From Candidatus Hydrogenedentota bacterium (lineage in GTDB: Bacteria; Hydrogenedentota; Hydrogenedentia; Hydrogenedentales; SLHB01), in assembly GCA_045863295.1 (NCBI GenBank), contig BTWA01000003.1, positions 64,001 through 128,000 on the forward strand: a DNA stretch of 64,000 nt, read 5' to 3'. Numbering within the stretch: the first letter of the stretch is position 1; each line of letters begins with the position of its first letter. Below the pieces are notes generated by a model. The model saw nothing but the letters and a program-made list of their open reading frames with translations. It ran no database searches and had not been told where the DNA came from. Below are positions 1-64,000 of this stretch, piece by piece. A program made the position numbers and the translations under genes.

Positions 1-88
1 GGCGGGTTCGCCAAAAGTACTGAAATGTGAACTCACGATCCTTCAACACCAAAACCTCGCCCACATGTCCGGCCATCGTCCGAATCGC

Positions 89-736
89 CTACGTCGACTG
101 TGAAGCGTCCCGCACAGCAAGGTGCATTTCCCTCATCAGCTCCCCCAAAGCGCCTGCGCCGGGATCGTCGCTCTGAGCCAACTGTTCCAATACGCGCGCC
201 TGGTCTTCGGAAGAGCGGTTCTGGCCAAGTTTAAACTTGCCTTCAACTCGCGTAATGTCCATCGTGAAACCGACTATGGCTTTCATCAGCTTGTCTTTGA
301 ATTCCCGAGGCAATTCACCGTCCCACGAATTGGTGAATCCGGATTCATACTGACGCACGGTCCTGTCAATGAGTGCCTCGAGCAATGTGGCGTCGTCAAT
401 GACCTGCGGTTTGCCGTACATATGGACGACGGCATAGTTCCATGTGGGAACCGCCAGCGAAGCTGCATACCACCGAGGCGAGATGTACCCATGAGGACCA
501 TGGAAGATGACCAACGACTCCTGTGCGCCTTCAAAAGCCTTCCAGTGCGGATTCGCACGCGCCATATGTCCATGTAGAATCCCATGAGCCCCATCCCGCG
601 GCTCAAACAACACGGGAATATGCGTGGCGAAGGGCGCACCATCCACGATGCTGACCATTGTGGCAAAACTATGCTTGACAACAAACGCCTCAAGAACTCC
701 AGACGCAGTCATTGCATACGACTGAGGAACGTACAT
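89..736 (-). CDS. paiB: FMN-binding negative transcriptional regulator (PaiB family)
   Basis: MYVP start, ATHIP, GHMARANPHW, GYISPRWY, VPTWNY and KFKLGQN motifs. ATG at 736 with upstream AAAGG preferred over the longer ORF. Confidence 0.85.
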   Translation of the reverse strand: MYVPQSYAMTASGVLEAFVVKHSFATMVSIVDGAPFATHIPVLFEPRDGAHGILHGHMARANPHWKAFEGAQESLVIFHGPHGYISPRWYAASLAVPTWNYAVVHMYGKPQVIDDATLLEALIDRTVRQYESGFTNSWDGELPREFKDKLMKAIVGFTMDITRVEGKFKLGQNRSSEDQARVLEQLAQSDDPGAGALGELMREMHLAVRDASQST

Positions 737-1031
737 CGTTGCATCGCCTTTCCATAATGATGCCATCGCAACTCGCGATCCCCGGCCGGGCACCTACAGT
801 TAACGGAACCAACCAACTGTATTTTGTTTCACAAGTACGACGGAAGAAACGGCCTGACAGGAAACTGGGCTTAGTGCAGAGCGTCCCCAAGTCGTTGATG
901 GATACGCTTTCAGCGCCTAAACGTGTATCCCATTATGAAAGGCGGGAGTTATGCACATCCAAGTAAACTGACATGGAAAAGTCGTCGAAACCACCGTGCA
1001 AAGTGGGTAGTCAAATGACATGAAGGACGGG

Positions 1032-1067
1032 AAAAAAAGAAAGCGGGAAGCACAGAGCGCTTCCCGC
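1032..1067 (-). terminator. Rho-independent terminator after micropeptide 1
   Basis: Minus strand reads GCGGGAAGC-gctctgt-GCTTCCCGC followed by TTTCTTTTTTT. Confidence 0.85.
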
Positions 1068-1091
1068 CACCATTAGCGAACGGATGAACCG

Positions 1092-1190
1092 TTAGAGAAC
1101 CTGATACAGGACGATGAGAGCCACCACCCACCAGATCCACCAGAACGGATTCAGGAACCACCACCAGAACGCTTTACGGGGAGTCGTCAT
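1092..1190 (-). CDS. Trp-rich micropeptide 1 (32 aa, MTTPRKAFWWWFLNPFWWIWWVVALIVLYQVL)
   Basis: Hand-translated. AAGGAGGT RBS before ATG, TAA stop, terminator downstream and sigma70-like promoter upstream. Below the ORF-track size cutoff. Confidence 0.75.
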   Translation of the reverse strand: MTTPRKAFWWWFLNPFWWIWWVVALIVLYQVL

Positions 1191-1376
1191 TTCGGAAACC
1201 TCCTTCCTATTTTGGATTTTCCCAGCTACTCCTTTACCCCATCTCCCCCTAGGAGACAAGGCACAGGAGATGTTGCCTTGTGAACAGGTGAACTAACGCC
1301 ACCTCATTGAAACCCAGCCCATTGCCCCCAAACCACAGGATCAGGTATTTCAACCCTACCCTGTGTGGCAGGCCAG

Positions 1377-1405
1377 ACTATAGCACAAACCTCACGCGGA
1401 TACAA
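1377..1405 (-). promoter_or_regulatory. Sigma70-like promoter for micropeptide 1
   Basis: TTGTAT-17 nt-TATAGT with extended -10 TG on the minus strand. Confidence 0.65.
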
Positions 1406-1495
1406 GAATTTTTTTGACCTCGCACCCCGCGCGAATCTGTGCTAACCACTACAATACCCTCGGATTACCGCAACGTTTCACGTTTGCCAAAGGTA

Positions 1496-1527
1496 GCGGA
1501 AACCGGCTTTCGATCGCCCACTTCCGC
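1496..1527 (-). terminator. Hairpin downstream of micropeptide 2 (possible terminator)
   Basis: Imperfect stem GCGGAAGTGGGC...GCCGGTTTCCGC with only a weak U tract. Confidence 0.4.
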
Positions 1528-1543
1528 ACGAACCGGTTCACCA

Positions 1544-1642
1544 TCAAACGATGGTGGACGCATTAACCCAGAAATTCCAACCTGCGCTCAAAAATGTGTA
1601 GATGAACACAGGCACCCACCAAAACAGCAGGAACAGCAACAT
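1544..1642 (-). CDS. Trp-rich micropeptide 2 (32 aa, MLLFLLFWWVPVFIYTFLSAGWNFWVNASTIV)
   Basis: Hand-translated. AAAAGGAGG RBS, ATG start, TGA stop, WW at residues 8-9 as in its neighbours. Confidence 0.7.
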   Translation of the reverse strand: MLLFLLFWWVPVFIYTFLSAGWNFWVNASTIV

Positions 1643-1840
1643 TGTCAAGTCCTCCTTTTGTCACAAGATGTCTAAGCCAAACCCCCATGAACCTCGGCCG
1701 TTGCTTGCGCAATTCGGAGTGGGAGAAATAATAGTGCAGTTACGCCTAGATTCTCCTTCCGCTTCCGAAAACGGACAAGGCATGTGTTTCGAATGCGCCG
1801 CAGCCGTCAGCCGCAGCGTGCCGTGAGGCCTGAAAACTTC

Positions 1841-1918
1841 TTAGAACGGGTAAAACGAAGCGTAAATCACGTTCCACAGAAGCCACAGCGGCCACCAGAG
1901 AATCAACCAAAACAACAT
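1841..1918 (-). CDS. Trp-rich micropeptide 3 (25 aa, MLFWLILWWPLWLLWNVIYASFYPF)
   Basis: Hand-translated. AAAGGAGGT RBS, ATG start, TAA stop, own promoter. Confidence 0.75.
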   Translation of the reverse strand: MLFWLILWWPLWLLWNVIYASFYPF

Positions 1919-1981
1919 ACCTCGAACCTCCTTTCTTGTGTCATGTTTCTCACTTTCCGCTCTGTGCGGGTTTGTGCGGAG

Positions 1982-2010
1982 AGTATAGCATAGAGGATCA
2001 GAAGATACAA
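1982..2010 (-). promoter_or_regulatory. Sigma70-like promoter for micropeptide 3
   Basis: TTGTAT-17 nt-TATACT with extended -10 TG. Confidence 0.65.
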
Positions 2011-2087
2011 CGGTTTATGCACCCTGACCCACCCACACTCCAAACAAACCCACGCGAAATTGAAACCAAGCCACGCTAGTGTGCGTC

Positions 2088-2121
2088 AAACAGAAAAGGC
2101 GGACGTTCGCACGCCCGCCTT
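2088..2121 (-). terminator. Rho-independent terminator after micropeptide 4
   Basis: AAGGCGGGCGT-gcga-ACGTCCGCCTT followed by TTCTGTTT; GNRA loop. Confidence 0.8.
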
Positions 2122-2151
2122 GTGCTTACAACACGGTAACGAACGGCTGGC

Positions 2152-2244
2152 TCACGGCACGATAAGATGAGACACGTCCAAGCCAGCACCGAAAATAAAC
2201 CACCAACCCAGCAGAAACCACCAGAAAATCCACAAAAGAATCAT
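2152..2244 (-). CDS. Trp-rich micropeptide 4 (30 aa, MILLWIFWWFLLGWWFIFGAGLDVSHLIVP)
   Basis: Hand-translated. AAAGGAGGT RBS, ATG start, TGA stop, promoter upstream and terminator downstream. Confidence 0.75.
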   Translation of the reverse strand: MILLWIFWWFLLGWWFIFGAGLDVSHLIVP

Positions 2245-2304
2245 ATCGGCGAACCTCCTTTCGCATTCGGTCGTTTACGATGCCCCTAAGCATACGTGTT
2301 TCGC

Positions 2305-2333
2305 ACTCTAACATAGCGGATCTGGATTGTCAA
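2305..2333 (-). promoter_or_regulatory. Sigma70-like promoter for micropeptide 4
   Basis: TTGACA-17 nt-TAGAGT with extended -10 TG. Confidence 0.7.
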
Positions 2334-2408
2334 GCCGAATCCGCCTAAACCAACTGCTTCAACGGGTTGCGTCAACTCACAACACCGCAAAAACCACTCA
2401 GGTCCCTG

Positions 2409-2981
2409 TCAATTAATCTCCACACCCACCTTCGCCAACGAACGGCGAAGATCGTCCGGTGTGAACGGCTTCGTCAATGCCTGGGAGGCACCGCTCTCAG
2501 TCGCACGGCTCGCAAGATCCGGCTCGCCAAGCCGTACCGTCGCTATAATCCGAACCGGCGATGCGTCCGCCAGTTCTTTGATACGGCGGCACAAATCCAG
2601 ACTGTCTACACCCGGAAGATGCATGTCCAAAAATATGACATCGGGCTTGAACGTGCAGACAAGTCGGCCCGCCTCGAAGGCATCCGGCGCAACCTCGATT
2701 TCAAAAGGATGTTGCGCACGCTCTAAAAAACGCTGCACCACCGCGCACACCGTCTTCTCAGGCTCGACCACCAAAATCCGAGTACCGTCACTGCTCAGCT
2801 CGCCGTGAATCGGAATGCTGTTTTCCCGCAAAAAACGGATCAGGTCCTCGCGGCGAATCCGCCGATGACCGCCCGGAGTCTTAAACACATGAATCCGGCC
2901 CGCCTCGGCCCACTTCCGTATCGTATCCGCCGTAACGTGACAATACTTCGCAACTTCAGACGTACTATATGAATCTTTCAT
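2409..2981 (-). CDS. Response regulator: N-terminal excisionase/MerR-like HTH plus receiver domain
   Basis: HTH region YSTSEVAKYCHVTADTIRKW...KTPGGHRRI; REC motifs PDVIFLDMHLPG and LTKPF. Confidence 0.85.
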   Translation of the reverse strand: MKDSYSTSEVAKYCHVTADTIRKWAEAGRIHVFKTPGGHRRIRREDLIRFLRENSIPIHGELSSDGTRILVVEPEKTVCAVVQRFLERAQHPFEIEVAPDAFEAGRLVCTFKPDVIFLDMHLPGVDSLDLCRRIKELADASPVRIIATVRLGEPDLASRATESGASQALTKPFTPDDLRRSLAKVGVEIN

Positions 2982-3063
2982 TGCCCACCGTAAAAGCATC
3001 GAAATGCAAAATGCGAGCCGGGGTCAGCCCCACAAGCTGTGCGGACTCCCCCCACTCTTGCCC

Positions 3064-3095
3064 AAAAAGCGCAGGCCCTCCACGGCACGCCTGCG
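3064..3095 (-). terminator. Terminator after the tRNA pair
   Basis: GCGCAGGC...GCCTGCGC followed by TTTTT on the minus strand. Confidence 0.7.
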
Positions 3096-3111
3096 CCGGT
3101 ACGTGTGTGAG

Positions 3112-3187
3112 TGGAGCTGGATCGGGGAATCGAACCCCGGACCTCATCATTACGAGTGATGCGCTCTACCGACTGAGCTAATCCAGC
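3112..3187 (-). tRNA. tRNA-Thr(CGT)
   Basis: 76-nt cloverleaf with TAGCTCAG..GGTAGAGC D arm, anticodon loop CT-CGT-AA, GTTCGATTC T loop and encoded CCA. Confidence 0.95.
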
Positions 3188-3194
3188 ATAAGAA

Positions 3195-3270
<76 letters not shown>

Positions 3271-3283
3271 ACGAACGGCACAG

Positions 3284-3313
3284 AAGATACTCAAATTATC
3301 CCGCCTAAGTCAA
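3284..3313 (-). promoter_or_regulatory. Sigma70-like promoter of the tRNA pair
   Basis: TTGACT-18 nt-TATCTT just upstream of tRNA-Phe. Confidence 0.5.
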
Positions 3314-3379
3314 GCACACAACCCCACTCCGGGCAATCTCACACCTTCAGCAACCTTCGCCCTTCTCATGCCTAATCCC

Positions 3380-5308
3380 TTACTTGCCTTTGCGTTGGAA
3401 CAAGTTCTTCCGCTTCGGCTCTGACCCACCTGCACTGCCCCCGCCGGAGGGTGAACCGGATCCGGTTATGTTGGGATCGGTCCGTTCCCAACGCTTCTCC
3501 AACACGGACTCCCACTCGGTGGCGGGTTCTTCAGCCGGCTTGGCAGGTTCTTTCCCGCCCGCCTCGCTTGAGGCAGGAATCGGCTTGTCTTGCTTCGTGC
3601 CCGACGTCGTCGCAGGCTTTGGACTGGGCTTGACCGCAGCAACAGGCGGCGTCTCGGACTTCCCGTCCGGACGCTTGAGAGCCAGCGTATCCCCCACGGC
3701 CAACAAGCTCGGGTCTGAAATATCGTTCCAATAAGCAAGCGTGTCCGCATTCAATGCGTACTTCGCCGCAATTTTGGAAAGTGTCTCACCCGTCGCCACC
3801 TGGTGGGTATCGGGTAGTGAAGGACTCTCGGGTTCCATCACCGGGGGCGGTTCCTGTTCGGGAACCGCCGTTCCGTCAACCGGTGAGGCACCACTGTCTG
3901 GAGACGTGTCGACAGCCTCCGTGGGCAATTCGGGATCCGGCGCGGGTGTGTCCGCAACAACCGGCGTGTCAACCGCTGGCGCCGGCGTGTCCGGCACTGG
4001 CGCTGGTTGCGCGGGTTCCGGGGCCGGCTCCACCGGGGCACTTTGATCCGAGTGCTCCACCGGTATCGCTACCGTTTGATCGCCGGTGCTCGCCTGTACC
4101 CCGTCGGATGAAATCGTGACCTTTTGGTCGCCCGATGCCACAGACACTTCAGGGATGGAAGACTTGGCCAAAACGAACACGGAAACCGCTGTCCAAACGC
4201 CCCAGCCTGTCGCGGCAAAAACAACCAGCACAAAGGCAACCGCCAAGCCAACCATCATCGCACTGGGGCCGCTACGGGGCTTTGCTTGTTGCATACCCGC
4301 GTTCTGGGCAGACGGCAACGTAGCGCCGCCCAGCGGGCGCGGAATGGCTGTGTTCGGAGTCAGTACTGTTTGCGCAGCCACCAGGTTCGAACCCTGCATC
4401 GACACCAACGCGTCTCGAAACGCCCGTGCGGACTCAAACCGATCCTGAGGCAGTTTCGCGAGCGACTTGCTCAAAACCGAAGGCAACTGGGCAGGCATCA
4501 TCACCGTTCGCGGCGACGCAAACGGCGGCACCGGCGCGTTCAAATGGCCGTTCAATATCTCCGTCAAGGTCCCTGTATACGGCGGATACCCATTCAAACA
4601 CTGGTACAACACAATGCCCATCGCGTAAATGTCTGTCGATTGGCCCACCGCGCCATACGTCCGTGAATCGATTTGTTCCGGAGCCATGTACATGGGCGTC
4701 CCAGGGCTGACCGCGTTGGTGCTCGTGAGCTTGGTCATCGAGTCATCGCTCGTGTCATCCACACGCGCTATTCCAAAGTCCATCAGTTTGGCCTGCAAAT
4801 GCCCGTCTTGATGAGAAATGAGGATATTGGAAGGCTTGATGTCACGGTGAATGATGCCATTCGCATGTATCCGGCTAAGAGCATCTAGGCATTGGGTCAC
4901 AATCGCCTGAGCTTGATCCCACGTGAAGGGGGTGTCCCTGCTCATGTTGGCTTCGAGCATGGACTGGAGCGTTTCTCCGGTCACAAACTCCATCACCAAC
5001 TGGATGCGGCCATTCTCCTCCAACTTGTCATACAAAGTCACAATGTTGGGATGGGCGCCCACCTTGGCATGAAGCAGACATTCGCGCTCGATACGCTTCC
5101 GGATCTGCTCGTTCGTGCACAAATCCTGTCGAATCGTCTTCAGCGCCACCGGCCGGTTCAAGGTCTGGTCCTCAGCCAGAAACACCTCGCCCATGCCCCC
5201 GGCGCCCAGGGCTTTTACAATACGGTATCGCCCCGCCACCAACTGCGGCGCATCATGGGTGGCGATCGTCTGATCGGGTGCGGGCGTACTATTTGGATTG
5301 GCAGTCAT
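3380..5308 (-). CDS. Hanks-type Ser/Thr protein kinase with TM helix, Pro-rich linker and LysM domain
   Basis: Kinase motifs LGAGGMGEV, VALK, HRDIKPSN, DFG and GTPMYMAPE; TM segment; LysM HQVATGETLSKIAAKY...WNDI...LAVGDTL. Confidence 0.9.
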   Translation of the reverse strand: MTANPNSTPAPDQTIATHDAPQLVAGRYRIVKALGAGGMGEVFLAEDQTLNRPVALKTIRQDLCTNEQIRKRIERECLLHAKVGAHPNIVTLYDKLEENGRIQLVMEFVTGETLQSMLEANMSRDTPFTWDQAQAIVTQCLDALSRIHANGIIHRDIKPSNILISHQDGHLQAKLMDFGIARVDDTSDDSMTKLTSTNAVSPGTPMYMAPEQIDSRTYGAVGQSTDIYAMGIVLYQCLNGYPPYTGTLTEILNGHLNAPVPPFASPRTVMMPAQLPSVLSKSLAKLPQDRFESARAFRDALVSMQGSNLVAAQTVLTPNTAIPRPLGGATLPSAQNAGMQQAKPRSGPSAMMVGLAVAFVLVVFAATGWGVWTAVSVFVLAKSSIPEVSVASGDQKVTISSDGVQASTGDQTVAIPVEHSDQSAPVEPAPEPAQPAPVPDTPAPAVDTPVVADTPAPDPELPTEAVDTSPDSGASPVDGTAVPEQEPPPVMEPESPSLPDTHQVATGETLSKIAAKYALNADTLAYWNDISDPSLLAVGDTLALKRPDGKSETPPVAAVKPSPKPATTSGTKQDKPIPASSEAGGKEPAKPAEEPATEWESVLEKRWERTDPNITGSGSPSGGGSAGGSEPKRKNLFQRKGK

Positions 5309-5581
5309 AAGGCAGTTCAATTCCCATTCGGCAGCCTACCGTCAATAGTATACCGCCAACCGGGCCCTTTTGTAACCAGTCTCGAATTGGCGCCACGGCC
5401 GTACAATTGTCGTTCCCGATTCCTAGTATGCTGATATGCCCGAAATCAACATCGCATACAGAATGAGTCTGTCGCCAATGAAACCTGGCTTGAAGTCCAT
5501 ACCGCCCTGTGCTAATTTCGCGCATTCCCGGCCTGGACCTGGATTTGTTTACCCGGGCCCAAACAGGTAAGAAGTGCGAAC

Positions 5582-6523
5582 ATGCTGGAACACCTTCAGA
5601 CCCTTCCGATGACGCTGCAGAACCCGTCCATGTTTCACGCGGCCATCGTTCACTTTCCCATTGCCTTGTCGGTATTGCTGGTGCCGCTGGTCTACGCCAC
5701 TTTGGCGGTCGAATCTAAAGCGCTGCGCGGCGCGGCGGTGGCGGGGTTCGCCATCCTGACGGCGACAGCGCTCCTGTCCATGCGCACAGGCGATTTCGCG
5801 CGCGACAAACTCTCCAACACGTTGCCCAAGGACATCTGGGACCATATCAACCTACACGCATCCATGGGCGAAAAGCTGTGGATGTTTGGATTGGCAGGCA
5901 CAATCCTGATGAGCCTTACCTTGGTCGAATCGAAGTCTATTCGCAAGACCATGCAATGGCTTTCCCTCGGGATGAGCCTCGCCATTGCAGGATGGACCGG
6001 GCTCCTTGGCCATCTCGGCGGAACGCTTCTGTACGACCACGGCGTAGGCGCGCCGGGGACCCCGGTCAGCCATTTGGCCCCAACCCCAGCGGATAGTGCC
6101 GATCCAGCGGATACCGCGCCTGCCGAGGCTCCCGCTCCCATGGCCGCTTGGGATGCGCCCGTGGATGACGGTTTTACCCCCAAGCGGCTACCGTTTACCC
6201 TGGCCGAGGCCGAATCAGTAAAGTACGAAAAGGACGTAGTGCCCTTGCTCGAATTCTATTGCTACGAATGCCACCGGGCGCGCCGCAAAGAGGGCGAACT
6301 CGACATGACCACGATCGAATCCATGCTTAAGGGCGGGAAAAAGTCCGGGCCTTCCATCATCCCAGGCGATCCGGACGCCAGCCCCCTCATCCGGTACATT
6401 CGAGGCGAATTGCAGCCTCAAATGCCGGAAGACGAAGAACCGCTGGCCGACGATGAGTTGCATCTCTTGCGGCAATGGATCGCCGCGGGCGCCCGTACGG
6501 ACGGTGAAACCTCTGCGCAATAG
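5582..6523 (+). CDS. DUF2231-like membrane domain fused to a Planctomycete-type cytochrome c domain
   Basis: HAAIVHFPIAL and GHLGGTLLYDHG in the membrane part; CYECH heme motif, IIPGDPDASPL, MP and WIAAGA in the cytochrome part. Confidence 0.75.
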   Translation: MLEHLQTLPMTLQNPSMFHAAIVHFPIALSVLLVPLVYATLAVESKALRGAAVAGFAILTATALLSMRTGDFARDKLSNTLPKDIWDHINLHASMGEKLWMFGLAGTILMSLTLVESKSIRKTMQWLSLGMSLAIAGWTGLLGHLGGTLLYDHGVGAPGTPVSHLAPTPADSADPADTAPAEAPAPMAAWDAPVDDGFTPKRLPFTLAEAESVKYEKDVVPLLEFYCYECHRARRKEGELDMTTIESMLKGGKKSGPSIIPGDPDASPLIRYIRGELQPQMPEDEEPLADDELHLLRQWIAAGARTDGETSAQ

Positions 6524-6639
6524 CGCGCGCCACAATCGCACTTTAAGCAACCCTCGAGATGCGTTTCTGTGGTAGACTACACTCAGCGGACAATGCCCCC
6601 TCCGCCATAAACCCACTTCCCCTCAACGGACTTCGCAGA

Positions 6640-8649
6640 ATGATTGCATCGGAATTTGCCAAACCCCGCCCGGGCGGAGTCTCCCTCGATTCGGGACAGG
6701 CGTCGGTTCGCGCCGTGGAAGTCGCGCTCACCGCGGCTACCTTGGTGTTGCTCGCCACAAGCATCGCCATGAGCCGCCTCGGCATCGCAAGCACATTGGT
6801 GGTCGCGGTCAACTTGGCGGCATATGTTTCCGGCGGCTACTGGGCCGCGCGCGAAACCGTGCCCAAACTCCTGCGCGGCGAACTTGACGTCGACTTTCTC
6901 ATGATCTTCGCCGCATGCGGGGCCGCCATCATCGGTCACTGGCACGAAGGCATCATCCTGCTGTTCCTGTTTTCTCTTTCTAACACGCTCCAATCATTTG
7001 CCATGGACCGCTCGCGCAGAGCCATCACCGGATTGCTGAAAGGAAATCCAAAGGAAGTTACGGTGCTCCGCGACGGCGAAGAAACTACCGTGCCGATTGA
7101 GTCCCTGCGAATCGGCGATCTTATGGTAGTCCGCCCCGGACAAATGCTGGCCACGGACGGCGTCGTACGGCGCGGCGCAAGCGACATGAACGAGGCCAGC
7201 ATTACCGGCGAATCGAAGCTCGTTGCCAAGGAATCCGGATCAACGGTATTCGCCGGAGCAATGAATACCACCGGCGCGCTCGAAGTCGAAGTTACCCGGC
7301 GCGCGGAAGATTCCACGCTGGCGCGAATGATTAAGATGGTCGAAACCGCCCAATCACAAAAGGCGCGCTCACAACGCGCCTTGGAAACGTTTGAACACTA
7401 TTATGCATGGATCGTTGTGGTCACCGTGACGCTTCTGATCTTGATTCCGTGGCTGGTACTTTCCGAATCCTTCCGGACTTCCCTGTACCGCGCCATGGTG
7501 CTTCTCGTCGTAGCGTCGCCCTGTGCATTGGTCATATCCACACCGGCCGCCATTCTCTCCGCCATTGCGCGAGCGGCACGGTTGGGTATCCTCTTTAAAG
7601 GCGGCGTATATCTTGAAAAAATGGCGGACACGCGCGTGGTCGTGTTTGACAAGACCGGCACGTTGACCACCGGCAAGCCGGGCGTCACAGATCTGGTGCT
7701 GGCCCGGAATGCGCCCGAAGGATTCACGGAGAATGACTTGCTTGCGTACGCTGCGGCGCTGGAAATGCGTTCCGAACACGTGTTGGCCCGGGAAATCGTG
7801 CGCGCTGCTGAACTGCGTGGTCTCGAAATCCCCCCCATGTCTGAATTTGTCGCGCTGCCAGGACGGGGAATCCATGCAGAACTGCACGGATACGAAGTGT
7901 GGATCGGAGCAAACCGTCTCTATGAAGAACACGGCGAAACCATTCCCGATGACCTGATCGAAGCCAAAGCCAGACTGGAAGCCGAGGGCAAGAGTGCCCT
8001 GATTCTGCATCGAGAACTCATGCGCAGGGAAGGCGTGGGAGTTCACGAGCAATCCGGCGGTTGGCTGGGGCTGATTGCAGTGGCGGATACGCTCCGCGGA
8101 GACGCCAAGGAAACCGTGGATCAGCTGCGGCGACAGGGAGTGAGACGCGTCATCATGCTCACCGGCGATAATGAAAAAGTAGCAAATGTAATCGCAGAAC
8201 AATCGGGCATCGATGAAGTACACGCCAACTTGCTGCCCGAGGACAAGGTCCGCAAAGTAGCCGAACTTGAAGAACAGCACGGGTGTGTCATGATGATCGG
8301 CGATGGAGTCAACGATGCGCCCGCGCTTGCCAACGCATCCGTCGGAGTGGCCATGGGTGCGGCAGGTTCCGATCTCGCGCTCGAAAGCGCCCACTGCGTC
8401 CTGATGAGCAATGAACTCAAAAGGGTTCCATTTGCTTTGTATTTGAGCCGGCGCGCCGTGCGCACCATCAAAGTCAACCTCGCGTTCTCCATGGCGGTAA
8501 TCGCGGTACTTGTGGTGACCGTGTTTGCGTATCGCCTGCCTCTTCCCATGGGCGTCGTAGGCCACGAAGGGAGCACAGTGCTCGTTTGCTTGAATGGCTT
8601 GCGCCTGCTGTCGCTCAGAATGCCCCATCCCACCCGCACCCAATCGTGA
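6640..8649 (+). CDS. Heavy-metal P1B-type ATPase, P1B-4-like (Co/Fe/Zn)
   Basis: TGES, SPC in the TM helix, DKTGT, GDGVND and HEGST motifs; no N-terminal metal-binding domain. Confidence 0.9.
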   Translation: MIASEFAKPRPGGVSLDSGQASVRAVEVALTAATLVLLATSIAMSRLGIASTLVVAVNLAAYVSGGYWAARETVPKLLRGELDVDFLMIFAACGAAIIGHWHEGIILLFLFSLSNTLQSFAMDRSRRAITGLLKGNPKEVTVLRDGEETTVPIESLRIGDLMVVRPGQMLATDGVVRRGASDMNEASITGESKLVAKESGSTVFAGAMNTTGALEVEVTRRAEDSTLARMIKMVETAQSQKARSQRALETFEHYYAWIVVVTVTLLILIPWLVLSESFRTSLYRAMVLLVVASPCALVISTPAAILSAIARAARLGILFKGGVYLEKMADTRVVVFDKTGTLTTGKPGVTDLVLARNAPEGFTENDLLAYAAALEMRSEHVLAREIVRAAELRGLEIPPMSEFVALPGRGIHAELHGYEVWIGANRLYEEHGETIPDDLIEAKARLEAEGKSALILHRELMRREGVGVHEQSGGWLGLIAVADTLRGDAKETVDQLRRQGVRRVIMLTGDNEKVANVIAEQSGIDEVHANLLPEDKVRKVAELEEQHGCVMMIGDGVNDAPALANASVGVAMGAAGSDLALESAHCVLMSNELKRVPFALYLSRRAVRTIKVNLAFSMAVIAVLVVTVFAYRLPLPMGVVGHEGSTVLVCLNGLRLLSLRMPHPTRTQS

Positions 8650-8743
8650 CACTGTCCCTGTCCGCATGGTACGCTTTGCCTTCGCAGGCTGTCACAACGA
8701 AGGGGCCGGAGACTGCGGTCCGTTCAACCGGGAGCGCCAAGCG

Positions 8744-9334
8744 ATGATCCGCGATTTACGTGCTATCGCCGCCGCATGCCTGGTAACCGCCGGGTGCTCG
8801 ACGCTCGCAACCTCTCCCGGCTGCGTAACCGATTCGCGCGGAAACCTCACGGGCGATCGAGATCGCACTTTCCTGGATATCGTGGAATCTGGCGTGGAAA
8901 AGCAGGGTAATGGATTCGCATTTTACATTCGCACGGCGGCACCGCTGCCGGACGCACGTGCCATGACCGAAGGTAAACGCGCGGACTATGTATGGTTCGT
9001 GGATGCCGATCGAAACGTCACCACTGGACAATCGGAATTGGGAAACGACATCAACCTCCATGTATGGATCGATGAAACCGGATGGCATTCGGCCGTCTTC
9101 CCGGTGACTGATATAGGCAAGGCCCAAGGCGATCCTCCTCCGGTGGATGCCTGCCCGTTTGAAATCGAGGCCGATACCGTAACGTTGCGCGTGCCTGATT
9201 CAGTATTTCCTGCGTTGATATTCGATTGGTGGGCGTGGTCCACAACCCAAAACGCCGGAAACTGGGAACCCGTTACGGAAAACCCGCCAACGAAGCGCAC
9301 CCCTTCGGACTCACGCTGGCGCAAAGGTCTGTAA
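8744..9334 (+). CDS. Hypothetical lipoprotein
   Basis: Lipobox-like signal MIRDLRAIAAACLVTAG-C; beta-rich acidic mature region. Confidence 0.6.
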   Translation: MIRDLRAIAAACLVTAGCSTLATSPGCVTDSRGNLTGDRDRTFLDIVESGVEKQGNGFAFYIRTAAPLPDARAMTEGKRADYVWFVDADRNVTTGQSELGNDINLHVWIDETGWHSAVFPVTDIGKAQGDPPPVDACPFEIEADTVTLRVPDSVFPALIFDWWAWSTTQNAGNWEPVTENPPTKRTPSDSRWRKGL

Positions 9335-9390
9335 GTGGTCGCGGATATTCCCCAAAATAAGATTAACCATAGGAACTGCAGTATCCCCTC

Positions 9391-11148
9391 ATGACGCGAA
9401 TTCCTCGCCCCACCTCCAAAATCATTCTGTTCGTCCCGGCACTGTTGGCATTCCTGTTTGCCATGCCCGCACTTTGGACCGGGCTCTTTATGGATGACCT
9501 GTGGCACAAGGCGCTTTTTACGGGCGTCGAAGCCGCGGTGCCATTCTCAGAAAACCGCTTCTCCATGTTTACATTCGTTAATGGCGATCCCGAACGCACG
9601 GCCACATTGAAAAATATGGGCGTGTTTCCCTGGTGGGCCCTGGACAACCTTCGCTTGAAATTCTGGCGCCCGGTGACATCCATCACGCATTGGATGGACT
9701 ACGCACTTTGGCCGGATTCCGAGTGGACAATGCACTTGCACAGCCTCGTCTGGTACGTGTTGGGGGTCGCCACCGTCGCTTGGCTCTTCCGGCGTATCTT
9801 GGGGGTAGGCTGGATCGCGCTTATTGCTGCGGCCTTGTACGCAGTGGACGACGCACATGCCAACCCCGTCGGATGGCTGGCCAATCGCAATTCCCTCATA
9901 GCGCTGTTCTTTGGGGTGGCATCGATCCTGGCCCACATGCGATGGCGAGAGACAAATCGTTGGCCCTGGTTACCGGCGGCTCTGCTGTTGTTTGCCATCG
10001 CACTACTGGCAAACGAAGGCGCCATCGCCTCGACAGCCTACTTCTTCTCGTATGCGGTCTTCCTCGATAAAGGCACATGGAAATCCCGAATTCTGACACT
10101 CGTCCCCTACTTCGTGTTGGTGCTGGTCTGGAAAGCTCTGTATTCCATGCAAGGATACGGCGCGTGGGGTTCGGCCGCCTATATCGACCCCGTGGCATCG
10201 CCGATGGATTTCCTCTGGTCGTTGACGACACGCGGCCCAATACTTCTGCTCGCGCAAATAGCCCTGCCCACCGCAGACCTCCACACGTTTGTACCGGACA
10301 GCGTCAAATTCGCGTGGTGGGTATTCGCAATTCTCGCGTTGACTGCTGTAGGAGCCATACTTGCGCGCGTGTTGCGCGATGATCCCCGTGCACGCTTCTT
10401 CGCCGCCGGAGCAGTCATCTCCATCGTGCCCTGCTGCGCTACCTTTGCCATGGATCGTCTGTTGCTCTTTACCGGAATTGGCGCCTTCGGCCTGTTGGCG
10501 GTTTGGCTGGCTTCGCTGTATGGCAAACCACGCGCAAAACTCGTATCGGTCGCCGCCGCGGTGGCGTTGCTGATACACGGCGTGGTCGGACCGTTGCTGC
10601 TCCCCGTCCGCATTGTTGCGTGGGACCTCATGGGACAAATGGTGAATCGAACGTACGACTCGGTCGAATTTACCGAAGCGGACAAAGACAAAACTGTCGT
10701 ACTGGTGAACGCACCCAATATCTTCATCGCCACGTACCTGCCCATCACCAAAGCACTACAGGGCGCGCCGATTCCCAAAAGGGTCGTAGGACTCGCCCCT
10801 ATCAGCGGAATGCCTGTACCCATCGTGATGCGAAGAACAGACGCGAACACCATCGTCTATCGCCCGGACGCTTCGTTTCAATGGATTCTATTTCGTAACG
10901 ACGCGCATCCCTTTCGCGTGGGCGATGTGGTCAGGCTGGACGACCGGGAAGTAGAAATACTGCACGTAAATGAGAAAGGCGTGCCCGTGGAAGTCGCATA
11001 CCGGTTTGATCGGCCTATTGACGACCCATCCATGATGTGGCTCCGTTTCGAAATGCCTGAAACACTGAACGGCGATCCCCCCAGGCTGGTACCCTATACA
11101 CCGCCCGCGATCGGACAAACCGTCACCGTGGCCTCCGGCACGAAATAA
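9391..11148 (+). CDS. Multi-TM protein, GT-C fold glycosyltransferase-like (TMTC/PMT-like N-terminus)
   Basis: DD after the first TM, WRPV...DY..W....H motif, many TM helices and a soluble C-terminal domain. Confidence 0.55.
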   Translation: MTRIPRPTSKIILFVPALLAFLFAMPALWTGLFMDDLWHKALFTGVEAAVPFSENRFSMFTFVNGDPERTATLKNMGVFPWWALDNLRLKFWRPVTSITHWMDYALWPDSEWTMHLHSLVWYVLGVATVAWLFRRILGVGWIALIAAALYAVDDAHANPVGWLANRNSLIALFFGVASILAHMRWRETNRWPWLPAALLLFAIALLANEGAIASTAYFFSYAVFLDKGTWKSRILTLVPYFVLVLVWKALYSMQGYGAWGSAAYIDPVASPMDFLWSLTTRGPILLLAQIALPTADLHTFVPDSVKFAWWVFAILALTAVGAILARVLRDDPRARFFAAGAVISIVPCCATFAMDRLLLFTGIGAFGLLAVWLASLYGKPRAKLVSVAAAVALLIHGVVGPLLLPVRIVAWDLMGQMVNRTYDSVEFTEADKDKTVVLVNAPNIFIATYLPITKALQGAPIPKRVVGLAPISGMPVPIVMRRTDANTIVYRPDASFQWILFRNDAHPFRVGDVVRLDDREVEILHVNEKGVPVEVAYRFDRPIDDPSMMWLRFEMPETLNGDPPRLVPYTPPAIGQTVTVASGTK

Positions 11149-11279
11149 GCGTTTGACGTCTTCGGAAGTGAGACACTCTCGCTTGCCGGGGTCATTTGCA
11201 ATCAAATATTCTCGCCGCGGGCGTACCGCGTGGGGTATCGACAGGAAACTTCTGCAGGAAAGCAAGGAAAATAAGGGCT

Positions 11280-11753
11280 GTGACGGTATTCGAGACCATT
11301 GTTAAACCTCTGCTGTTTCTACATCTGCTGTCAGCCATCTGTGCACTGGCGACTGCAATTCACCTTGCCGTTCGCATTTACAAGACCACGCGCCATCCCG
11401 GTTCATACGCGGCACAGACACGAATGCATGCGACGATCATGACCGTGTCCTATGGCCTGTGCTTCGGCTTGGGCGCTTTGATCTATCCCACGTTCCGGCT
11501 TCGCGTGCGAGGCGAATTGTTCGACGACCTACTGCCATGGGCTACCGGCCTCTTCGAAATTAAGGAACATCTCGCGTCATTTGCCCTCATGCCCGCCCTC
11601 GGCGTGTGGGTATTCTCTCGCACGGTGGATCTGAGAAACCGCGAACACAGGCCATACTTGACGCTGTATGCATCCTGCATCGCCGTGGTTATCGTTGTGC
11701 TGACCTTCAATGCATGGTGCGGCTGGTACCTTGGAACGTTGAAGTCGGTATGA
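11280..11753 (+). CDS. Hypothetical 4-TM membrane protein
   Basis: GTG start after AAGG; hydrophobic helices with His residues; ATGA overlap with the next gene. Confidence 0.6.
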   Translation: MTVFETIVKPLLFLHLLSAICALATAIHLAVRIYKTTRHPGSYAAQTRMHATIMTVSYGLCFGLGALIYPTFRLRVRGELFDDLLPWATGLFEIKEHLASFALMPALGVWVFSRTVDLRNREHRPYLTLYASCIAVVIVVLTFNAWCGWYLGTLKSV

Positions 11754-12154
11754 ATATGCGCGCACTCAATACGTCATGCGTTGTTACCTCGGCCTCAATC
11801 ATCGCCTTCTACATGCTGTACGTATGGCATCCCCTAAACATTGTCTATTTCCCGCAGCTGCATGAATGGGGACTGCATGCCAGAAGCGGACATATCGGAA
11901 TGACATGGTATGGATACAACGTAAACGCACTTGTTGGTTCGGCGGTCGCTTCCATGACCGCCTATGGGCTCTGCCGCTACGCGGCAGCCCGATTGGAAAA
12001 GCCGCTTTCAAATCCGGCCCTGTTTGCCTTGTGCGGCCTGGTGATCCTGGCCTTCGGCGCTACCGCGATACATACCATTTACGATCAAAAGAAGTGGTTC
12101 GACAAAGAAGTACCTGCGGCAAGCGAAGTATCCAACTCGGAAAATCGCTCTTGA
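11750..12154 (+). CDS. Hypothetical membrane protein
   Basis: ATGA overlap with the previous gene; about three hydrophobic segments. Confidence 0.55.
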   Translation: MNMRALNTSCVVTSASIIAFYMLYVWHPLNIVYFPQLHEWGLHARSGHIGMTWYGYNVNALVGSAVASMTAYGLCRYAAARLEKPLSNPALFALCGLVILAFGATAIHTIYDQKKWFDKEVPAASEVSNSENRS

Positions 12155-12202
12155 AACTCCATTCAATCAAATTCAAATTGATGGATGTGGCCGAACTTCC
12201 GT

Positions 12203-12232
12203 TTGCCCAACTTCCCCGGACTCTCGTATAAT
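12203..12232 (+). promoter_or_regulatory. Sigma70-like promoter upstream of trxB
   Basis: TTGCCC-18 nt-TATAAT. Confidence 0.5.
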
Positions 12233-12310
12233 TCCGCCTCGCGGCTCGAACCAAAATGGTGTGTTTCGTATCCACATCACTACCCAAAACGTCGGGAGTT
12301 CATCGGCATT

Positions 12311-13255
12311 ATGGAAAACGTCATTATCATCGGTTCCGGACCCTCGGCATGGACAGCCGCCTTGTATGCCGCGCGCGCCGCGCTGAATCCGCTTGTCTTC
12401 GAGGGGGAATTGAGCCAGGACATCCTGCCGGGAGGACAGTTGATGATTACGACGGAAGTGGAAAATTACCCCGGCTTCCCCGACGGCATCACAGGACCGG
12501 AAATGATGGATATCTTCAAACGCCAAGCCGTCCGATTCGGCACGCGTGTGGAATCCCGCACTATCACTGCAGTTAATTTTTCTCAACACCCTTTAACTGT
12601 CTCCAGCGGCAATGATACCTGGCACACGAAAACCGTAATCGTATCGACCGGCGCCAATGCCAAATACCTCGGCATCGAATCAGAGGAAAAGTTTAAAAAC
12701 CGAGGCGTCTCGGCCTGCGCCACCTGCGACGGCGCCCTGCCCCGCTTCCGCAACAAACCCTTGGTCGTCGTTGGCGGAGGCGACACGGCCATGGAAGAAG
12801 CCATCTTTCTCACCAACTACGCGAGCATGGTCCACGTCATCCACAGGCGCGATGCGTTCCGGGCCAGCAAAATCATGGCCGAACGCGCCCTCAAAAACCC
12901 AAAAATCACTCCGGAATGGAATTCTGTTCTGGAAGAAGTCACCGGTACGGACAAGGATGGCGTCACCGGAGTACGTATTAAGGATGTTCACTCCGGAGCC
13001 ATCCGAGAACTCCCCTGCACAGGGGTCTTCGTGGCCATCGGTCACAAACCCAACACGGACCTCTTCAAAGGCATCTTGGACATGGACGAGACTGGCTATT
13101 TAGTAACTAAACCCGATTCCACGTACACCAACGTCGATGGCGTCTTCGCATGCGGCGACTGTCAGGATCATGTCTACCGGCAAGCCATCACCGCCGCAGG
13201 CACCGGCTGTATGGCCGCCATCGATGCCACCCGTTGGCTGGAATCACAGGTATAG
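12311..13255 (+). CDS. trxB: Thioredoxin-disulfide reductase
   Basis: IIGSGP, GGQL..TTEVENYPGF, CATCDG, GGGDTAMEEA, HRRD and YRQAITAAG motifs. Confidence 0.95.
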   Translation: MENVIIIGSGPSAWTAALYAARAALNPLVFEGELSQDILPGGQLMITTEVENYPGFPDGITGPEMMDIFKRQAVRFGTRVESRTITAVNFSQHPLTVSSGNDTWHTKTVIVSTGANAKYLGIESEEKFKNRGVSACATCDGALPRFRNKPLVVVGGGDTAMEEAIFLTNYASMVHVIHRRDAFRASKIMAERALKNPKITPEWNSVLEEVTGTDKDGVTGVRIKDVHSGAIRELPCTGVFVAIGHKPNTDLFKGILDMDETGYLVTKPDSTYTNVDGVFACGDCQDHVYRQAITAAGTGCMAAIDATRWLESQV

Positions 13256-13445
13256 ACCTCACATTAATTTTAATGTAAGTCGCTGCAAATTATGTAGTTA
13301 AATTAATTGTTTACAGACGCGACCCCAACAACTGAATAAATAAAAAGTGCACAAACCCCTGATTTGTGAACATATGGTATGGATTCGACCCGCCACCGAA
13401 TATACCTCTCAGAAGTGACACCGGGTCGCAGGAATTGAAACGACG

Positions 13446-14102
13446 ATGAATGCACAGACTCCTATCTCTGGCGACAGCAATACTGAATACGGCTCGTCGC
13501 CCGAGGAATTCTTGAAACTGGTCGGACAGTACAAGGACGAATTCTACCGGTACATCCTACGGACCGTTTGGGATTCCAATGTAGCAGAGGATGTATTCCA
13601 GGCGGCAACGCTTGCTGCCTACGAAAACTTTCATAAGTTCAGACTAGGGACCAATTTCCGGGCGTGGATGTACCGCATTATCACGAATAAGTGCTATGTG
13701 GCAAACCGGGAAGTCATCCGGGCTTTCGAACCCATTGAATCGGCAGACCCAAGTCTGACAGCGGTGACCCAGGAAGCCGAGTACGGCGATGTGCTGAAGG
13801 AACCGGAATTGTTCCTCCAGCAGTGTGGCGACGAAATCTACCGGGCGTTCCGGCGGGTTTCCACCGCGGAACGCGCCTGCATTCTGTTGCGGGCGGTGGA
13901 GCGATTCAGCTATCAGGAAATTGCGGAGATTCTCGAAATCCCGGTGGGAACGGTGATGACGCACCTCTCCCGTGGCCGGGCGAAACTACGAAAAGAACTG
14001 ACAACCTACGCGGTTGAAACCGGCATTGTCCGAAAGCGGCCCAAGCTGCTTGAACGAAGTTCGGACGAGGCAAGCAATCATAATAAGGGATCGGCATTGT
14101 GA
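13446..14102 (+). CDS. ECF (sigma70 group 4) sigma factor
   Basis: Region 2: AEDVFQ and NFRAWMYRI. Region 4: SYQEIAEILEIPVGTVMTHLSRGR. Confidence 0.9.
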   Translation: MNAQTPISGDSNTEYGSSPEEFLKLVGQYKDEFYRYILRTVWDSNVAEDVFQAATLAAYENFHKFRLGTNFRAWMYRIITNKCYVANREVIRAFEPIESADPSLTAVTQEAEYGDVLKEPELFLQQCGDEIYRAFRRVSTAERACILLRAVERFSYQEIAEILEIPVGTVMTHLSRGRAKLRKELTTYAVETGIVRKRPKLLERSSDEASNHNKGSAL

Positions 14103-14866
14103 TGATAACGAGGGAAGACAAACTCTGGTCGGCCTATCTGGACGGCGAATTGAGCGCGTCCGAAGCCTCCGAGTTCGACCAGACCCTGACACCGGCGGCC
14201 CGCGAACGGCTGTCGCGCGAGATGCGGTTCGAAAAGTGCATCGCGGATTCGCTCAGCACCGGAGTTCGTTGCCCGGACGATGCATGGCAACGCATCAGCG
14301 AGTCCGTGCTCGCACAGACCCCGAAAAAAGCCAAGCGCAAGGCGATGGATTGGGTATGGTACGGCGTTACCGCCTTGGCGGCGTCACTTGCTATCGCCGT
14401 GGGTTTGGAAATCAACAATTGGCGCAATACGCCCCCCGATTTCTTACAATTAAAGGCGGATCGGGTCGAAGATCTGCAACTCCAGGTTGCGTACGAAACC
14501 AGCGATGTGGAAGAACTGTCCCGATTCTTGAAAAGCAACAACGTCGCGCTTTCTATGGAAGATCCATCAGTCCACTCGCCCCGGCGCCACCCGCGCATTA
14601 TCTATGGCGCGCGAGAGGCCACCTACCGCGGCGAGGAAGTAATGGAAGTCTTCTTCGAATGTTGCGGCCAGCCGGCCAAAATCGTCGTGGTGCCGAAAGG
14701 CGGCGCGGCTGCACAAGCCATCGGCCGGGCCGTCGCTAACGGAAAAGTTAAGGACGCGAAACCCGTCGGCAATTTCGTGGCGGCTATTGTGAGCAACCAC
14801 GGGGGCTCGGCGGGCATGCTGGAGATGCTTACGCCCGAAACAGAAATGGCGTCGCGCAGCGTCTGA
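14099..14866 (+). CDS. Putative transmembrane anti-sigma factor
   Basis: Overlaps the ECF stop codon; SAYLDGELS anti-sigma-domain motif, single TM and extracytoplasmic domain. Confidence 0.75.
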   Translation: MMITREDKLWSAYLDGELSASEASEFDQTLTPAARERLSREMRFEKCIADSLSTGVRCPDDAWQRISESVLAQTPKKAKRKAMDWVWYGVTALAASLAIAVGLEINNWRNTPPDFLQLKADRVEDLQLQVAYETSDVEELSRFLKSNNVALSMEDPSVHSPRRHPRIIYGAREATYRGEEVMEVFFECCGQPAKIVVVPKGGAAAQAIGRAVANGKVKDAKPVGNFVAAIVSNHGGSAGMLEMLTPETEMASRSV

Positions 14867-14955
14867 CGCAGCCACCGCACGGTTTCTGTTTGGACTGCTT
14901 CTATCGGTAAGATAACGCCTTCTTGGATCAAATGCCGGGAAGGCCTTCTTAATTT

Positions 14956-16467
14956 ATGATTTCATCGCGCAGCCAGAGCGTGTTGTGGGGGTTGGCGGCC
15001 GTGTTGGTTGTCGGCTTTGCCGTCACGGCCACCATTCTGAGTCTCCAATTCACATACGGCGAAGGCCACGCACAACGCCCCCTGTTGCTGTATTGCACCG
15101 TCCATGCGGCTGGTTGGCTCGGCATGGCCTTGGCCGGATGGCTGGCCGTCAGGCACAGCAAAGGCTCGTTTCCCCTCATCCTGTTTGCGGGTGTCACCGC
15201 GAGATGTATCCTGGTCCTCTCGCAACCCATGGAAGACGATTCCATGTACCGCTATCTCTTGGACGGACACATGGCGCGCGCAGGCGTGAATCCGTACAGT
15301 CTATCGCCCGAGGCGGTTCAACTTGACCCACCGGCCCCGTTGACGTCCATGATAAACTCCGACCCGGCGCAGCAAATCATTTCGCGCGTGGCATATCCCG
15401 AAATGAAATCCCCCCACGCTCCCCTCGCCGTGGCCGCGTTCTCCGCAGGTTCCTTGATGACGCCCTGGCAATGGCACGGGCAGCGCATTGTGTTTCTACT
15501 GGCCGATATGGGCACATGGGGACTAATCCTCATGGTCTTACGCTTAATCGAACGGCCTCTCGCGTGGTCCGTTCTGTATGCGTGGAATCCTCTCGTCTTG
15601 AAAGAGGCCGTTAATACGCCGCACCCGGACGTATTCGCCGCCCTGCTCATTATTGCCGCGATTCTTTGCGCGCGCCGGTGGACCGAGCATGAAAACCCTT
15701 TGTGGGCAGGCGCTTGCGGAATTGCCGTCGCCGCCGCCACCCTGGCCACGTACTATCCGATAATCGTCGCCCCGGCATTTCTCGCCGTCCTATTTCGAGG
15801 CGAGCATCGCTTCCGGGCAGTCGCCGCATTCGTATTGCCACTCGCTATTTGGACAGCGGTGGGCACCATTCCGTTCGTCCAACAACTGGGGATGAGCGGA
15901 ATGCTGGAAGGGCTTCGCACCCAGACCGCACATTGGCGCACAAACGACGGTGCTTTTTCGTTCGTATCCTGGTTAGCGGAAACACGCGCCATGGACGGAC
16001 TCGCTCAATGGTCGGAAAATTTGCCGATCATGGATCCCGGCGCCGCCGTGATGGGAAGGGAACAAATACCTGCGCTTGCCCGGTTGCTGGCACTGGCCAT
16101 AGTCGCCTTGACCGCCGTAGGCACGGCCGCCATGTTGTACTTCTTCGGAGAAACCGGCGACGACTTTCTGTGGGCGATCCGTTCGTCGCTGCTGGTGCTT
16201 TGGCTCATGGCCCCGGCCCCATTTCCGTGGATGGCCATTCCGATACTGGCACTGGGGGCGTTGTCACCCACGATTTCGTCGCTCGCATTGTCGTTCGTGG
16301 CGATTGCCTACTATGCCTTGGCCTGCGGAACGTATCACGGATGGACTCCGGCCGTCTCCCAAGGCGTTAAATTCGCCGAGCACGGCCTGATCTGGGCCGC
16401 CATCGCCGCTCCCATCGTTGTGATGCGGCGGCGCGCTACGGCGCCGCCGGATGAACCCGCGGAATGA
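14956..16467 (+). CDS. Membrane glycosyltransferase (GT87/DUF2029-like, GT-C)
   Basis: EDDSMYRYLLDG...GVNPY...P and LYAWNPLVLKE..H.D motifs; many TM helices. Confidence 0.7.
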   Translation: MISSRSQSVLWGLAAVLVVGFAVTATILSLQFTYGEGHAQRPLLLYCTVHAAGWLGMALAGWLAVRHSKGSFPLILFAGVTARCILVLSQPMEDDSMYRYLLDGHMARAGVNPYSLSPEAVQLDPPAPLTSMINSDPAQQIISRVAYPEMKSPHAPLAVAAFSAGSLMTPWQWHGQRIVFLLADMGTWGLILMVLRLIERPLAWSVLYAWNPLVLKEAVNTPHPDVFAALLIIAAILCARRWTEHENPLWAGACGIAVAAATLATYYPIIVAPAFLAVLFRGEHRFRAVAAFVLPLAIWTAVGTIPFVQQLGMSGMLEGLRTQTAHWRTNDGAFSFVSWLAETRAMDGLAQWSENLPIMDPGAAVMGREQIPALARLLALAIVALTAVGTAAMLYFFGETGDDFLWAIRSSLLVLWLMAPAPFPWMAIPILALGALSPTISSLALSFVAIAYYALACGTYHGWTPAVSQGVKFAEHGLIWAAIAAPIVVMRRRATAPPDEPAE

Positions 16468-16485
16468 CGGCGCCTTCCGCGACTG

Positions 16486-18735
16486 TTGACACAGAGGCAC
16501 GGCGCAAAAGTGGGCTGCAAAACTGTGCTGCAACTAGTACGAACAATCGGGCCCTGGACCGTGGCGGCATTGTGTTGCCTCGGCGGCCCACCGTGCTTTG
16601 CGCAAGACAACACTGAATCAAAGGAGAACGTATTGGTGACTTCCCCCAACGGCACGGATCACGCCCATACAAACCATCTCGTGGGCGAAACGAGCCCATA
16701 CCTGCTGCAGCATGCACACAACCCCGTGGACTGGTACCCTTGGGGGGAAGAGGCATTGAACCGGGCCAAAACGGAAGACAAACCAATCTTTCTCTCCGTC
16801 GGTTACTCGGCATGCCACTGGTGCCACGTCATGGAGGCCGAGTCGTTTGAGAACGAAGCGATCGCAAAGTTGTTGAATGACCATTTCGTCAGCATCAAAG
16901 TGGATCGGGAAGAGCGGCCCGACATTGACGAAATCTACATGACTTCGGTGCAATTGATGACCGGCCAGGGCGGATGGCCAATGACAGTGTTTATGACGCC
17001 CGACCGCAAGCCTTTCTTCGGAGGGACATACTTCCCGCCCGTCGACCGCTACGGACGGGCAGGATTTGGTACTCTGCTGAACAGCATTATCGAACTGTGG
17101 AAAAACGACCGCCAGCGGGCACTGCAGGGCGCGGAACAAATTACAGAGGCGATCCAACAGGCCATGGCGCCAAGACCCGCTGGCGAACACGAGCTGTCCA
17201 TGGAATTATTCGATCGCGCAACCCGCGAACTGCGCGGTACGTACGACCCCAACTACGGTGGATTCGGCGGCGCCCCCAAGTTCCCAAACGGCCCCGCCAT
17301 GCATCTCTTGCTGCGCGAATGCGCAAGAACAGGCGACAAAGACCTGTTGGACATGGTAAACCATACGCTGACGCGCATGTACTACGGCGGCATGTGGGAC
17401 CATCTCGGAGGCGGTTTTTGCAGATACTCGGTGGATGAACGATGGCTGGTGCCGCACTTCGAGAAAATGCTCTACGACAATGCCCAATTGGTGCAGGTAT
17501 ATCTGGAAGCATACCAGGTAACCGACAACCCACTCTTCAGAAAAGTGGCCGAAGATATCTTCTCGTACCAATTACGGGACATGACTGACCCCGAGGGCGC
17601 GTTCTATAGCACTGAAGACGCCCAGAGCGAAGGCGAGGAAGGAAAGTTTTACCTCTGGACTCAGGATGAAATATTGTCCGTCTTGGGCGACGAAGACGGA
17701 TACATCTTCTGTCAATACTTCAACATCAGGCCCAACGGGAATTTTTCGTCGCATGAACCGTATCACAAGGGCAAGAACGTTATACATCTCAACCGAACTC
17801 ACGAAGCCATCGCTGAATCTCTGGCCTTGGATCCCGCAATACTGGCAAGTAAGATCGCCGCACTAAAAGCCACTCTTCTGAAGGAAAGAGACAAGCGAGT
17901 CCGCCCTGGACGAGACGATAAAGTCATAGCCGCATGGAACGGATTGATGATATCCGGGTTTGCCAAGGGGTACCAGGTGCTCGGCGATCGCAACTACCTC
18001 GCCGCCGCGGAAGCCGCGGCACGATACGTTCTCAAGCACATGATGACCGACGGGAAACTGATGCGAAGCCGTCGCGACGGCAAAAACAACGGGTTGGGTT
18101 ATCTCGACGATTACGCCAATATGGGCTTGGGATTCCTAGACCTGTACGAAGCAACGTTTGATCCCGAGTGGTTTAGACACGCAAAGGAATTCGCCGACAC
18201 GCTCATCGCCCGGTATTGGGACGAACAGGCCGGCGGGTTCTACCTTATCTCCGACGACCACGAGCAACTGATCGTCCGCACGAAACCGGCCTATGACGGC
18301 TCCGAGCCCTCGGGCAACGCAATGACGGCCGCGCTGTTGTTCCGGTTGGGAAAAATGTCTGGCGACGAAAACTACCTGCAAAAAGCGCGCAAAGTGCTCC
18401 AGGTAAACGCCGCCAATATGCGTGACATACCAAGAGGCCATTTGCGAATGATTCTGGAAGCAGGCTTTGCCTTGTTGAGTACGCACGAAATTGCAATCAT
18501 AGGAAACGGCTCCGAACTGGCGGATGCCGCTCGAAAGTCGTTTCTGCCCTATCGAGTCATCGCGCAAATGGAGCCTTCAAGCAACGATGCGGAAGTGATC
18601 CGTTCACTGATTCCTTTATTGCGCGACAAGGATTCCGTAGACGGTCAAGATACCGTGTATATCTGCAAAGACTTTGCCTGTCGTAAGCCCGTGACGTCGG
18701 TGGCAGCCATGTTGCAGGAACTCGGCGTTCAATAA
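16486..18735 (+). CDS. Thioredoxin-domain protein of the YyaL/DUF255 (SPATA20) family; start uncertain
   Basis: [40 protein letters not shown] and [11 protein letters not shown] motifs. Confidence 0.9.
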
Positions 18736-18747
18736 GGATTAGCACCC

Positions 18748-21045
18748 ATGAACTTCATCAAACTGGCAGCGACTGCTGTCCTGACGGCCGCTATCGCCAC
18801 CGGATCCGCCCTGGCCCAGCCCGGCGGCCCGACCGTCGCGGTCTCCATTTTGCCGGAACATGAATCAGTCGCACCCAACAGCGAACAACGATTGGCCGTT
18901 CAGGTCAAGCTGGACGATGGCTGGCATGTAAACGCACACAAACCGCTGGAAGATTTCTTGATTCCAACAAACCTCGCGCTCGAAGCGCCGGAAGGTGTCG
19001 AAGTGCTCTCCATCGCTTATCCGGAAGCGAAGCTGCAAAAATTCGGGTTTTCGAATGAACCCATGGCAGTGTATGAATCTTCCTTCACAATAGGCGTGAA
19101 AGTCCGCGTGAACAACGACGCGTCCGCCGGCGACATCGCCATTCCGGCCACCCTCAGCTACCAGGCATGCAATGATTCAAGCTGCTGGGCTCCGCAGAAG
19201 CAGACTCTTTCGTTGTCTCTCAAGGTCGCGGATTCGACAAGTCCGCCGATACATGCCGACGTCTTTACCGCCATCGCATGGGATCTCCCGGCCGACGCAG
19301 GATCCTCCGGCCAGGACGATCCGCCAATTACGGCAAAACAATCGGGCAGAGGCGGACCCGAAATGGCATTTGAAATCTATCGCGAGACCACGGACGTACC
19401 CGTGGGGGGTGAACTTCGGCTCGCCCTGCTGATGCGCGTGCCGGAAAACTTCCATGTAAACAGCAACAAGCCTCTCGACGAACTGCTGATTCCCACTGAA
19501 TTGACATTTGAAACACCGGAACACGTGACCGTGGCGGAAACCGCATATCCGGAAGCCCAGACGATTCCCTTTGGCGAATCAGACTCCATGTCCGTGTATG
19601 AAGGCGATGTCTGGATCGGCGCGCGTTTCGAAATCGGACCAGAGGCGGCAACCGGCGATAAAACAATCAAGGCGACACTCCGCTACCAAGCCTGCGACGA
19701 TAAACAGTGTTTCGCACCCGCTTCGGTAACGATGGACATTCCCGTCTCGCTCATAGACGGCAAAGCCCCTGCCCCGCAACATTCGGCCGTTTTCGATCGA
19801 ATCGCATTCACGGGCAAAGCGCAGACGATGCCAACCGCAACCAACCCTCAATCACCCGGCACAACTACGGTCGAGAGCGACGCATGGAAAGACCTGCTGC
19901 CCCAATTCAACGTCGCGGGGCAAGCCGGCGGTCTGTTGAACAAAGACCAATTTCTTGCATGGCTCGACAATGTCGAAACCGGCGCGACCGAATCGGAACC
20001 GGCCGGCATTGTTTCCACTATAGGCAAAGTCTTCAGCGGCGGCTTCTCGTTCAAAGGAATGGGGCTGCCACTGGTCATTCTCCTGACCTTGGTGGGCGGT
20101 GTCGCCTTGAACCTCACGCCTTGTGTACTGCCCGTAATCCCCATCAATCTCGCCATCATTGGTGCGGGCGCGCAGGCGGGCTGCCGCTCGCGCGGCTTCG
20201 CGTTGGGCGGCGTCTACGGCTTGGGCATCGCACTCATCTACGGTGTACTGGGACTGGTCGCCGTATTCGGTCTCGGCAGTTTCGGAAGCATAAACGCCTC
20301 GCCATGGTTCAACATCGGCATCGCGCTCCTCTTCGTGGTCTTGGCACTCGCGATGTTCGACATACTGCTGATCGATTTCTCGAAGTATCAAACCAAACTC
20401 GGAATCAAGAAAGACAAAGGCTCGTTCTTGTTCGCTTTCATTATGGGCTCGATTAGCGCTCTGCTGGCAGGCGCATGCGTCGCTCCGGTCGTAATCGCCG
20501 TCGTGTTGTACGCACAGGACCTGTACGCTGGAGGAAACGCTGTTGGGTTGGCATTGCCTTTCCTGCTGGGCGTGGGCATGGCGCTGCCGTGGCCCATCGC
20601 CGGCGCGGGGCTTTCCTTCCTCCCGAAACCCGGCATGTGGATGGTGCGCGTTAAACAGGCCTTCGGCATTTTCATTCTCGCTTTCGCCGCCTACTACGGC
20701 TATCAGGGATACCAATTGCTCGATCAACGCTACTTCGTCGATCGCGACGCCGTCGTCGCCAGTACGCAGGAAGGGGGATGGGAACATTCCCTTTACGCCG
20801 GTCTGGCGCGTGCCAAAGCAGAGAACAAGCCGGTCTTCATTGACTTTTGGGCTACGTGGTGCAAAAACTGCCTCGTGATGAATACTACTACGTTTAGAGA
20901 CCCCGAAGTCCTCGCAAGACTCGACAACTACGTAAAGATCAAATACCAGGCCGAACTCCCGGAAGACAGCCCCTACAAAGACGTGCTCGCGAATTTCGAC
21001 GAATACGTTGGACTGCCCCTTTATGCCGTGCTAGAGGCGAAATAG
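18748..21045 (+). CDS. dsbD: DsbD-like thiol:disulfide interchange protein with two N-terminal Ig-like domains
   Basis: Signal peptide; two alpha-domain repeats (YQACNDSSC and YQACDDKQC); TM core NLTPCVLP...GACVAP; thioredoxin domain DFWATWCKNC. Confidence 0.85.
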   Translation: MNFIKLAATAVLTAAIATGSALAQPGGPTVAVSILPEHESVAPNSEQRLAVQVKLDDGWHVNAHKPLEDFLIPTNLALEAPEGVEVLSIAYPEAKLQKFGFSNEPMAVYESSFTIGVKVRVNNDASAGDIAIPATLSYQACNDSSCWAPQKQTLSLSLKVADSTSPPIHADVFTAIAWDLPADAGSSGQDDPPITAKQSGRGGPEMAFEIYRETTDVPVGGELRLALLMRVPENFHVNSNKPLDELLIPTELTFETPEHVTVAETAYPEAQTIPFGESDSMSVYEGDVWIGARFEIGPEAATGDKTIKATLRYQACDDKQCFAPASVTMDIPVSLIDGKAPAPQHSAVFDRIAFTGKAQTMPTATNPQSPGTTTVESDAWKDLLPQFNVAGQAGGLLNKDQFLAWLDNVETGATESEPAGIVSTIGKVFSGGFSFKGMGLPLVILLTLVGGVALNLTPCVLPVIPINLAIIGAGAQAGCRSRGFALGGVYGLGIALIYGVLGLVAVFGLGSFGSINASPWFNIGIALLFVVLALAMFDILLIDFSKYQTKLGIKKDKGSFLFAFIMGSISALLAGACVAPVVIAVVLYAQDLYAGGNAVGLALPFLLGVGMALPWPIAGAGLSFLPKPGMWMVRVKQAFGIFILAFAAYYGYQGYQLLDQRYFVDRDAVVASTQEGGWEHSLYAGLARAKAENKPVFIDFWATWCKNCLVMNTTTFRDPEVLARLDNYVKIKYQAELPEDSPYKDVLANFDEYVGLPLYAVLEAK

Positions 21046-21051
21046 CGGATC

Positions 21052-22422
21052 ATGTCGATGAACCGCCGACATTTCATGCGATCCGCCGCCGCAAGTCTCA
21101 TGGCGGGCGGCCTTCCGCTGCAGGCCCCGGCACAACCGGATTCGAAGCCGCCGAACATTCTGTTCATCATGGCCGACGATCTGGGTATCGGGGATTTGGG
21201 ATGCTACGGACAACTCAAAATCCAAACACCGCACATGGATGCGTTGTCCGCTCAAGGGACGCGGTTCACAAACGTCTACGCGGGCCACGCAGTCTGTGCG
21301 CCAAGCCGATGTGTACTCATGACCGGCCTGCATACCGGCCATTGCCGCGTCCGTGGAAATTCGGGCAAATTCGCTCCAAAACACGATGGCGAGGCCGGAC
21401 GCATTCCGCTCGCCGCTGACGACTTTACGGTAGGGCAGTTGCTCCAAAGCGCCGGGTACGCAACCGGTATGGCGGGAAAATGGGGATTGGGCGAGCCCGG
21501 CTCAACCGGCCTTCCAAACGACCACGGATTTGACGAGTGGTTTGGCTATCTCAACCAGAATCATGCCCCAGACTATTTCACGGACTACTTGTGGCGTAAT
21601 AAGGACAAACAGTGGATAGCCGGGAACCAAAATAGGCAACGCCAAATCTATTCCTGCGACTTGTTTACAGACTTCGCCGAGAAATTCATACGCGAAAACA
21701 AGGACCGGCCCTTCTTCCTATACTTGCCGTACACCATCCCGCACGCGGAACTCGAAGTCCCCGATCTCGGCCCCTACAAAGACAAACCGTGGACCGAACA
21801 GCAAAAGACATTCGCCGCTATGGTCACGCGCCTCGACGACTACGTCGGACGACTTATGGCGCTCTTGGACGAACTCCGGTTGGTGGAAAATACATACGTG
21901 TTCTTCACGTCAGACAATGGCGCTTCCAACACCGAAATTGACTTCTTTGATCGCACCGGTCCACTTCGAAATCACAAGGGCTCACTTTACGAAGGCGGCA
22001 TTCGCGTTCCCATGATGGTGCGCTGCCCCGGTCCCGTACCCGCCGCCACGGTCAACGATTCGCCCTGGTATTTCGCCGACTTTTTGCCCACCGCAGCCGC
22101 CATCGCGCAAACCGCACCGCCCAAGGGACTGGACGGAATCAATGTGCTTCCAACGTTGAAGGGCGCCGTACAGCCCGAACTTCAGACAAGAGCCATGTAT
22201 TGGGAAACGCACGACGGAGGCGGCCTAGCCCAAGCGGCGCGACAAGGCAACTGGAAAGGCTTCCGGCACAGTCCCGCAAGCCGGATGGAAATCTACAATC
22301 TCGCGGACGATCCCAGTGAATCAAACGACGTGGCAAGCCAACAGAAGGAGCGAGCCTCGCAATTTGCGGAATTCCTGGACGCCTCCCATACGGATTCACC
22401 GCACTGGCCCGTCACTCGATAG
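21052..22422 (+). CDS. Arylsulfatase-family sulfatase, Tat-exported
   Basis: NRRHF twin-arginine signal, PNILFIMADDLG, Cys-type CAPSR..LMTG motif, GKWGLG and SDNG. Confidence 0.9.
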   Translation: MSMNRRHFMRSAAASLMAGGLPLQAPAQPDSKPPNILFIMADDLGIGDLGCYGQLKIQTPHMDALSAQGTRFTNVYAGHAVCAPSRCVLMTGLHTGHCRVRGNSGKFAPKHDGEAGRIPLAADDFTVGQLLQSAGYATGMAGKWGLGEPGSTGLPNDHGFDEWFGYLNQNHAPDYFTDYLWRNKDKQWIAGNQNRQRQIYSCDLFTDFAEKFIRENKDRPFFLYLPYTIPHAELEVPDLGPYKDKPWTEQQKTFAAMVTRLDDYVGRLMALLDELRLVENTYVFFTSDNGASNTEIDFFDRTGPLRNHKGSLYEGGIRVPMMVRCPGPVPAATVNDSPWYFADFLPTAAAIAQTAPPKGLDGINVLPTLKGAVQPELQTRAMYWETHDGGGLAQAARQGNWKGFRHSPASRMEIYNLADDPSESNDVASQQKERASQFAEFLDASHTDSPHWPVTR

Positions 22423-22543
22423 CACGGCCAAACAACCCTCGAATGACTAAAAGCAATCTAACCTTGCATACCGGCGCCGGATGAAGTACGGTACAACCCT
22501 TGGGTAGGGCCAAACGTTTCGGTGTCCCACTGGAGGCACTCCG

Positions 22544-25500
22544 GTGCGTAATCGCTGCAATCTCATCTGGATAGGGCTGTGCTTGACCGTGGCTCCCGCG
22601 TGGGCCGCATTCGTGAATTTCGAAACGCCACACGTCCATCCCATCGACATCAGCCCCGACGGCGCAACCGTCGCAGTGACAAACACTCCCGCCGGTCTGC
22701 TATATCTCTACGATGTGACGAGCGGTACTCCGGTATGGCGTGGCACGGTTCAGGTAGGGTTGGACCCGGTAACAGTCCGGTTTCGCACCAATACGGAAGC
22801 CTGGGTCGTGAACCACATTTCCGACTCTGTCTCGATAGTAAACACCGTATCCCAACGAGTCGTCGACACCATTTCAACATTGGATGAACCGTGCGACGTG
22901 GTCTTTGCGGGATCGCCCGTACTTGCGTTCGTTTCCTGTTCGCAGGCAAACGCAATTCAACGATTCAATCCTGCCGATAGGTCGGCACTCCCTGTCACTA
23001 TTCCCATCCTGGGAGAAGACCCACGCTCATTGGCGGTCAGTCCCGATGGCATGACGATTTACGCGGCCATCTTCGAATCGGGAAACGGCTCGACGATCAT
23101 CGCAGGCGGCGCAGACGGCACGATCGCCTTCTTTCCACCAATGGACGCGCTCAACGATGCCGCCAATCCATACGCCGGCGTGAATCCACCACCCAATGAC
23201 CCCAACGACACCAACAGCGACTCCAATTTGTTCATACCGCCCAAGGCCGCCAACGGCACGCCGCCACGCGTGGGCCTAATCGTGAAAAAAGATGCTGCAG
23301 GCGTATGGCGTGACGACAACGGCGCCAATTGGACTCCGTGGATCACGGGTGCCAAAGCCGCCATGTCCGGCCGCTACACCGGATGGGATGTCATCGATCA
23401 CGATGTCGCCGTACTCGCCAACCTGAACGCGGCAACGCCAACGGTAAACTACGCCGACAGACTTATGAATATCTGCATGTCCGTGGCCGTCAACCCCGCT
23501 ACGGGAAACATCACGGTCATTGGCACCGACGGCACGAATGAGATCCGTTTCGAACCTGTCATTAGCGGCACATTCTTGCGCGTGAACCTCGGAATAGTCG
23601 ATGCTTCAAACTTGGCCAGCGCTACCATCGTCGATCTCAATGCCGAACACCTTGCCCTCGCGCAACCAGGCGGCGTCGACCCCTACGAAACACACTCCGT
23701 ATCGCAAGCCAATCGGAATAAATCCATCGGCGATCCGCGCGGAATCGTATGGAATGCCGCGGGCACCCGCGCTTACATTACGGGCATGGGCTCCAACAAC
23801 CTAGTAGTGGTCGATGCGACAGGCAATCGCGTTACTACCGGATCCACGACTGAATTGCGGGAAGGACCCACGGGGGCAGTTCTCAGCGCCGATGAATCCC
23901 GTCTGTTTGTGGTCAACCGTTTTCACGCCTCCATTTCCGTCGTGGATACCGCCACGCTTGCGGAAATCGCAAATGTTCCATATTTCGACCCCACGCCAAC
24001 TGCGATAAGAACCGGACGAAAACACCTCTACGACACCCACAAGAACTCCGGACTCGGCCATATCGCCTGCGCCTCCTGCCATGTGGATGCCCGCATGGAT
24101 CGCCTCGCGTGGGATCTCGGAGATCCCGCCGGAAGCGTGAAGTTGCTGTCCGCCGCAGGCAATCCCCCGAAACACAACCTCGGCGCGGGCATTCCAGGCC
24201 TGTTGCACGGCGGCACTTCACCCGCATTTGAAAACTTCCACCCCATGAAAGGGCCAATGACCACGCAAACGCTGCAGGACATCATCGGAAAGGAACCGTT
24301 TCACTGGCGCGGCGATCGCGACGGGTTGGAAGAGTTCAATCCCGCTTTTGTCGGTTTACAGGGCGACGACGCCATGCTGACCCCGCAGGAAATGCAGGAG
24401 TTCGAAGATTTCCTCGCAACAACGCATTTCCCGCCCAATCCATTTCGCAATCTCGACAATTCACTACCAACCGATCTCCCCTTGCCGGGGCAATTCGCTA
24501 ACGGCCGTTTCGCCTTACCCAACGGCGCGCCACTCCCCAACGGCAACGCCGTCGACGGACTAAGCATTTACCGGGACCAGTCAGCCCCCTTGGACAGCGG
24601 CAACTTCACCTGTGTGGTATGCCACACCCTCCCGGTGGGAGATGGCACTAACGCTAAGTGGAATGGCACCACCTTTGCCTCCATCCCGCCAGGCCCAATG
24701 GGAGAACGGCATGTCGCGCTCGTCTCCGTCGACGGTTCCACCAATCGAGCCATCAAAATCCCGCAGTTGCGCAACCAGTACGACAAAGCCGGCTTCGAAC
24801 TGACGCCTGGCAATCCAAGCCTGAGCGGCTTCGGCGTGTTGCACGACGGAAGCATTGACAGCATCGCGCGCTTTGTCAGCGAACCGGTATTTCAAGTGAC
24901 ATCCGATCAGGATGTCGCCGATCTCACGGCCCTTGTACTCGCGTTCTCCGGCGGCTTTGACGACGCGTCCCCAAACCCGGGTCCGGCCCCTGAACCGCCC
25001 GGCAATCCCAACAACAATGCGCCCGCGGCCATAGGTAGGCAGGTGACAATCGACAACCCTTCCGACAGCCTCGGAATGGTGACCCAACTCATCCTGCTCG
25101 CCAATACCGGACAGGTCGACCTGATCGCCAAAGGTACGGTCAATGGATTCCCGCGCGGATGGCGCTATATCGGCTCCAACCAATTCTCCCCTGATTCGTC
25201 CACGGGGTCGGTCGCTACGCTAGGAGAATTGGTCGCCTCTACAGGCATAGGTTCCGAAATTACGTTTCAAGCCGTTATGGCCGGTTCCGGCACTACGCTC
25301 GGCATAAACAGAGACGACGACGGTGTGTTGGACTTCGACGAATTCCTCCTTGAGGACAACGATGGCGACGGCGTTGCCAACGGCAGCGAATCCGGCTTGG
25401 ACACCGACAGCGATGGTCTGAAGGATTACCTGGACAAGGACAGCAACAACGACGGCGTCAATGACGGCGTCCCCGTGCCGTCGGGCACCATCAGCGTGCG

Positions 25501-26596
25501 CGTGCACGGTGCAAACGCCACATGGATGCTGAGCGGCACGCCCGACTTTGGTCCCCCGTTCGGACCGCAAACCTACTTCGGCAACAAGGACCTCGCAAAC
25601 ATCACAACGGGAACCTATACAGTTACGTGGAGCACCCTAATTGGCTTCAATTCGCCGCCCAACCAACCTGATGGCCCCAAGACCGTAGCGCAGGGTGGAA
25701 CAACGCTCTTTGAAGGCACCTATACGGCCATCACTCCACCAGATCCGCCGCCAACGCGAAAATCTGCAATCGAGCACGTCGCGTTCGATGTTCGCGAGGA
25801 GATACTGCCGCTGGACCGCGAAGCCGGAGGCCTCGAGGCAATACATCCAATGCAGCCGCTGTACCTGCGATTGACGGCAGATGAAGACATCGATCCCGAT
25901 TCGGTGTCGCTCATTGTGGAAGGCGACGCGGGATATCGCGGCAAGTCCAATTCTTGGTGGCCCGTGGATGAATCCAAAGCAAGCGACGGCTGGGCGGTCT
26001 TCGCACCGGTCACGCCCTACGGCGACGGCGAGGCCTTAGTGATCTCCGCGGGCGCGCGCACCATAAGCGGCGAAATAGTTGCAACCCAAAATTACACCTT
26101 CGCGGTTTCTGCGTCGGCTCCGGCCCCCACGCCGTCGACCGCACTTGTAACCGCGAGTGAAGTGCCTGCAATAGATCTCACTGTTGCATACCAGGTCGGT
26201 TCTGCGTTTCGAACCCTGCCAGAGGCAGCGTTCCTAGTGCCTCTCACAGTTCAACTGCCGGTTCCCGAAGGGGAAGACGCCAGCGCACTTGAAGTCTGGT
26301 ACTACAGTGATTCAGCAAGGCATCCAGGGTGGTATCCCGTGAGTGCCATCGCCGGCCTTTGCCTCGGACATTCTTCAACGGTCATAGTCCAAGATAGGGA
26401 GTACATCCAGATCAATATCAACCATTCGGCCACGCTCGCGCTCGCAGTGCCCGCCGAAGTGCCGCTCGCCAGTTTTGGCCGCATGGACGTGGCTGCACGC
26501 GGCTCCGCGGTAAAGTGGATTTGGGTGGGCCTGCTGATCACCGCGTTGGTAATGGCCGCCAGCCAGCTGAAACACCGAATCAAACATGGATCCTGA
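22544..26596 (+). CDS. Large secreted YncE/YVTN beta-propeller plus di-haem cytochrome c peroxidase-like protein with C-terminal anchor
   Basis: Signal peptide, propeller repeats, CASCH and CVVCH heme motifs, FHWRGDR, KIPQLRN, LHDGS, DxDxDG Ca-binding repeats and terminal TM with basic tail. Confidence 0.75.
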   Translation: MRNRCNLIWIGLCLTVAPAWAAFVNFETPHVHPIDISPDGATVAVTNTPAGLLYLYDVTSGTPVWRGTVQVGLDPVTVRFRTNTEAWVVNHISDSVSIVNTVSQRVVDTISTLDEPCDVVFAGSPVLAFVSCSQANAIQRFNPADRSALPVTIPILGEDPRSLAVSPDGMTIYAAIFESGNGSTIIAGGADGTIAFFPPMDALNDAANPYAGVNPPPNDPNDTNSDSNLFIPPKAANGTPPRVGLIVKKDAAGVWRDDNGANWTPWITGAKAAMSGRYTGWDVIDHDVAVLANLNAATPTVNYADRLMNICMSVAVNPATGNITVIGTDGTNEIRFEPVISGTFLRVNLGIVDASNLASATIVDLNAEHLALAQPGGVDPYETHSVSQANRNKSIGDPRGIVWNAAGTRAYITGMGSNNLVVVDATGNRVTTGSTTELREGPTGAVLSADESRLFVVNRFHASISVVDTATLAEIANVPYFDPTPTAIRTGRKHLYDTHKNSGLGHIACASCHVDARMDRLAWDLGDPAGSVKLLSAAGNPPKHNLGAGIPGLLHGGTSPAFENFHPMKGPMTTQTLQDIIGKEPFHWRGDRDGLEEFNPAFVGLQGDDAMLTPQEMQEFEDFLATTHFPPNPFRNLDNSLPTDLPLPGQFANGRFALPNGAPLPNGNAVDGLSIYRDQSAPLDSGNFTCVVCHTLPVGDGTNAKWNGTTFASIPPGPMGERHVALVSVDGSTNRAIKIPQLRNQYDKAGFELTPGNPSLSGFGVLHDGSIDSIARFVSEPVFQVTSDQDVADLTALVLAFSGGFDDASPNPGPAPEPPGNPNNNAPAAIGRQVTIDNPSDSLGMVTQLILLANTGQVDLIAKGTVNGFPRGWRYIGSNQFSPDSSTGSVATLGELVASTGIGSEITFQAVMAGSGTTLGINRDDDGVLDFDEFLLEDNDGDGVANGSESGLDTDSDGLKDYLDKDSNNDGVNDGVPVPSGTISVRVHGANATWMLSGTPDFGPPFGPQTYFGNKDLANITTGTYTVTWSTLIGFNSPPNQPDGPKTVAQGGTTLFEGTYTAITPPDPPPTRKSAIEHVAFDVREEILPLDREAGGLEAIHPMQPLYLRLTADEDIDPDSVSLIVEGDAGYRGKSNSWWPVDESKASDGWAVFAPVTPYGDGEALVISAGARTISGEIVATQNYTFAVSASAPAPTPSTALVTASEVPAIDLTVAYQVGSAFRTLPEAAFLVPLTVQLPVPEGEDASALEVWYYSDSARHPGWYPVSAIAGLCLGHSSTVIVQDREYIQININHSATLALAVPAEVPLASFGRMDVAARGSAVKWIWVGLLITALVMAASQLKHRIKHGS

Positions 26597-26679
26597 CCAC
26601 GATCCCCGGGTCTGCACCGTAATACCCGGCGGCAAACAATTTGCGCAGCTAGCGGGCGCGCTCAGTTGGACACAGCCCG

Positions 26680-27372
26680 TCAAGCTATCGCTACAGCCAT
26701 TTCCACCTGTTCACGGAACGCCATGAGTGAAGCGCCCGGATCCCGGCCCGTAAAGACGCTGGATGTGCCGCAAACAAATATCGATGCGCCCATGCGGGCA
26801 AGCAACGCCGCGTTCTCAAGGTTGATATTGCCATCCACCTCGATTGCCGTGCGCAATTCCCGATACCTGATATTTTCGCTGAGAATGCGAACACGTTCGA
26901 ACGCATTCGGAATAATCGTCTGACCCGCGTAGCCGGGATCGACGGTCATGACCAATACTCGATCCGCGGTATCCAGCAAATAGTCCAACTTGGTTAATGG
27001 CGTTCCAGGGTTGATGGCAATACCGGGAGAAGCGCCTGCCTTTCGGATGTGCGACAGCGTGCGGTTCGCGTGAACACTCGTCTCCACATGAACGGTGATC
27101 GAATCGCATCCAGCCTCGACAAACCGCTCGATGTACGGTTCAGGCCGCACAATCATCAAATGCGCGTTGCAGGGTAGGCCGCACACGCGCTTCGCTGCCT
27201 TGATGACATCGAATCCTAGCGTGAGGTTGGGCACAAACACGCCATCCATAATGTCGAAATGCAATTCGTCGCAACCGGCCTTCTCAAGCGCCTTCAAATC
27301 GTCTTCCAACCGCGCAAGATTAGCGCACATAACGGAAGCCGAGTACTTTAATCGGGAATTCGTCAAGCTCAT
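26680..27372 (-). CDS. rpe: Ribulose-phosphate 3-epimerase family (Rpe/AlsE-like)
   Basis: HFDIMDG.FVPNL, HLM, MTVDPGYAGQ and IEVDG motifs; SASVMC and GTSS are AlsE-like variants. Confidence 0.85.
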   Translation of the reverse strand: MSLTNSRLKYSASVMCANLARLEDDLKALEKAGCDELHFDIMDGVFVPNLTLGFDVIKAAKRVCGLPCNAHLMIVRPEPYIERFVEAGCDSITVHVETSVHANRTLSHIRKAGASPGIAINPGTPLTKLDYLLDTADRVLVMTVDPGYAGQTIIPNAFERVRILSENIRYRELRTAIEVDGNINLENAALLARMGASIFVCGTSSVFTGRDPGASLMAFREQVEMAVAIA

Positions 27373-27455
27373 GGCAACTCCACTATCATATTAAAAGTCA
27401 TTGCAACCTGGATTGAGCGAAAGCAATTTCGCCTGCGCGCACGTCGCTCCGCGGC

Positions 27456-28373
27456 TCACGCCCGAATTAGGGCTTCCACCGCCCCGCGAGTAGGCATGGA
27501 AGGTTGCGCGCCATGGTGCGTAGCGGCCAATGCGCCCGCCGCATTGGCGAAACGCAACGCATCATGCACCGGCGTGTTACCCCATTGTAGCGCAAGCGCG
27601 GCCGTAAAGGCGTCGCCCGCGGCCACGGTATCCACGGCCTCCACCCGAAACGCGGGCACGTAACACTCGCCCTGCGACCCCAGATAAAATCCGCCCAACG
27701 CGCCAAGCTTCAGTACAACCTCATCAGCTCCCATCGCACGAAGCCGGGAGGCCGCCGCTCGTGCGGTGTCCACATCATGCACAACTATTCCGGTCATCGC
27801 CTCGGCTTCGGTCTCATTGGGAGACACAATCGATGCCAAGCCAATCAGTCGTTCGGATACCTGTTGCGCGGGCCCCGCATCAAGTATAGACAACACTTGC
27901 CTGCGGCGCGCCACCGTCAACACGGCCTCCACGGTTTCCAAACGGATCTCGAGCTGAATAAGCACGGCATCAATATGCTCGAATACCGGTTCCAGCTTCT
28001 CAATGTCGGCCGGCGTAATGCCGTAGTTCGCCGACGGAGTCACAACAATGCTGTTTTGTCCGTCGTCGCCAATGAGAATTACCGCCGTACCGGTAGGCTC
28101 CCAGCTATGCGTCTCCAAATACTCGAGGTGAATCCCTTCCGCCCCAAGCGTTTGCCGTTGCATAACGCCAAAGGCGTCGTTGCCCACGCAACCCGCAAAC
28201 CATGTGCGAGCGCCAAGGCGCGCGGCGGCCACCGCCTGGTTCGCGCCTTTGCCACCGGGAACCGTGGCGAACGCACTGCCTATCAGCGATTCCCCGGGTT
28301 TCGGACACCGCGGCACGCGCGTCACGAGATCGACGTTGGCGCTGCCCACAACCAGAATACTCGGATGGCCCAT
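27456..28373 (-). CDS. rbsK: Ribokinase (PfkB family)
   Basis: VVGSANVD, PGGKGANQAVAAARLG, PNETE and DTVAAGDAF motifs. Confidence 0.9.
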   Translation of the reverse strand: MGHPSILVVGSANVDLVTRVPRCPKPGESLIGSAFATVPGGKGANQAVAAARLGARTWFAGCVGNDAFGVMQRQTLGAEGIHLEYLETHSWEPTGTAVILIGDDGQNSIVVTPSANYGITPADIEKLEPVFEHIDAVLIQLEIRLETVEAVLTVARRRQVLSILDAGPAQQVSERLIGLASIVSPNETEAEAMTGIVVHDVDTARAAASRLRAMGADEVVLKLGALGGFYLGSQGECYVPAFRVEAVDTVAAGDAFTAALALQWGNTPVHDALRFANAAGALAATHHGAQPSMPTRGAVEALIRA

Positions 28374-28554
28374 CTCTCCACCTTTCGTCGTAACCATTTC
28401 CACGAAGCTCGCTCCGCAATTGAATAGACGGGTGTAACTGCCTCTTACGACGGGCCACTCCGTAGATTACGCAAAAACGTATACCCGGCAAACATGGCGG
28501 GACGATACCAACGGAAAAGTATAGCGCATTGCGAAAGCGCGAATCCCGGGGGCA

Positions 28555-31206
28555 TCAGGATTGCGGACGGCCCTTGGACCAATGCGCGGGCGGCGGAGTC
28601 GGCGCCGCTGGAGGTTCCTCAACGGGAATAGGACCAACTTCCGCAAACGGAATCCCATCCGCATCGACCGGACTCTTGTCGGCCAGTAGAGTGGGATCCT
28701 CCTCCACGGTCTCCAACTCAGGTATCGCTTCGACACGAATCAGCCTGGGCTGCATCGGATCGATGACCATGGGTAAGCGCACCCACTCGCCCTGGATCAA
28801 ATCCCGGCCTTCCAGCTCTCCCGTCGTGATATGCGCGCGGACCGGCTCTGTACGAAGGTTAACGACATAGAAATAACGCTGCCCATCCACTTCGCAATAC
28901 CGGCTCTTCACACCCGCCATGGGATACCCCTCAACATCCGTCACTCGAGGCACATCGGGCAAGCCTGACTCGCGAAACGACGCGTCCAGTAGCGCCAACG
29001 TCTCGCGCGCCCATTCGTGACTGCGAACAAACCGTGTCTTCTGCGTATGCGGCACCCCTTCCGTCCGGGCAGTGCCGTGCTCGTTGTAGGGAATCGGACG
29101 CCCCTGCCGTATCACGCACCCCCCATCCGCGATGTACTGCCGAATTGCTTGAAACGAAGCCTCCGGCAATGCCGGCGTTTCCGGAACGATCAACACATCG
29201 ATGTCACTTAAGTCACCGCCGGCGCATTGCATTTCGGTGATGTACCGCACGGCAAATCCGAAAAACGACGCCCCTTCGAACGCATCGCGGGCACTGGAAA
29301 GATACGCCTCGCCGCCACCGTACAACCGCGAAGCCCGGCTCCACAATATGGCCACCCGCGCAGGGTCACTCTGAAAGGCGCGAACAACCGGCGCAAGCCG
29401 GTTCAAATCCAAGTTGGCAATGGCGAATCCATGCATCCACTCCGGACGGGACAACAAACCTGTCACATCCGGCTCAGGAGAAGTAAACGGTGCCGCCATC
29501 GCGCTCAGTCCAGTCATGGCTTGTTCCCAGACCAGCGTGTGCACGTAACGATACCCATCCTCGCCGCGCGGCGACGATTCGGATAGAAACCGGTTGTCCA
29601 GATTCAACAACGGATTTCCACCCGATAGCGACCGGATCAACGTGTAGTTGGCAAGCACGTTCGTGTACGGGATGGCGTAGGGTCCTTGCAGCAGCGGATT
29701 GAGGTTCACAATGCCGCCCAACTCGAACATGCGCGCGACAATATCCCGGTCAACACCCAAACGCGCATCGTCGGGATCAAACGCATTGGGCGTTACCGAC
29801 ACAAGCAAAGGCAACCGATCGTTCTGCTGGCGGAATGCAGACTGCATCAATTCGATATACCGGGTGCCAAGGGTGTTGTGATACGTCAGCAAGTCAAACT
29901 GATACGCCGGATGCTTGCGATCCCAACGCATATCAATTTGTTCAAACGCGCGATAGCGGGAACGCCATACGCGATTGACTTCATCCAGATCCTTGTAGGC
30001 CGCGCGGGTCGTCGCAACAAACCCATCACGGACCGCATCGCCTTCCAAACGGAAAGCTGGCATATGCGCCACGGATACGCCCGCCGCGGCTGGCTCGCTT
30101 TCAAGGAGCGCACCCAAAGTACCCAACGCGGCACGATACCGCTCCGCCGTCTCCGGCACAATAGATCGCGGTTCGTCCACATACCCCGTCGTGACCGCAT
30201 CGCCCGATGGAATGAGATACCACGTCAGCACAACGCCCGCGGCTTTCGCTTGCGTATTGATGGCCGCTATCGACGCCCTGCCCGACTCAGTCGATACGTC
30301 AGCCGGGTTCACACCCACACTGCCGTAGTTCAAACGGTACCGTTCAAGGATGCGAAGACTCGAAGCCGCGGTATCTATCGTCGGTATGGCAGCTCCCATC
30401 AACATCACCGGCTTCCGGAGATCGGCCAGGCCGCCCCCCTCCGGCAAGGCCAACGCAACGGCAGGTGACAGTTCGGCATCGCCACGCTCCGGAGATGCCG
30501 TCGCAAACGTCAAATCCACGCGCGCGGAACGGGAAACGCCCATGATATAAGTAGCCACATCTATCGCCAGACGCCAGTCCCCGCCCGCATAGGCCTCCAG
30601 CGCGACCTTCATGTAGTCTTCCGCAATCGCGACATTCGTGCGAACATACGGCGGTATCGCATCGGCGTCCAGACGCGCCAAGTGCGCTTTCAAACCCGCG
30701 ATTTCCGCGTCCACAGCCGCGAAAAGGTCGTTCAGTTGCACGGTGGACAATTTTCGAATCTCGAAACTCTGACTCGGCGCCAGTGGGTGTGGCGCACCGG
30801 TCACTTCGACCAGCGCCGTGTAGTCGCCGTCCGGAAGCGCAGCGGGATCCCACGTAAACCGGCAATGATTGAGTCCTTCCGCCAACGACATGGCCACACG
30901 ACCCGTATGCTGCACTTGACCGGCGGCATCCCGAACCGTAAGAACAACCGCCGCCGTATCCACCGCCTCCTTGGTGTCGACATCGCATTCCAGCAAAAGC
31001 TCGGCCGGAAGTGACGTGTAGGAAGGGTAACGCAACTGCAGCAGCGCTTGACGTGCCGGATGAGAGGAAATCGGCGAAATCCATATGCCCACGGAACCAC
31101 GCGATGCGGCTGACGCATCGGCCGCGGACGCCATGACCGACTGACCACCCAAGCCCAAGACCACACAGAAGATTAAATACGAGGCGACGGCGCGGATAAA
31201 CCCCAT
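28555..31206 (-). CDS. Secreted GH42/beta-galactosidase-like protein with trimerisation-like domain, possibly catalytically degenerate
   Basis: Signal peptide, Y.DL.EVN.VW motif, and a VAILWS..S...G...RYITE...DVLIVP class I glutamine-amidotransferase-like trimerisation segment. Confidence 0.5.
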   Translation of the reverse strand: MGFIRAVASYLIFCVVLGLGGQSVMASAADASAASRGSVGIWISPISSHPARQALLQLRYPSYTSLPAELLLECDVDTKEAVDTAAVVLTVRDAAGQVQHTGRVAMSLAEGLNHCRFTWDPAALPDGDYTALVEVTGAPHPLAPSQSFEIRKLSTVQLNDLFAAVDAEIAGLKAHLARLDADAIPPYVRTNVAIAEDYMKVALEAYAGGDWRLAIDVATYIMGVSRSARVDLTFATASPERGDAELSPAVALALPEGGGLADLRKPVMLMGAAIPTIDTAASSLRILERYRLNYGSVGVNPADVSTESGRASIAAINTQAKAAGVVLTWYLIPSGDAVTTGYVDEPRSIVPETAERYRAALGTLGALLESEPAAAGVSVAHMPAFRLEGDAVRDGFVATTRAAYKDLDEVNRVWRSRYRAFEQIDMRWDRKHPAYQFDLLTYHNTLGTRYIELMQSAFRQQNDRLPLLVSVTPNAFDPDDARLGVDRDIVARMFELGGIVNLNPLLQGPYAIPYTNVLANYTLIRSLSGGNPLLNLDNRFLSESSPRGEDGYRYVHTLVWEQAMTGLSAMAAPFTSPEPDVTGLLSRPEWMHGFAIANLDLNRLAPVVRAFQSDPARVAILWSRASRLYGGGEAYLSSARDAFEGASFFGFAVRYITEMQCAGGDLSDIDVLIVPETPALPEASFQAIRQYIADGGCVIRQGRPIPYNEHGTARTEGVPHTQKTRFVRSHEWARETLALLDASFRESGLPDVPRVTDVEGYPMAGVKSRYCEVDGQRYFYVVNLRTEPVRAHITTGELEGRDLIQGEWVRLPMVIDPMQPRLIRVEAIPELETVEEDPTLLADKSPVDADGIPFAEVGPIPVEEPPAAPTPPPAHWSKGRPQS

Positions 31207-31466
31207 GTGCAAATCCTTGTTGGCTCGCGAAAATAAGCAACGGCAGCCTGCCGAAGAGGCACAGGCCGCCCGCATTGTAAGTGGATGTTAAAAACCATTC
31301 AAAGCACTAACGTTCCAAACCCGCCGAGGGGTGACATTCCGAAATCCGTACCCTGGCCAACTTGCCTTTCCAGAAACCTGAACGATAAATACGCAGTCTC
31401 TCAGTGAAGGCCTAAGCGTGAACAAAATAACACACGAACCAGCCTTGGTATCTCTATCTCCTTTAT

Positions 31467-31482
31467 CTACAACATGTTGTAG
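31467..31482. promoter_or_regulatory. Perfect 16-bp palindrome (candidate operator)
   Basis: CTACAACATGTTGTAG in a divergent intergenic region. Confidence 0.35.
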
Positions 31483-31755
31483 TCAAGTTTCCGGCAATAC
31501 CCGTGATAAATCATCCGGTATAGGGTAGAATCGTAGGAGATCCGCCGACCCGATATTTCGGTTTTGCTGGCAACAAACCGGGAACTTTTACCCCGGGTCG
31601 AGGATACAGAAACAGGATGGGGTACCCTGAAGTGGGGCCAATGCGGCCGTCAAAGGATGGCGGGAGACCATCAAGTAGAATGCCGCAAATGAACGAAATA
31701 CTGGATAGAGATTGGGGTACCCCACAAGATACAGTAGGAAGTTATCGGTTTAATG

Positions 31756-31784
31756 TTGACATTACGTCAAAAATTTCTTACAGT
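31756..31784 (+). promoter_or_regulatory. Sigma70 promoter of the secretin operon with an overlapping inverted repeat
   Basis: TTGACA-17 nt-TACAGT; TTGAC-N5-GTCAA covers the -35 element. Confidence 0.6.
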
Positions 31785-31879
31785 TGTCTTTGAAGAATTC
31801 CGCGATTGTGGATTCCTCTCGCATCCCGTTTGCTCGGGCAAACATCGCAGGGGGTTCCACCAGGAGAGGAAGTTCTCAG

Positions 31880-32287
31880 ATGATTCCTAGACGCCAAGTA
31901 GCTGTGGGGGCAATGGGCGTGTTTGTCGTTGCCCTCTTCGCCAGCACCGCCGTTGCGCTGGCCATCCCCAAAGATCAGCTGGATGCGAAAAAGGTCTACT
32001 ATGGGCAAGCGACCGCATTCGAAAAACCAGCAGAAATTCGATACGACGATATCGTCAAAGCCACCCCGGAATACAAGGAAATCAAGGAAAAAAAGATCGA
32101 ACGTGGCACCGGGAAATACTGGCTACTGATGAGCCAAGCCAGCGACAGAGCGGTAAAGGCAATCGCCACGGTGGGAAAAGACAGCGAATACGACCTCATT
32201 GCGGCTTCAGGGTACCTGGGCAAACTTGAACCCGCCATCACTGCCACAGACATCACCGAGTTGGTCCTGGAGGCCATCAAAGGGTAG
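31880..32287 (+). CDS. Small exported protein, OmpH/Skp-like with shortened coiled coil
   Basis: AGGAG RBS, signal peptide, I.YDDIVKATPEY, AI..VG...YDLI and C-terminal DITELVL reminiscent of Skp. Confidence 0.55.
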   Translation: MIPRRQVAVGAMGVFVVALFASTAVALAIPKDQLDAKKVYYGQATAFEKPAEIRYDDIVKATPEYKEIKEKKIERGTGKYWLLMSQASDRAVKAIATVGKDSEYDLIAASGYLGKLEPAITATDITELVLEAIKG

Positions 32288-32363
32288 CATACCGTGCCCT
32301 GCCCGGGAGCAGTCACAGGGCCATGAACGGAGTCACCTACGGAATGAACGGGGGCGGACCATT

Positions 32364-33329
32364 GTGCGATTTTGGCTTAGCGTTACTTTAGTCACAGCGC
32401 TATGGGCTGGTTGTGCCGCCCCCCGATCAACCTCGCCAAGCGCTAACCTTCCCAATCCGTCCAACCGAATGTCGGCAAACCGGACAGCGGAAAGGGAAGT
32501 GGAAAGTGCCAAACAATATCTGGATTCCGGCGAATACAGCCTCGCCATTCCCAGATTCATCCATCTGATCGGAAAATATCCAAATACGCCCGCCTCGACC
32601 GAGGCGCGCTATTGGCTCGGAGTTACCTACAGCAAAGTAAAAAGCTATCAAGACGCCATGCTCATGCTGAAGGAATACCTGGAAATGGCGCCAGAGGGAA
32701 AATTCGCCGCCGAAGGCTCGGCGTTGCTGAATGAACTCTCCGAAGAATACCAGTCGAAATTCTGGACCACGGAAAAATTCGAAAATCGAGCGAACGAACT
32801 GAAACAACAACTGGCAAGCAATCCGAAAAACCTGACCGTCCAATTGGAATTAGCCGATCTGTACTGGAAACGCGGAGATTACGAAAATTCCGGCCGACTG
32901 TACGTGGAGATTGTGGAAGATCATCCCGAATACTTGAAGGACGCAACCATCGTCACTCGCATCGAACCCTTGCCCACCGGCGAATACGTGGTCTTGACCC
33001 CCGCGGAAATTCAACGTCGGGCCTACGAAGACATGCCCCTTCAGGTGTTCAACGAAACCGCGTTTAAATCCGGCGAGGATTTATTGACGCGCAGGCCCCG
33101 GTACTATGTGGTTACCGGTCAATGCGTGAACCGTGGAGACAGTGTCCTGTACGGCGTTCAAATCAATTGCAGTATCTATGGATTTGGCAGTGTGGTACTC
33201 GATACAAGCACCATCAATATCGGGCGCCTCGCACCCGGAGAGATCCGCGCGTTTAGCGTTCGGTTCAGCAACTTTCCAAATATCGACGACATACACCGCC
33301 ACGAGTGCGTGGGGGTATTCGAACGATGA
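32364..33329 (+). CDS. TPR lipoprotein (BamD/YbgF-like) with C-terminal Ig-like (FxLYD-like) domain
   Basis: Lipobox LWAG-C; TPR helices (KYPNTP...EARYWLG); C-terminal V.GQCVNRG...LAPGEIRAFSV. Confidence 0.7.
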   Translation: MRFWLSVTLVTALWAGCAAPRSTSPSANLPNPSNRMSANRTAEREVESAKQYLDSGEYSLAIPRFIHLIGKYPNTPASTEARYWLGVTYSKVKSYQDAMLMLKEYLEMAPEGKFAAEGSALLNELSEEYQSKFWTTEKFENRANELKQQLASNPKNLTVQLELADLYWKRGDYENSGRLYVEIVEDHPEYLKDATIVTRIEPLPTGEYVVLTPAEIQRRAYEDMPLQVFNETAFKSGEDLLTRRPRYYVVTGQCVNRGDSVLYGVQINCSIYGFGSVVLDTSTINIGRLAPGEIRAFSVRFSNFPNIDDIHRHECVGVFER

Positions 33330-34540
33330 AGTATCCAAATCGCATAGTCGTCCGATGGACGTTGCGCGGCGCCATGGCCATGGCGGCATGCATGACACCC
33401 TGTATGGTCTGGGCACAGGCGCCAGCCGAACCGCCGCCCCTTACGGCCCCGACCGTAATGCTCATGCCCACCCTCCAGGAGGGCACGCCGCAACAAGTCA
33501 GCGTCTCCGTAAAGGTCGTTGAGTTTCAGGCCACCAAGGGCGTGGAAACAGGCTTCAGCGCCTACTTCGCGCGACGCAACAAAACCCGCCCCTGGGGGCG
33601 CGTCTCCAGCGGAAACGGCGCCATTACAACCGCCGATCTATCCTTTCCCATGGATGCCGAAGCAGCGATTACGGTTTTCCTCGACAAGATCCGCATGTCG
33701 GAAGGCGATCTGGAGTTCGTGCTGCAGGCGCTAGCAAACGAGAACAAGGCCTTCATTCTCTCCCAACCCAAACAACTCGTGCGAGTACGCTCGGCCATGC
33801 CAAGCGTTATCAAAACAGTTCAGGAAAACCCCTATGAACAGCCAGTGGTCGTAGGCCAGACCATTATCGGCACGACCGCATTCCGCAACACCGGCGTTAC
33901 CCTCGAAGTATTCGCACCCGATGTGATCGATGACGACCTGGATTGGAATACCACGGAAGATACCTATGTCCGGCTCGTGTTGCGCGCCTCGGTGAATGAA
34001 CTGGGTGAAAACCTTATCATCGCCGTGGATGACCGCATTATCGGCGCGGACCAGATCAGCGCCCCCTCCTTCGTCTCACGCAGCATCGAAACGGAAGTCT
34101 GGGTGCGCAACGGACAAGTGTTGATACTCGGCGGACTCTACCGCAACCGAAAAATCAAACAAGGCGAAACCGTGCCATGGTTGGCCCAGGCGGAAGACCT
34201 CGCGGTCGGCGTGGCCGAACGCCTGATCCCTGGCAATCTGATCGGCTCGCCGCTCACATCCACCATCGGCGCACGAGCGTCGGAAGAACAACGGCGCGAA
34301 CTCGTATTCTTCATCAAAGCGGAAATCTGGCGGCCCTCCTTCACCGTGGCCGACGAAATGGGCTTTGACGACGACGAGAAGGAAGAAGAAAAGGAAGGCA
34401 AACGGCCAACCGATGTGATTGGAGAAGTCATCGAAGGTGTCGGGCAAATCCCCAAAGGTATCGCGGAAGGCATCGCCGGCGACGCGCGGCCCGGACCTAC
34501 GAAAGTCGAACAGGACTTGAGCGGGGAGGGATTGCGATGA
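33326..34540 (+). CDS. Secretin-family protein (type II/III secretion C-domain only)
   Basis: Signal peptide followed directly by QVSVSVKVVE, ILSQP, FRNTGVTLEV.P, NGQVLILGGL, VPWL and RELVFFIKAEI. Confidence 0.8.
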   Translation: MKYPNRIVVRWTLRGAMAMAACMTPCMVWAQAPAEPPPLTAPTVMLMPTLQEGTPQQVSVSVKVVEFQATKGVETGFSAYFARRNKTRPWGRVSSGNGAITTADLSFPMDAEAAITVFLDKIRMSEGDLEFVLQALANENKAFILSQPKQLVRVRSAMPSVIKTVQENPYEQPVVVGQTIIGTTAFRNTGVTLEVFAPDVIDDDLDWNTTEDTYVRLVLRASVNELGENLIIAVDDRIIGADQISAPSFVSRSIETEVWVRNGQVLILGGLYRNRKIKQGETVPWLAQAEDLAVGVAERLIPGNLIGSPLTSTIGARASEEQRRELVFFIKAEIWRPSFTVADEMGFDDDEKEEEKEGKRPTDVIGEVIEGVGQIPKGIAEGIAGDARPGPTKVEQDLSGEGLR

Positions 34541-35694
34541 ACTGCATCCGCACTTCAATCGCCTCCCTGTGCATATTCGCGGCATGTTGGCTGGCCACGG
34601 CACAAGACCCGGCCCCAGCACCACCCCCTGCCGACCCCGCCGCAGCCGCAGCACCGCCACCTGCGGAAGCGCCACCGCCCCCACCTCCACCGCCGCCGCA
34701 GCCATTGGACATCCCAATACGGCAGGTGCAGATTCAAGTATGGATTAGTCAAACCGACGAAGATGGACTGCGCGAGATCGGGTCCAATCTCAATTATGTC
34801 CGCCGTGTCCGCGACGATGAAACCGGAGCCGCGGTCGAACGTGTGCGAACCAACACCTTTGACCCGACCAGCGGACCGTTTACCACCGTACTGCCAGCGC
34901 CCGATGGCGGACCGTACAGGGACAACGTGCGCCTGACGCCGGAATCCAACACCCCTTGGACTCCGGGCAACATCCTGCTGACCGACCCAAACAATCCCGA
35001 AGAGTTCTTCGTGGACACGCGCGCAGGCGCCGGATTGACCTATTCGATCATCGACGACGACCGTGGAACCATTGAAGGACTTATTCGGGCAATCGAATCG
35101 AAAACCGATTCCGATCTTATTTCGAAACCGTCCTTGCTCGTTGTCGATAAAGCAAAGGCCACCATTAAGACTGGCGACGAAATCCCTTATCAAAACGTCG
35201 AGTACAAAAACGGCCAACCTGTACTGGGAATCACCTGGAAACCCATCGGCGTGAATATACAATTGATGCCGCAAATCCTCGGCGAAGGCCTGATCGCCAT
35301 TGACATCACGCAGCTTGAAGTCATCGACCGGCTGCGCGACACACCCATTCAAGGCCTGCAAGTGCCCATCTTCTCCACCCGCTCCCAAAGCGGCTCCGTA
35401 TTGATTCCGAACGGAGAAAGCCTCGTCATCGGTGGTCTTTCCAGCCGCGTTGTGCGCTCCGCTGAAAGACGCGTGCCGATCGTAGGCAAATTGCCCTTTG
35501 TCGGCGCACCATTCCGCGGACGCCGCAACGAAGCCCTCAATTCACATCTACTCGTGTTCATCATGCCAACCGAAGTAAACCTCCGAGACACAAACGAAAC
35601 CATGCAGGGGGCACTGGACTTCTGGCGCGAGACCGAATGGCGCAACCGTGAACGGATCGAAGAAGAAATCCAATACATGGAAGATTCACTGTAA
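34537..35694 (+). CDS. Second secretin-family protein (C-domain only, Pro-rich linker)
   Basis: Signal peptide and poly-Pro, then QVQIQVWI, LISKP, GDEIPY, GESLVIGGL, VPIVGKLPFVG..FR and LLVFIMP. Confidence 0.85.
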   Translation: MNCIRTSIASLCIFAACWLATAQDPAPAPPPADPAAAAAPPPAEAPPPPPPPPPQPLDIPIRQVQIQVWISQTDEDGLREIGSNLNYVRRVRDDETGAAVERVRTNTFDPTSGPFTTVLPAPDGGPYRDNVRLTPESNTPWTPGNILLTDPNNPEEFFVDTRAGAGLTYSIIDDDRGTIEGLIRAIESKTDSDLISKPSLLVVDKAKATIKTGDEIPYQNVEYKNGQPVLGITWKPIGVNIQLMPQILGEGLIAIDITQLEVIDRLRDTPIQGLQVPIFSTRSQSGSVLIPNGESLVIGGLSSRVVRSAERRVPIVGKLPFVGAPFRGRRNEALNSHLLVFIMPTEVNLRDTNETMQGALDFWRETEWRNRERIEEEIQYMEDSL

Positions 35695-36125
35695 CGGCCG
35701 ATCGCCAAACAGAATGCCTGATCCCTCAAAAGGGTGTACTGTTCCACGGACTGATTTCGCATAAACTTGCCATGGATATGGATTGGTTTCGCGCGTGCGT
35801 CCAATAAGCAAAAAACAACCGGTCACGGTCATGGAGAGAGTCAAGGCCATATAGAGGGTCTGCCCGCCTTTGCTTGTTTTTCGCCCACGGGACGGTGATA
35901 AGTGCCTTGGGCAGTTGGAAAACGCCATTGGCATTCATAAGCGTGGCTTGAGTACTAGCCTAGTGTGGAAGCCCCCAACGCGACAGCGTCGCCACGCCTT
36001 AAATGCAACATCCTTTTTCCGCTCCCCGCCACCCTCATACCCGACAATTCAATAATTAACCCTTGTTTTGTAAAAATACGATGATCAGGTGGCGTAGCGC
36101 CGCCACCATACCCCAAATCGCTATA

Positions 36126-36176
36126 TGGAATGCGCTGGCAGAAGCCGCCTCAAAGCGGCTGGCGACGGCGCCTTGG
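36126..36176. repeat. REP-like palindromic element
   Basis: TGGAATGCGCTGGCAG-AAGCCGC/GCGGCT-GGCGACGGCGCCTTGG nested hairpin; single copy in this window. Confidence 0.4.
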
Positions 36177-36343
36177 CTCGGTGGACGTGATCGCGGGCGA
36201 GGAGGTTAAGCGATTGCGCGGACCAAAACGGGTGAGCACTGAGTTTTTGCCCAGGCCGACGCGAACGGCGTTTCCCGTTTTCCGGGTGGCGGCGACTATG
36301 GAGTACCCATTAAGGAAAGGGTCGTTTGGAGACACTGAAGGCC

Positions 36344-39019
36344 ATGCCCATGGACGATGCCGCGCTGCTGGAACGGTGGACACGCCGCCGGGATACGGAG
36401 GCGTTCAACGAGATTGTTGAACGGTTCGCGGGACAGGTATTTGGCACGTGCCGACGGGTCTTGAACAACGATGCGGATGCGGAGGAGGTGGCTCAGGAGG
36501 CGTTCTTCGCGTTGGCGCGATGTCCGGCGGACGTTCGTACATCGTTGGGTGGATGGCTGCATCGGGTGGCGACGTACAAAAGCAGGGATCGCATTCGCGG
36601 TGAAGTGCGGCGGCGGCATCGGGAATTTGTCTATGGCCAATCAATGCCTGCGTCGGTGGAACCGCGGTGGAACGACATACGCGAGTATGTAGATGAGGCG
36701 ATCGAAGCGATCCCGGAGGAGTTGCGCGATGCCGTTGTCGCTCACTTTCTGGGGCGGAAGGCGCACGCGGAAATCGCGGCCGAACTGGGTCTTACGCGCC
36801 GCGCGGTGTCGTACCGGATTGAGCGCGGGCTTGAGGCCGTGCGCGGCGAACTCCGGCGGCGAGGCGTGGCGGTGTCCGCGGCCGCGCTTGGAACCTCGCT
36901 CGCTTCGGACGTATCCGCAGCCCCACTTTCCTTAAAGGCTTCACTGGGAAAACTTGCCATCGCCGCCGGAACGACTTCCGGAGCAGGCGGGTCCACCGCC
37001 ATCAGCAGCATGCTGGGGAGCCTCTTGGTCATGAAGACAAAGACATTGCTAGTTGCAGGGATCATGGTCGCCATTGCGGCCGGCCTTTATTACGCGATTT
37101 CGCGCGGCGGGGACACCGCGCCGGACTGGAGCCACGTTCCTGAAGTCAAAGGGGTGTCAAGCACTTTGGCGGATGGCCCCACTTCCGTGGTGGCGCCTCC
37201 ACCCAAGACCCGGGTGGAAATTGTCCCTGCGGTGGAAACGCCTACATTGGACACGTTGCTCGCACTTTCGCGACTGGAATTGGAGCGCGAATCGGATCGG
37301 TATCCGCTCATTACGGATCCTTCCCAGTATGCCTCGGTCTCGGGCACGGTAATCGACGGGGACGGCTATCCCGTGCCCGATGCGACGATAGCGCTAGTGC
37401 CGACACACGCGTGGGGCCAACTGCCGGATTCTGAAGACATTGCACACACGGCGGCCAGCGGCGCAGACGGCGTCTATCGCATCGAATCCATCAGGCGCAC
37501 GGGGGATTTTCGCGTCGTCGCTACGAAGCCCGGCTTTGAGTCGGAAGCGGTGTACACCGCGGTCCAAGCGGGGAAGGACGCGATTGTCGACATAACGATG
37601 AAGGGTGGATTTAGCATCCAGGGACGCGTCGTGACGGCGACGGGAGGGCCTGTTCCGGGTGCATATCTCTATTGCATTGGCCTGACGGGCCCGAGAGATC
37701 TCGTCCACGATCTGACTCGCGCCACGCAAACCGATGGCGAAGGGTACTTCTCTTTTGGTTTCAAAGAGGATCAGGTGGGGTTGGTGGCGGCGTTCCGCGT
37801 TCAATCCGCGAAACACGGCGACCGCACGTTCCCGGACATCCTCATTCAAAATAATTCCCTGATCGAGCTGCGCCTGGAGCCGCCCGCCGTCATCCGCGGC
37901 ACGGTACGAGACAGTTCGGACAAGCCCTTGTCGGGCGCGCGGCTGACGTTTTACGCGGCAAAGTCCATTGATGTCGAGCGTGCCGACGGCGAGATTTGGG
38001 CCAGTCCCTCGTACGCAGGTAGTTTTTTGGCGGTCAGCGACGGGTCTGGCCGCTATGCGACGGAAGTGGACACCGGCATGGAGTTTCATGTCAATGTTGA
38101 AGTGCATGGGTTTGATGATGGCCGCGAACGAATGGAGATAATCAAGGCATTGGCTGCGGGCGAAACGCGGGAGTATAACCCCGTGTTCAACACGGACACC
38201 ATTGCGGTTCATGCTGCGTTCGTCGGTCAAGAGTCCGGCCAACCGCTGACACAGTACGTTCCCATCGAGGCCTTCGCGATTTATGAGGGGAAGACCGTGG
38301 CGAAAGGCCAACAGGACGGACTTTTCGCGGCCCGGTTCACGTTGCCGGGCGCCAAGGGGGCCTATTCCTTCCAAGCGCGGTATATGTACGATGCGGACGT
38401 GGCGGGCGATATTTCAGCGGTGTATGAGTTGGAGGGCGGCGACGAGATCGAGATTGAATTGAATGTCCCCGATCCGCAGCGTTTTGAAGTACGCGTCGTG
38501 GACCCCAACGGCAGTCCTGTGGAAGGCGCGCGCATACGGTTTCAGACGGAAACATGGGGAGGCAACGCAATCAGTTACGGCCAGACCAACGCCGATGGCC
38601 GCCTTAGCGAGCCCATTCTGCTTGCGCCGATGAGCGGAGCCCGGATGATTGTGGAGAAGCCCGGATATGCGCTGGCTTTTGGGCAACCTTTCTCGGAACA
38701 AAGTCCGGGAACGGTGCATCCCGAGGAAACCGTTGTGCTCTGGCCGGGGGCGGGCTTCGAGGGAGTGTTGCTGGATAGCGCAAAACAACCGCTCGCGAAC
38801 ACGGCGATTGCCATTTCCGTGACCAATCGCGAAGGCCAGGAATGGCCTCTGCATGCGGCGACCGATTCAGCCGGGCATTTTACGATCGTGAGCGAGGCGC
38901 CGGCCGATGTGGTGGATATAGCCGTCTTTGCCGGCGACGGGGCCGGAACAAGCGTCGCTCAACAGATGCAACTGGAGGCCAACGCAATTGCGTGGCTTGG
39001 GGAGTTTACGTTGGAGTGA
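36344..39019 (+). CDS. ECF sigma factor fused to a TM helix and extracytoplasmic carboxypeptidase-regulatory-like (beta-sandwich) repeats
   Basis: DAEEVAQEAF, GGWLHRVA and EIAAELGL sigma motifs; TM near aa 235-255; repeated SG.V.D..G.PV..A.I motifs. Confidence 0.8.
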   Translation: MPMDDAALLERWTRRRDTEAFNEIVERFAGQVFGTCRRVLNNDADAEEVAQEAFFALARCPADVRTSLGGWLHRVATYKSRDRIRGEVRRRHREFVYGQSMPASVEPRWNDIREYVDEAIEAIPEELRDAVVAHFLGRKAHAEIAAELGLTRRAVSYRIERGLEAVRGELRRRGVAVSAAALGTSLASDVSAAPLSLKASLGKLAIAAGTTSGAGGSTAISSMLGSLLVMKTKTLLVAGIMVAIAAGLYYAISRGGDTAPDWSHVPEVKGVSSTLADGPTSVVAPPPKTRVEIVPAVETPTLDTLLALSRLELERESDRYPLITDPSQYASVSGTVIDGDGYPVPDATIALVPTHAWGQLPDSEDIAHTAASGADGVYRIESIRRTGDFRVVATKPGFESEAVYTAVQAGKDAIVDITMKGGFSIQGRVVTATGGPVPGAYLYCIGLTGPRDLVHDLTRATQTDGEGYFSFGFKEDQVGLVAAFRVQSAKHGDRTFPDILIQNNSLIELRLEPPAVIRGTVRDSSDKPLSGARLTFYAAKSIDVERADGEIWASPSYAGSFLAVSDGSGRYATEVDTGMEFHVNVEVHGFDDGRERMEIIKALAAGETREYNPVFNTDTIAVHAAFVGQESGQPLTQYVPIEAFAIYEGKTVAKGQQDGLFAARFTLPGAKGAYSFQARYMYDADVAGDISAVYELEGGDEIEIELNVPDPQRFEVRVVDPNGSPVEGARIRFQTETWGGNAISYGQTNADGRLSEPILLAPMSGARMIVEKPGYALAFGQPFSEQSPGTVHPEETVVLWPGAGFEGVLLDSAKQPLANTAIAISVTNREGQEWPLHAATDSAGHFTIVSEAPADVVDIAVFAGDGAGTSVAQQMQLEANAIAWLGEFTLE

Positions 39020-39130
39020 GGCACGCAGGTGGACGTGGGCGATGAATGAAGATTGCCCGGCGAACCCGCCGGCAGATATCGATTGAAGAAACGATCTTCA
39101 TGAATGACTATCTCTGGGACTTTGCGCAAC

Positions 39131-40927
39131 TCATTTCTCGATCACGAATTCGTCTTTCAGGTTGCCGTCGATGTCGAAGGCTTTGTAGACAAGGCGGTCT
39201 CCCATGATTTGAATGTCGAGCGTGTGGTAGAGGGAGATGTTGGTCAGCCCGAACTCCTTGTAGTCGAAGTCTCCCTGATCGTAGAACTTGGTGCCGGATA
39301 CGGACACGATATAAATGGTGCCTTCGGCAGCGGACCCCACTCGCTGTTCGCCCTTCATGGGATACGTTCGCAAATAGGCGTGGTCGTGGCCTTGCAGAGC
39401 GAGGTCCACGTGATACTTGTCAAAGATGGAACCCCAAATCTTACGAACCTCCGGATTGTCTCTTTCAGGGCCGGAAGAGTAAGCGGGATGGTGATAGCAA
39501 ACGAACTTCCATGTCGCCGTCGAATTGGCAAGGATGTCGTCCAGCCATGGGGCCTGGGTTTCCGCCGGGAGGTTGGAATCGAGCACGACAAAGAGCGCAT
39601 TGCTGTAATTGAACCAGTACGCCTTTTCGGGGGCGATTTCCTTGGGGCCGTGTTCGGGCAATTTGAACTGCTTTAAATACAGTTCGGGTTCGCCGCCCTG
39701 GTATTCGTGGTTGCCGAGCACTGGGACCAATTGGCGCTTGTCGAAGACGCCTTGCGCATTTTCGAAGAACATATCCCAATCATCGCGTTCGGCACCTCGA
39801 TTCACGAGATCGCCCGCCATGATATAGAAAGCGGCGTCGGGGCGTTTGTTGTAGGCGTTGTGCACGAGCGTGCCCCATCGTTCGAGTCCGTTCTGGGCGT
39901 CGCCCATGTAGACGAACGAGAACGGCTCTATGCCTTCGGGGGCGGTGGTGAATTCGTTGTACTCGGTCCACCCTTTTTCGGTGCCATCGCCGACGGCGTA
40001 TAAGTAGGTGGTTTCAGGTTCGAGGCCGAGCAGTACCGCGGTGTGGCGGTTAACGACGGGGTTGTTGACGACGTTGGGGGTTTCCAGTTTTTCCGTCTGC
40101 GCAGCCACGATTACGGGCTTGCCCGGATTGACGGTTTTGAAGTCGGCCTTCTTGATATAGGCCACGGCCCCTTTATGCACGTTTTCGCTGGTGCGCCATT
40201 GAATGGCCTGGGTTGTTTTCGGGTCGTCGCTCCAGGTGAGCACGATGTGGTCTGGGCGGTCGGACGCTGGGTATTCGGTATACCGGAACAGGTTGACCAA
40301 TTGAGCGTCACGCCGTTTGGCATAAGCGCCTCGCAGAAGGACAGCGCCCTCCAAGTCGGCCGGGATCTCGGTGATTGCGGTCTCGCCGTCACCGAACGCC
40401 GAGGTGCCTTTTTCGAGGATGCCGGTGGTATGAACGGCCGGGTAGACTTCGGTGACCTCGATGGTAGCCCCGGATTGCAGTGGCTTCATGGCGACGAAAT
40501 AGTGATCGCCCCCTCCGGACAACGAATTGACGCCAAGACCGATGGCACCGGGATCAAAGTTCTTCTTCCACACGTCAAAGGGCCGGCGGCCGACCATGAC
40601 CTTCATGCCGGTCCGCTCAAAGTTCCGTTCCTTTAGCCAATAGGGTTCTTCCCCGAGGCGTTCGTCTCGCATCACATACAGTGTGACTGACTGATTCACC
40701 CGGAACGAAATGTGGTGGTTGGCGAGAATGTCGCGCTCTTCCGGCGTAAGTGCTTCGAGCGCCTGATCGACCGTCAAGCCGGTTAACTGTTCGTGGGTCA
40801 TGGTTTTCGTAAACCGGCTGACGATGCCGGCCACGACGTCGTGGATGGAAGGATGGTCGCCAACATGCGCCCAAGCGCCAATAGTTGCGATGAACAGTCC
40901 GGTAAACACCAGCAGGAAACGCCGCAT
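39131..40927 (-). CDS. Secreted purple acid phosphatase-like metallophosphoesterase
   Basis: Signal peptide, FN3-like PAP N-domain (GLEPETTY.Y.VG), GDAQ, AGDLV, GNHE, HHP and GHDH motifs. Confidence 0.9.
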   Translation of the reverse strand: MRRFLLVFTGLFIATIGAWAHVGDHPSIHDVVAGIVSRFTKTMTHEQLTGLTVDQALEALTPEERDILANHHISFRVNQSVTLYVMRDERLGEEPYWLKERNFERTGMKVMVGRRPFDVWKKNFDPGAIGLGVNSLSGGGDHYFVAMKPLQSGATIEVTEVYPAVHTTGILEKGTSAFGDGETAITEIPADLEGAVLLRGAYAKRRDAQLVNLFRYTEYPASDRPDHIVLTWSDDPKTTQAIQWRTSENVHKGAVAYIKKADFKTVNPGKPVIVAAQTEKLETPNVVNNPVVNRHTAVLLGLEPETTYLYAVGDGTEKGWTEYNEFTTAPEGIEPFSFVYMGDAQNGLERWGTLVHNAYNKRPDAAFYIMAGDLVNRGAERDDWDMFFENAQGVFDKRQLVPVLGNHEYQGGEPELYLKQFKLPEHGPKEIAPEKAYWFNYSNALFVVLDSNLPAETQAPWLDDILANSTATWKFVCYHHPAYSSGPERDNPEVRKIWGSIFDKYHVDLALQGHDHAYLRTYPMKGEQRVGSAAEGTIYIVSVSGTKFYDQGDFDYKEFGLTNISLYHTLDIQIMGDRLVYKAFDIDGNLKDEFVIEK

Positions 40928-41065
40928 GATGAACTCCTCGTGCAATTTCAAAGTCAATGCCGTGACACGGATCATTCCACTGTTTTGTTAGTCAAAGGTG
41001 AATCCGCGCCGGAAAAGGGCATGGTACCGGACGGTGCAGGGTTTTGACAAGGCAAGGGCGCCGCG

Positions 41066-42544
41066 TTACCCGCCGATTCGACGCCGCATCATTTGCCGGA
41101 TGGCCATGTAGGGCATGCGCACGCGTCTGGATGCCGTGACGCGACGGGCAAGCCCTGCAGATTCAATTACGAGCGCACGAATAACGACTTTATCTTCGAC
41201 TTCTCCGTCCTCCCGCACCTTCATGAGGCGATGCAGGGCATACATGCCGAGCAAAAACGCGACGACGAACGTGAAGTCGAGTCCGCGCAGGTCGAGGGCG
41301 GCCAGGGAGAACCCGGTTTCGCCCGTGGATCGGTAAGACCAGTCGACGATGAGCTTGAGTTCGTAAGCGTCATACCACTCTGCGGCGGCACCCGCGAGAA
41401 TAGGGGCCGTCATCGCGGCCAAGCCAGTAATAAGCGCATTGACAGCGAGGTAGCTGGTGGCGCGGCCGTGAGGCGCGGACTTCAGTGCGATGTTGCTGGT
41501 GCAAAGCGTCACGCCGGCCTGGGACATGCCGAACAGGACATGGATGAATACGAGCAGCGTCATGGTCAGGGCATGGGGTTCGGGAAGCGTGGTAAACGGC
41601 CAGAGAAGAAAGCTCGTGATGAACAGGGGACCGCACACCAGCAGCACGGATTTGTTGGAGAACATGTCGGCGAACCGGCCCCAGACGCGGTAGAAAACCA
41701 CGTTGGTCAATTGGCCGAGGACGGTTAGCCCGAGGACCCAGGTCATGCTGAGGTGGATACGTTCGATCAAGTAGACGGCAAAGAACGGGACGGCAAAATT
41801 GATGGCGAAGTTCCACCAGCCGAGAAAGACGAGCAGCCGCCGGAACACCGGGTCGTGGAACGGCTGCTTCAGCAGACCGACGAAGTCAACGTCAGGGTTG
41901 GAAACCATGGCGGGTTCGGGCGTCCGCGCGAGTGCGGCCGCGCCGGCCAACCCGGCCACGGATGCAACAAGGAACAGAATATTATAGGGCGTGATGGGAT
42001 CGGAAAAGCGGCCTTGGGCGTAGTCGACAAATATCGCTCCGCCGACGCTGGCCATCGCGCCGAAAAAGGTGGCGACCGCCATACGGACGCCGAAGAAGCG
42101 GTTTACGTCCTGTACGGGGATGACATCCCGAATCCAGGAACTGAAAGCGCAGCCGGCAACGGCCGCGAACACGTAGTGAATGGTCAGGAGTCCGAGCAGC
42201 GCGGTGACCCGGTACTCTGGCGCGACGAGCCAAGGAATGAGTACAACGGGAACCCAAGCCACACGGCTCGCGGCGGCGCTCACAACCACGAGCAGCCGGC
42301 GCATTCGAACCCGCTCCACCAATAGGATGGAGGGGATTTGCGCGATTTGCGACAACGGCATTATGGCGGCGAGCAGGCCGATGACGATGTTGTTGGCGCC
42401 CATGTGCAACGCGTAGGCCACGATAAAGGGTCCGGTGGTCAGCGTGAACATGAGTTGGAAAAACAGGCCGTCGTAGACAAACAGGCGCTTTGCCTGATGC
42501 ACGTCGGCCGTAGTGAGGGATGCACGGGGTCTAAGCCAGTTCAT
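41066..42544 (-). CDS. MFS transporter (start uncertain, could be 42607)
   Basis: About 12 TM helices; WGRFADMFSNK loop motif. Confidence 0.8.
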   Translation of the reverse strand: MNWLRPRASLTTADVHQAKRLFVYDGLFFQLMFTLTTGPFIVAYALHMGANNIVIGLLAAIMPLSQIAQIPSILLVERVRMRRLLVVVSAAASRVAWVPVVLIPWLVAPEYRVTALLGLLTIHYVFAAVAGCAFSSWIRDVIPVQDVNRFFGVRMAVATFFGAMASVGGAIFVDYAQGRFSDPITPYNILFLVASVAGLAGAAALARTPEPAMVSNPDVDFVGLLKQPFHDPVFRRLLVFLGWWNFAINFAVPFFAVYLIERIHLSMTWVLGLTVLGQLTNVVFYRVWGRFADMFSNKSVLLVCGPLFITSFLLWPFTTLPEPHALTMTLLVFIHVLFGMSQAGVTLCTSNIALKSAPHGRATSYLAVNALITGLAAMTAPILAGAAAEWYDAYELKLIVDWSYRSTGETGFSLAALDLRGLDFTFVVAFLLGMYALHRLMKVREDGEVEDKVVIRALVIESAGLARRVTASRRVRMPYMAIRQMMRRRIGG

Positions 42545-42642
42545 TGCGGTGTACTTCGGAAGCCTTTTCAGACCGGGGAACCTGAGGTGAGGCACGGGAC
42601 GGAGCATCTCCACGGGGACGCTCTTCACTTGTCTGTAATCTA

Positions 42643-42670
42643 TTGTATACGAAAAAAGTTTCCTATACAA
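42643..42670. promoter_or_regulatory. Inverted repeat between the divergent MFS and crotonase genes
   Basis: TTGTATA-N14-TATACAA in an AT-rich spacer. Confidence 0.3.
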
Positions 42671-42719
42671 ACCCGAAGGGGGAAAAACACTTCACGCCGC
42701 ATGTGTTATAGTCTTTCGT

Positions 42720-43493
42720 ATGGCAGTGACGATTGAAAAGAGCGGTCCAGTCGCGACGGTAATACTTGATCGACCGGAAGTCCGCAATGCCGTGGACGGC
42801 CAGACCGCCCACGAGTTGGTTACCGCGTTCAAGGCGTTCGAGGCGGATCCGGAAGCGGCCGTCGCGGTGCTGTGGGGCGCGGGAGGCACGTTCTGTTCCG
42901 GCGCGGATCTGAAGGCGTTGGGCAGTGAACGGTCGAACCGCATCGAGCCGGAGGGAGACGGCCCGATGGGGCCGACTCGCTTGGTGTTACACAAGCCGGT
43001 TATCGCGGCGATTTCCGGTTTTGCCGTTGCTGGAGGGCTAGAGTTGGCGCTCTGGTGCGACTTGCGCGTGGCGGAAGACAGCGCGGTTCTGGGCGTGTTC
43101 TGCCGCCGGTGGGGCGTGCCGTTGATCGATGGGGGTACGGTGCGGTTGCCACGAATCGTGGGACTCGGCCGGGCGTTAGACATGATCTTAACGGGACGGC
43201 CGGTGACAGCGCGCGAGGCACATGGCATGGGTCTGGTGAACCGCGTTGTGCCGGACGGAGAGGCGCGTCAGGCAGCGGAATCGCTCGCCTATGAAATCGC
43301 GCAGTTCCCCGAAGTGTGCATGCGGAATGATCGTTTGTCCGCCTATGAGCAAGCGGACAAGGCGCTTGGGGAAGCGTTGGCCAACGAGTTTCTCCGGGGG
43401 ATGGATACGCTTCGGACGGGTTCGCTTGAAGGGGTAACCCGTTTCAAGTCCGGTGAAGGCCGGCACGGCCAATTCAGCCAGCCCGATGCCTAG
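42720..43493 (+). CDS. Enoyl-CoA hydratase/crotonase family protein
   Basis: RPEVRNAVD, FCSGADL, KPVIAAISGFAVAGGLELAL and GVPLIDGGT motifs. Confidence 0.9.
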   Translation: MAVTIEKSGPVATVILDRPEVRNAVDGQTAHELVTAFKAFEADPEAAVAVLWGAGGTFCSGADLKALGSERSNRIEPEGDGPMGPTRLVLHKPVIAAISGFAVAGGLELALWCDLRVAEDSAVLGVFCRRWGVPLIDGGTVRLPRIVGLGRALDMILTGRPVTAREAHGMGLVNRVVPDGEARQAAESLAYEIAQFPEVCMRNDRLSAYEQADKALGEALANEFLRGMDTLRTGSLEGVTRFKSGEGRHGQFSQPDA

Positions 43494-43517
43494 TCCAGCC
43501 GGGGAGTAGCTTTCTCG

Positions 43518-45506
43518 ATGCCTTCTCATGGCCCGGAATTCATGACGCAAATCGTGGTGTTGTTTGGTACGGCACTGGTCACCGCGTGGTTATTCCGGCT
43601 CGTACATGCGCCATCGATCATCGGATATTTGTTTACCGGGATCGTGTTGGGGCCATCTGCGCTTGGGTTAATTACCTCGGACGGAGTGGGCGAACTTTCC
43701 GAGATTGGTCTGATCCTGCTCTTGTTCATCGTGGGACTGGAACTGTCTCCCAGACCGCTTGTGCGGCTTGGCGCGTCTATCTTAGTTGCCACGGGCCTCC
43801 AAATCGGGATTACGGCGGGCGGTGCAGGAGCCGTGGCGTGGGGACTTGGGGGCTTGTCTCCGTCGGCTTCGCTGATTGTGGGGATAGTGGTTGCGCTGAG
43901 CAGCACGGCCATTGTGCTGAAACAACTGAGCGACCGGGGCGAAACGAACACGGTGAATGGGATCATCACGACGGCGATCCTGCTTCTCCAAGACATCATC
44001 GTAATTGTGGTTATGTTGTTCGTGCCGTTGCTCGCCGCGGCGGGCAGTGGCAATCTGGGCGAGACTCTGGGAACGACCCTTATATCGTTGGCCGGGGTAG
44101 TGGCCGCCGCGTTGGGCGCGCGCAAGGTGCTCCCTTTGTTCTTGAACAAGGTGGTGCGTTCGGGTGGTTCGGAGTTGATGGCGCTTTTTGCCGTGATGAT
44201 GGCATTCGGGGGCGCGTGGCTGGGAGGTTTGGCGGGTTGGTCGCCCGCGCTTGGTGCGTGTGTGGCGGGGCTGCTGCTTGCGGAGGCCGATGAGCGCCAC
44301 CAGTTGGCGGCGGATATCATGCCGTTCCGGGATGTATTCAACGCCATCTTCTTTATCACGCTTGGGGTAATGGTGGATGTGCACCTGGTTCTCCCCCACC
44401 TTGGCCTGCTCGCGATCGCGGTGTTGGCCACGCTTGCGGCAAAGACAATCATCACGACATTCGCGGTAATGGCCTGCCGGTGGCCGTTGCGGCCGGCGTT
44501 GCAGGTTGGGTTGGGGCTATGCACGGTCAGCGAATTTGGGTACGTGCTTGCGAACGAGGCGGCCAAAGCGGGTGTATTGCCCGAGGGCGTTCTGGAGATC
44601 GTCATTGCGTACGCAGTCGGCACGATGATGATCGGAGCGGCTTTGGTGCCCCTGTCGGGGCCGGTCGCGGAAGCCATCGCAAACCGGTTGCCGGGCAAGA
44701 CCAGAGAGCCGGATCGGGAAGATTCGCTCGCGGCCACATCCCAGTCGCACCACGTCATCATCGTAGGTTACGGCCTGACCGGCGAGAACATGCACAAAGT
44801 GTTGGCGGCCACGCGCATACCTCATTGCGTGATCGAGATGAATGCCCGGCTCATCGCGGAAGCGCGTGCGGATGGCGCGGACGTTATTATGGGGGATGCG
44901 TCGCGGATGGCCATTTTACGGCATGCGGGTATTGGCCACGCGCATGCGATGGTCATTGCGATCAATGACCCGCAAGGCACGCGAAGCATAGTCGCCAAGG
45001 CGCGTACGACGCGGCCGGACATTTTTATCCTTGCCCGAACGCGGTTTGTGGAGGAACTGGATGGCCTGTACCGGTTGGGCGCGAATCAGGTGATACCGGA
45101 GGACTTTGAGACGTCGGTGGAAATTGCCGCGAACATCCTTAAGGAAATGGACATACCGGACAATATCGTGGACGCGCAGATCGCGGCGATTCGGGCGGGA
45201 CGTTATGGGATGTTGCGCGGTCTTGCTTCCGATCGCAACGCACAAGAAGAGCTGATTCGCGTGTTGAACCTAACGGCGACACGTTCCCACTATCTTCAAG
45301 AGGGAAAGGCGGCCTGTGGCAATTCGATCCTGAGTCTCAACTTGCGTGCGGTTACAGGCGTGACCATCATTGCGATCATGCGCGGGAGCAAGCCCATTAT
45401 CAGTCCGGATCCGGACTTTGTACTTACCGCGGGCGACGTGCTCATCATGGTGGGATCTCATGCGCAACTGGAGGCGGCGAAAGTGTTCTTGGAGTCTCCG
45501 GCTTAG
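43518..45506 (+). CDS. CPA2 (Kef-type) cation:proton antiporter with TrkA-N and TrkA-C domains
   Basis: LLFIVGLE, LSSTAIV, LLLQD, SEF, IIVGYG and a C-terminal RCK-C domain. Confidence 0.9.
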   Translation: MPSHGPEFMTQIVVLFGTALVTAWLFRLVHAPSIIGYLFTGIVLGPSALGLITSDGVGELSEIGLILLLFIVGLELSPRPLVRLGASILVATGLQIGITAGGAGAVAWGLGGLSPSASLIVGIVVALSSTAIVLKQLSDRGETNTVNGIITTAILLLQDIIVIVVMLFVPLLAAAGSGNLGETLGTTLISLAGVVAAALGARKVLPLFLNKVVRSGGSELMALFAVMMAFGGAWLGGLAGWSPALGACVAGLLLAEADERHQLAADIMPFRDVFNAIFFITLGVMVDVHLVLPHLGLLAIAVLATLAAKTIITTFAVMACRWPLRPALQVGLGLCTVSEFGYVLANEAAKAGVLPEGVLEIVIAYAVGTMMIGAALVPLSGPVAEAIANRLPGKTREPDREDSLAATSQSHHVIIVGYGLTGENMHKVLAATRIPHCVIEMNARLIAEARADGADVIMGDASRMAILRHAGIGHAHAMVIAINDPQGTRSIVAKARTTRPDIFILARTRFVEELDGLYRLGANQVIPEDFETSVEIAANILKEMDIPDNIVDAQIAAIRAGRYGMLRGLASDRNAQEELIRVLNLTATRSHYLQEGKAACGNSILSLNLRAVTGVTIIAIMRGSKPIISPDPDFVLTAGDVLIMVGSHAQLEAAKVFLESPA

Positions 45507-45756
45507 CCCGGATATTTCACGACTTTGTCCAATTAACTGTGTACCAACAATTCAACCGGCCTGTTACCAAAACTGGCGCACTTACAGTATGCAGGTGAAA
45601 TATCCTCAGCGTTTCAAGCTTAAGGAATTCTGTGTGAGCATTTTGCACCACGGAGACTGTACTTCAGTCTTCCACGGAGACTGTACTTCAGTCTTCCACG
45701 GAGACTGTACTTCAGTCTTCCGCGCACGAATTAGGCGTGGTGCAAATTGCGGGTTA
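45504..45756. mobile_element. MITE-like non-autonomous element, copy 1 (253 bp including flanking TA)
   Basis: Near-identical to 58885-59089; imperfect TIRs GCCCGGATATTTCAC / ACCCGCAATTTGCAC flanked by TA. Confidence 0.7.
45648..45721. repeat. Three tandem 24-bp repeats (CCACGGAGACTGTACTTCAGTCTT)
   Basis: Exact head-to-tail copies with no spacers; each unit contains an AGACTG/CAGTCT hairpin. Confidence 0.95.
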
Positions 45757-46731
45757 GGCATTCACCATAACGGCTTTGCCATGGCACGCGCGGTTTTCAA
45801 TGGCTTCAAGTGCCGATGGCAAATCGTCCAGCGGGAATTCCCGATAGATAACGGGTTTGATCTTTCGCTCGTCATAGAGGCGGTACAGAGTATGCTGCGT
45901 GTCCCGAATGCGCGCGGTATCGCGCGTTTGATAGGCCCCCCAATACACGCCGATTACTTCCATATTCTTAAGGAGGACCCGGTTTGCCGGGATAGAGGGA
46001 ATGGTGCCTCCGGCAAATCCGATGACGAGCAAGCGGCCTTCGTGTGCGATACATTTGACGCTTTTTTCCAGGACGTCGCCGCCAACGGGATCGAGGATCA
46101 CGTCCGCGCCATTGCCGCGCGTGATTGCCTTTACTTGACTTACGAAATCGGTGTTTGAGTAGTTGATGACGTGGTCGGCGCCGCATTCGGCGCAGACGCG
46201 GCACTTGTCTTCGTGGCCCGCCGTTGCGATGACGTTGGCGCCGAGGACTTTGCCCAATTGGATGGCTGCCGAACCGACACCGCCCGCACCTCCATGCACG
46301 AGCAGCCACTCCCCTGCTTTCAAGCGGCCGCGATACGCCAATGCGAAGTGCGCGGTTTGGTAGTTTATCGTAAGCGCGGCGGCGTCGACGGCGGTCATGG
46401 CATCGGATATGAGGAAGGTCGTGTCGTCCACGGCAAGCATTTCTTCAGCGAATGCGCCCATGAGGTTGACCGTGACAACGCGATCTCCCGGTTTGAAGCG
46501 GCTTTGACTGCCGCATTCGGTTACGACGCCCGAAGCTTCGCTGCCGGGCACAAACGGCAAGGGCGCCCGCACTTGGTATTGTCCGGCGATGTTTAACAAG
46601 TCAGCAAACATGACGCCCGCCGCCTGTACGGCGATGCGAGTGGTTTCTCCTTCGGGGATGGGCGACGGCTGATCGGACAGTGTCAGGACGCTCTTGTAGT
46701 GGCCGTATTCGGCGACGGTCCATGCGCGCAT
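45754..46731 (-). CDS. NADPH:quinone oxidoreductase (zeta-crystallin/MDR family)
   Basis: GQYQ..PLPFVPGSE, LVHGGAGGVG and GRLLVIGFAGG motifs. Confidence 0.9.
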   Translation of the reverse strand: MRAWTVAEYGHYKSVLTLSDQPSPIPEGETTRIAVQAAGVMFADLLNIAGQYQVRAPLPFVPGSEASGVVTECGSQSRFKPGDRVVTVNLMGAFAEEMLAVDDTTFLISDAMTAVDAAALTINYQTAHFALAYRGRLKAGEWLLVHGGAGGVGSAAIQLGKVLGANVIATAGHEDKCRVCAECGADHVINYSNTDFVSQVKAITRGNGADVILDPVGGDVLEKSVKCIAHEGRLLVIGFAGGTIPSIPANRVLLKNMEVIGVYWGAYQTRDTARIRDTQHTLYRLYDERKIKPVIYREFPLDDLPSALEAIENRACHGKAVMVNA

Positions 46732-46761
46732 TGGGGGGCTCCTTGATTGGATGTAGCCGTT

Positions 46762-49104
46762 CTAAAAATGACGTTGGGCGCCGTACCAGTTGCTTGCGCC
46801 ATGGTCGAGGTGCAATACGGGGACGCCGGCAATGCGTGTAACGGGTCCGTAGTGCGCGATCAACTCCTTGGCAAACTTCCAGTCGGCTCCTTCAAAATGT
46901 TGGAGTTCTTCGTATCGCACCTTTTGAAGGCATTCCCGGCGAAAACACTGACAGAAGCCGACCGGAATTCCGTCGGCCTCGTCCTGGCGGTATTCTCCGG
47001 GACCGTTGACCAGGTCGTTCCATTGATTGGACGGCTGAATTTCGCCGATGAGAATTCCAGCCGTCGCCTCGCGAGTCAACATTTTTCTCCCGTCGGGCGC
47101 TGCGAAATACGTCTCCGGGGGCAATTCTCCCAACGTCTTCATCCACAGTGTCGGGAGAATGATGTCGGCATCCATGATGAGAATCCATTCCCCGCGGGCC
47201 TGTGCCATGCATTCGTTGAGCATGAACCCTTTGGCCCGGGCATGATCCGGCGCGAATGGCACGCGGATCATTCGAAGTCCCGGATAGGCGGCTTCGATGG
47301 AGTCCATGACATCCGGCGTCGCATCAACGCCGGGCACGTGCGCAACGAGCACTTCAATGTCTTGTCGATCGACGCCTTGTTGACGTGCGACGCTGAGTAG
47401 GGACGCCTGTAATCGCCGGGCGTAGCGAGTGCTGACCACGACAACGGAGAATCGAGGCGTGTGTTGGAGAGTCTGTTGTGTTTCCTGCCATATCGCGACG
47501 CCTTGCGTGCCAACATTGCCGTCGATATTCCAGATGGCGATGCGCGGCTCGAGATTATTTCCCAGCCGTTCGGGCACGTAATATTTGCCGATGAATTCCG
47601 TAGGCACTTGCGGTACGCCATCGCGGAGAAGTACGTAGCGTCCATCGCTTTCGACGTGAATGGCAATTCGATGGGCGTAGGCGGTCATGGGACACATGAG
47701 TGTGGCGTGGCGTCCAAATTGGAAACCCACGTATTCAGCGATACCTCCTCCAACGGTGTAGGCCAGTGTGAACGGCGGCGCAAGCCGCGCAAGCGGCGTG
47801 CTGATTTTTTCCGAGACTGTAAAACTAAACCAGCCAACACTGCCCGGCCCCTGCCAGCTCCACTCGCCTTCCACCTTGTAGTCTTGCGAGCCGAATTCGC
47901 GGACCGGTTGCGTGTTCTGAAGGATGCTGTTCGCGCGGGCTGTCATTTCGTTGAGCTCCGAACGCCGAGACAGCCTATCCGCATCGAGCGCGTCCAGGCG
48001 ACGCTTGCGGGACTTTGAAAACGCGAACGGATCCATGGCCACGTCGCCGGGCAGCGCCTGCAGACGCAGATCGGGGTAGGAGCGCTGTAGATGGGCCGGC
48101 GCATGGTCGCAAATGCGTCGCAAGGCACAGGCGTTGCACGGAGGCGGGCAATGCTGTGTGTGACTGCCGGACCATTCACGCGCTTCGGAAGTCAAGGAGC
48201 CCGCGAGCGGTTGCGGCGTAGGGGCTTTGCTGTGATGGCGCGTAAGTTTATGTAGTGCCCAAAGTCGAGCTTTGGCCCATGGATAGTCCATTAACCATGG
48301 CAACAATTTGCGGTCGATCGGGTTGTCGTATGCGGTGTGCCTTCCCAGAAGCATGGACAGTGCTGAACCAGCGATGGCCGGCGACATACGGGTAATCTTT
48401 TGGGCGAGCAGGTAGGACTCGCGCACATAAAACTGATGGTCCGAATAGAACTGCGCGTCGTTGACTATGAATTGCCGGACATCCTCCGGCACAACACAGA
48501 AGGGCCAACCGATGAGGTTTGCTTCCATGCCGTGTTGCGTTGCGGCGCGGGCGAGCGCAGCGGCCCGATCCAACGTGACGCTGGTGGCCATGGCATTTCG
48601 CGCGCGGCCGGGCGACACAAAGGGATCGGTGGCGGCGATGTGCACGGTCTGTACGCCTGCAACCGCCCACCCTGCGGCGGCGGATTCCGGATCCCACTCG
48701 ATGGCGAGAGGACCGGTAATCTGAATACGAATCGGCAATCCGGCCAAGTGCGCCGCCTCAAGCCACCGGTTGACATGTTCGCCACGGATTACGGAGGGTG
48801 CCAGTAGAATGTCCAGGAGTCCAAGGGACTCCAAGATTGTGGGATCGGGCGGAGGCATAGCGGCGGCGGTGCGAAGGGACAGGCGCGCATCCATTTCCCT
48901 GGCCACATCCGCCGCGTATCGGGCCGCTTCCGAGTCAAAGGAATTCGAAATCAGATCGAGTTTGGCGGTCTTGTAGGCGACGCGGTTGAGGCGAATCCAC
49001 CGGGCGATATCGACGAATCGGAAGGGTTTTCCCTTTTGATTGTGCAGGCAGATCAGTCCGCGAGTTGGCGGAAGCGACGTATCGAGGTACGTGACGTCCT
49101 GCAT
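46762..49104 (-). CDS. Fusion of a degenerate radical-SAM-like/Cys-cluster domain and a C-terminal GT2 glycosyltransferase (paralogue B)
   Basis: PFC and CNACALRRIC motifs; GT2 motifs FSVVVV, ARGEWILIMDAD and HLDH; TGATG coupling to the upstream paralogue. Confidence 0.75.
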   Translation of the reverse strand: MQDVTYLDTSLPPTRGLICLHNQKGKPFRFVDIARWIRLNRVAYKTAKLDLISNSFDSEAARYAADVAREMDARLSLRTAAAMPPPDPTILESLGLLDILLAPSVIRGEHVNRWLEAAHLAGLPIRIQITGPLAIEWDPESAAAGWAVAGVQTVHIAATDPFVSPGRARNAMATSVTLDRAAALARAATQHGMEANLIGWPFCVVPEDVRQFIVNDAQFYSDHQFYVRESYLLAQKITRMSPAIAGSALSMLLGRHTAYDNPIDRKLLPWLMDYPWAKARLWALHKLTRHHSKAPTPQPLAGSLTSEAREWSGSHTQHCPPPCNACALRRICDHAPAHLQRSYPDLRLQALPGDVAMDPFAFSKSRKRRLDALDADRLSRRSELNEMTARANSILQNTQPVREFGSQDYKVEGEWSWQGPGSVGWFSFTVSEKISTPLARLAPPFTLAYTVGGGIAEYVGFQFGRHATLMCPMTAYAHRIAIHVESDGRYVLLRDGVPQVPTEFIGKYYVPERLGNNLEPRIAIWNIDGNVGTQGVAIWQETQQTLQHTPRFSVVVVSTRYARRLQASLLSVARQQGVDRQDIEVLVAHVPGVDATPDVMDSIEAAYPGLRMIRVPFAPDHARAKGFMLNECMAQARGEWILIMDADIILPTLWMKTLGELPPETYFAAPDGRKMLTREATAGILIGEIQPSNQWNDLVNGPGEYRQDEADGIPVGFCQCFRRECLQKVRYEELQHFEGADWKFAKELIAHYGPVTRIAGVPVLHLDHGASNWYGAQRHF

Positions 49105-51461
49105 CAGAAATGCTTCGTCGTGCCGTACCACTGGCTGCCGCCGTGGTCGAGGTGCAATACGGGAAGACCGCTCAACCGGACTTCCTTTCCGTATTTATCC
49201 TGGAGGGCCATTCCGAACCACATGTCGGCTCCCTCAAAATGGTCGAGCTCATGGTATTTCACTTTGCGCATGAACTCGGTGCGGAAGCATTGAAAGAAGC
49301 CTACGGGAACGCCTTTCGCTTCGCGGTAGCGGTATTCACTCGCTGTCTTCAAGAGGCGGTCCCATTCATCCCAGGGTTGAATCTCGCCGAGCAATATCTT
49401 GGCAGTATCTTCTTTGCTGAGCATCTTCCGACCGTCAGCGGCAATGAAATTGCAGTTTGCGGATTCTTCCTCCACTCTGGCGAACATATCGGGTGACAGC
49501 ACGATGTCGGCATCCATGAGGACGGTCCATTCGCCGGAAGCCATGTTGACGCCTTCGTTGATCATGAATCCCTTGGCATTGGCGTTTTGCGCGGGAAACG
49601 GTGCGCGGAGAATGCGCAATTCCGGAAACGAGTTGTGCATGCTGTCGATAAGATCGTCGGTAGCGTCGAGTCCGGGAATGTAGCAGACGATGACCTCGAG
49701 CTTGCGGAGATCGAAGTTGCGCTGATGGGCAAGGCTTCGAAGCATGGCCTGCAATCGCCGGGCATAGCGGGAGTTCACGACGACGACCGAGTACTTTACC
49801 TGGTTGGCGTCCCCGGCAAGCGACTTTTCGCCTCGCCAGATTTTCACAAATTGCGTCACGATGTGCGTGTCGATGTTCCAGATGGAAATGCGCGGATTGA
49901 GCACGGTCGGCAATCGCACCGGTGCGTAGTGCAGCCCTTCGAATTCGACCGGGCTCACGGCTTTTCCATCGCGGAGCAACACGTAGTGTCCGTCACGCTC
50001 CACGTGGAGCGTCAATGTGTGCCGGTATCCTTCCATGGGACAAACCACCTTGATGTGCCGCCCGAAACTGAATCCGATGTAATCGGCGATGCCGCCGCCA
50101 AAGCCGACAGAAATGGTGCACGGCGGCTCGATCTGGGGCAGTGCGGTGCTCACCTTCTCCCCGGCGGCAAGGGAATGCCAGCGCACTCCTCCTTCCATGG
50201 GTTCGAACGGCGCGGCCTCCACGCCGTATTCATAGGGCATGAGTTGCTGATCGGGCTTTACGTTCTCCACGATTTCGTTGGCGTGATGAACAAGCTTCCG
50301 ATGCGCGTCTGTGGTGGAGCGGCGCGGGCGATCGATTGCATCGTAGTGCTTGGGCTGGTGCGCACAAAAGTGCATGGCCGATACCACCAATTCGCCCTCT
50401 TGCTTCTTTGGGTTGAGTCCGGGCAGCGCTTCCGCGACGGCGGGTGTCACGCGATCGCAGATTCGGCGCAGGCTGCACTCTCCGCACTCGGGCCCCATGC
50501 GCTTGAGGTCGTCCGCACGGATTTGTTCCAGCCGCTTTCGCACGTCTGCGTTGGTTTCGTCGGCGGCGCGGGCTCGGCCACGGAGCCGGTGGAGATGGCG
50601 GGTCAGTTTGTGCCAGCCGACCATCCAAGGCATGAGGAAGCGGGAGTGCATCAACAGGCGCAGCAGGACGGCGTCGACAAACGTGCGCTGGAACGTGGCG
50701 CGAGCGGTCATGATCAGCAGGATCTTGCCGACGGCGGAATACGGGTTGCGGTAGAGCGTCTGCGCGAGTTCGTAGGCTCCCTTCCGGTATTGCTGGTGGT
50801 CAAGAAAAAACTGAGGGCTATTGACCGCGTGCGGCCAGTTTTCGTTCGACACGTGGCAAAAGGGAAGAAAGGTGAGGTTGACTTCGATTTCCCTGGCGGC
50901 CAGATTCCGGACAAGCGCGTTCATCCGGTCCAAGGTGTGCGCGGTATCCCGGGAATTGGAGGAATGCATTTTGTGAATAAACGGATCGTACGTCGCGATA
51001 TTCACGGAAACTGGGGAGTACAAAGCGATCTCCGCGGCGATGGACTCTGCGTCCAGGGATGCACAAAAAGGCGCGTGTAATTGCAGTCGCAACGGCACGT
51101 CGGCATCGCGGCAAGCCTTTGCCCACGACTCCGCGTTCTTGCAGGGCCATTCCGGGAGCGTCAAAAAAACGTCGAGCAGGCCGGCTTGCTTCAGGGACAG
51201 CAATGGCACGCCCGGAAATTCCCCTTCGCACCGGATGGACAAACGCACGCCCATTTCCTCGGCGTCTCGTAGCAGACCGTTCATTCGGTCGATGGTGTGT
51301 ACATTGACCAGCACATCGACTTTCTCCGCATTGAACACGATACGATTGAGGCGCAGCCAGCGCTTCACATCGATCGCGGAAAAAGCCGATCCTCGGTGGT
51401 TTTGCAGGACGACTAACCCGCGCACAGGGGCAATTCGCTGTTCGTCGACTATCAGGGACAC
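49104..51461 (-). CDS. Fusion of a degenerate radical-SAM-like/Cys-cluster domain and a C-terminal GT2 glycosyltransferase (paralogue A)
   Basis: LKQAGLLDVFLTL, LPFC and CGECSLRRIC motifs; GT2 motifs YSVVVV, ASGEWTVLMDAD and HLDH. Confidence 0.75.
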   Translation of the reverse strand: MSLIVDEQRIAPVRGLVVLQNHRGSAFSAIDVKRWLRLNRIVFNAEKVDVLVNVHTIDRMNGLLRDAEEMGVRLSIRCEGEFPGVPLLSLKQAGLLDVFLTLPEWPCKNAESWAKACRDADVPLRLQLHAPFCASLDAESIAAEIALYSPVSVNIATYDPFIHKMHSSNSRDTAHTLDRMNALVRNLAAREIEVNLTFLPFCHVSNENWPHAVNSPQFFLDHQQYRKGAYELAQTLYRNPYSAVGKILLIMTARATFQRTFVDAVLLRLLMHSRFLMPWMVGWHKLTRHLHRLRGRARAADETNADVRKRLEQIRADDLKRMGPECGECSLRRICDRVTPAVAEALPGLNPKKQEGELVVSAMHFCAHQPKHYDAIDRPRRSTTDAHRKLVHHANEIVENVKPDQQLMPYEYGVEAAPFEPMEGGVRWHSLAAGEKVSTALPQIEPPCTISVGFGGGIADYIGFSFGRHIKVVCPMEGYRHTLTLHVERDGHYVLLRDGKAVSPVEFEGLHYAPVRLPTVLNPRISIWNIDTHIVTQFVKIWRGEKSLAGDANQVKYSVVVVNSRYARRLQAMLRSLAHQRNFDLRKLEVIVCYIPGLDATDDLIDSMHNSFPELRILRAPFPAQNANAKGFMINEGVNMASGEWTVLMDADIVLSPDMFARVEEESANCNFIAADGRKMLSKEDTAKILLGEIQPWDEWDRLLKTASEYRYREAKGVPVGFFQCFRTEFMRKVKYHELDHFEGADMWFGMALQDKYGKEVRLSGLPVLHLDHGGSQWYGTTKHF

Positions 51462-51674
51462 GATATCGTAATCCGATCCGGCAGTTTTTGTTTTGAGAGC
51501 TCACGCGCACGAGGCGCAGCCAGTCGGGCAATGATAGTCGCACCGGGGAAAAGTGTCAAAAGTTTACCTGTTCTATGGTAGAGTTTTCGCGTTGAACGGC
51601 ATGTACAGGGGTCTTAGACTTGAAGTTACACAATGCGTGCGCGTTCTTCTCGCGATTGATGGGGTTGAAAGCCG

Positions 51675-52304
51675 ATGAAGCTTGCGGTTGCCTTATCCAT
51701 ATTGTTCATGGCGTTTGTAGCCGTTGCTTTCGACGCCTCGGCCCACGAGGAACTGGAGCGGTATATCCAGCAACGAGTGATGGCGGAGGTCTCGCGCGAG
51801 AACATTGACTTTACGTTGGAGATCTTGTTCACGAGTCCCGCTTCCGTGAGGGAGCGTAAGCGTATCGACGCGAATCATGATGGCGCTTTGGACAAGGCGG
51901 AGCGCAAGGCGTATCTGGAAAGCGCGCTGACGAAGTTGGAATCCGATGTTCGTTTTCAAATTGACATGGAGGCCGTGAACATTGTTCCTCTGGGGGAACC
52001 AGAACTGGATCTGCTGGATTCAAAGGATATGGAGGCGCACCCGCATGTGTTGCGGTTTCGATTTTTTGCGCGCACGCCGGGGTCGTTTCGGGGGGGCAGC
52101 GTGTTGCAGTTGGATTCGCGGTTGTTTGTGGACGAGCCGTGTTTGGTGTCTGTGTCCGTGCAGGGCAAAGGCGGCATTCAGATGAGCGTATCGCCGACGG
52201 AGGGACTCAAACGGGCGGCCGAGGATGAAGAGGGCATTTGCCTTCTCAAGGCGACTTGCCGGTACATTCGTTTGACAAAAAGCACTTCGGGGGAAGAGCC
52301 ATGA
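51675..52304 (+). CDS. Exported hypothetical protein with an EF-hand-like loop
   Basis: Signal peptide ending ASA-H; DANHDGALDKAE loop. Confidence 0.6.
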   Translation: MKLAVALSILFMAFVAVAFDASAHEELERYIQQRVMAEVSRENIDFTLEILFTSPASVRERKRIDANHDGALDKAERKAYLESALTKLESDVRFQIDMEAVNIVPLGEPELDLLDSKDMEAHPHVLRFRFFARTPGSFRGGSVLQLDSRLFVDEPCLVSVSVQGKGGIQMSVSPTEGLKRAAEDEEGICLLKATCRYIRLTKSTSGEEP

Positions 52305-54448
52305 AGCAATTTCTGATCGTGACGTTGTTCGCATTCGCCGTGGCGCACGGCCAGGAAATGGAGGCGCTACCGGGCGCTCCGGAGATGGCGGGCGCGCTTG
52401 TGAAACAGCATGGGTATCTGTTTGGCGCCCCGGTATCGGCGGAGGCGGATGCCTCGAATCGGGATTGGCAAGAAATACAGCAGGCGTCGCGCCGAGCGAC
52501 CAGCGAAGAACAGAAGGCCGAAGTGGCGACACGGCGGGCCGCCGCGGCGGATGCGCTCGTGAAGTTGCTGGAGTCGTGTCCGGAAAAGTATGACTTGGCA
52601 TTCACGGGGATGGAGACGACATTGCCGCCGCTGGCGCCGGCACGGTTTCCGGGCGACTCCGCCGCATTCCTGTTTCGCGTGGCAACGGGCGATGGACCCG
52701 CTCGGTGTCTTGTGTTGGACTTCGATCTTTCGGAGCATTCCCATCTCCCGCAATTTCCGGTGGAAGTGGCGCCCGGTTGCACAACGTGGGTACTGGTTTC
52801 GTTGCGGCGGTTGCCGCAATTGACGACGCACTGGTCGTTCGAATTTCGCGTTGCGGGCCTTCCCACGACCTCACTTCCACTAACCCTGAAGGCATCGGAT
52901 CACGGCACGCTGAAACTGTCGGTACTCTCGGATGACGATGGCAAGGTTTCCCCCGCCATGATTCGATTGACCTGGAAGACCGATGGCAGCGATGTGCGTC
53001 CGGGCGGGGCATTGGATTTCAGTCCGCAGTTCGACAAACAGGGGAACCATACCGGCGCGCGGCGCGCGAACCTGCCGGGCAAGCTCGCGGGAGCGTATTG
53101 GTGCATACCGGGCGCCATTTCCATGTCGGTCGCGCCGGGCGAATACGACGTAGTGGTCCTTCGCGGGGTTGAGCACGTGGCGGTATACGACACGGTGACC
53201 GTGCCAGAGGGAGGCATGGCCGAGCGGACGTACCGGCCCCGGCGCTGGGTGAATATGCCGAAGGCGGGGTGGTACTCCGGCGACGACCATGTGCACTCGC
53301 AGATCTTGAGCGATGCGGATGCGGACGCGACCATGACCTGGATACAGGCTGAAGATGTGCATCTGGCCAATGTGGTCAAGATGGGCGATATCAACCGGAC
53401 GTGGTTCGAGCAGCGGGGCTTCGGCAAGAACTACAGGGTAATCGACGGCGACTATATTCTCTCGCCGGGGCAGGAGTGTCCACGCACGCATAACGAATTG
53501 GGCCACACGCTGGCGATGAACATCAAGAACATGATCCGGGACACGGATCGCTATTATTTGTACGACACGGTTTTCGACGAAGTGCACCGGCAAGGGGGAT
53601 TATCGGGCTATGCCCATGTGAACGCGGGGCTGTTTCACGTGCATCGCGACATGAGCATGAACATTCCCAAGGAAAAGATCGATTTTGTGGAGTTGCTCCA
53701 ATTCGCGGACATGAGCACGGATCTCTACTACGAGTTCCTGAATACCGGGTTTCCGGTCACCGCGTCGGCGGGGAGCGATGTGCCGTGGGGCGGGACTGTG
53801 GGCGAAGTACGGGTATTTGCCTACGTGGGCAAGAAGCGGTTTACCGCGGATCGCTGGTTTGAGGCAGTGCGGCGGGGAAATACGTTTGTGACCAACGGCA
53901 TCATGCTGGATTTTACCGTGGATGGCGCGTTGCCCGGAGACACGCTGAAGGTCGGCAATGGGGATTCGGTGCGCGTGAAGGCCCGCGCGTGGGGCGATCC
54001 GGAACGGGATGTGCCTTCCAAGCTGGATGTGATGGTGCATGGCGCGGCGGTGAAGACGGTCGAATCCAGCGATCCGAGACAGGCTGAACTCGCGATCGAA
54101 TTCGAATTGCCCGCCGCGAACGGGTTCTGGATTGCAGCGCGCGCGGAAGGCGCGGACGGGTCCCGCGCACACACGACGCCGGTATATGTGATCCGGGACG
54201 GTCTGCGGTTCTGGAAATATGATGCGCTGGATGAGTTGATCGCCAAGCGCGAAGCGAGCCTCGCGGAAATAGAGCAGATCGTGGCCGAGGCGACGCAGGG
54301 GAACAGTCCGCGGATTCCCATGGGGCCGCGTCCGGCGGAGTTGCTGGCGCAACAAGGTCCGGCGTTGCTGGAAAGAGTGGAAGCGGCCAAGGCTATCTAT
54401 GCGGAGCTGCGCGCAGCAAAGGAGGCCGAGGCGGCGTTACGGGAGTGA
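52301..54448 (+). CDS. CehA/McbA-family (PHP-like) metallohydrolase, exported
   Basis: ATGA overlap; GWYSGDDHVH, YAH, YYEFLNTG...SAGSD and GNTFVTNG motifs. Confidence 0.75.
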   Translation: MKQFLIVTLFAFAVAHGQEMEALPGAPEMAGALVKQHGYLFGAPVSAEADASNRDWQEIQQASRRATSEEQKAEVATRRAAAADALVKLLESCPEKYDLAFTGMETTLPPLAPARFPGDSAAFLFRVATGDGPARCLVLDFDLSEHSHLPQFPVEVAPGCTTWVLVSLRRLPQLTTHWSFEFRVAGLPTTSLPLTLKASDHGTLKLSVLSDDDGKVSPAMIRLTWKTDGSDVRPGGALDFSPQFDKQGNHTGARRANLPGKLAGAYWCIPGAISMSVAPGEYDVVVLRGVEHVAVYDTVTVPEGGMAERTYRPRRWVNMPKAGWYSGDDHVHSQILSDADADATMTWIQAEDVHLANVVKMGDINRTWFEQRGFGKNYRVIDGDYILSPGQECPRTHNELGHTLAMNIKNMIRDTDRYYLYDTVFDEVHRQGGLSGYAHVNAGLFHVHRDMSMNIPKEKIDFVELLQFADMSTDLYYEFLNTGFPVTASAGSDVPWGGTVGEVRVFAYVGKKRFTADRWFEAVRRGNTFVTNGIMLDFTVDGALPGDTLKVGNGDSVRVKARAWGDPERDVPSKLDVMVHGAAVKTVESSDPRQAELAIEFELPAANGFWIAARAEGADGSRAHTTPVYVIRDGLRFWKYDALDELIAKREASLAEIEQIVAEATQGNSPRIPMGPRPAELLAQQGPALLERVEAAKAIYAELRAAKEAEAALRE

Positions 54449-54489
54449 GGCGGCGGGAGTGCGGGCCGGAAATCTGTGATGCTTTGGTC

Positions 54490-54539
54490 CACGGGCTTGT
54501 GGCCCGTGACTATTCCCATTTTGTCCCCATTCGGGGACA
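54490..54539. repeat. REP-like double hairpin between convergent genes
   Basis: CACGGGC-ttgtg-GCCCGTG and TGTCCCC-attc-GGGGACA. Confidence 0.5.
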
Positions 54540-54597
54540 TGGCGCGCACTGAATTTCGGGGCGTACACAACTTCTAGAATGGCATGTTCGCATGGCA

Positions 54598-55890
54598 TTA
54601 CGACAAGCCCAGTTCCGCGGCGAGATCGAGCACGGTGAATCGATTGCGAATGTAGCGGGCGCGGGAGAGCGCGTTCTGGTATTCGTTCAATGGCATGGCG
54701 GTATCTTCGGGGGTAACGGGACCGCCCGCGTCGCGGATGGCCTGTTCGACGAGGGTGGAAGACAACAGGTCGCGCGACACGCTTTCACGAATGGCGGCAT
54801 GGCTTGAAGCAAACCTAGCGATTTCGATTTCGATGTCTTCCGTAGACCGCGCTTTTTCGCTCCATTGTTTGATGACTTCCTGGCCGACGGCTTCGCCCCA
54901 GTCGTCGAACGCCCATTGCTTGACTTGGTCCATGGACGGCTGGCTGGCGGCGAGGGTCTTGGCGTCGAGCGATGCAGGATCGAGTTCGCAAATGCGCTCC
55001 CAGAGCCGCAGGCAATGCAGCGTCGCCACGCCCACCTGCACGCCGTGGAGATCGTGCGTGGACCCGTAGAGCGCGGACTTCATGTCGATGTAGTGCGAAA
55101 TGAGGTGTTCGCCGCCTGACGCGGGCGCCGACGAACCGGCCACCAGCATCGACAGGCCGGAGAGGATAAGCGCCTCGAGCAACACGCCGATGGCCTGCGC
55201 GTCGCCTTGGCCGATGGCGGCGGCCGAGTCCAGCGTCTCTTGCAGGATGCCCTCGTAGAATTGCAGCGCTTTCTCGTCGTAGTACTCGTCGCGCAGCATG
55301 TGGGCGGTGCGCCAATCGGCGCCCGCGGAACATTTGGAGAGATAATCGGCGAGTCCGGAGGCGGCCATGCGGGGCGGCGCTTTGCAAACGATATCCGGAT
55401 CGGCAAAGACGGCGAGGGCGGGTGTGCAGGGTATGGTGCGCTTGAGGCCGCGCAGCTTCACGGCGGTGATGCCGGAGGTATAGCCGTTCATGGAGGCGGC
55501 GGTGGCAAACAGCACGACCGGCTTTTTGAGGTCGCTGCCGGCCTGTTTGGCGAGATCGCACACAGTACCGGATCCCACGCCGACGATGGCGTCCACGGAA
55601 TCGCATGCTTTCGCAAGATCCTTCGCACGTTCCATGGTGGCATCGAGATGGGGGTCGTCGAAAGAGAATTCCTGTATTTGGACCCCCGCGGCGTTTAATG
55701 CAAGCAATACGGGATCCATTGCCGCGAGCCGGGTGTGCGGATCGGATACGGCCATGACGCGCGGCAGGCCTTTATCTCGAATGAACTTGCCCATTTCCGG
55801 GGCGGCATCGGGGCCGATGTGGCACTTGGCGATGGGAAACAGACCTGAACGATCGTAGGCGAGTTTCAATAAACTGCCGACTTCATACAT
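54598..55890 (-). CDS. sn-glycerol-1-phosphate dehydrogenase (AraM/EgsA-like)
   Basis: GVGSGTVCD..K, TAASMNGYTS, PASGGEHLISH and HG.QVG motifs. Confidence 0.8.
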   Translation of the reverse strand: MYEVGSLLKLAYDRSGLFPIAKCHIGPDAAPEMGKFIRDKGLPRVMAVSDPHTRLAAMDPVLLALNAAGVQIQEFSFDDPHLDATMERAKDLAKACDSVDAIVGVGSGTVCDLAKQAGSDLKKPVVLFATAASMNGYTSGITAVKLRGLKRTIPCTPALAVFADPDIVCKAPPRMAASGLADYLSKCSAGADWRTAHMLRDEYYDEKALQFYEGILQETLDSAAAIGQGDAQAIGVLLEALILSGLSMLVAGSSAPASGGEHLISHYIDMKSALYGSTHDLHGVQVGVATLHCLRLWERICELDPASLDAKTLAASQPSMDQVKQWAFDDWGEAVGQEVIKQWSEKARSTEDIEIEIARFASSHAAIRESVSRDLLSSTLVEQAIRDAGGPVTPEDTAMPLNEYQNALSRARYIRNRFTVLDLAAELGLS

Positions 55891-56065
55891 GCGGGTGGCT
55901 CCGGTAGTCAGGTTTGCGAGAACGCCCAATGGCGGACCATCCTAAGCCAGCAGGGGCGCGGGGAACAAAATCCGGTTTGCCGTGTCCTTGCGGCGTTGTG
56001 TTGCGCCCGGTACCATAGTGTCTTGGCGGCTGCAACGTGACGTAGAAAAATCAAAGGATGAGTCC

Positions 56066-56860
56066 ATGCCCATTACCCAACTTTCCAGCGAACAGTTGGC
56101 GCAATACCAGCGCGACGGTTACCTCTTGATCGAGGGGCATTTCGATCGCGACGAGACCGAATTGTTGCTCAACATTGCCAAGGCCGACAAGGCCTTGATC
56201 GACGGCGCGACGGGCAAGAAGGACACGTCGGGCAACATCACGAAATTGACGTTGCGCAACGCCCTTTTTGACGACACGTACAGCGCTATAGTGCGGTCGG
56301 AGCGTGTTGTGAACATCATGGAACAGCTACTCGGCGGCGAAGTCTATCATTATCACCATAAGATGATGCTGAAGGAGCCGCGTGTGGGCGGGGCGTGGGA
56401 ATGGCATCAGGATTACGGGTATTGGTACGACAACGGATGCCTGTTTCCGTACATGGCGAGTTGCATGATCGCGGTGGATCGGGCCAACAAGGAGAACGGT
56501 TGCCTGCAAGTAATTCGCGGGTCGCACCAGATGGGACGCGTGAATCACATGCGCATCGCAGAGCAGACCGGCGCGGATCCCGAGCGCGTGGAGCAGGCGC
56601 TCAAACGGATGGAACTTGTTTATTGCGAGATGGAGCCGGGCACAGCGCTTTTCTTTGACGGCAATTTGCTGCACCGTTCCGACATGAATGCGAGCGAGCA
56701 TTCGCGCTGGTCGTTGATCTGTTGTTACAACGCGGCACGGAACGACCCATACAAGAAGCACCACCACCCCAATTATTCCTACTTGGAGAAGTGGCCGGAT
56801 AGCCGCGTGAAGGAAAAGGCGCTGCAGGAGTGGTCGGCCATGCAGGCCGCGACGGCCTGA
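56066..56860 (+). CDS. Phytanoyl-CoA dioxygenase (PhyH/EctD-like) 2OG-Fe(II) dioxygenase
   Basis: [20 protein letters not shown] and LLHRS.....R motifs. Confidence 0.85.
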
Positions 56861-56863
56861 CGT

Positions 56864-57787
56864 ATGGCGAGGACGCCGTATGGAATTGGCGTAGACTTGG
56901 GCGGCAGCCGGATCAAAGCAGCCGCGGTGGACGAGGACGGGCGCGTCGTCGAGCAGCGAATTGTTCCCACGTTCGAAAGGTATGCCTCCAGTAGCGATTC
57001 GGTTCCGGTTTGGGCAGGGGGAACCGCCGATCTGGTGAGTACGCTGGAGTCGGCCGTAGGGTACCGTGCGTCACGCATCGGGCTGGCTGCGCCGGGCCTG
57101 GCCGCGGCGGACGGGCGATCGGTCGCGTTTCTTCCCGGACGGTTGGAGGGGCTGGAGGGATTCGACTGGACAGCCTTTCTGGGCCGCGACGCCGTCACGC
57201 CGGTGATGAACGATGCGCAGGCGGCGCTGTTGGGAGAGATGTGGATTGGCGCGGGCCGGGGCCTTCAAGACGCGATTCTGCTGACTCTGGGCACAGGGGT
57301 GGGTGGAGCGATTATGTCGGGCGGCCGGGTTTTGCATGGTGCGATTGGGCGCGCGGGTCATCTGGGTCATATCTGCCTCGATGTTCATGGCGCGCCCGGT
57401 ATTACCAACATCCCGGGGAGTTTGGAAGAAGCCATTGGCGAGTGTTCGATATTGCGGCGAAGCAAGGGCCGTTTTGAGTCCACCCGATTGCTTGTCGATG
57501 CGGCGCGGGGTGGCGACGCGGAGGCGGCGCGCTGGTGGTCCGAGTCGGTTCGGTCGCTTGCCTGCGCGATTGCGTCGTACATCAACATACTCGATCCTCA
57601 AACCGTTATACTGGGCGGAGGCAACGCGCAACTTGGGGCGGCGTTGTTCGATCCGTTGTCACTTGAGTTGGATTCCATGGAATGGCGGCCCGGTGGGCAT
57701 TGCACGCCGGTGATTCCGGCGGCGCTTGGGGAATTGGCCGGCGCGATCGGCGCGGCCCGGAACGCCATGTTGCATGGACTGCATTGA
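56864..57787 (+). CDS. ROK family sugar kinase
   Basis: GVDLGGS, NDAQAA..GE, LGTGVGG and GHLGH motifs. Confidence 0.85.
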   Translation: MARTPYGIGVDLGGSRIKAAAVDEDGRVVEQRIVPTFERYASSSDSVPVWAGGTADLVSTLESAVGYRASRIGLAAPGLAAADGRSVAFLPGRLEGLEGFDWTAFLGRDAVTPVMNDAQAALLGEMWIGAGRGLQDAILLTLGTGVGGAIMSGGRVLHGAIGRAGHLGHICLDVHGAPGITNIPGSLEEAIGECSILRRSKGRFESTRLLVDAARGGDAEAARWWSESVRSLACAIASYINILDPQTVILGGGNAQLGAALFDPLSLELDSMEWRPGGHCTPVIPAALGELAGAIGAARNAMLHGLH

Positions 57788-57807
57788 TTTCATGGAGAGG
57801 CCGTTGC

Positions 57808-58887
57808 ATGTCGAAAACGTGGCGTATCGCCGGGATCAATTTTGACCACTCGCACATGGGCGACAATTTGCGCATGGCGCATGAGCATCCGCAGGCGGAG
57901 ATAGTGGGTGTCTGTCATTCGGAGCCGGGTGCGATGGAGCCCACGATCGCAGCGCTTTCCATTGCGCGGGATCGCGTGTTTACGGACTATCGGGAATGCA
58001 TCGAGAAGACCAAGCCCGACATCGTGGTGTTGTGCCCGGCGACCGCCTACCACGCGGAATGGGTTGAGAACGTTGCACCTTTCGGCACGGCCATTCTGCT
58101 GGAGAAGCCGTTTGCGTCGACGCTTGGGGAAGCGGACCGGATTCTGGCGGTAACTGAGTCGAACGGAAATGTATTGGCCATCAACTGGCCGTTGCGCTGG
58201 TATCCGAGCCATGTCACGGCGAAACGCCTGGTGGACGAAGGGACTGTCGGCGACGTGACCGAGGTTCACTACTACGACGGCAACCGAGGACCGCTTTGGC
58301 ATGTTGCCGACAAGATTACAACCGATTCGGCCTACGTGGCGCGGGAGAAGTCGAAGAGTTGGTTTTATCAGCGGTCCGCGGGCGGCGGATCGCTGCTGGA
58401 CTATCTTGGGTATGGCACGACTTTGGGCACCTGGTATCACGGAGGCAAAGCGCCGTTGGAAGTGACGACTGTGGTCGATGAGCCCGCGGATTTGGAGGTG
58501 GATGAACACAGCATCACGGTGGCGCGGTACTCGTGCGGGCTCTCCAAATTTGAAACGCGCTGGGGCACGTTCAGCGATCCCTGGACGCATCAGCCGCAGC
58601 CCAAGTGCGGTTTCGTGATCAAGGGGACTTTGGGTACGATCAGCAGCTACGACTACGAGCCCAGTATCCGTGTACAGACCGCGGATCGGCCGGAAGGTTT
58701 TGATTTGCCGGTGGACCCGTTGCGTCCGCCGTATCAGAACCCGGTGCAGTACTTGATTCAATGCCTGGGTGCGGGGAGCCCCGTGGAGGGTCCACTTTCG
58801 CCCGCGATGTGCCGCGTAGGTCAACAAATTGTGGACACCGCAGTGCTGAGCGCGCGAGAAAAGCGAACCGTGGCGTTGTTGCCCTAG
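57808..58887 (+). CDS. Gfo/Idh/MocA family oxidoreductase
   Basis: DYRE....PDIV, LLEKP and GGGSLLDYLGY motifs. Confidence 0.85.
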   Translation: MSKTWRIAGINFDHSHMGDNLRMAHEHPQAEIVGVCHSEPGAMEPTIAALSIARDRVFTDYRECIEKTKPDIVVLCPATAYHAEWVENVAPFGTAILLEKPFASTLGEADRILAVTESNGNVLAINWPLRWYPSHVTAKRLVDEGTVGDVTEVHYYDGNRGPLWHVADKITTDSAYVAREKSKSWFYQRSAGGGSLLDYLGYGTTLGTWYHGGKAPLEVTTVVDEPADLEVDEHSITVARYSCGLSKFETRWGTFSDPWTHQPQPKCGFVIKGTLGTISSYDYEPSIRVQTADRPEGFDLPVDPLRPPYQNPVQYLIQCLGAGSPVEGPLSPAMCRVGQQIVDTAVLSAREKRTVALLP

Positions 58888-59089
58888 CCCGGATATTTCA
58901 CGACTTTGTCCAATTAACTGTGTACCAACAATTCAATCGGCTTGTTACCAAAACTGGCGCACCTACAGTGTGCAAGTGAAACATCCTCAGCGTTTCAAGC
59001 TCTAGGAATTCTGTGTGAGCAATTTGCACCACGGAGACTGTACTTCAGTCTTCCACGCACGAATCAAGCGTGGTGCATAATGCGGGTTA
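58885..59089. mobile_element. MITE-like non-autonomous element, copy 2 (205 bp including flanking TA)
   Basis: Same sequence as 45504-45756 with about 14 substitutions by eye and only one 24-bp unit. Confidence 0.7.
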
Positions 59090-59096
59090 GCGCCTC

Positions 59097-60365
59097 TTAC
59101 TTGGCGACGGGTTCGAGCACGTCGGAATCCGCTGGCACGATTGCCTCGCCACCGCCCACGACGACAACGCCGTTTGGCGTCACGTGATACCGTTTGCGAT
59201 CTTCGTCGAGGTCGTAGCCGATGACGGCATTTGCGGGGATTTCCACGTTCTTCTCGATGATGGCCCGTCGAATACGGGCGTGTCTTCCAACCGTTGCGCC
59301 GGGAAACAGGATGGATTCGCGCACGCTGGAATAGCTGTTGACGCGCACGTCGGGACCGAGCACGGACCGCTTCACGATGCCGCCGCTGATGATGCAGCCG
59401 GCGCTGACGATTGAGTCCACGGCCGCGCCGTACCGCACCCCCTCCTGGGCGAAGACAAACTTTGCTGGAGGCGAGGCCGGTATAAGCGTATGAATGGGCC
59501 AATTGCGATCATAGAGATTAAACATGGGATCGACCTGGACCAGATCCATGTTTGCTTCCCAGTATGAATCGAGCGTGCCGACGTCGCGCCAGTATTGGGC
59601 TTCCTTTCTGTTCTCATCCTGAAACATGTAGGCGAATACGCGATTCTTTCCAATCATGCCAGGGATGACGTCGCGGCCAAAATCGTGCGTGCTGCGGCGC
59701 TCGTGATCTTCCCGGCAGGCTTTCTTGAGCACCTCGGTACTGAATACGTAAATGCCCATGGAGGCGAGGGCACTGTCCGGACGGCCTGGCGCGGGCGTGG
59801 GGTGCGAAGGTTTTTCCTCGAAGCCGGTCACCTGACCCGTAAAGTCCACTTCCAACACGCCGAACCGGTGCGCGTCGCGCAGCGGCATTTGAATGGTGGC
59901 CACCGTGACGTCGGCCTTGTTTCGCCGGTGGTGTTCGACCATACGGGCGTAATCCATTTTATAAATGTGATCGCCCGCGAGTATGAGCACTTCGCGCGGC
60001 TGTACGGGGTCGATCGAGTAGAGATTCTGGTAAATGGCATCCGCGGTGCCTTGATACCAGTCATCGCCGACACGTTTTTGCGCGGAGATGACCTCAATAA
60101 ACTCACCCAACGCGGGGTGGAGCATGTTCCAGCCTTGCCGAATGTGGCGGCTCAGACTTAAATGTTTGTATTGAACAAGCACGAGAATGCGCCGGCATTG
60201 GGAATTGATGCAGTTGGACAGCGTGAAATCGATAAGCCTGTAGATGCCGCCAAAGGGGACGGCGGGTTTCGCCCGGTTGAGCGTGAGCGGATAAAGCCGT
60301 TCACCGACGCCGCCGGCCAACACCACGGCAAGGACATCTTTCATTGTGGCGTGGAGGCTAAGCAT
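59097..60365 (-). CDS. glgC: Glucose-1-phosphate adenylyltransferase
   Basis: LAGG.GERLYPLT..RAKPAVPFGG, WYQGTADA, GDHIYKMDY and YWRDVGT motifs. Confidence 0.95.
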   Translation of the reverse strand: MLSLHATMKDVLAVVLAGGVGERLYPLTLNRAKPAVPFGGIYRLIDFTLSNCINSQCRRILVLVQYKHLSLSRHIRQGWNMLHPALGEFIEVISAQKRVGDDWYQGTADAIYQNLYSIDPVQPREVLILAGDHIYKMDYARMVEHHRRNKADVTVATIQMPLRDAHRFGVLEVDFTGQVTGFEEKPSHPTPAPGRPDSALASMGIYVFSTEVLKKACREDHERRSTHDFGRDVIPGMIGKNRVFAYMFQDENRKEAQYWRDVGTLDSYWEANMDLVQVDPMFNLYDRNWPIHTLIPASPPAKFVFAQEGVRYGAAVDSIVSAGCIISGGIVKRSVLGPDVRVNSYSSVRESILFPGATVGRHARIRRAIIEKNVEIPANAVIGYDLDEDRKRYHVTPNGVVVVGGGEAIVPADSDVLEPVAK

Positions 60366-60993
60366 GTAAGTCCTCCCAGCCGATAAAGGCGCGGCATGGA
60401 GCGCCATCCGCCCCCTCAAGGGGCAGAGGCAACACGGTGAACCAGCAGTCACCCGCCGGCACGCCCATGAGACGCAGCCCTTCCACTATCAATACGTTGT
60501 TCTGCAAGAGGATGTGATGCGTTGGCTGGCCGGGCTGTTTGTAGGGGGCGACGGACAACGCATCCACACCCACAAGGCGAACGCCCTCGTCCACCATACG
60601 CTGTGCGGCATCCGGATCCAACGCAACATAATCGGTCCGGAAAGGGTCTGAAGGAAACGAGGAATTATCTGTTTTGATTAGAATTCGGGGCGGCAGATTC
60701 GCCTTGCCCAAGTCTTCCGCGGTGACGATCACTTTTCCTGTGCAGTCGATGACTGCCGCTTCTCCGAAGAACAGGTTTTTCGGTACCTGGTCAAGACGCG
60801 CGCCGTCATTTTCAAAATGCCAGGGTGCATCCACGTGGGAACCACAGTGGGTGCTCAACGTGATGGCGGAAACGTTAGTTGACGCGCCATTGTCGATACG
60901 GGAACTGGGTGCGATAGAATACGGCACGTCGCCGGGCCATACGGTCATCCCTTCGCGAATTGGAATGCTGACATCGTGCCAAACGAGGCCCAT
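60358..60993 (-). CDS. Cyclase family metal-dependent hydrolase (KynB-like)
   Basis: HCGSHVDAPWHF (HxGTHxDxPxH) motif, plus VEGL and GADGAPCRA. Confidence 0.85.
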   Translation of the reverse strand: MGLVWHDVSIPIREGMTVWPGDVPYSIAPSSRIDNGASTNVSAITLSTHCGSHVDAPWHFENDGARLDQVPKNLFFGEAAVIDCTGKVIVTAEDLGKANLPPRILIKTDNSSFPSDPFRTDYVALDPDAAQRMVDEGVRLVGVDALSVAPYKQPGQPTHHILLQNNVLIVEGLRLMGVPAGDCWFTVLPLPLEGADGAPCRAFIGWEDLHA

Positions 60994-61224
60994 AGAAGGC
61001 CGCCCCCCTTTCGAATGCGGGCAAGTTGCGCCGAGGTTGCCATACCAGGGGTATCTTGCAGGAAACACGATCCGAGCGACGTGACCGAATAAGGGCCGCG
61101 CCTGTCAAATCCCATATAACCCAGATGAATTATGCCACACGATTGTGATTTTGTCAGTAGGAATTCACCGCAAATGACCATACGATTTATTGGTATGCCT
61201 GTTCGAGGAGTTCGCCCTGCGGCA

Positions 61225-61611
61225 TCAAGGACCGCTTTTCCGCTTTTCCAGGGCGTCGACAGACTTGGCTAAGAGCGCCACCTCCTGAGCCAATGTGCGG
61301 TTTCGTTCTGACAGGCGCGATATTACTACGGTAAAGCTCAGCACGATACCGAGTGTGAAGATGAAATACATTGCGAACAAGAGCGTCAGATACTGGAAGT
61401 GCAGCCAGTTGGACACCGCCACGATGATATTCGGAAAGACTCCAACCACAAGCCCTGCCCCAGACGTAACCAGCCACAACAAGGCGTAGCGTTCCTTGAG
61501 GTAGCCGCGCCTGACCAGTTCCAGTACCGCTGCCAGTAATGCCAGGCTCAACAGCAGCAAGCCGATTCGGTGTGCGGGATGGATACCCATGAGTTGGTAT
61601 TCAGGTGGCAT
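61225..61611 (-). CDS. DUF2304-family membrane protein
   Basis: ELVRR..LKERYALLW and LAQEVALL motifs; downstream of a DPM-like GT2. Confidence 0.75.
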   Translation of the reverse strand: MPPEYQLMGIHPAHRIGLLLLSLALLAAVLELVRRGYLKERYALLWLVTSGAGLVVGVFPNIIVAVSNWLHFQYLTLLFAMYFIFTLGIVLSFTVVISRLSERNRTLAQEVALLAKSVDALEKRKSGP

Positions 61612-62329
61612 CGGTATCTCCGGGTCGTGCCGTGTATTTCCGGAACACATCGATGAAGATGGCCAATCCGACTTTGACCATATAGTACACGGCCCGCAGA
61701 GGCGTAATGGACGTGCGGCCGCCTTGGCGCGGGTTCATATCCACCGGTACTTCGACAGCGCGCAGGCCGTGTTTGTGCAGAATAACCAGCGCCTCCGCCT
61801 CGGGGTAGTCGTCGGGATAATGGTGGGCGAAGACTTTTAGCGCCTTCCGGTTGGCGGCGCGGAACCCGCTTGTGGTGTCGGTGATGCCTCCACCGACTAC
61901 GGTATCTACCAGCCGGGACAGCATCGATTTGCCGATGCGCCGGAACACCGAAGGGGTGTATTCGGAATCGGCGACGAATCGCGAGCCAATCACCAGATCA
62001 CAGTCTCCCTGTTCCAGCCGCGACAGTAGTCGCGGAATCTGATGCGCTGGGTGTTGACCGTCGGCGTCGCATTGTATGGCGACGTCGAATCCCTCACGGA
62101 CGGCATATTTGAATCCGGTTTGCACCGCGCTGCCAATCCCCATGTTGAACGGCAGTCGAATCAAGTTGACGCCATCCATGCTCCGCACAATGGCCGCAGT
62201 CGCGTCCGCCGATCCGTCATCTATTACAAGGATAGCGCCATTGGGGACGTGCGCTTTCAGTGAAGCTACAACATCTGCAATGGTATCTGCTTCGTTGTAC
62301 GCGGGAATAATAATTAGAATCCGCATCAT
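61601..62329 (-). CDS. Glycosyltransferase family 2 (DPM1-like)
   Basis: IIIPAYNE, IDDGS.D, DADGQH, IGSRF and DTTSGFRA motifs. Confidence 0.9.
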   Translation of the reverse strand: MMRILIIIPAYNEADTIADVVASLKAHVPNGAILVIDDGSADATAAIVRSMDGVNLIRLPFNMGIGSAVQTGFKYAVREGFDVAIQCDADGQHPAHQIPRLLSRLEQGDCDLVIGSRFVADSEYTPSVFRRIGKSMLSRLVDTVVGGGITDTTSGFRAANRKALKVFAHHYPDDYPEAEALVILHKHGLRAVEVPVDMNPRQGGRTSITPLRAVYYMVKVGLAIFIDVFRKYTARPGDTDAT

Positions 62330-63393
62330 GATCGGCGTTCCCGAACAAACGTCCCATAGTAGGCCAGGCCGGCAATCAGGCCGAGTCCGCGCGCAACATC
62401 GCGGAAGAAGTATAGCGGCCACGCCCAAAAAGTACCGAGGTACTTATACTCGTTCTGGGCATTATGCATCATGACGTTTCTCTGCAATCGATATCGCACG
62501 CGAGAAAAAAAGATAGAAACCGGAAGCATCACCACGATACACGCAAGCACCGCGAGTTTGCCAAAGGCACCAATTGGAGATTCCAGATCGAACGCTCTCC
62601 CGGCTATCTCAACACTGACAGACACTATAACGAGCAAATAGAAGAATAGCTCTAAAATGGCCGCGGGCGGCGCCCACAATTCGGCCTTGCCCGCGTATTG
62701 ATCGCCGCTGCGCCGGTTCGGGTGATTCACGTAAATCTTCACCCGCCAGAAACCGTGCCGCGCCTGAGTGCGCAGGTAGTTCCACATTTTGTCGGGGTGA
62801 TGATGGGCCACACGAGCCTCTTTTATAAACCGCAAGATACCGCCGTTGTCCTGCAACCGGTAGGCGAGATCATTATCCTCGCCGGAAGCCTTTTTGAATG
62901 TTTCGTCGAAACCTCCGGCGAGATCATACGCGGACTTGAGATAGGCCACGTTGAATGAACCCAGGAAGTCGACCTCCGTTTCGAACAGAGCATGCCTATA
63001 CTCTATTTCGGCCTGTATCAGGCCCGCGAGCACGCTTTCCGGATTGGCAATGGTATAGGTGCCACCGACTCCGACGACGCCCTCGCCAAATCCGCTGACC
63101 AAATGCTCAATCCAATCAGTTTCCGGTATGCAGTCGCTGTCGGTAAACGCGATGATGTCGCTATCCGCGATTCTGGATCCGTGATTGCGCGCGGCAGCCG
63201 GCCCTCCATTTTCCTGATAGATGTACGTTACCGGAAAGCTCTTGGATACGTCTGCTGTATCGTCGGTGGATCCGTCGTCAACGACGATGACATCGTCGAT
63301 GGGATAGGACTGGTTCAAACAAGCGTCGATACACGCCGCTATCGTACTTCCGGCATTATATGCGGGGATTATAATCGCTACGGTTGGCTGCAC
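62326..63393 (-). CDS. Glycosyltransferase family 2 with C-terminal TM helices
   Basis: IIIPAYN, VDDGSTD, GPAAARN, FTDSD and GEDNDL motifs. Confidence 0.9.
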   Translation of the reverse strand: MQPTVAIIIPAYNAGSTIAACIDACLNQSYPIDDVIVVDDGSTDDTADVSKSFPVTYIYQENGGPAAARNHGSRIADSDIIAFTDSDCIPETDWIEHLVSGFGEGVVGVGGTYTIANPESVLAGLIQAEIEYRHALFETEVDFLGSFNVAYLKSAYDLAGGFDETFKKASGEDNDLAYRLQDNGGILRFIKEARVAHHHPDKMWNYLRTQARHGFWRVKIYVNHPNRRSGDQYAGKAELWAPPAAILELFFYLLVIVSVSVEIAGRAFDLESPIGAFGKLAVLACIVVMLPVSIFFSRVRYRLQRNVMMHNAQNEYKYLGTFWAWPLYFFRDVARGLGLIAGLAYYGTFVRERRS

Positions 63394-63401
63394 GCCTTCC
63401 C

Positions 63402-64000
63402 CTACTTTGCGTTTGCGTCGTCAACGCGCTGGCTCCAGAATGCTTCGGCCTTGTTGTGATACGCGATTACCTCGGCAAGTTTTTCCGGATCGTCGTGCTT
63501 TACTCTTTCCCGGCGCTCGCGAGTCCAATCGAGAAAGAATTGCGCGGATTCGCGGCTGACACGACGGGGATTCTCGCCGATCTCCACATAAAAGGGTGCC
63601 GAGGAGGCGAAACGAAATGTATGTTGAACATCCGCGATAACCCGCACAAGAAACCAACCGCTGTCTTCAAATGCGACAGACGCCAAAAATCCATCAGCGG
63701 CGACATCCTCCCTCGCGACGGTATGGGTTACTCGCCCGTTTTTTACAATTTCTATCGTGGTGTACGGGTCTCGCGCGATAATTTCCGCGGACACATCCAC
63801 ACTCAGGGGGGAGGCGGACTTAAACACATGTCCCGGCAATTCGCCGCTGGCGGCTGCCAACAGCAAGGGTCCGTTCGTGACGAAACTTCTCCCGGCAAGC
63901 AGCCCCTTCCACCACTTCTCATAAGTCAACTCGCCATCCAATTGCACATAAACGCGGTTGTATCCCACGGGATTGGGCAGCACACCGGACGCACTTCCGG
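63402..64000 (-). CDS. CehA/McbA-family metallohydrolase, 3' part (truncated by the window edge)
   Basis: Open to the window end: GSASGVLPNPVGYNRVYV...GRSFVTNGP, similar to the C-terminus of 52301-54448. Confidence 0.7.
   Translation of the reverse strand, partial: GSASGVLPNPVGYNRVYVQLDGELTYEKWWKGLLAGRSFVTNGPLLLAAASGELPGHVFKSASPLSVDVSAEIIARDPYTTIEIVKNGRVTHTVAREDVAADGFLASVAFEDSGWFLVRVIADVQHTFRFASSAPFYVEIGENPRRVSRESAQFFLDWTRERRERVKHDDPEKLAEVIAYHNKAEAFWSQRVDDANAK

Follow-up and report, generated by a model that had tools for sequence, protein, structure and literature searches.

Sets of very small hydrophobic peptides are known from several systems. The type I toxin-antitoxin arrays of enterobacteria, Ibs/Sib and Ldr/Rdl, are built of repeats of one module. 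PetG, PetL, PetM and PetN are four single-helix subunits, each of about 30 residues, of the cytochrome b6f complex, and CydX and AcrZ are small membrane partners. Aureocin A70 consists of four leaderless peptides of about 30 amino acids, PSM-alpha is a staphylococcal operon, and ComS/XIP and SHP are short hydrophobic pheromone precursors encoded beside Rgg/ComR regulators.

We have found a set of genes comparable to these in a Candidatus Hydrogenedentota bacterium, in a window of 64,000 nucleotides (the whole stretch analyzed, positions 64,001 to 128,000 of contig BTWA01000003.1). A region of 1.3 kb without annotated genes contains four unannotated minus-strand genes for Trp-packed micro-proteins of 25–32 residues, here called types A, B, C and D. 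Like Ibs/Sib and Ldr/Rdl, they code for very small hydrophobic, putatively single-helix peptides, are arranged in tandem in intergenic DNA, belong to units that each have their own promoter and terminator, were missed by annotation and have a narrow taxonomic range. They differ from those arrays in that no antisense RNA gene is detectable and in being four unlike types in a fixed order, without homology and with a pooled Trp content of 11–19% per type (in the extreme, up to 6 Trp in 20 residues). They resemble PetG/L/M/N, CydX and AcrZ in that a number of unlike but conserved peptides of ~30 amino acids, with one helix each, occur in the same genomes. The genes of those peptides, however, lie together with or close to those of the complex that they join, whereas for A–D no partner complex was found, D duplicates freely and B can stand alone.

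The genes and their rarity in the genome

The features of the locus are collected in Table 1. The four ORFs lie exactly where the initial annotation, made from the sequence alone, had placed them, with 4–7 Trp per peptide, and the Trp pair that it had reported at residues 8–9 of three peptides is seen in A, B and C. It had also described a ribosome binding site (RBS) at correct spacing in all four cases, and GGAGG is indeed found 8 or 9 nt upstream of each ATG; their matches to the usual tail of the 16S rRNA, which this genome presumably shares, reach 10 nt. Over the whole 6.3 Mb genome we detected 1164 short ORFs (15–50 aa) preceded by GGAGG, 16 of them with at least 4 Trp. The only hydrophobic ones among these 16 are A–D, all within 1.2 kb. 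A motif CC(G)GTTCG, which had been proposed to follow the stop codons, did not survive: CCGTTCG occurs in the window at chance frequency (19 found, 20.0 expected), no block of this kind is conserved in the alignment of the A units, and its presence after the ORFs is due to chance.

Table 1. Features of the micro-protein locus and of its neighbours (positions within the window).
Feature	Position	Strand	Description
PaiB-like FMN-binding protein, downstream neighbour	89..793	-	Pfam PF04299, E 1.4e-54
Intrinsic terminator, unit D	1033..1068	-	12-pair stem, 8 GC pairs, then TTCTTTTTTT
Type D ORF	1092..1190	-	32 aa, 7 W, MTTPRKAFWWWFLNPFWWIWWVVALIVLYQVL
Second promoter-like block before D	~1317-1352	-	TTGAAA..
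Promoter P1 of unit D	1377..1405	-	TTGTAT, 17 nt, TGcTATAGT
Type C ORF	1544..1642	-	32 aa, 4 W, MLLFLLFWWVPVFIYTFLSAGWNFWVNASTIV
Hairpin in B-C spacer	1714..1768	-	TCGGAAGCGGAAGGAGA ... TTTCTCCCACTCCGA; contains RBS look-alike
Type B ORF	1841..1918	-	25 aa, 5 W, MLFWLILWWPLWLLWNVIYASFYPF
Promoter of unit B(+C)	1982..2010	-	TTGTAT, 17 nt, TGcTATACT
Intrinsic terminator, unit A	2086..2121	-	GGCGGG..CCCGCC stem + T-run, kept in relatives
Type A ORF	2152..2244	-	30 aa, 5 W, MILLWIFWWFLLGWWFIFGAGLDVSHLIVP; GGAGG at 2258-2254
Promoter of unit A	2305..2333	-	TTGACA, 17 nt, TG-extended TAGAGT
HTH_17 + receiver-domain regulator, upstream neighbour	2409..2999	-	Pfam PF12728 + PF00072; positional context only

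Conservation among relatives

Of 135 genomes from the phylum Hydrogenedentota, 16 carry at least one of the types. These 16 belong to five genera of one family, and orthologues of a single type extend over up to five genera. The carriers form a small group of bacteria from sludge, all uncultured. Type A was found as single-copy orthologues in 12 of the 135 genomes, always directly downstream of the HTH_17-REC gene. Profile HMMs detected B in 12, C in 9 (with further ones recognised by eye) and D in 11. Each genome with D had 1–3 HMM matches to this type, and inspection by eye showed as many as 4 copies. Arrays of 3–6 units, in tandem, intergenic and away from the flanking genes, occur in 13 genomes, and the order B-C-D is kept among relatives. 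D is often duplicated, giving forms of 17–21 aa, and its tandem duplication is recent. In three genomes of one genus B is found alone, without the other types, which makes an obligate four-part assembly unlikely.

It had been suggested that composition rather than exact sequence was conserved in these peptides. Actually, they fall into four separate types of orthologues, and each type has conserved motifs: G-[AG]-G-L-x-L-P in A, a Y-x3-Y-P-F end in B, GGWN in C and an L-Y-[QE]-V-L end in D, the long forms of which begin with a basic MKGxPK segment. Across 11 sequences of B there is no variation at two Trp, at two Tyr or in the terminal Pro-Phe. The dN/dS ratios, which the initial annotation had named as a check, indicate purifying selection (pooled values 0.28 for A, 0.20 for B and 0.20 for D), and the substitutions in these three types are most frequent at codon position 3, followed by 1 and then by 2.

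Synteny with the two neighbours had been named as a further check. The HTH-REC gene always accompanies A, and the paiB-like gene adjoins the array only in this genus. In other genera sulfatase and glutamine synthetase genes are the neighbours, and altogether we have seen the array in four genomic contexts (regulator/paiB, sulfatase/glnA, a PEP-CTERM protein and an ankyrin protein).

Promoters, terminators and transcription units

Each ORF had been described as its own transcription unit. We find three units and not four, C being without a promoter of its own. The three proposed promoters, with a 17 nt spacer and a TG-extended -10, are present on the minus strand, as are the two textbook terminators, located after the first (A, 2121–2096) and the last (D, 1068–1042) ORF, and the hairpin behind a third one, which is a GC hairpin without T-run after B. 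A terminator-like site at 1619–1598 lies inside ORF C and was disregarded. The motif TTGnnn-N14-TGnTATAnT is rare, with 20 sites in the 6.3 Mb genome, 2 of which are in the array; the promoter of unit A, with its -10 TAGAGT, falls outside this motif, and is kept as TTGACA-17-TGnTAGACT in 8 genomes of 4 genera. Among the 9 genomes aligned, 8, from 4 of the 5 genera, have kept the promoter block of B (cGTTGTaTC..TGTGCTATACT). It is missing from G120, the genome of the fifth genus (g45), where B closely succeeds A. P1 of unit D appears in 6 of the 7 genomes aligned, the exception again being G120. In the second block before D the TTG is invariant; four relatives have TTGAAA or TTGAAT together with TACAAT, and the rest have weaker forms. 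Overall, the expression signals of A, B and D (promoters, RBSs, terminators) are kept across genera, and the spacers have diverged.

The spacer between B and C contains a hairpin present in 9 of 9 sequences of one alignment covering three genera, with 16 predicted pairs, one of them compensatory. The hairpin is absent from the g9 genomes, which are without C, and its motif, which occurs once in this genome, has no match in G120, which does have C. A short ORF behind the RBS look-alike of the hairpin was considered and rejected, as it is not conserved and is absent from the window. C is probably transcribed together with B, behind this conserved hairpin, given that C has no promoter and that one RNA contig (1556–1850) bridges both genes.

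Contigs of RNA libraries from three studies cover positions 1556–2097, i.e., the B/C unit, with zero mismatches; they are unstranded and DNA carry-over is not formally excluded. Units A and D and the two flanking genes (paiB-like and regulator) had no contigs, which is not evidence of silence.

Search for described families

The four peptides gave no family in Pfam or NCBIfam (E up to 1), and there were no matches in the PDB (E up to 10) or, for six peptides, in PADLOC. PHROGs gave one non-significant match (E 0.85). A library of 1.84 billion proteins contained no match except the own members of the family, and all four peptides of the window are absent from a collection of 15 billion proteins, which shows that genes of this class escape standard gene callers. 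For D, there was no usable match in the ESM Atlas and none by tblastn in phage and plasmid records. Scanning 185,579 species genomes with a pattern for B produced 53 matches, 41 of which were due to chance; a hydrophobic-looking one on an Ignavibacteriales contig had no RBS or start codon before it. Of three metagenome contigs recovered with a D pattern one was also a chance match. Among the records listed in the literature search there was no description of such peptides. Conservation under purifying selection in related genera, together with the lack of matches to described families, upholds the proposal of an undescribed micropeptide family.

Possible role of the peptides

The peptides have 0–5.7% charged and 25–42% aromatic residues. 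In 10 of 11 B sequences (mutually related) Trp and Tyr fall on one helix face. The AlphaFold2 model of D has a helix at residues 4–12, a break at N-P and a second helix at 15–31 (mean pLDDT 85). A complex prediction for B and C of G120 (score 0.05, mark 0.32) gave no verdict either way.

The reading that we prefer, to which we would give slightly less than an even chance, is that A–D are abundantly made single-pass aromatic membrane micro-proteins that work in the membrane of the cell that produces them. The units seem built for high output, with a near-consensus extended -10 promoter, an RBS matching the 16S rRNA tail as described above and a strong terminator, and the two tandem promoter-like blocks ahead of D may be part of this design; judging from such signals, expression would be high. 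We infer that the products are translated, abundant, inserted in the membrane and able to oligomerise. Forming helices of ~20 residues, they would insert directly into the cytoplasmic membrane. The invariant Trp and Tyr of B would form a continuous stripe along one helix face; in D a Trp cluster occupies the N-terminal half and an aliphatic run the C-terminal half. Through their aromatic faces the peptides may associate with themselves or with a membrane complex, acting as abundant proteolipid-like components, and would be neither silenced toxins nor exported products.

The arrays might instead be type I toxin-like, coding for membrane toxins that poison their own cell. Normally an RNA antitoxin or the structure of the mRNA would restrain such toxins, and once released they would depolarise the membrane. 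This analogy had been drawn in the initial annotation, and as far as size, membrane segment and tandem layout are concerned it stands. The search features given in PMC2887945 are tandem intergenic position, fewer than 70 aa, a membrane segment and a C-terminus that is polar or aromatic; our arrays fit them, with products of 17–45 aa, one membrane segment, tandem location in intergenic DNA, genes missed by annotation and the C-termini YPF, LYQVL and GGWN.. The leader of D (~185 nt) also fits, as does the recent tandem duplication of this type, which looks more like the behaviour of a toxin or conflict gene than like that of a fixed subunit of a complex. Besides, the RNA contigs reach 2097, ~120 nt farther upstream than the predicted start of B; our main model has no explanation for this, and it could represent antisense RNA. 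What was not detected is an antisense element, the part that defines such a system. In agreement with the earlier observation that no antisense promoter is visible, the region 1000–2450 has 0 plus-strand promoter-like sites, and no complementary locus was found elsewhere in the genome (best match E 7), results that weaken the toxin reading. All the conserved non-coding blocks identified fit sense promoters, RBSs, terminators or the B-C hairpin, and none was found that would belong to the opposite strand. Pairing between start region and 3' UTR, attractive for B in the window, is not conserved (z -2.6 to +1.7 in 9 genomes), and the RBSs are predicted to be 30–70% unpaired, which argues against silencing. 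Four different single-copy types in the same order across genera are also unlike toxin-antitoxin modules repeated as a whole, and known toxin families in Pfam and NCBIfam show no homology. On balance, we regard toxins as unlikely.

Export of the peptides appears to us still less probable. They would then have a hydrophobic signal-like N-terminal segment and release a short conserved C-terminal piece as signal or antagonist, for which the tail of A after G-[AG]-G, the YPF end of B and the LYQVL end of D would be candidates. The best-conserved motifs are indeed at or close to the C-termini, the basic start of the long D forms is signal-peptide-like, A has small residues ahead of a variable tail, and A always adjoins a regulator gene. 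The pheromone precursors of streptococci (SHP, ComS) and enterococci look similar. ComS/XIP and SHP are like our set hydrophobic, 17–32 aa long, next to a regulator and conserved at the C-terminal end, and some ComS have the WW motif. The regulator here, however, is not an RNPP/Rgg protein but a phospho-receiver type (HTH_17 + Response_reg), not peptide-binding. It predates peptide A and is widespread in relatives without it: DNA matches to the gene were found in 30 of 40 relatives, and 17 of 19 loci in relatives had no small hydrophobic ORF beside it. In addition, conservation is not confined to the tail but extends over the full length of the peptides and takes in every Trp position. As to antagonists, aureocin A70 and PSM-alpha also have several leaderless peptides of 20–35 aa side by side, some of them Trp-rich. 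Known leaderless multi-peptide bacteriocins are cationic and amphipathic, with genes for a dedicated transporter or for immunity alongside, and these two systems are cationic or amphipathic, form one operon and have a dedicated exporter, whereas A–D are almost uncharged and come from separate units. The neighbours are sulfatase, glnA, paiB-like and HTH-REC genes, with no transporter or protease beside any array.

That A–D are precursors of modified peptides (RiPPs), with Trp cross-linked or prenylated by enzymes encoded elsewhere, is very improbable; they are short and conserved as such precursors could be, and Trp- and Tyr-rich cores are common in RiPP products, but they are hydrophobic from residue 1 with no recognisable leader, and, as had been remarked for this locus, no modifying enzyme is encoded next to the array, whichever of the four contexts is considered. 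Hardly credible, and largely refuted by the differing downstream genes among genera and by the selection on non-Trp positions (the dN/dS values given above), is a role as trpL/tnaC-type leader peptides sensing charged tRNA-Trp and controlling downstream transcription, in which an ORF rich in Trp codons (here 4–7, in some cases followed by a terminator) precedes the regulated gene and the peptide is otherwise free to vary, since after each terminator comes a new promoter and not a regulated gene.

Significance

No part of bacterial proteomes is charted less well than the small membrane proteins, and most of those known come from a few model species. The locus described here offers a clear example in an uncultured phylum, with unannotated genes of 17–45 codons. 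That these genes exist is established by their conserved sequence and order, purifying selection, expression signals and the RNA-library contigs of the B/C unit. Going beyond the preferred reading of A–D as membrane micro-proteins of the producing cell, they may be a new kind of ribosomally made, abundant aromatic proteolipid whose Trp/Tyr-stripe helices stack through their aromatic faces into a lineage-specific membrane assembly, something we consider unlikely; within the same speculative proposal, the assembly might be a channel-like or charge-conducting bundle or a coat armouring the membrane. Were this true, no described small-protein system would resemble the A–D set. The extreme Trp composition and the maintenance of four unlike types together make these peptides attractive for the biophysics of Trp-rich membrane helices, and they prompt the question of what an abundant aromatic proteolipid does in the cell.

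Four conserved micro-protein genes

On re-reading the sequence, the four minus-strand ORFs that the initial annotation had described within 1032–2333 were found exactly where reported, and all four (A to D) have GGAGG 8–9 nt 5' of the ATG, in agreement with the ribosome-binding sites claimed for them. In the whole 6.3 Mb assembly there are 1164 short ORFs preceded by GGAGG, 16 of them with at least four Trp, and the only hydrophobic ones among these 16 are A–D, all clustered.

Features of the micro-gene region (window positions)
Feature	Position	Strand	Description
A	2244-2152	minus	30 aa, 5 Trp
B	1918-1841	minus	25 aa, 5 Trp
C	1642-1544	minus	32 aa, 4 Trp
D	1190-1092	minus	32 aa, 7 Trp
Tandem promoter-like blocks	1317-1405		5' of D
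Hairpin	1714-1768		B–C spacer
Regulator gene	2409-2999		HTH_17 and receiver
tRNA pair	3112-3270		tRNA-Phe(GAA), tRNA-Thr(CGT)

We searched the six frames of 135 genomes of the phylum in two rounds, using first a profile that combined the four peptides and afterwards one profile per type. A and B were matched in 12 genomes each; the counts for D and C were 11 and 9. Any of the types was present in 16/135 genomes, belonging to five genera (one of which carries B only) of a single family, and the other 14 families gave zero matches. It had been suggested that only composition was conserved; the loci of the relatives contain instead four distinct orthologous types, each with its own motifs: W..WW...W..VG[AG]GL.LP.LI. 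in A, FWW..W..W[NV]..Y...YPF at the C-terminus of B, FWW......Y.L.VF..GGWN in C and, in D, WW.WW after an optional MKGxPK start, with an aliphatic run leading to a C-terminal LY[QE]VL. Pooled pairwise dN/dS was 0.20 for both B and long D, 0.25 for short D and 0.28 for A, and pN/pS was 0.45 for C, with saturated synonymous sites (all descriptive values, the pairs not being independent). Substitutions by codon position ranked 3 > 1 > 2 in the five sets.

No match to the peptides was found in Pfam, NCBIfam, PADLOC, PDB or the phage and plasmid records, none that was usable in ESM Atlas, and a single one (E 0.85) in PHROGs. The D profile retrieved two out of 1.84 billion representative proteins, both from these same arrays. 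The four peptides of the window are missing from a 15-billion-protein collection, where their few relatives are unnamed or called 'hypothetical protein'. A B-type DNA pattern gave 53 matches (12 true, 41 chance) in 185,579 species genomes, the true ones being titled Hydrogenedentota, Hydrogenedentes or Hydrogenedentales in ten cases, 'uncultured bacterium' in one and Nitrospiraceae in another. On this last contig (L129, its peptides read from its copy, locus L090 of genome G117) B, C and D match the peptides of a Hydrogenedentota MAG, the differences being one residue in two D peptides; the title probably stems from faulty binning in the public record. A D-type pattern identified two true metagenome contigs and one chance contig. 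The literature listings hold no description of such peptides. With orthologues in relatives, dN/dS of 0.20–0.28 and no match to a described family, the proposal of an undescribed micropeptide family stands.

Genomic location of the array

A occurs in one copy, immediately 3' of the regulator gene. The order B-C-D was kept in all the array loci read, with D followed by 1–3 more copies, including forms of 17–21 aa. In one metagenome contig (L173/L174) a D–D' pair is tandemly duplicated with few substitutions between the copies, indicating a recent change in copy number. The array is found immediately behind A in two genera, including that of the window, and between a sulfatase gene and the glutamine synthetase gene (glnA) in two others (L051, L112–L116). 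The array behind A in genome G120 (genus g45) is followed by an ankyrin gene and then glnA. At the glnA of the window's own genome (L175, contig C68) there is no array in the ~135 nt to the next downstream gene. The array lies near glnA in some genera and behind A here, where those ~135 nt are free of it, so it has been relocated as one unit.

Of 40 relatives, 30 have DNA matches to the regulator gene, and 17 of the 19 loci examined in relatives show no small hydrophobic ORF next to it, so that its adjacency to A is probably positional. The regulator forms a conserved block with the tRNA pair; in many relatives within the order a single contig carries matches to both next to each other, indicating that this block is much older than the micro-gene array.

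Expression signals

A relaxed scan of 1000–2450 recovered the three minus-strand promoters claimed previously, 5' of A, B and D. The TG-extended motif TTGnnn-N14-TGnTATAnT occurs at 20 sites genome-wide, two of them the B and D promoters. Elsewhere in the genome (contig C9, ~72856, plus strand) the same design was seen as TTGTTG-N14-TGCTATAGT followed by GAAAGGAGG and ATG. Terminators are located 3' of A and of D. The CCGTTCG supposedly shared downstream of the stops is no more frequent than chance would give (19 observed, 20 expected).

In cross-genus alignments of the array units, conserved blocks alternate with diverged spacers. The promoter, ribosome-binding site and terminator of A are kept across genera, and the promoter, 5' UTR and ribosome-binding site of B in four of the five; in G120, B is closely 3' of A and its promoter block is missing. 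Before D there are two tandem promoter-like blocks (alignment A10), TTGTAT..TGTGCTATAGT and TTGAAA-17-TACAAT, the second with weaker forms in the window and some relatives. The B–C spacer is without a promoter, so the idea that each gene is its own transcription unit holds for A, B and D and fails between B and C. This spacer contains a sequence-conserved hairpin, TCGGAAGCGGAAGGAGA...TTTCTCCC..TCCGA (window; L051, L112–L116, L081, L090, L110), a motif that occurs once in the window's genome and is covered by no Rfam family. Since one arm resembles a ribosome-binding site and the other arm might base-pair with C's own site, the hairpin may be a translational switch.

RNA-library contigs of three studies, which carry no strand information, match 1556–2097 without mismatch; one bridges B and C, and the flanking genes are without cover. 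Contigs of runs X9 and X10 reach ~120 nt upstream of the predicted transcription start of B (1975–2097), their cover stopping at 2094–2097, the foot of the A terminator, and one of the contigs folds back at 1905. Such upstream RNA could reflect an upstream start, processed read-through or antisense RNA.

Possible function

A high output of A–D is suggested by promoters that are strong and conserved, ribosome-binding sites close to perfect and strong terminators. The peptides are nearly uncharged (0–5.7% charged residues) and aromatic (25–42%), D is modeled as helix-kink-helix (pLDDT 85), and in 10 of 11 B sequences the Trp and Tyr share one helix face. From these data we tentatively favor abundantly made micro-proteins that would act as single-pass proteins in the producer's own membrane, probably associating through their aromatic helix faces.

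The type I toxin array to which they had been likened seems unlikely. The analogy holds at the protein level, A–D fitting the description of such toxins in passages of PMC2887945, but no RNA partner was identified: there are zero plus-strand (antisense) promoters in 1000–2450 by the relaxed scan, no complementary locus elsewhere in the genome and no mRNA fold-back conserved among relatives. Besides, four unlike types in fixed order are untypical of toxin arrays. That A–D are exported signals or antagonists is rather improbable, and we leave a similarly small chance to an explanation outside those considered here. Precursors of modified peptides are very improbable and Trp-sensing leaders hardly credible.

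Whatever their role, A–D are a new, unannotated and lineage-restricted family among the bacterial small hydrophobic proteins, distinguished by an extremely high Trp content and by a conserved set of four types.
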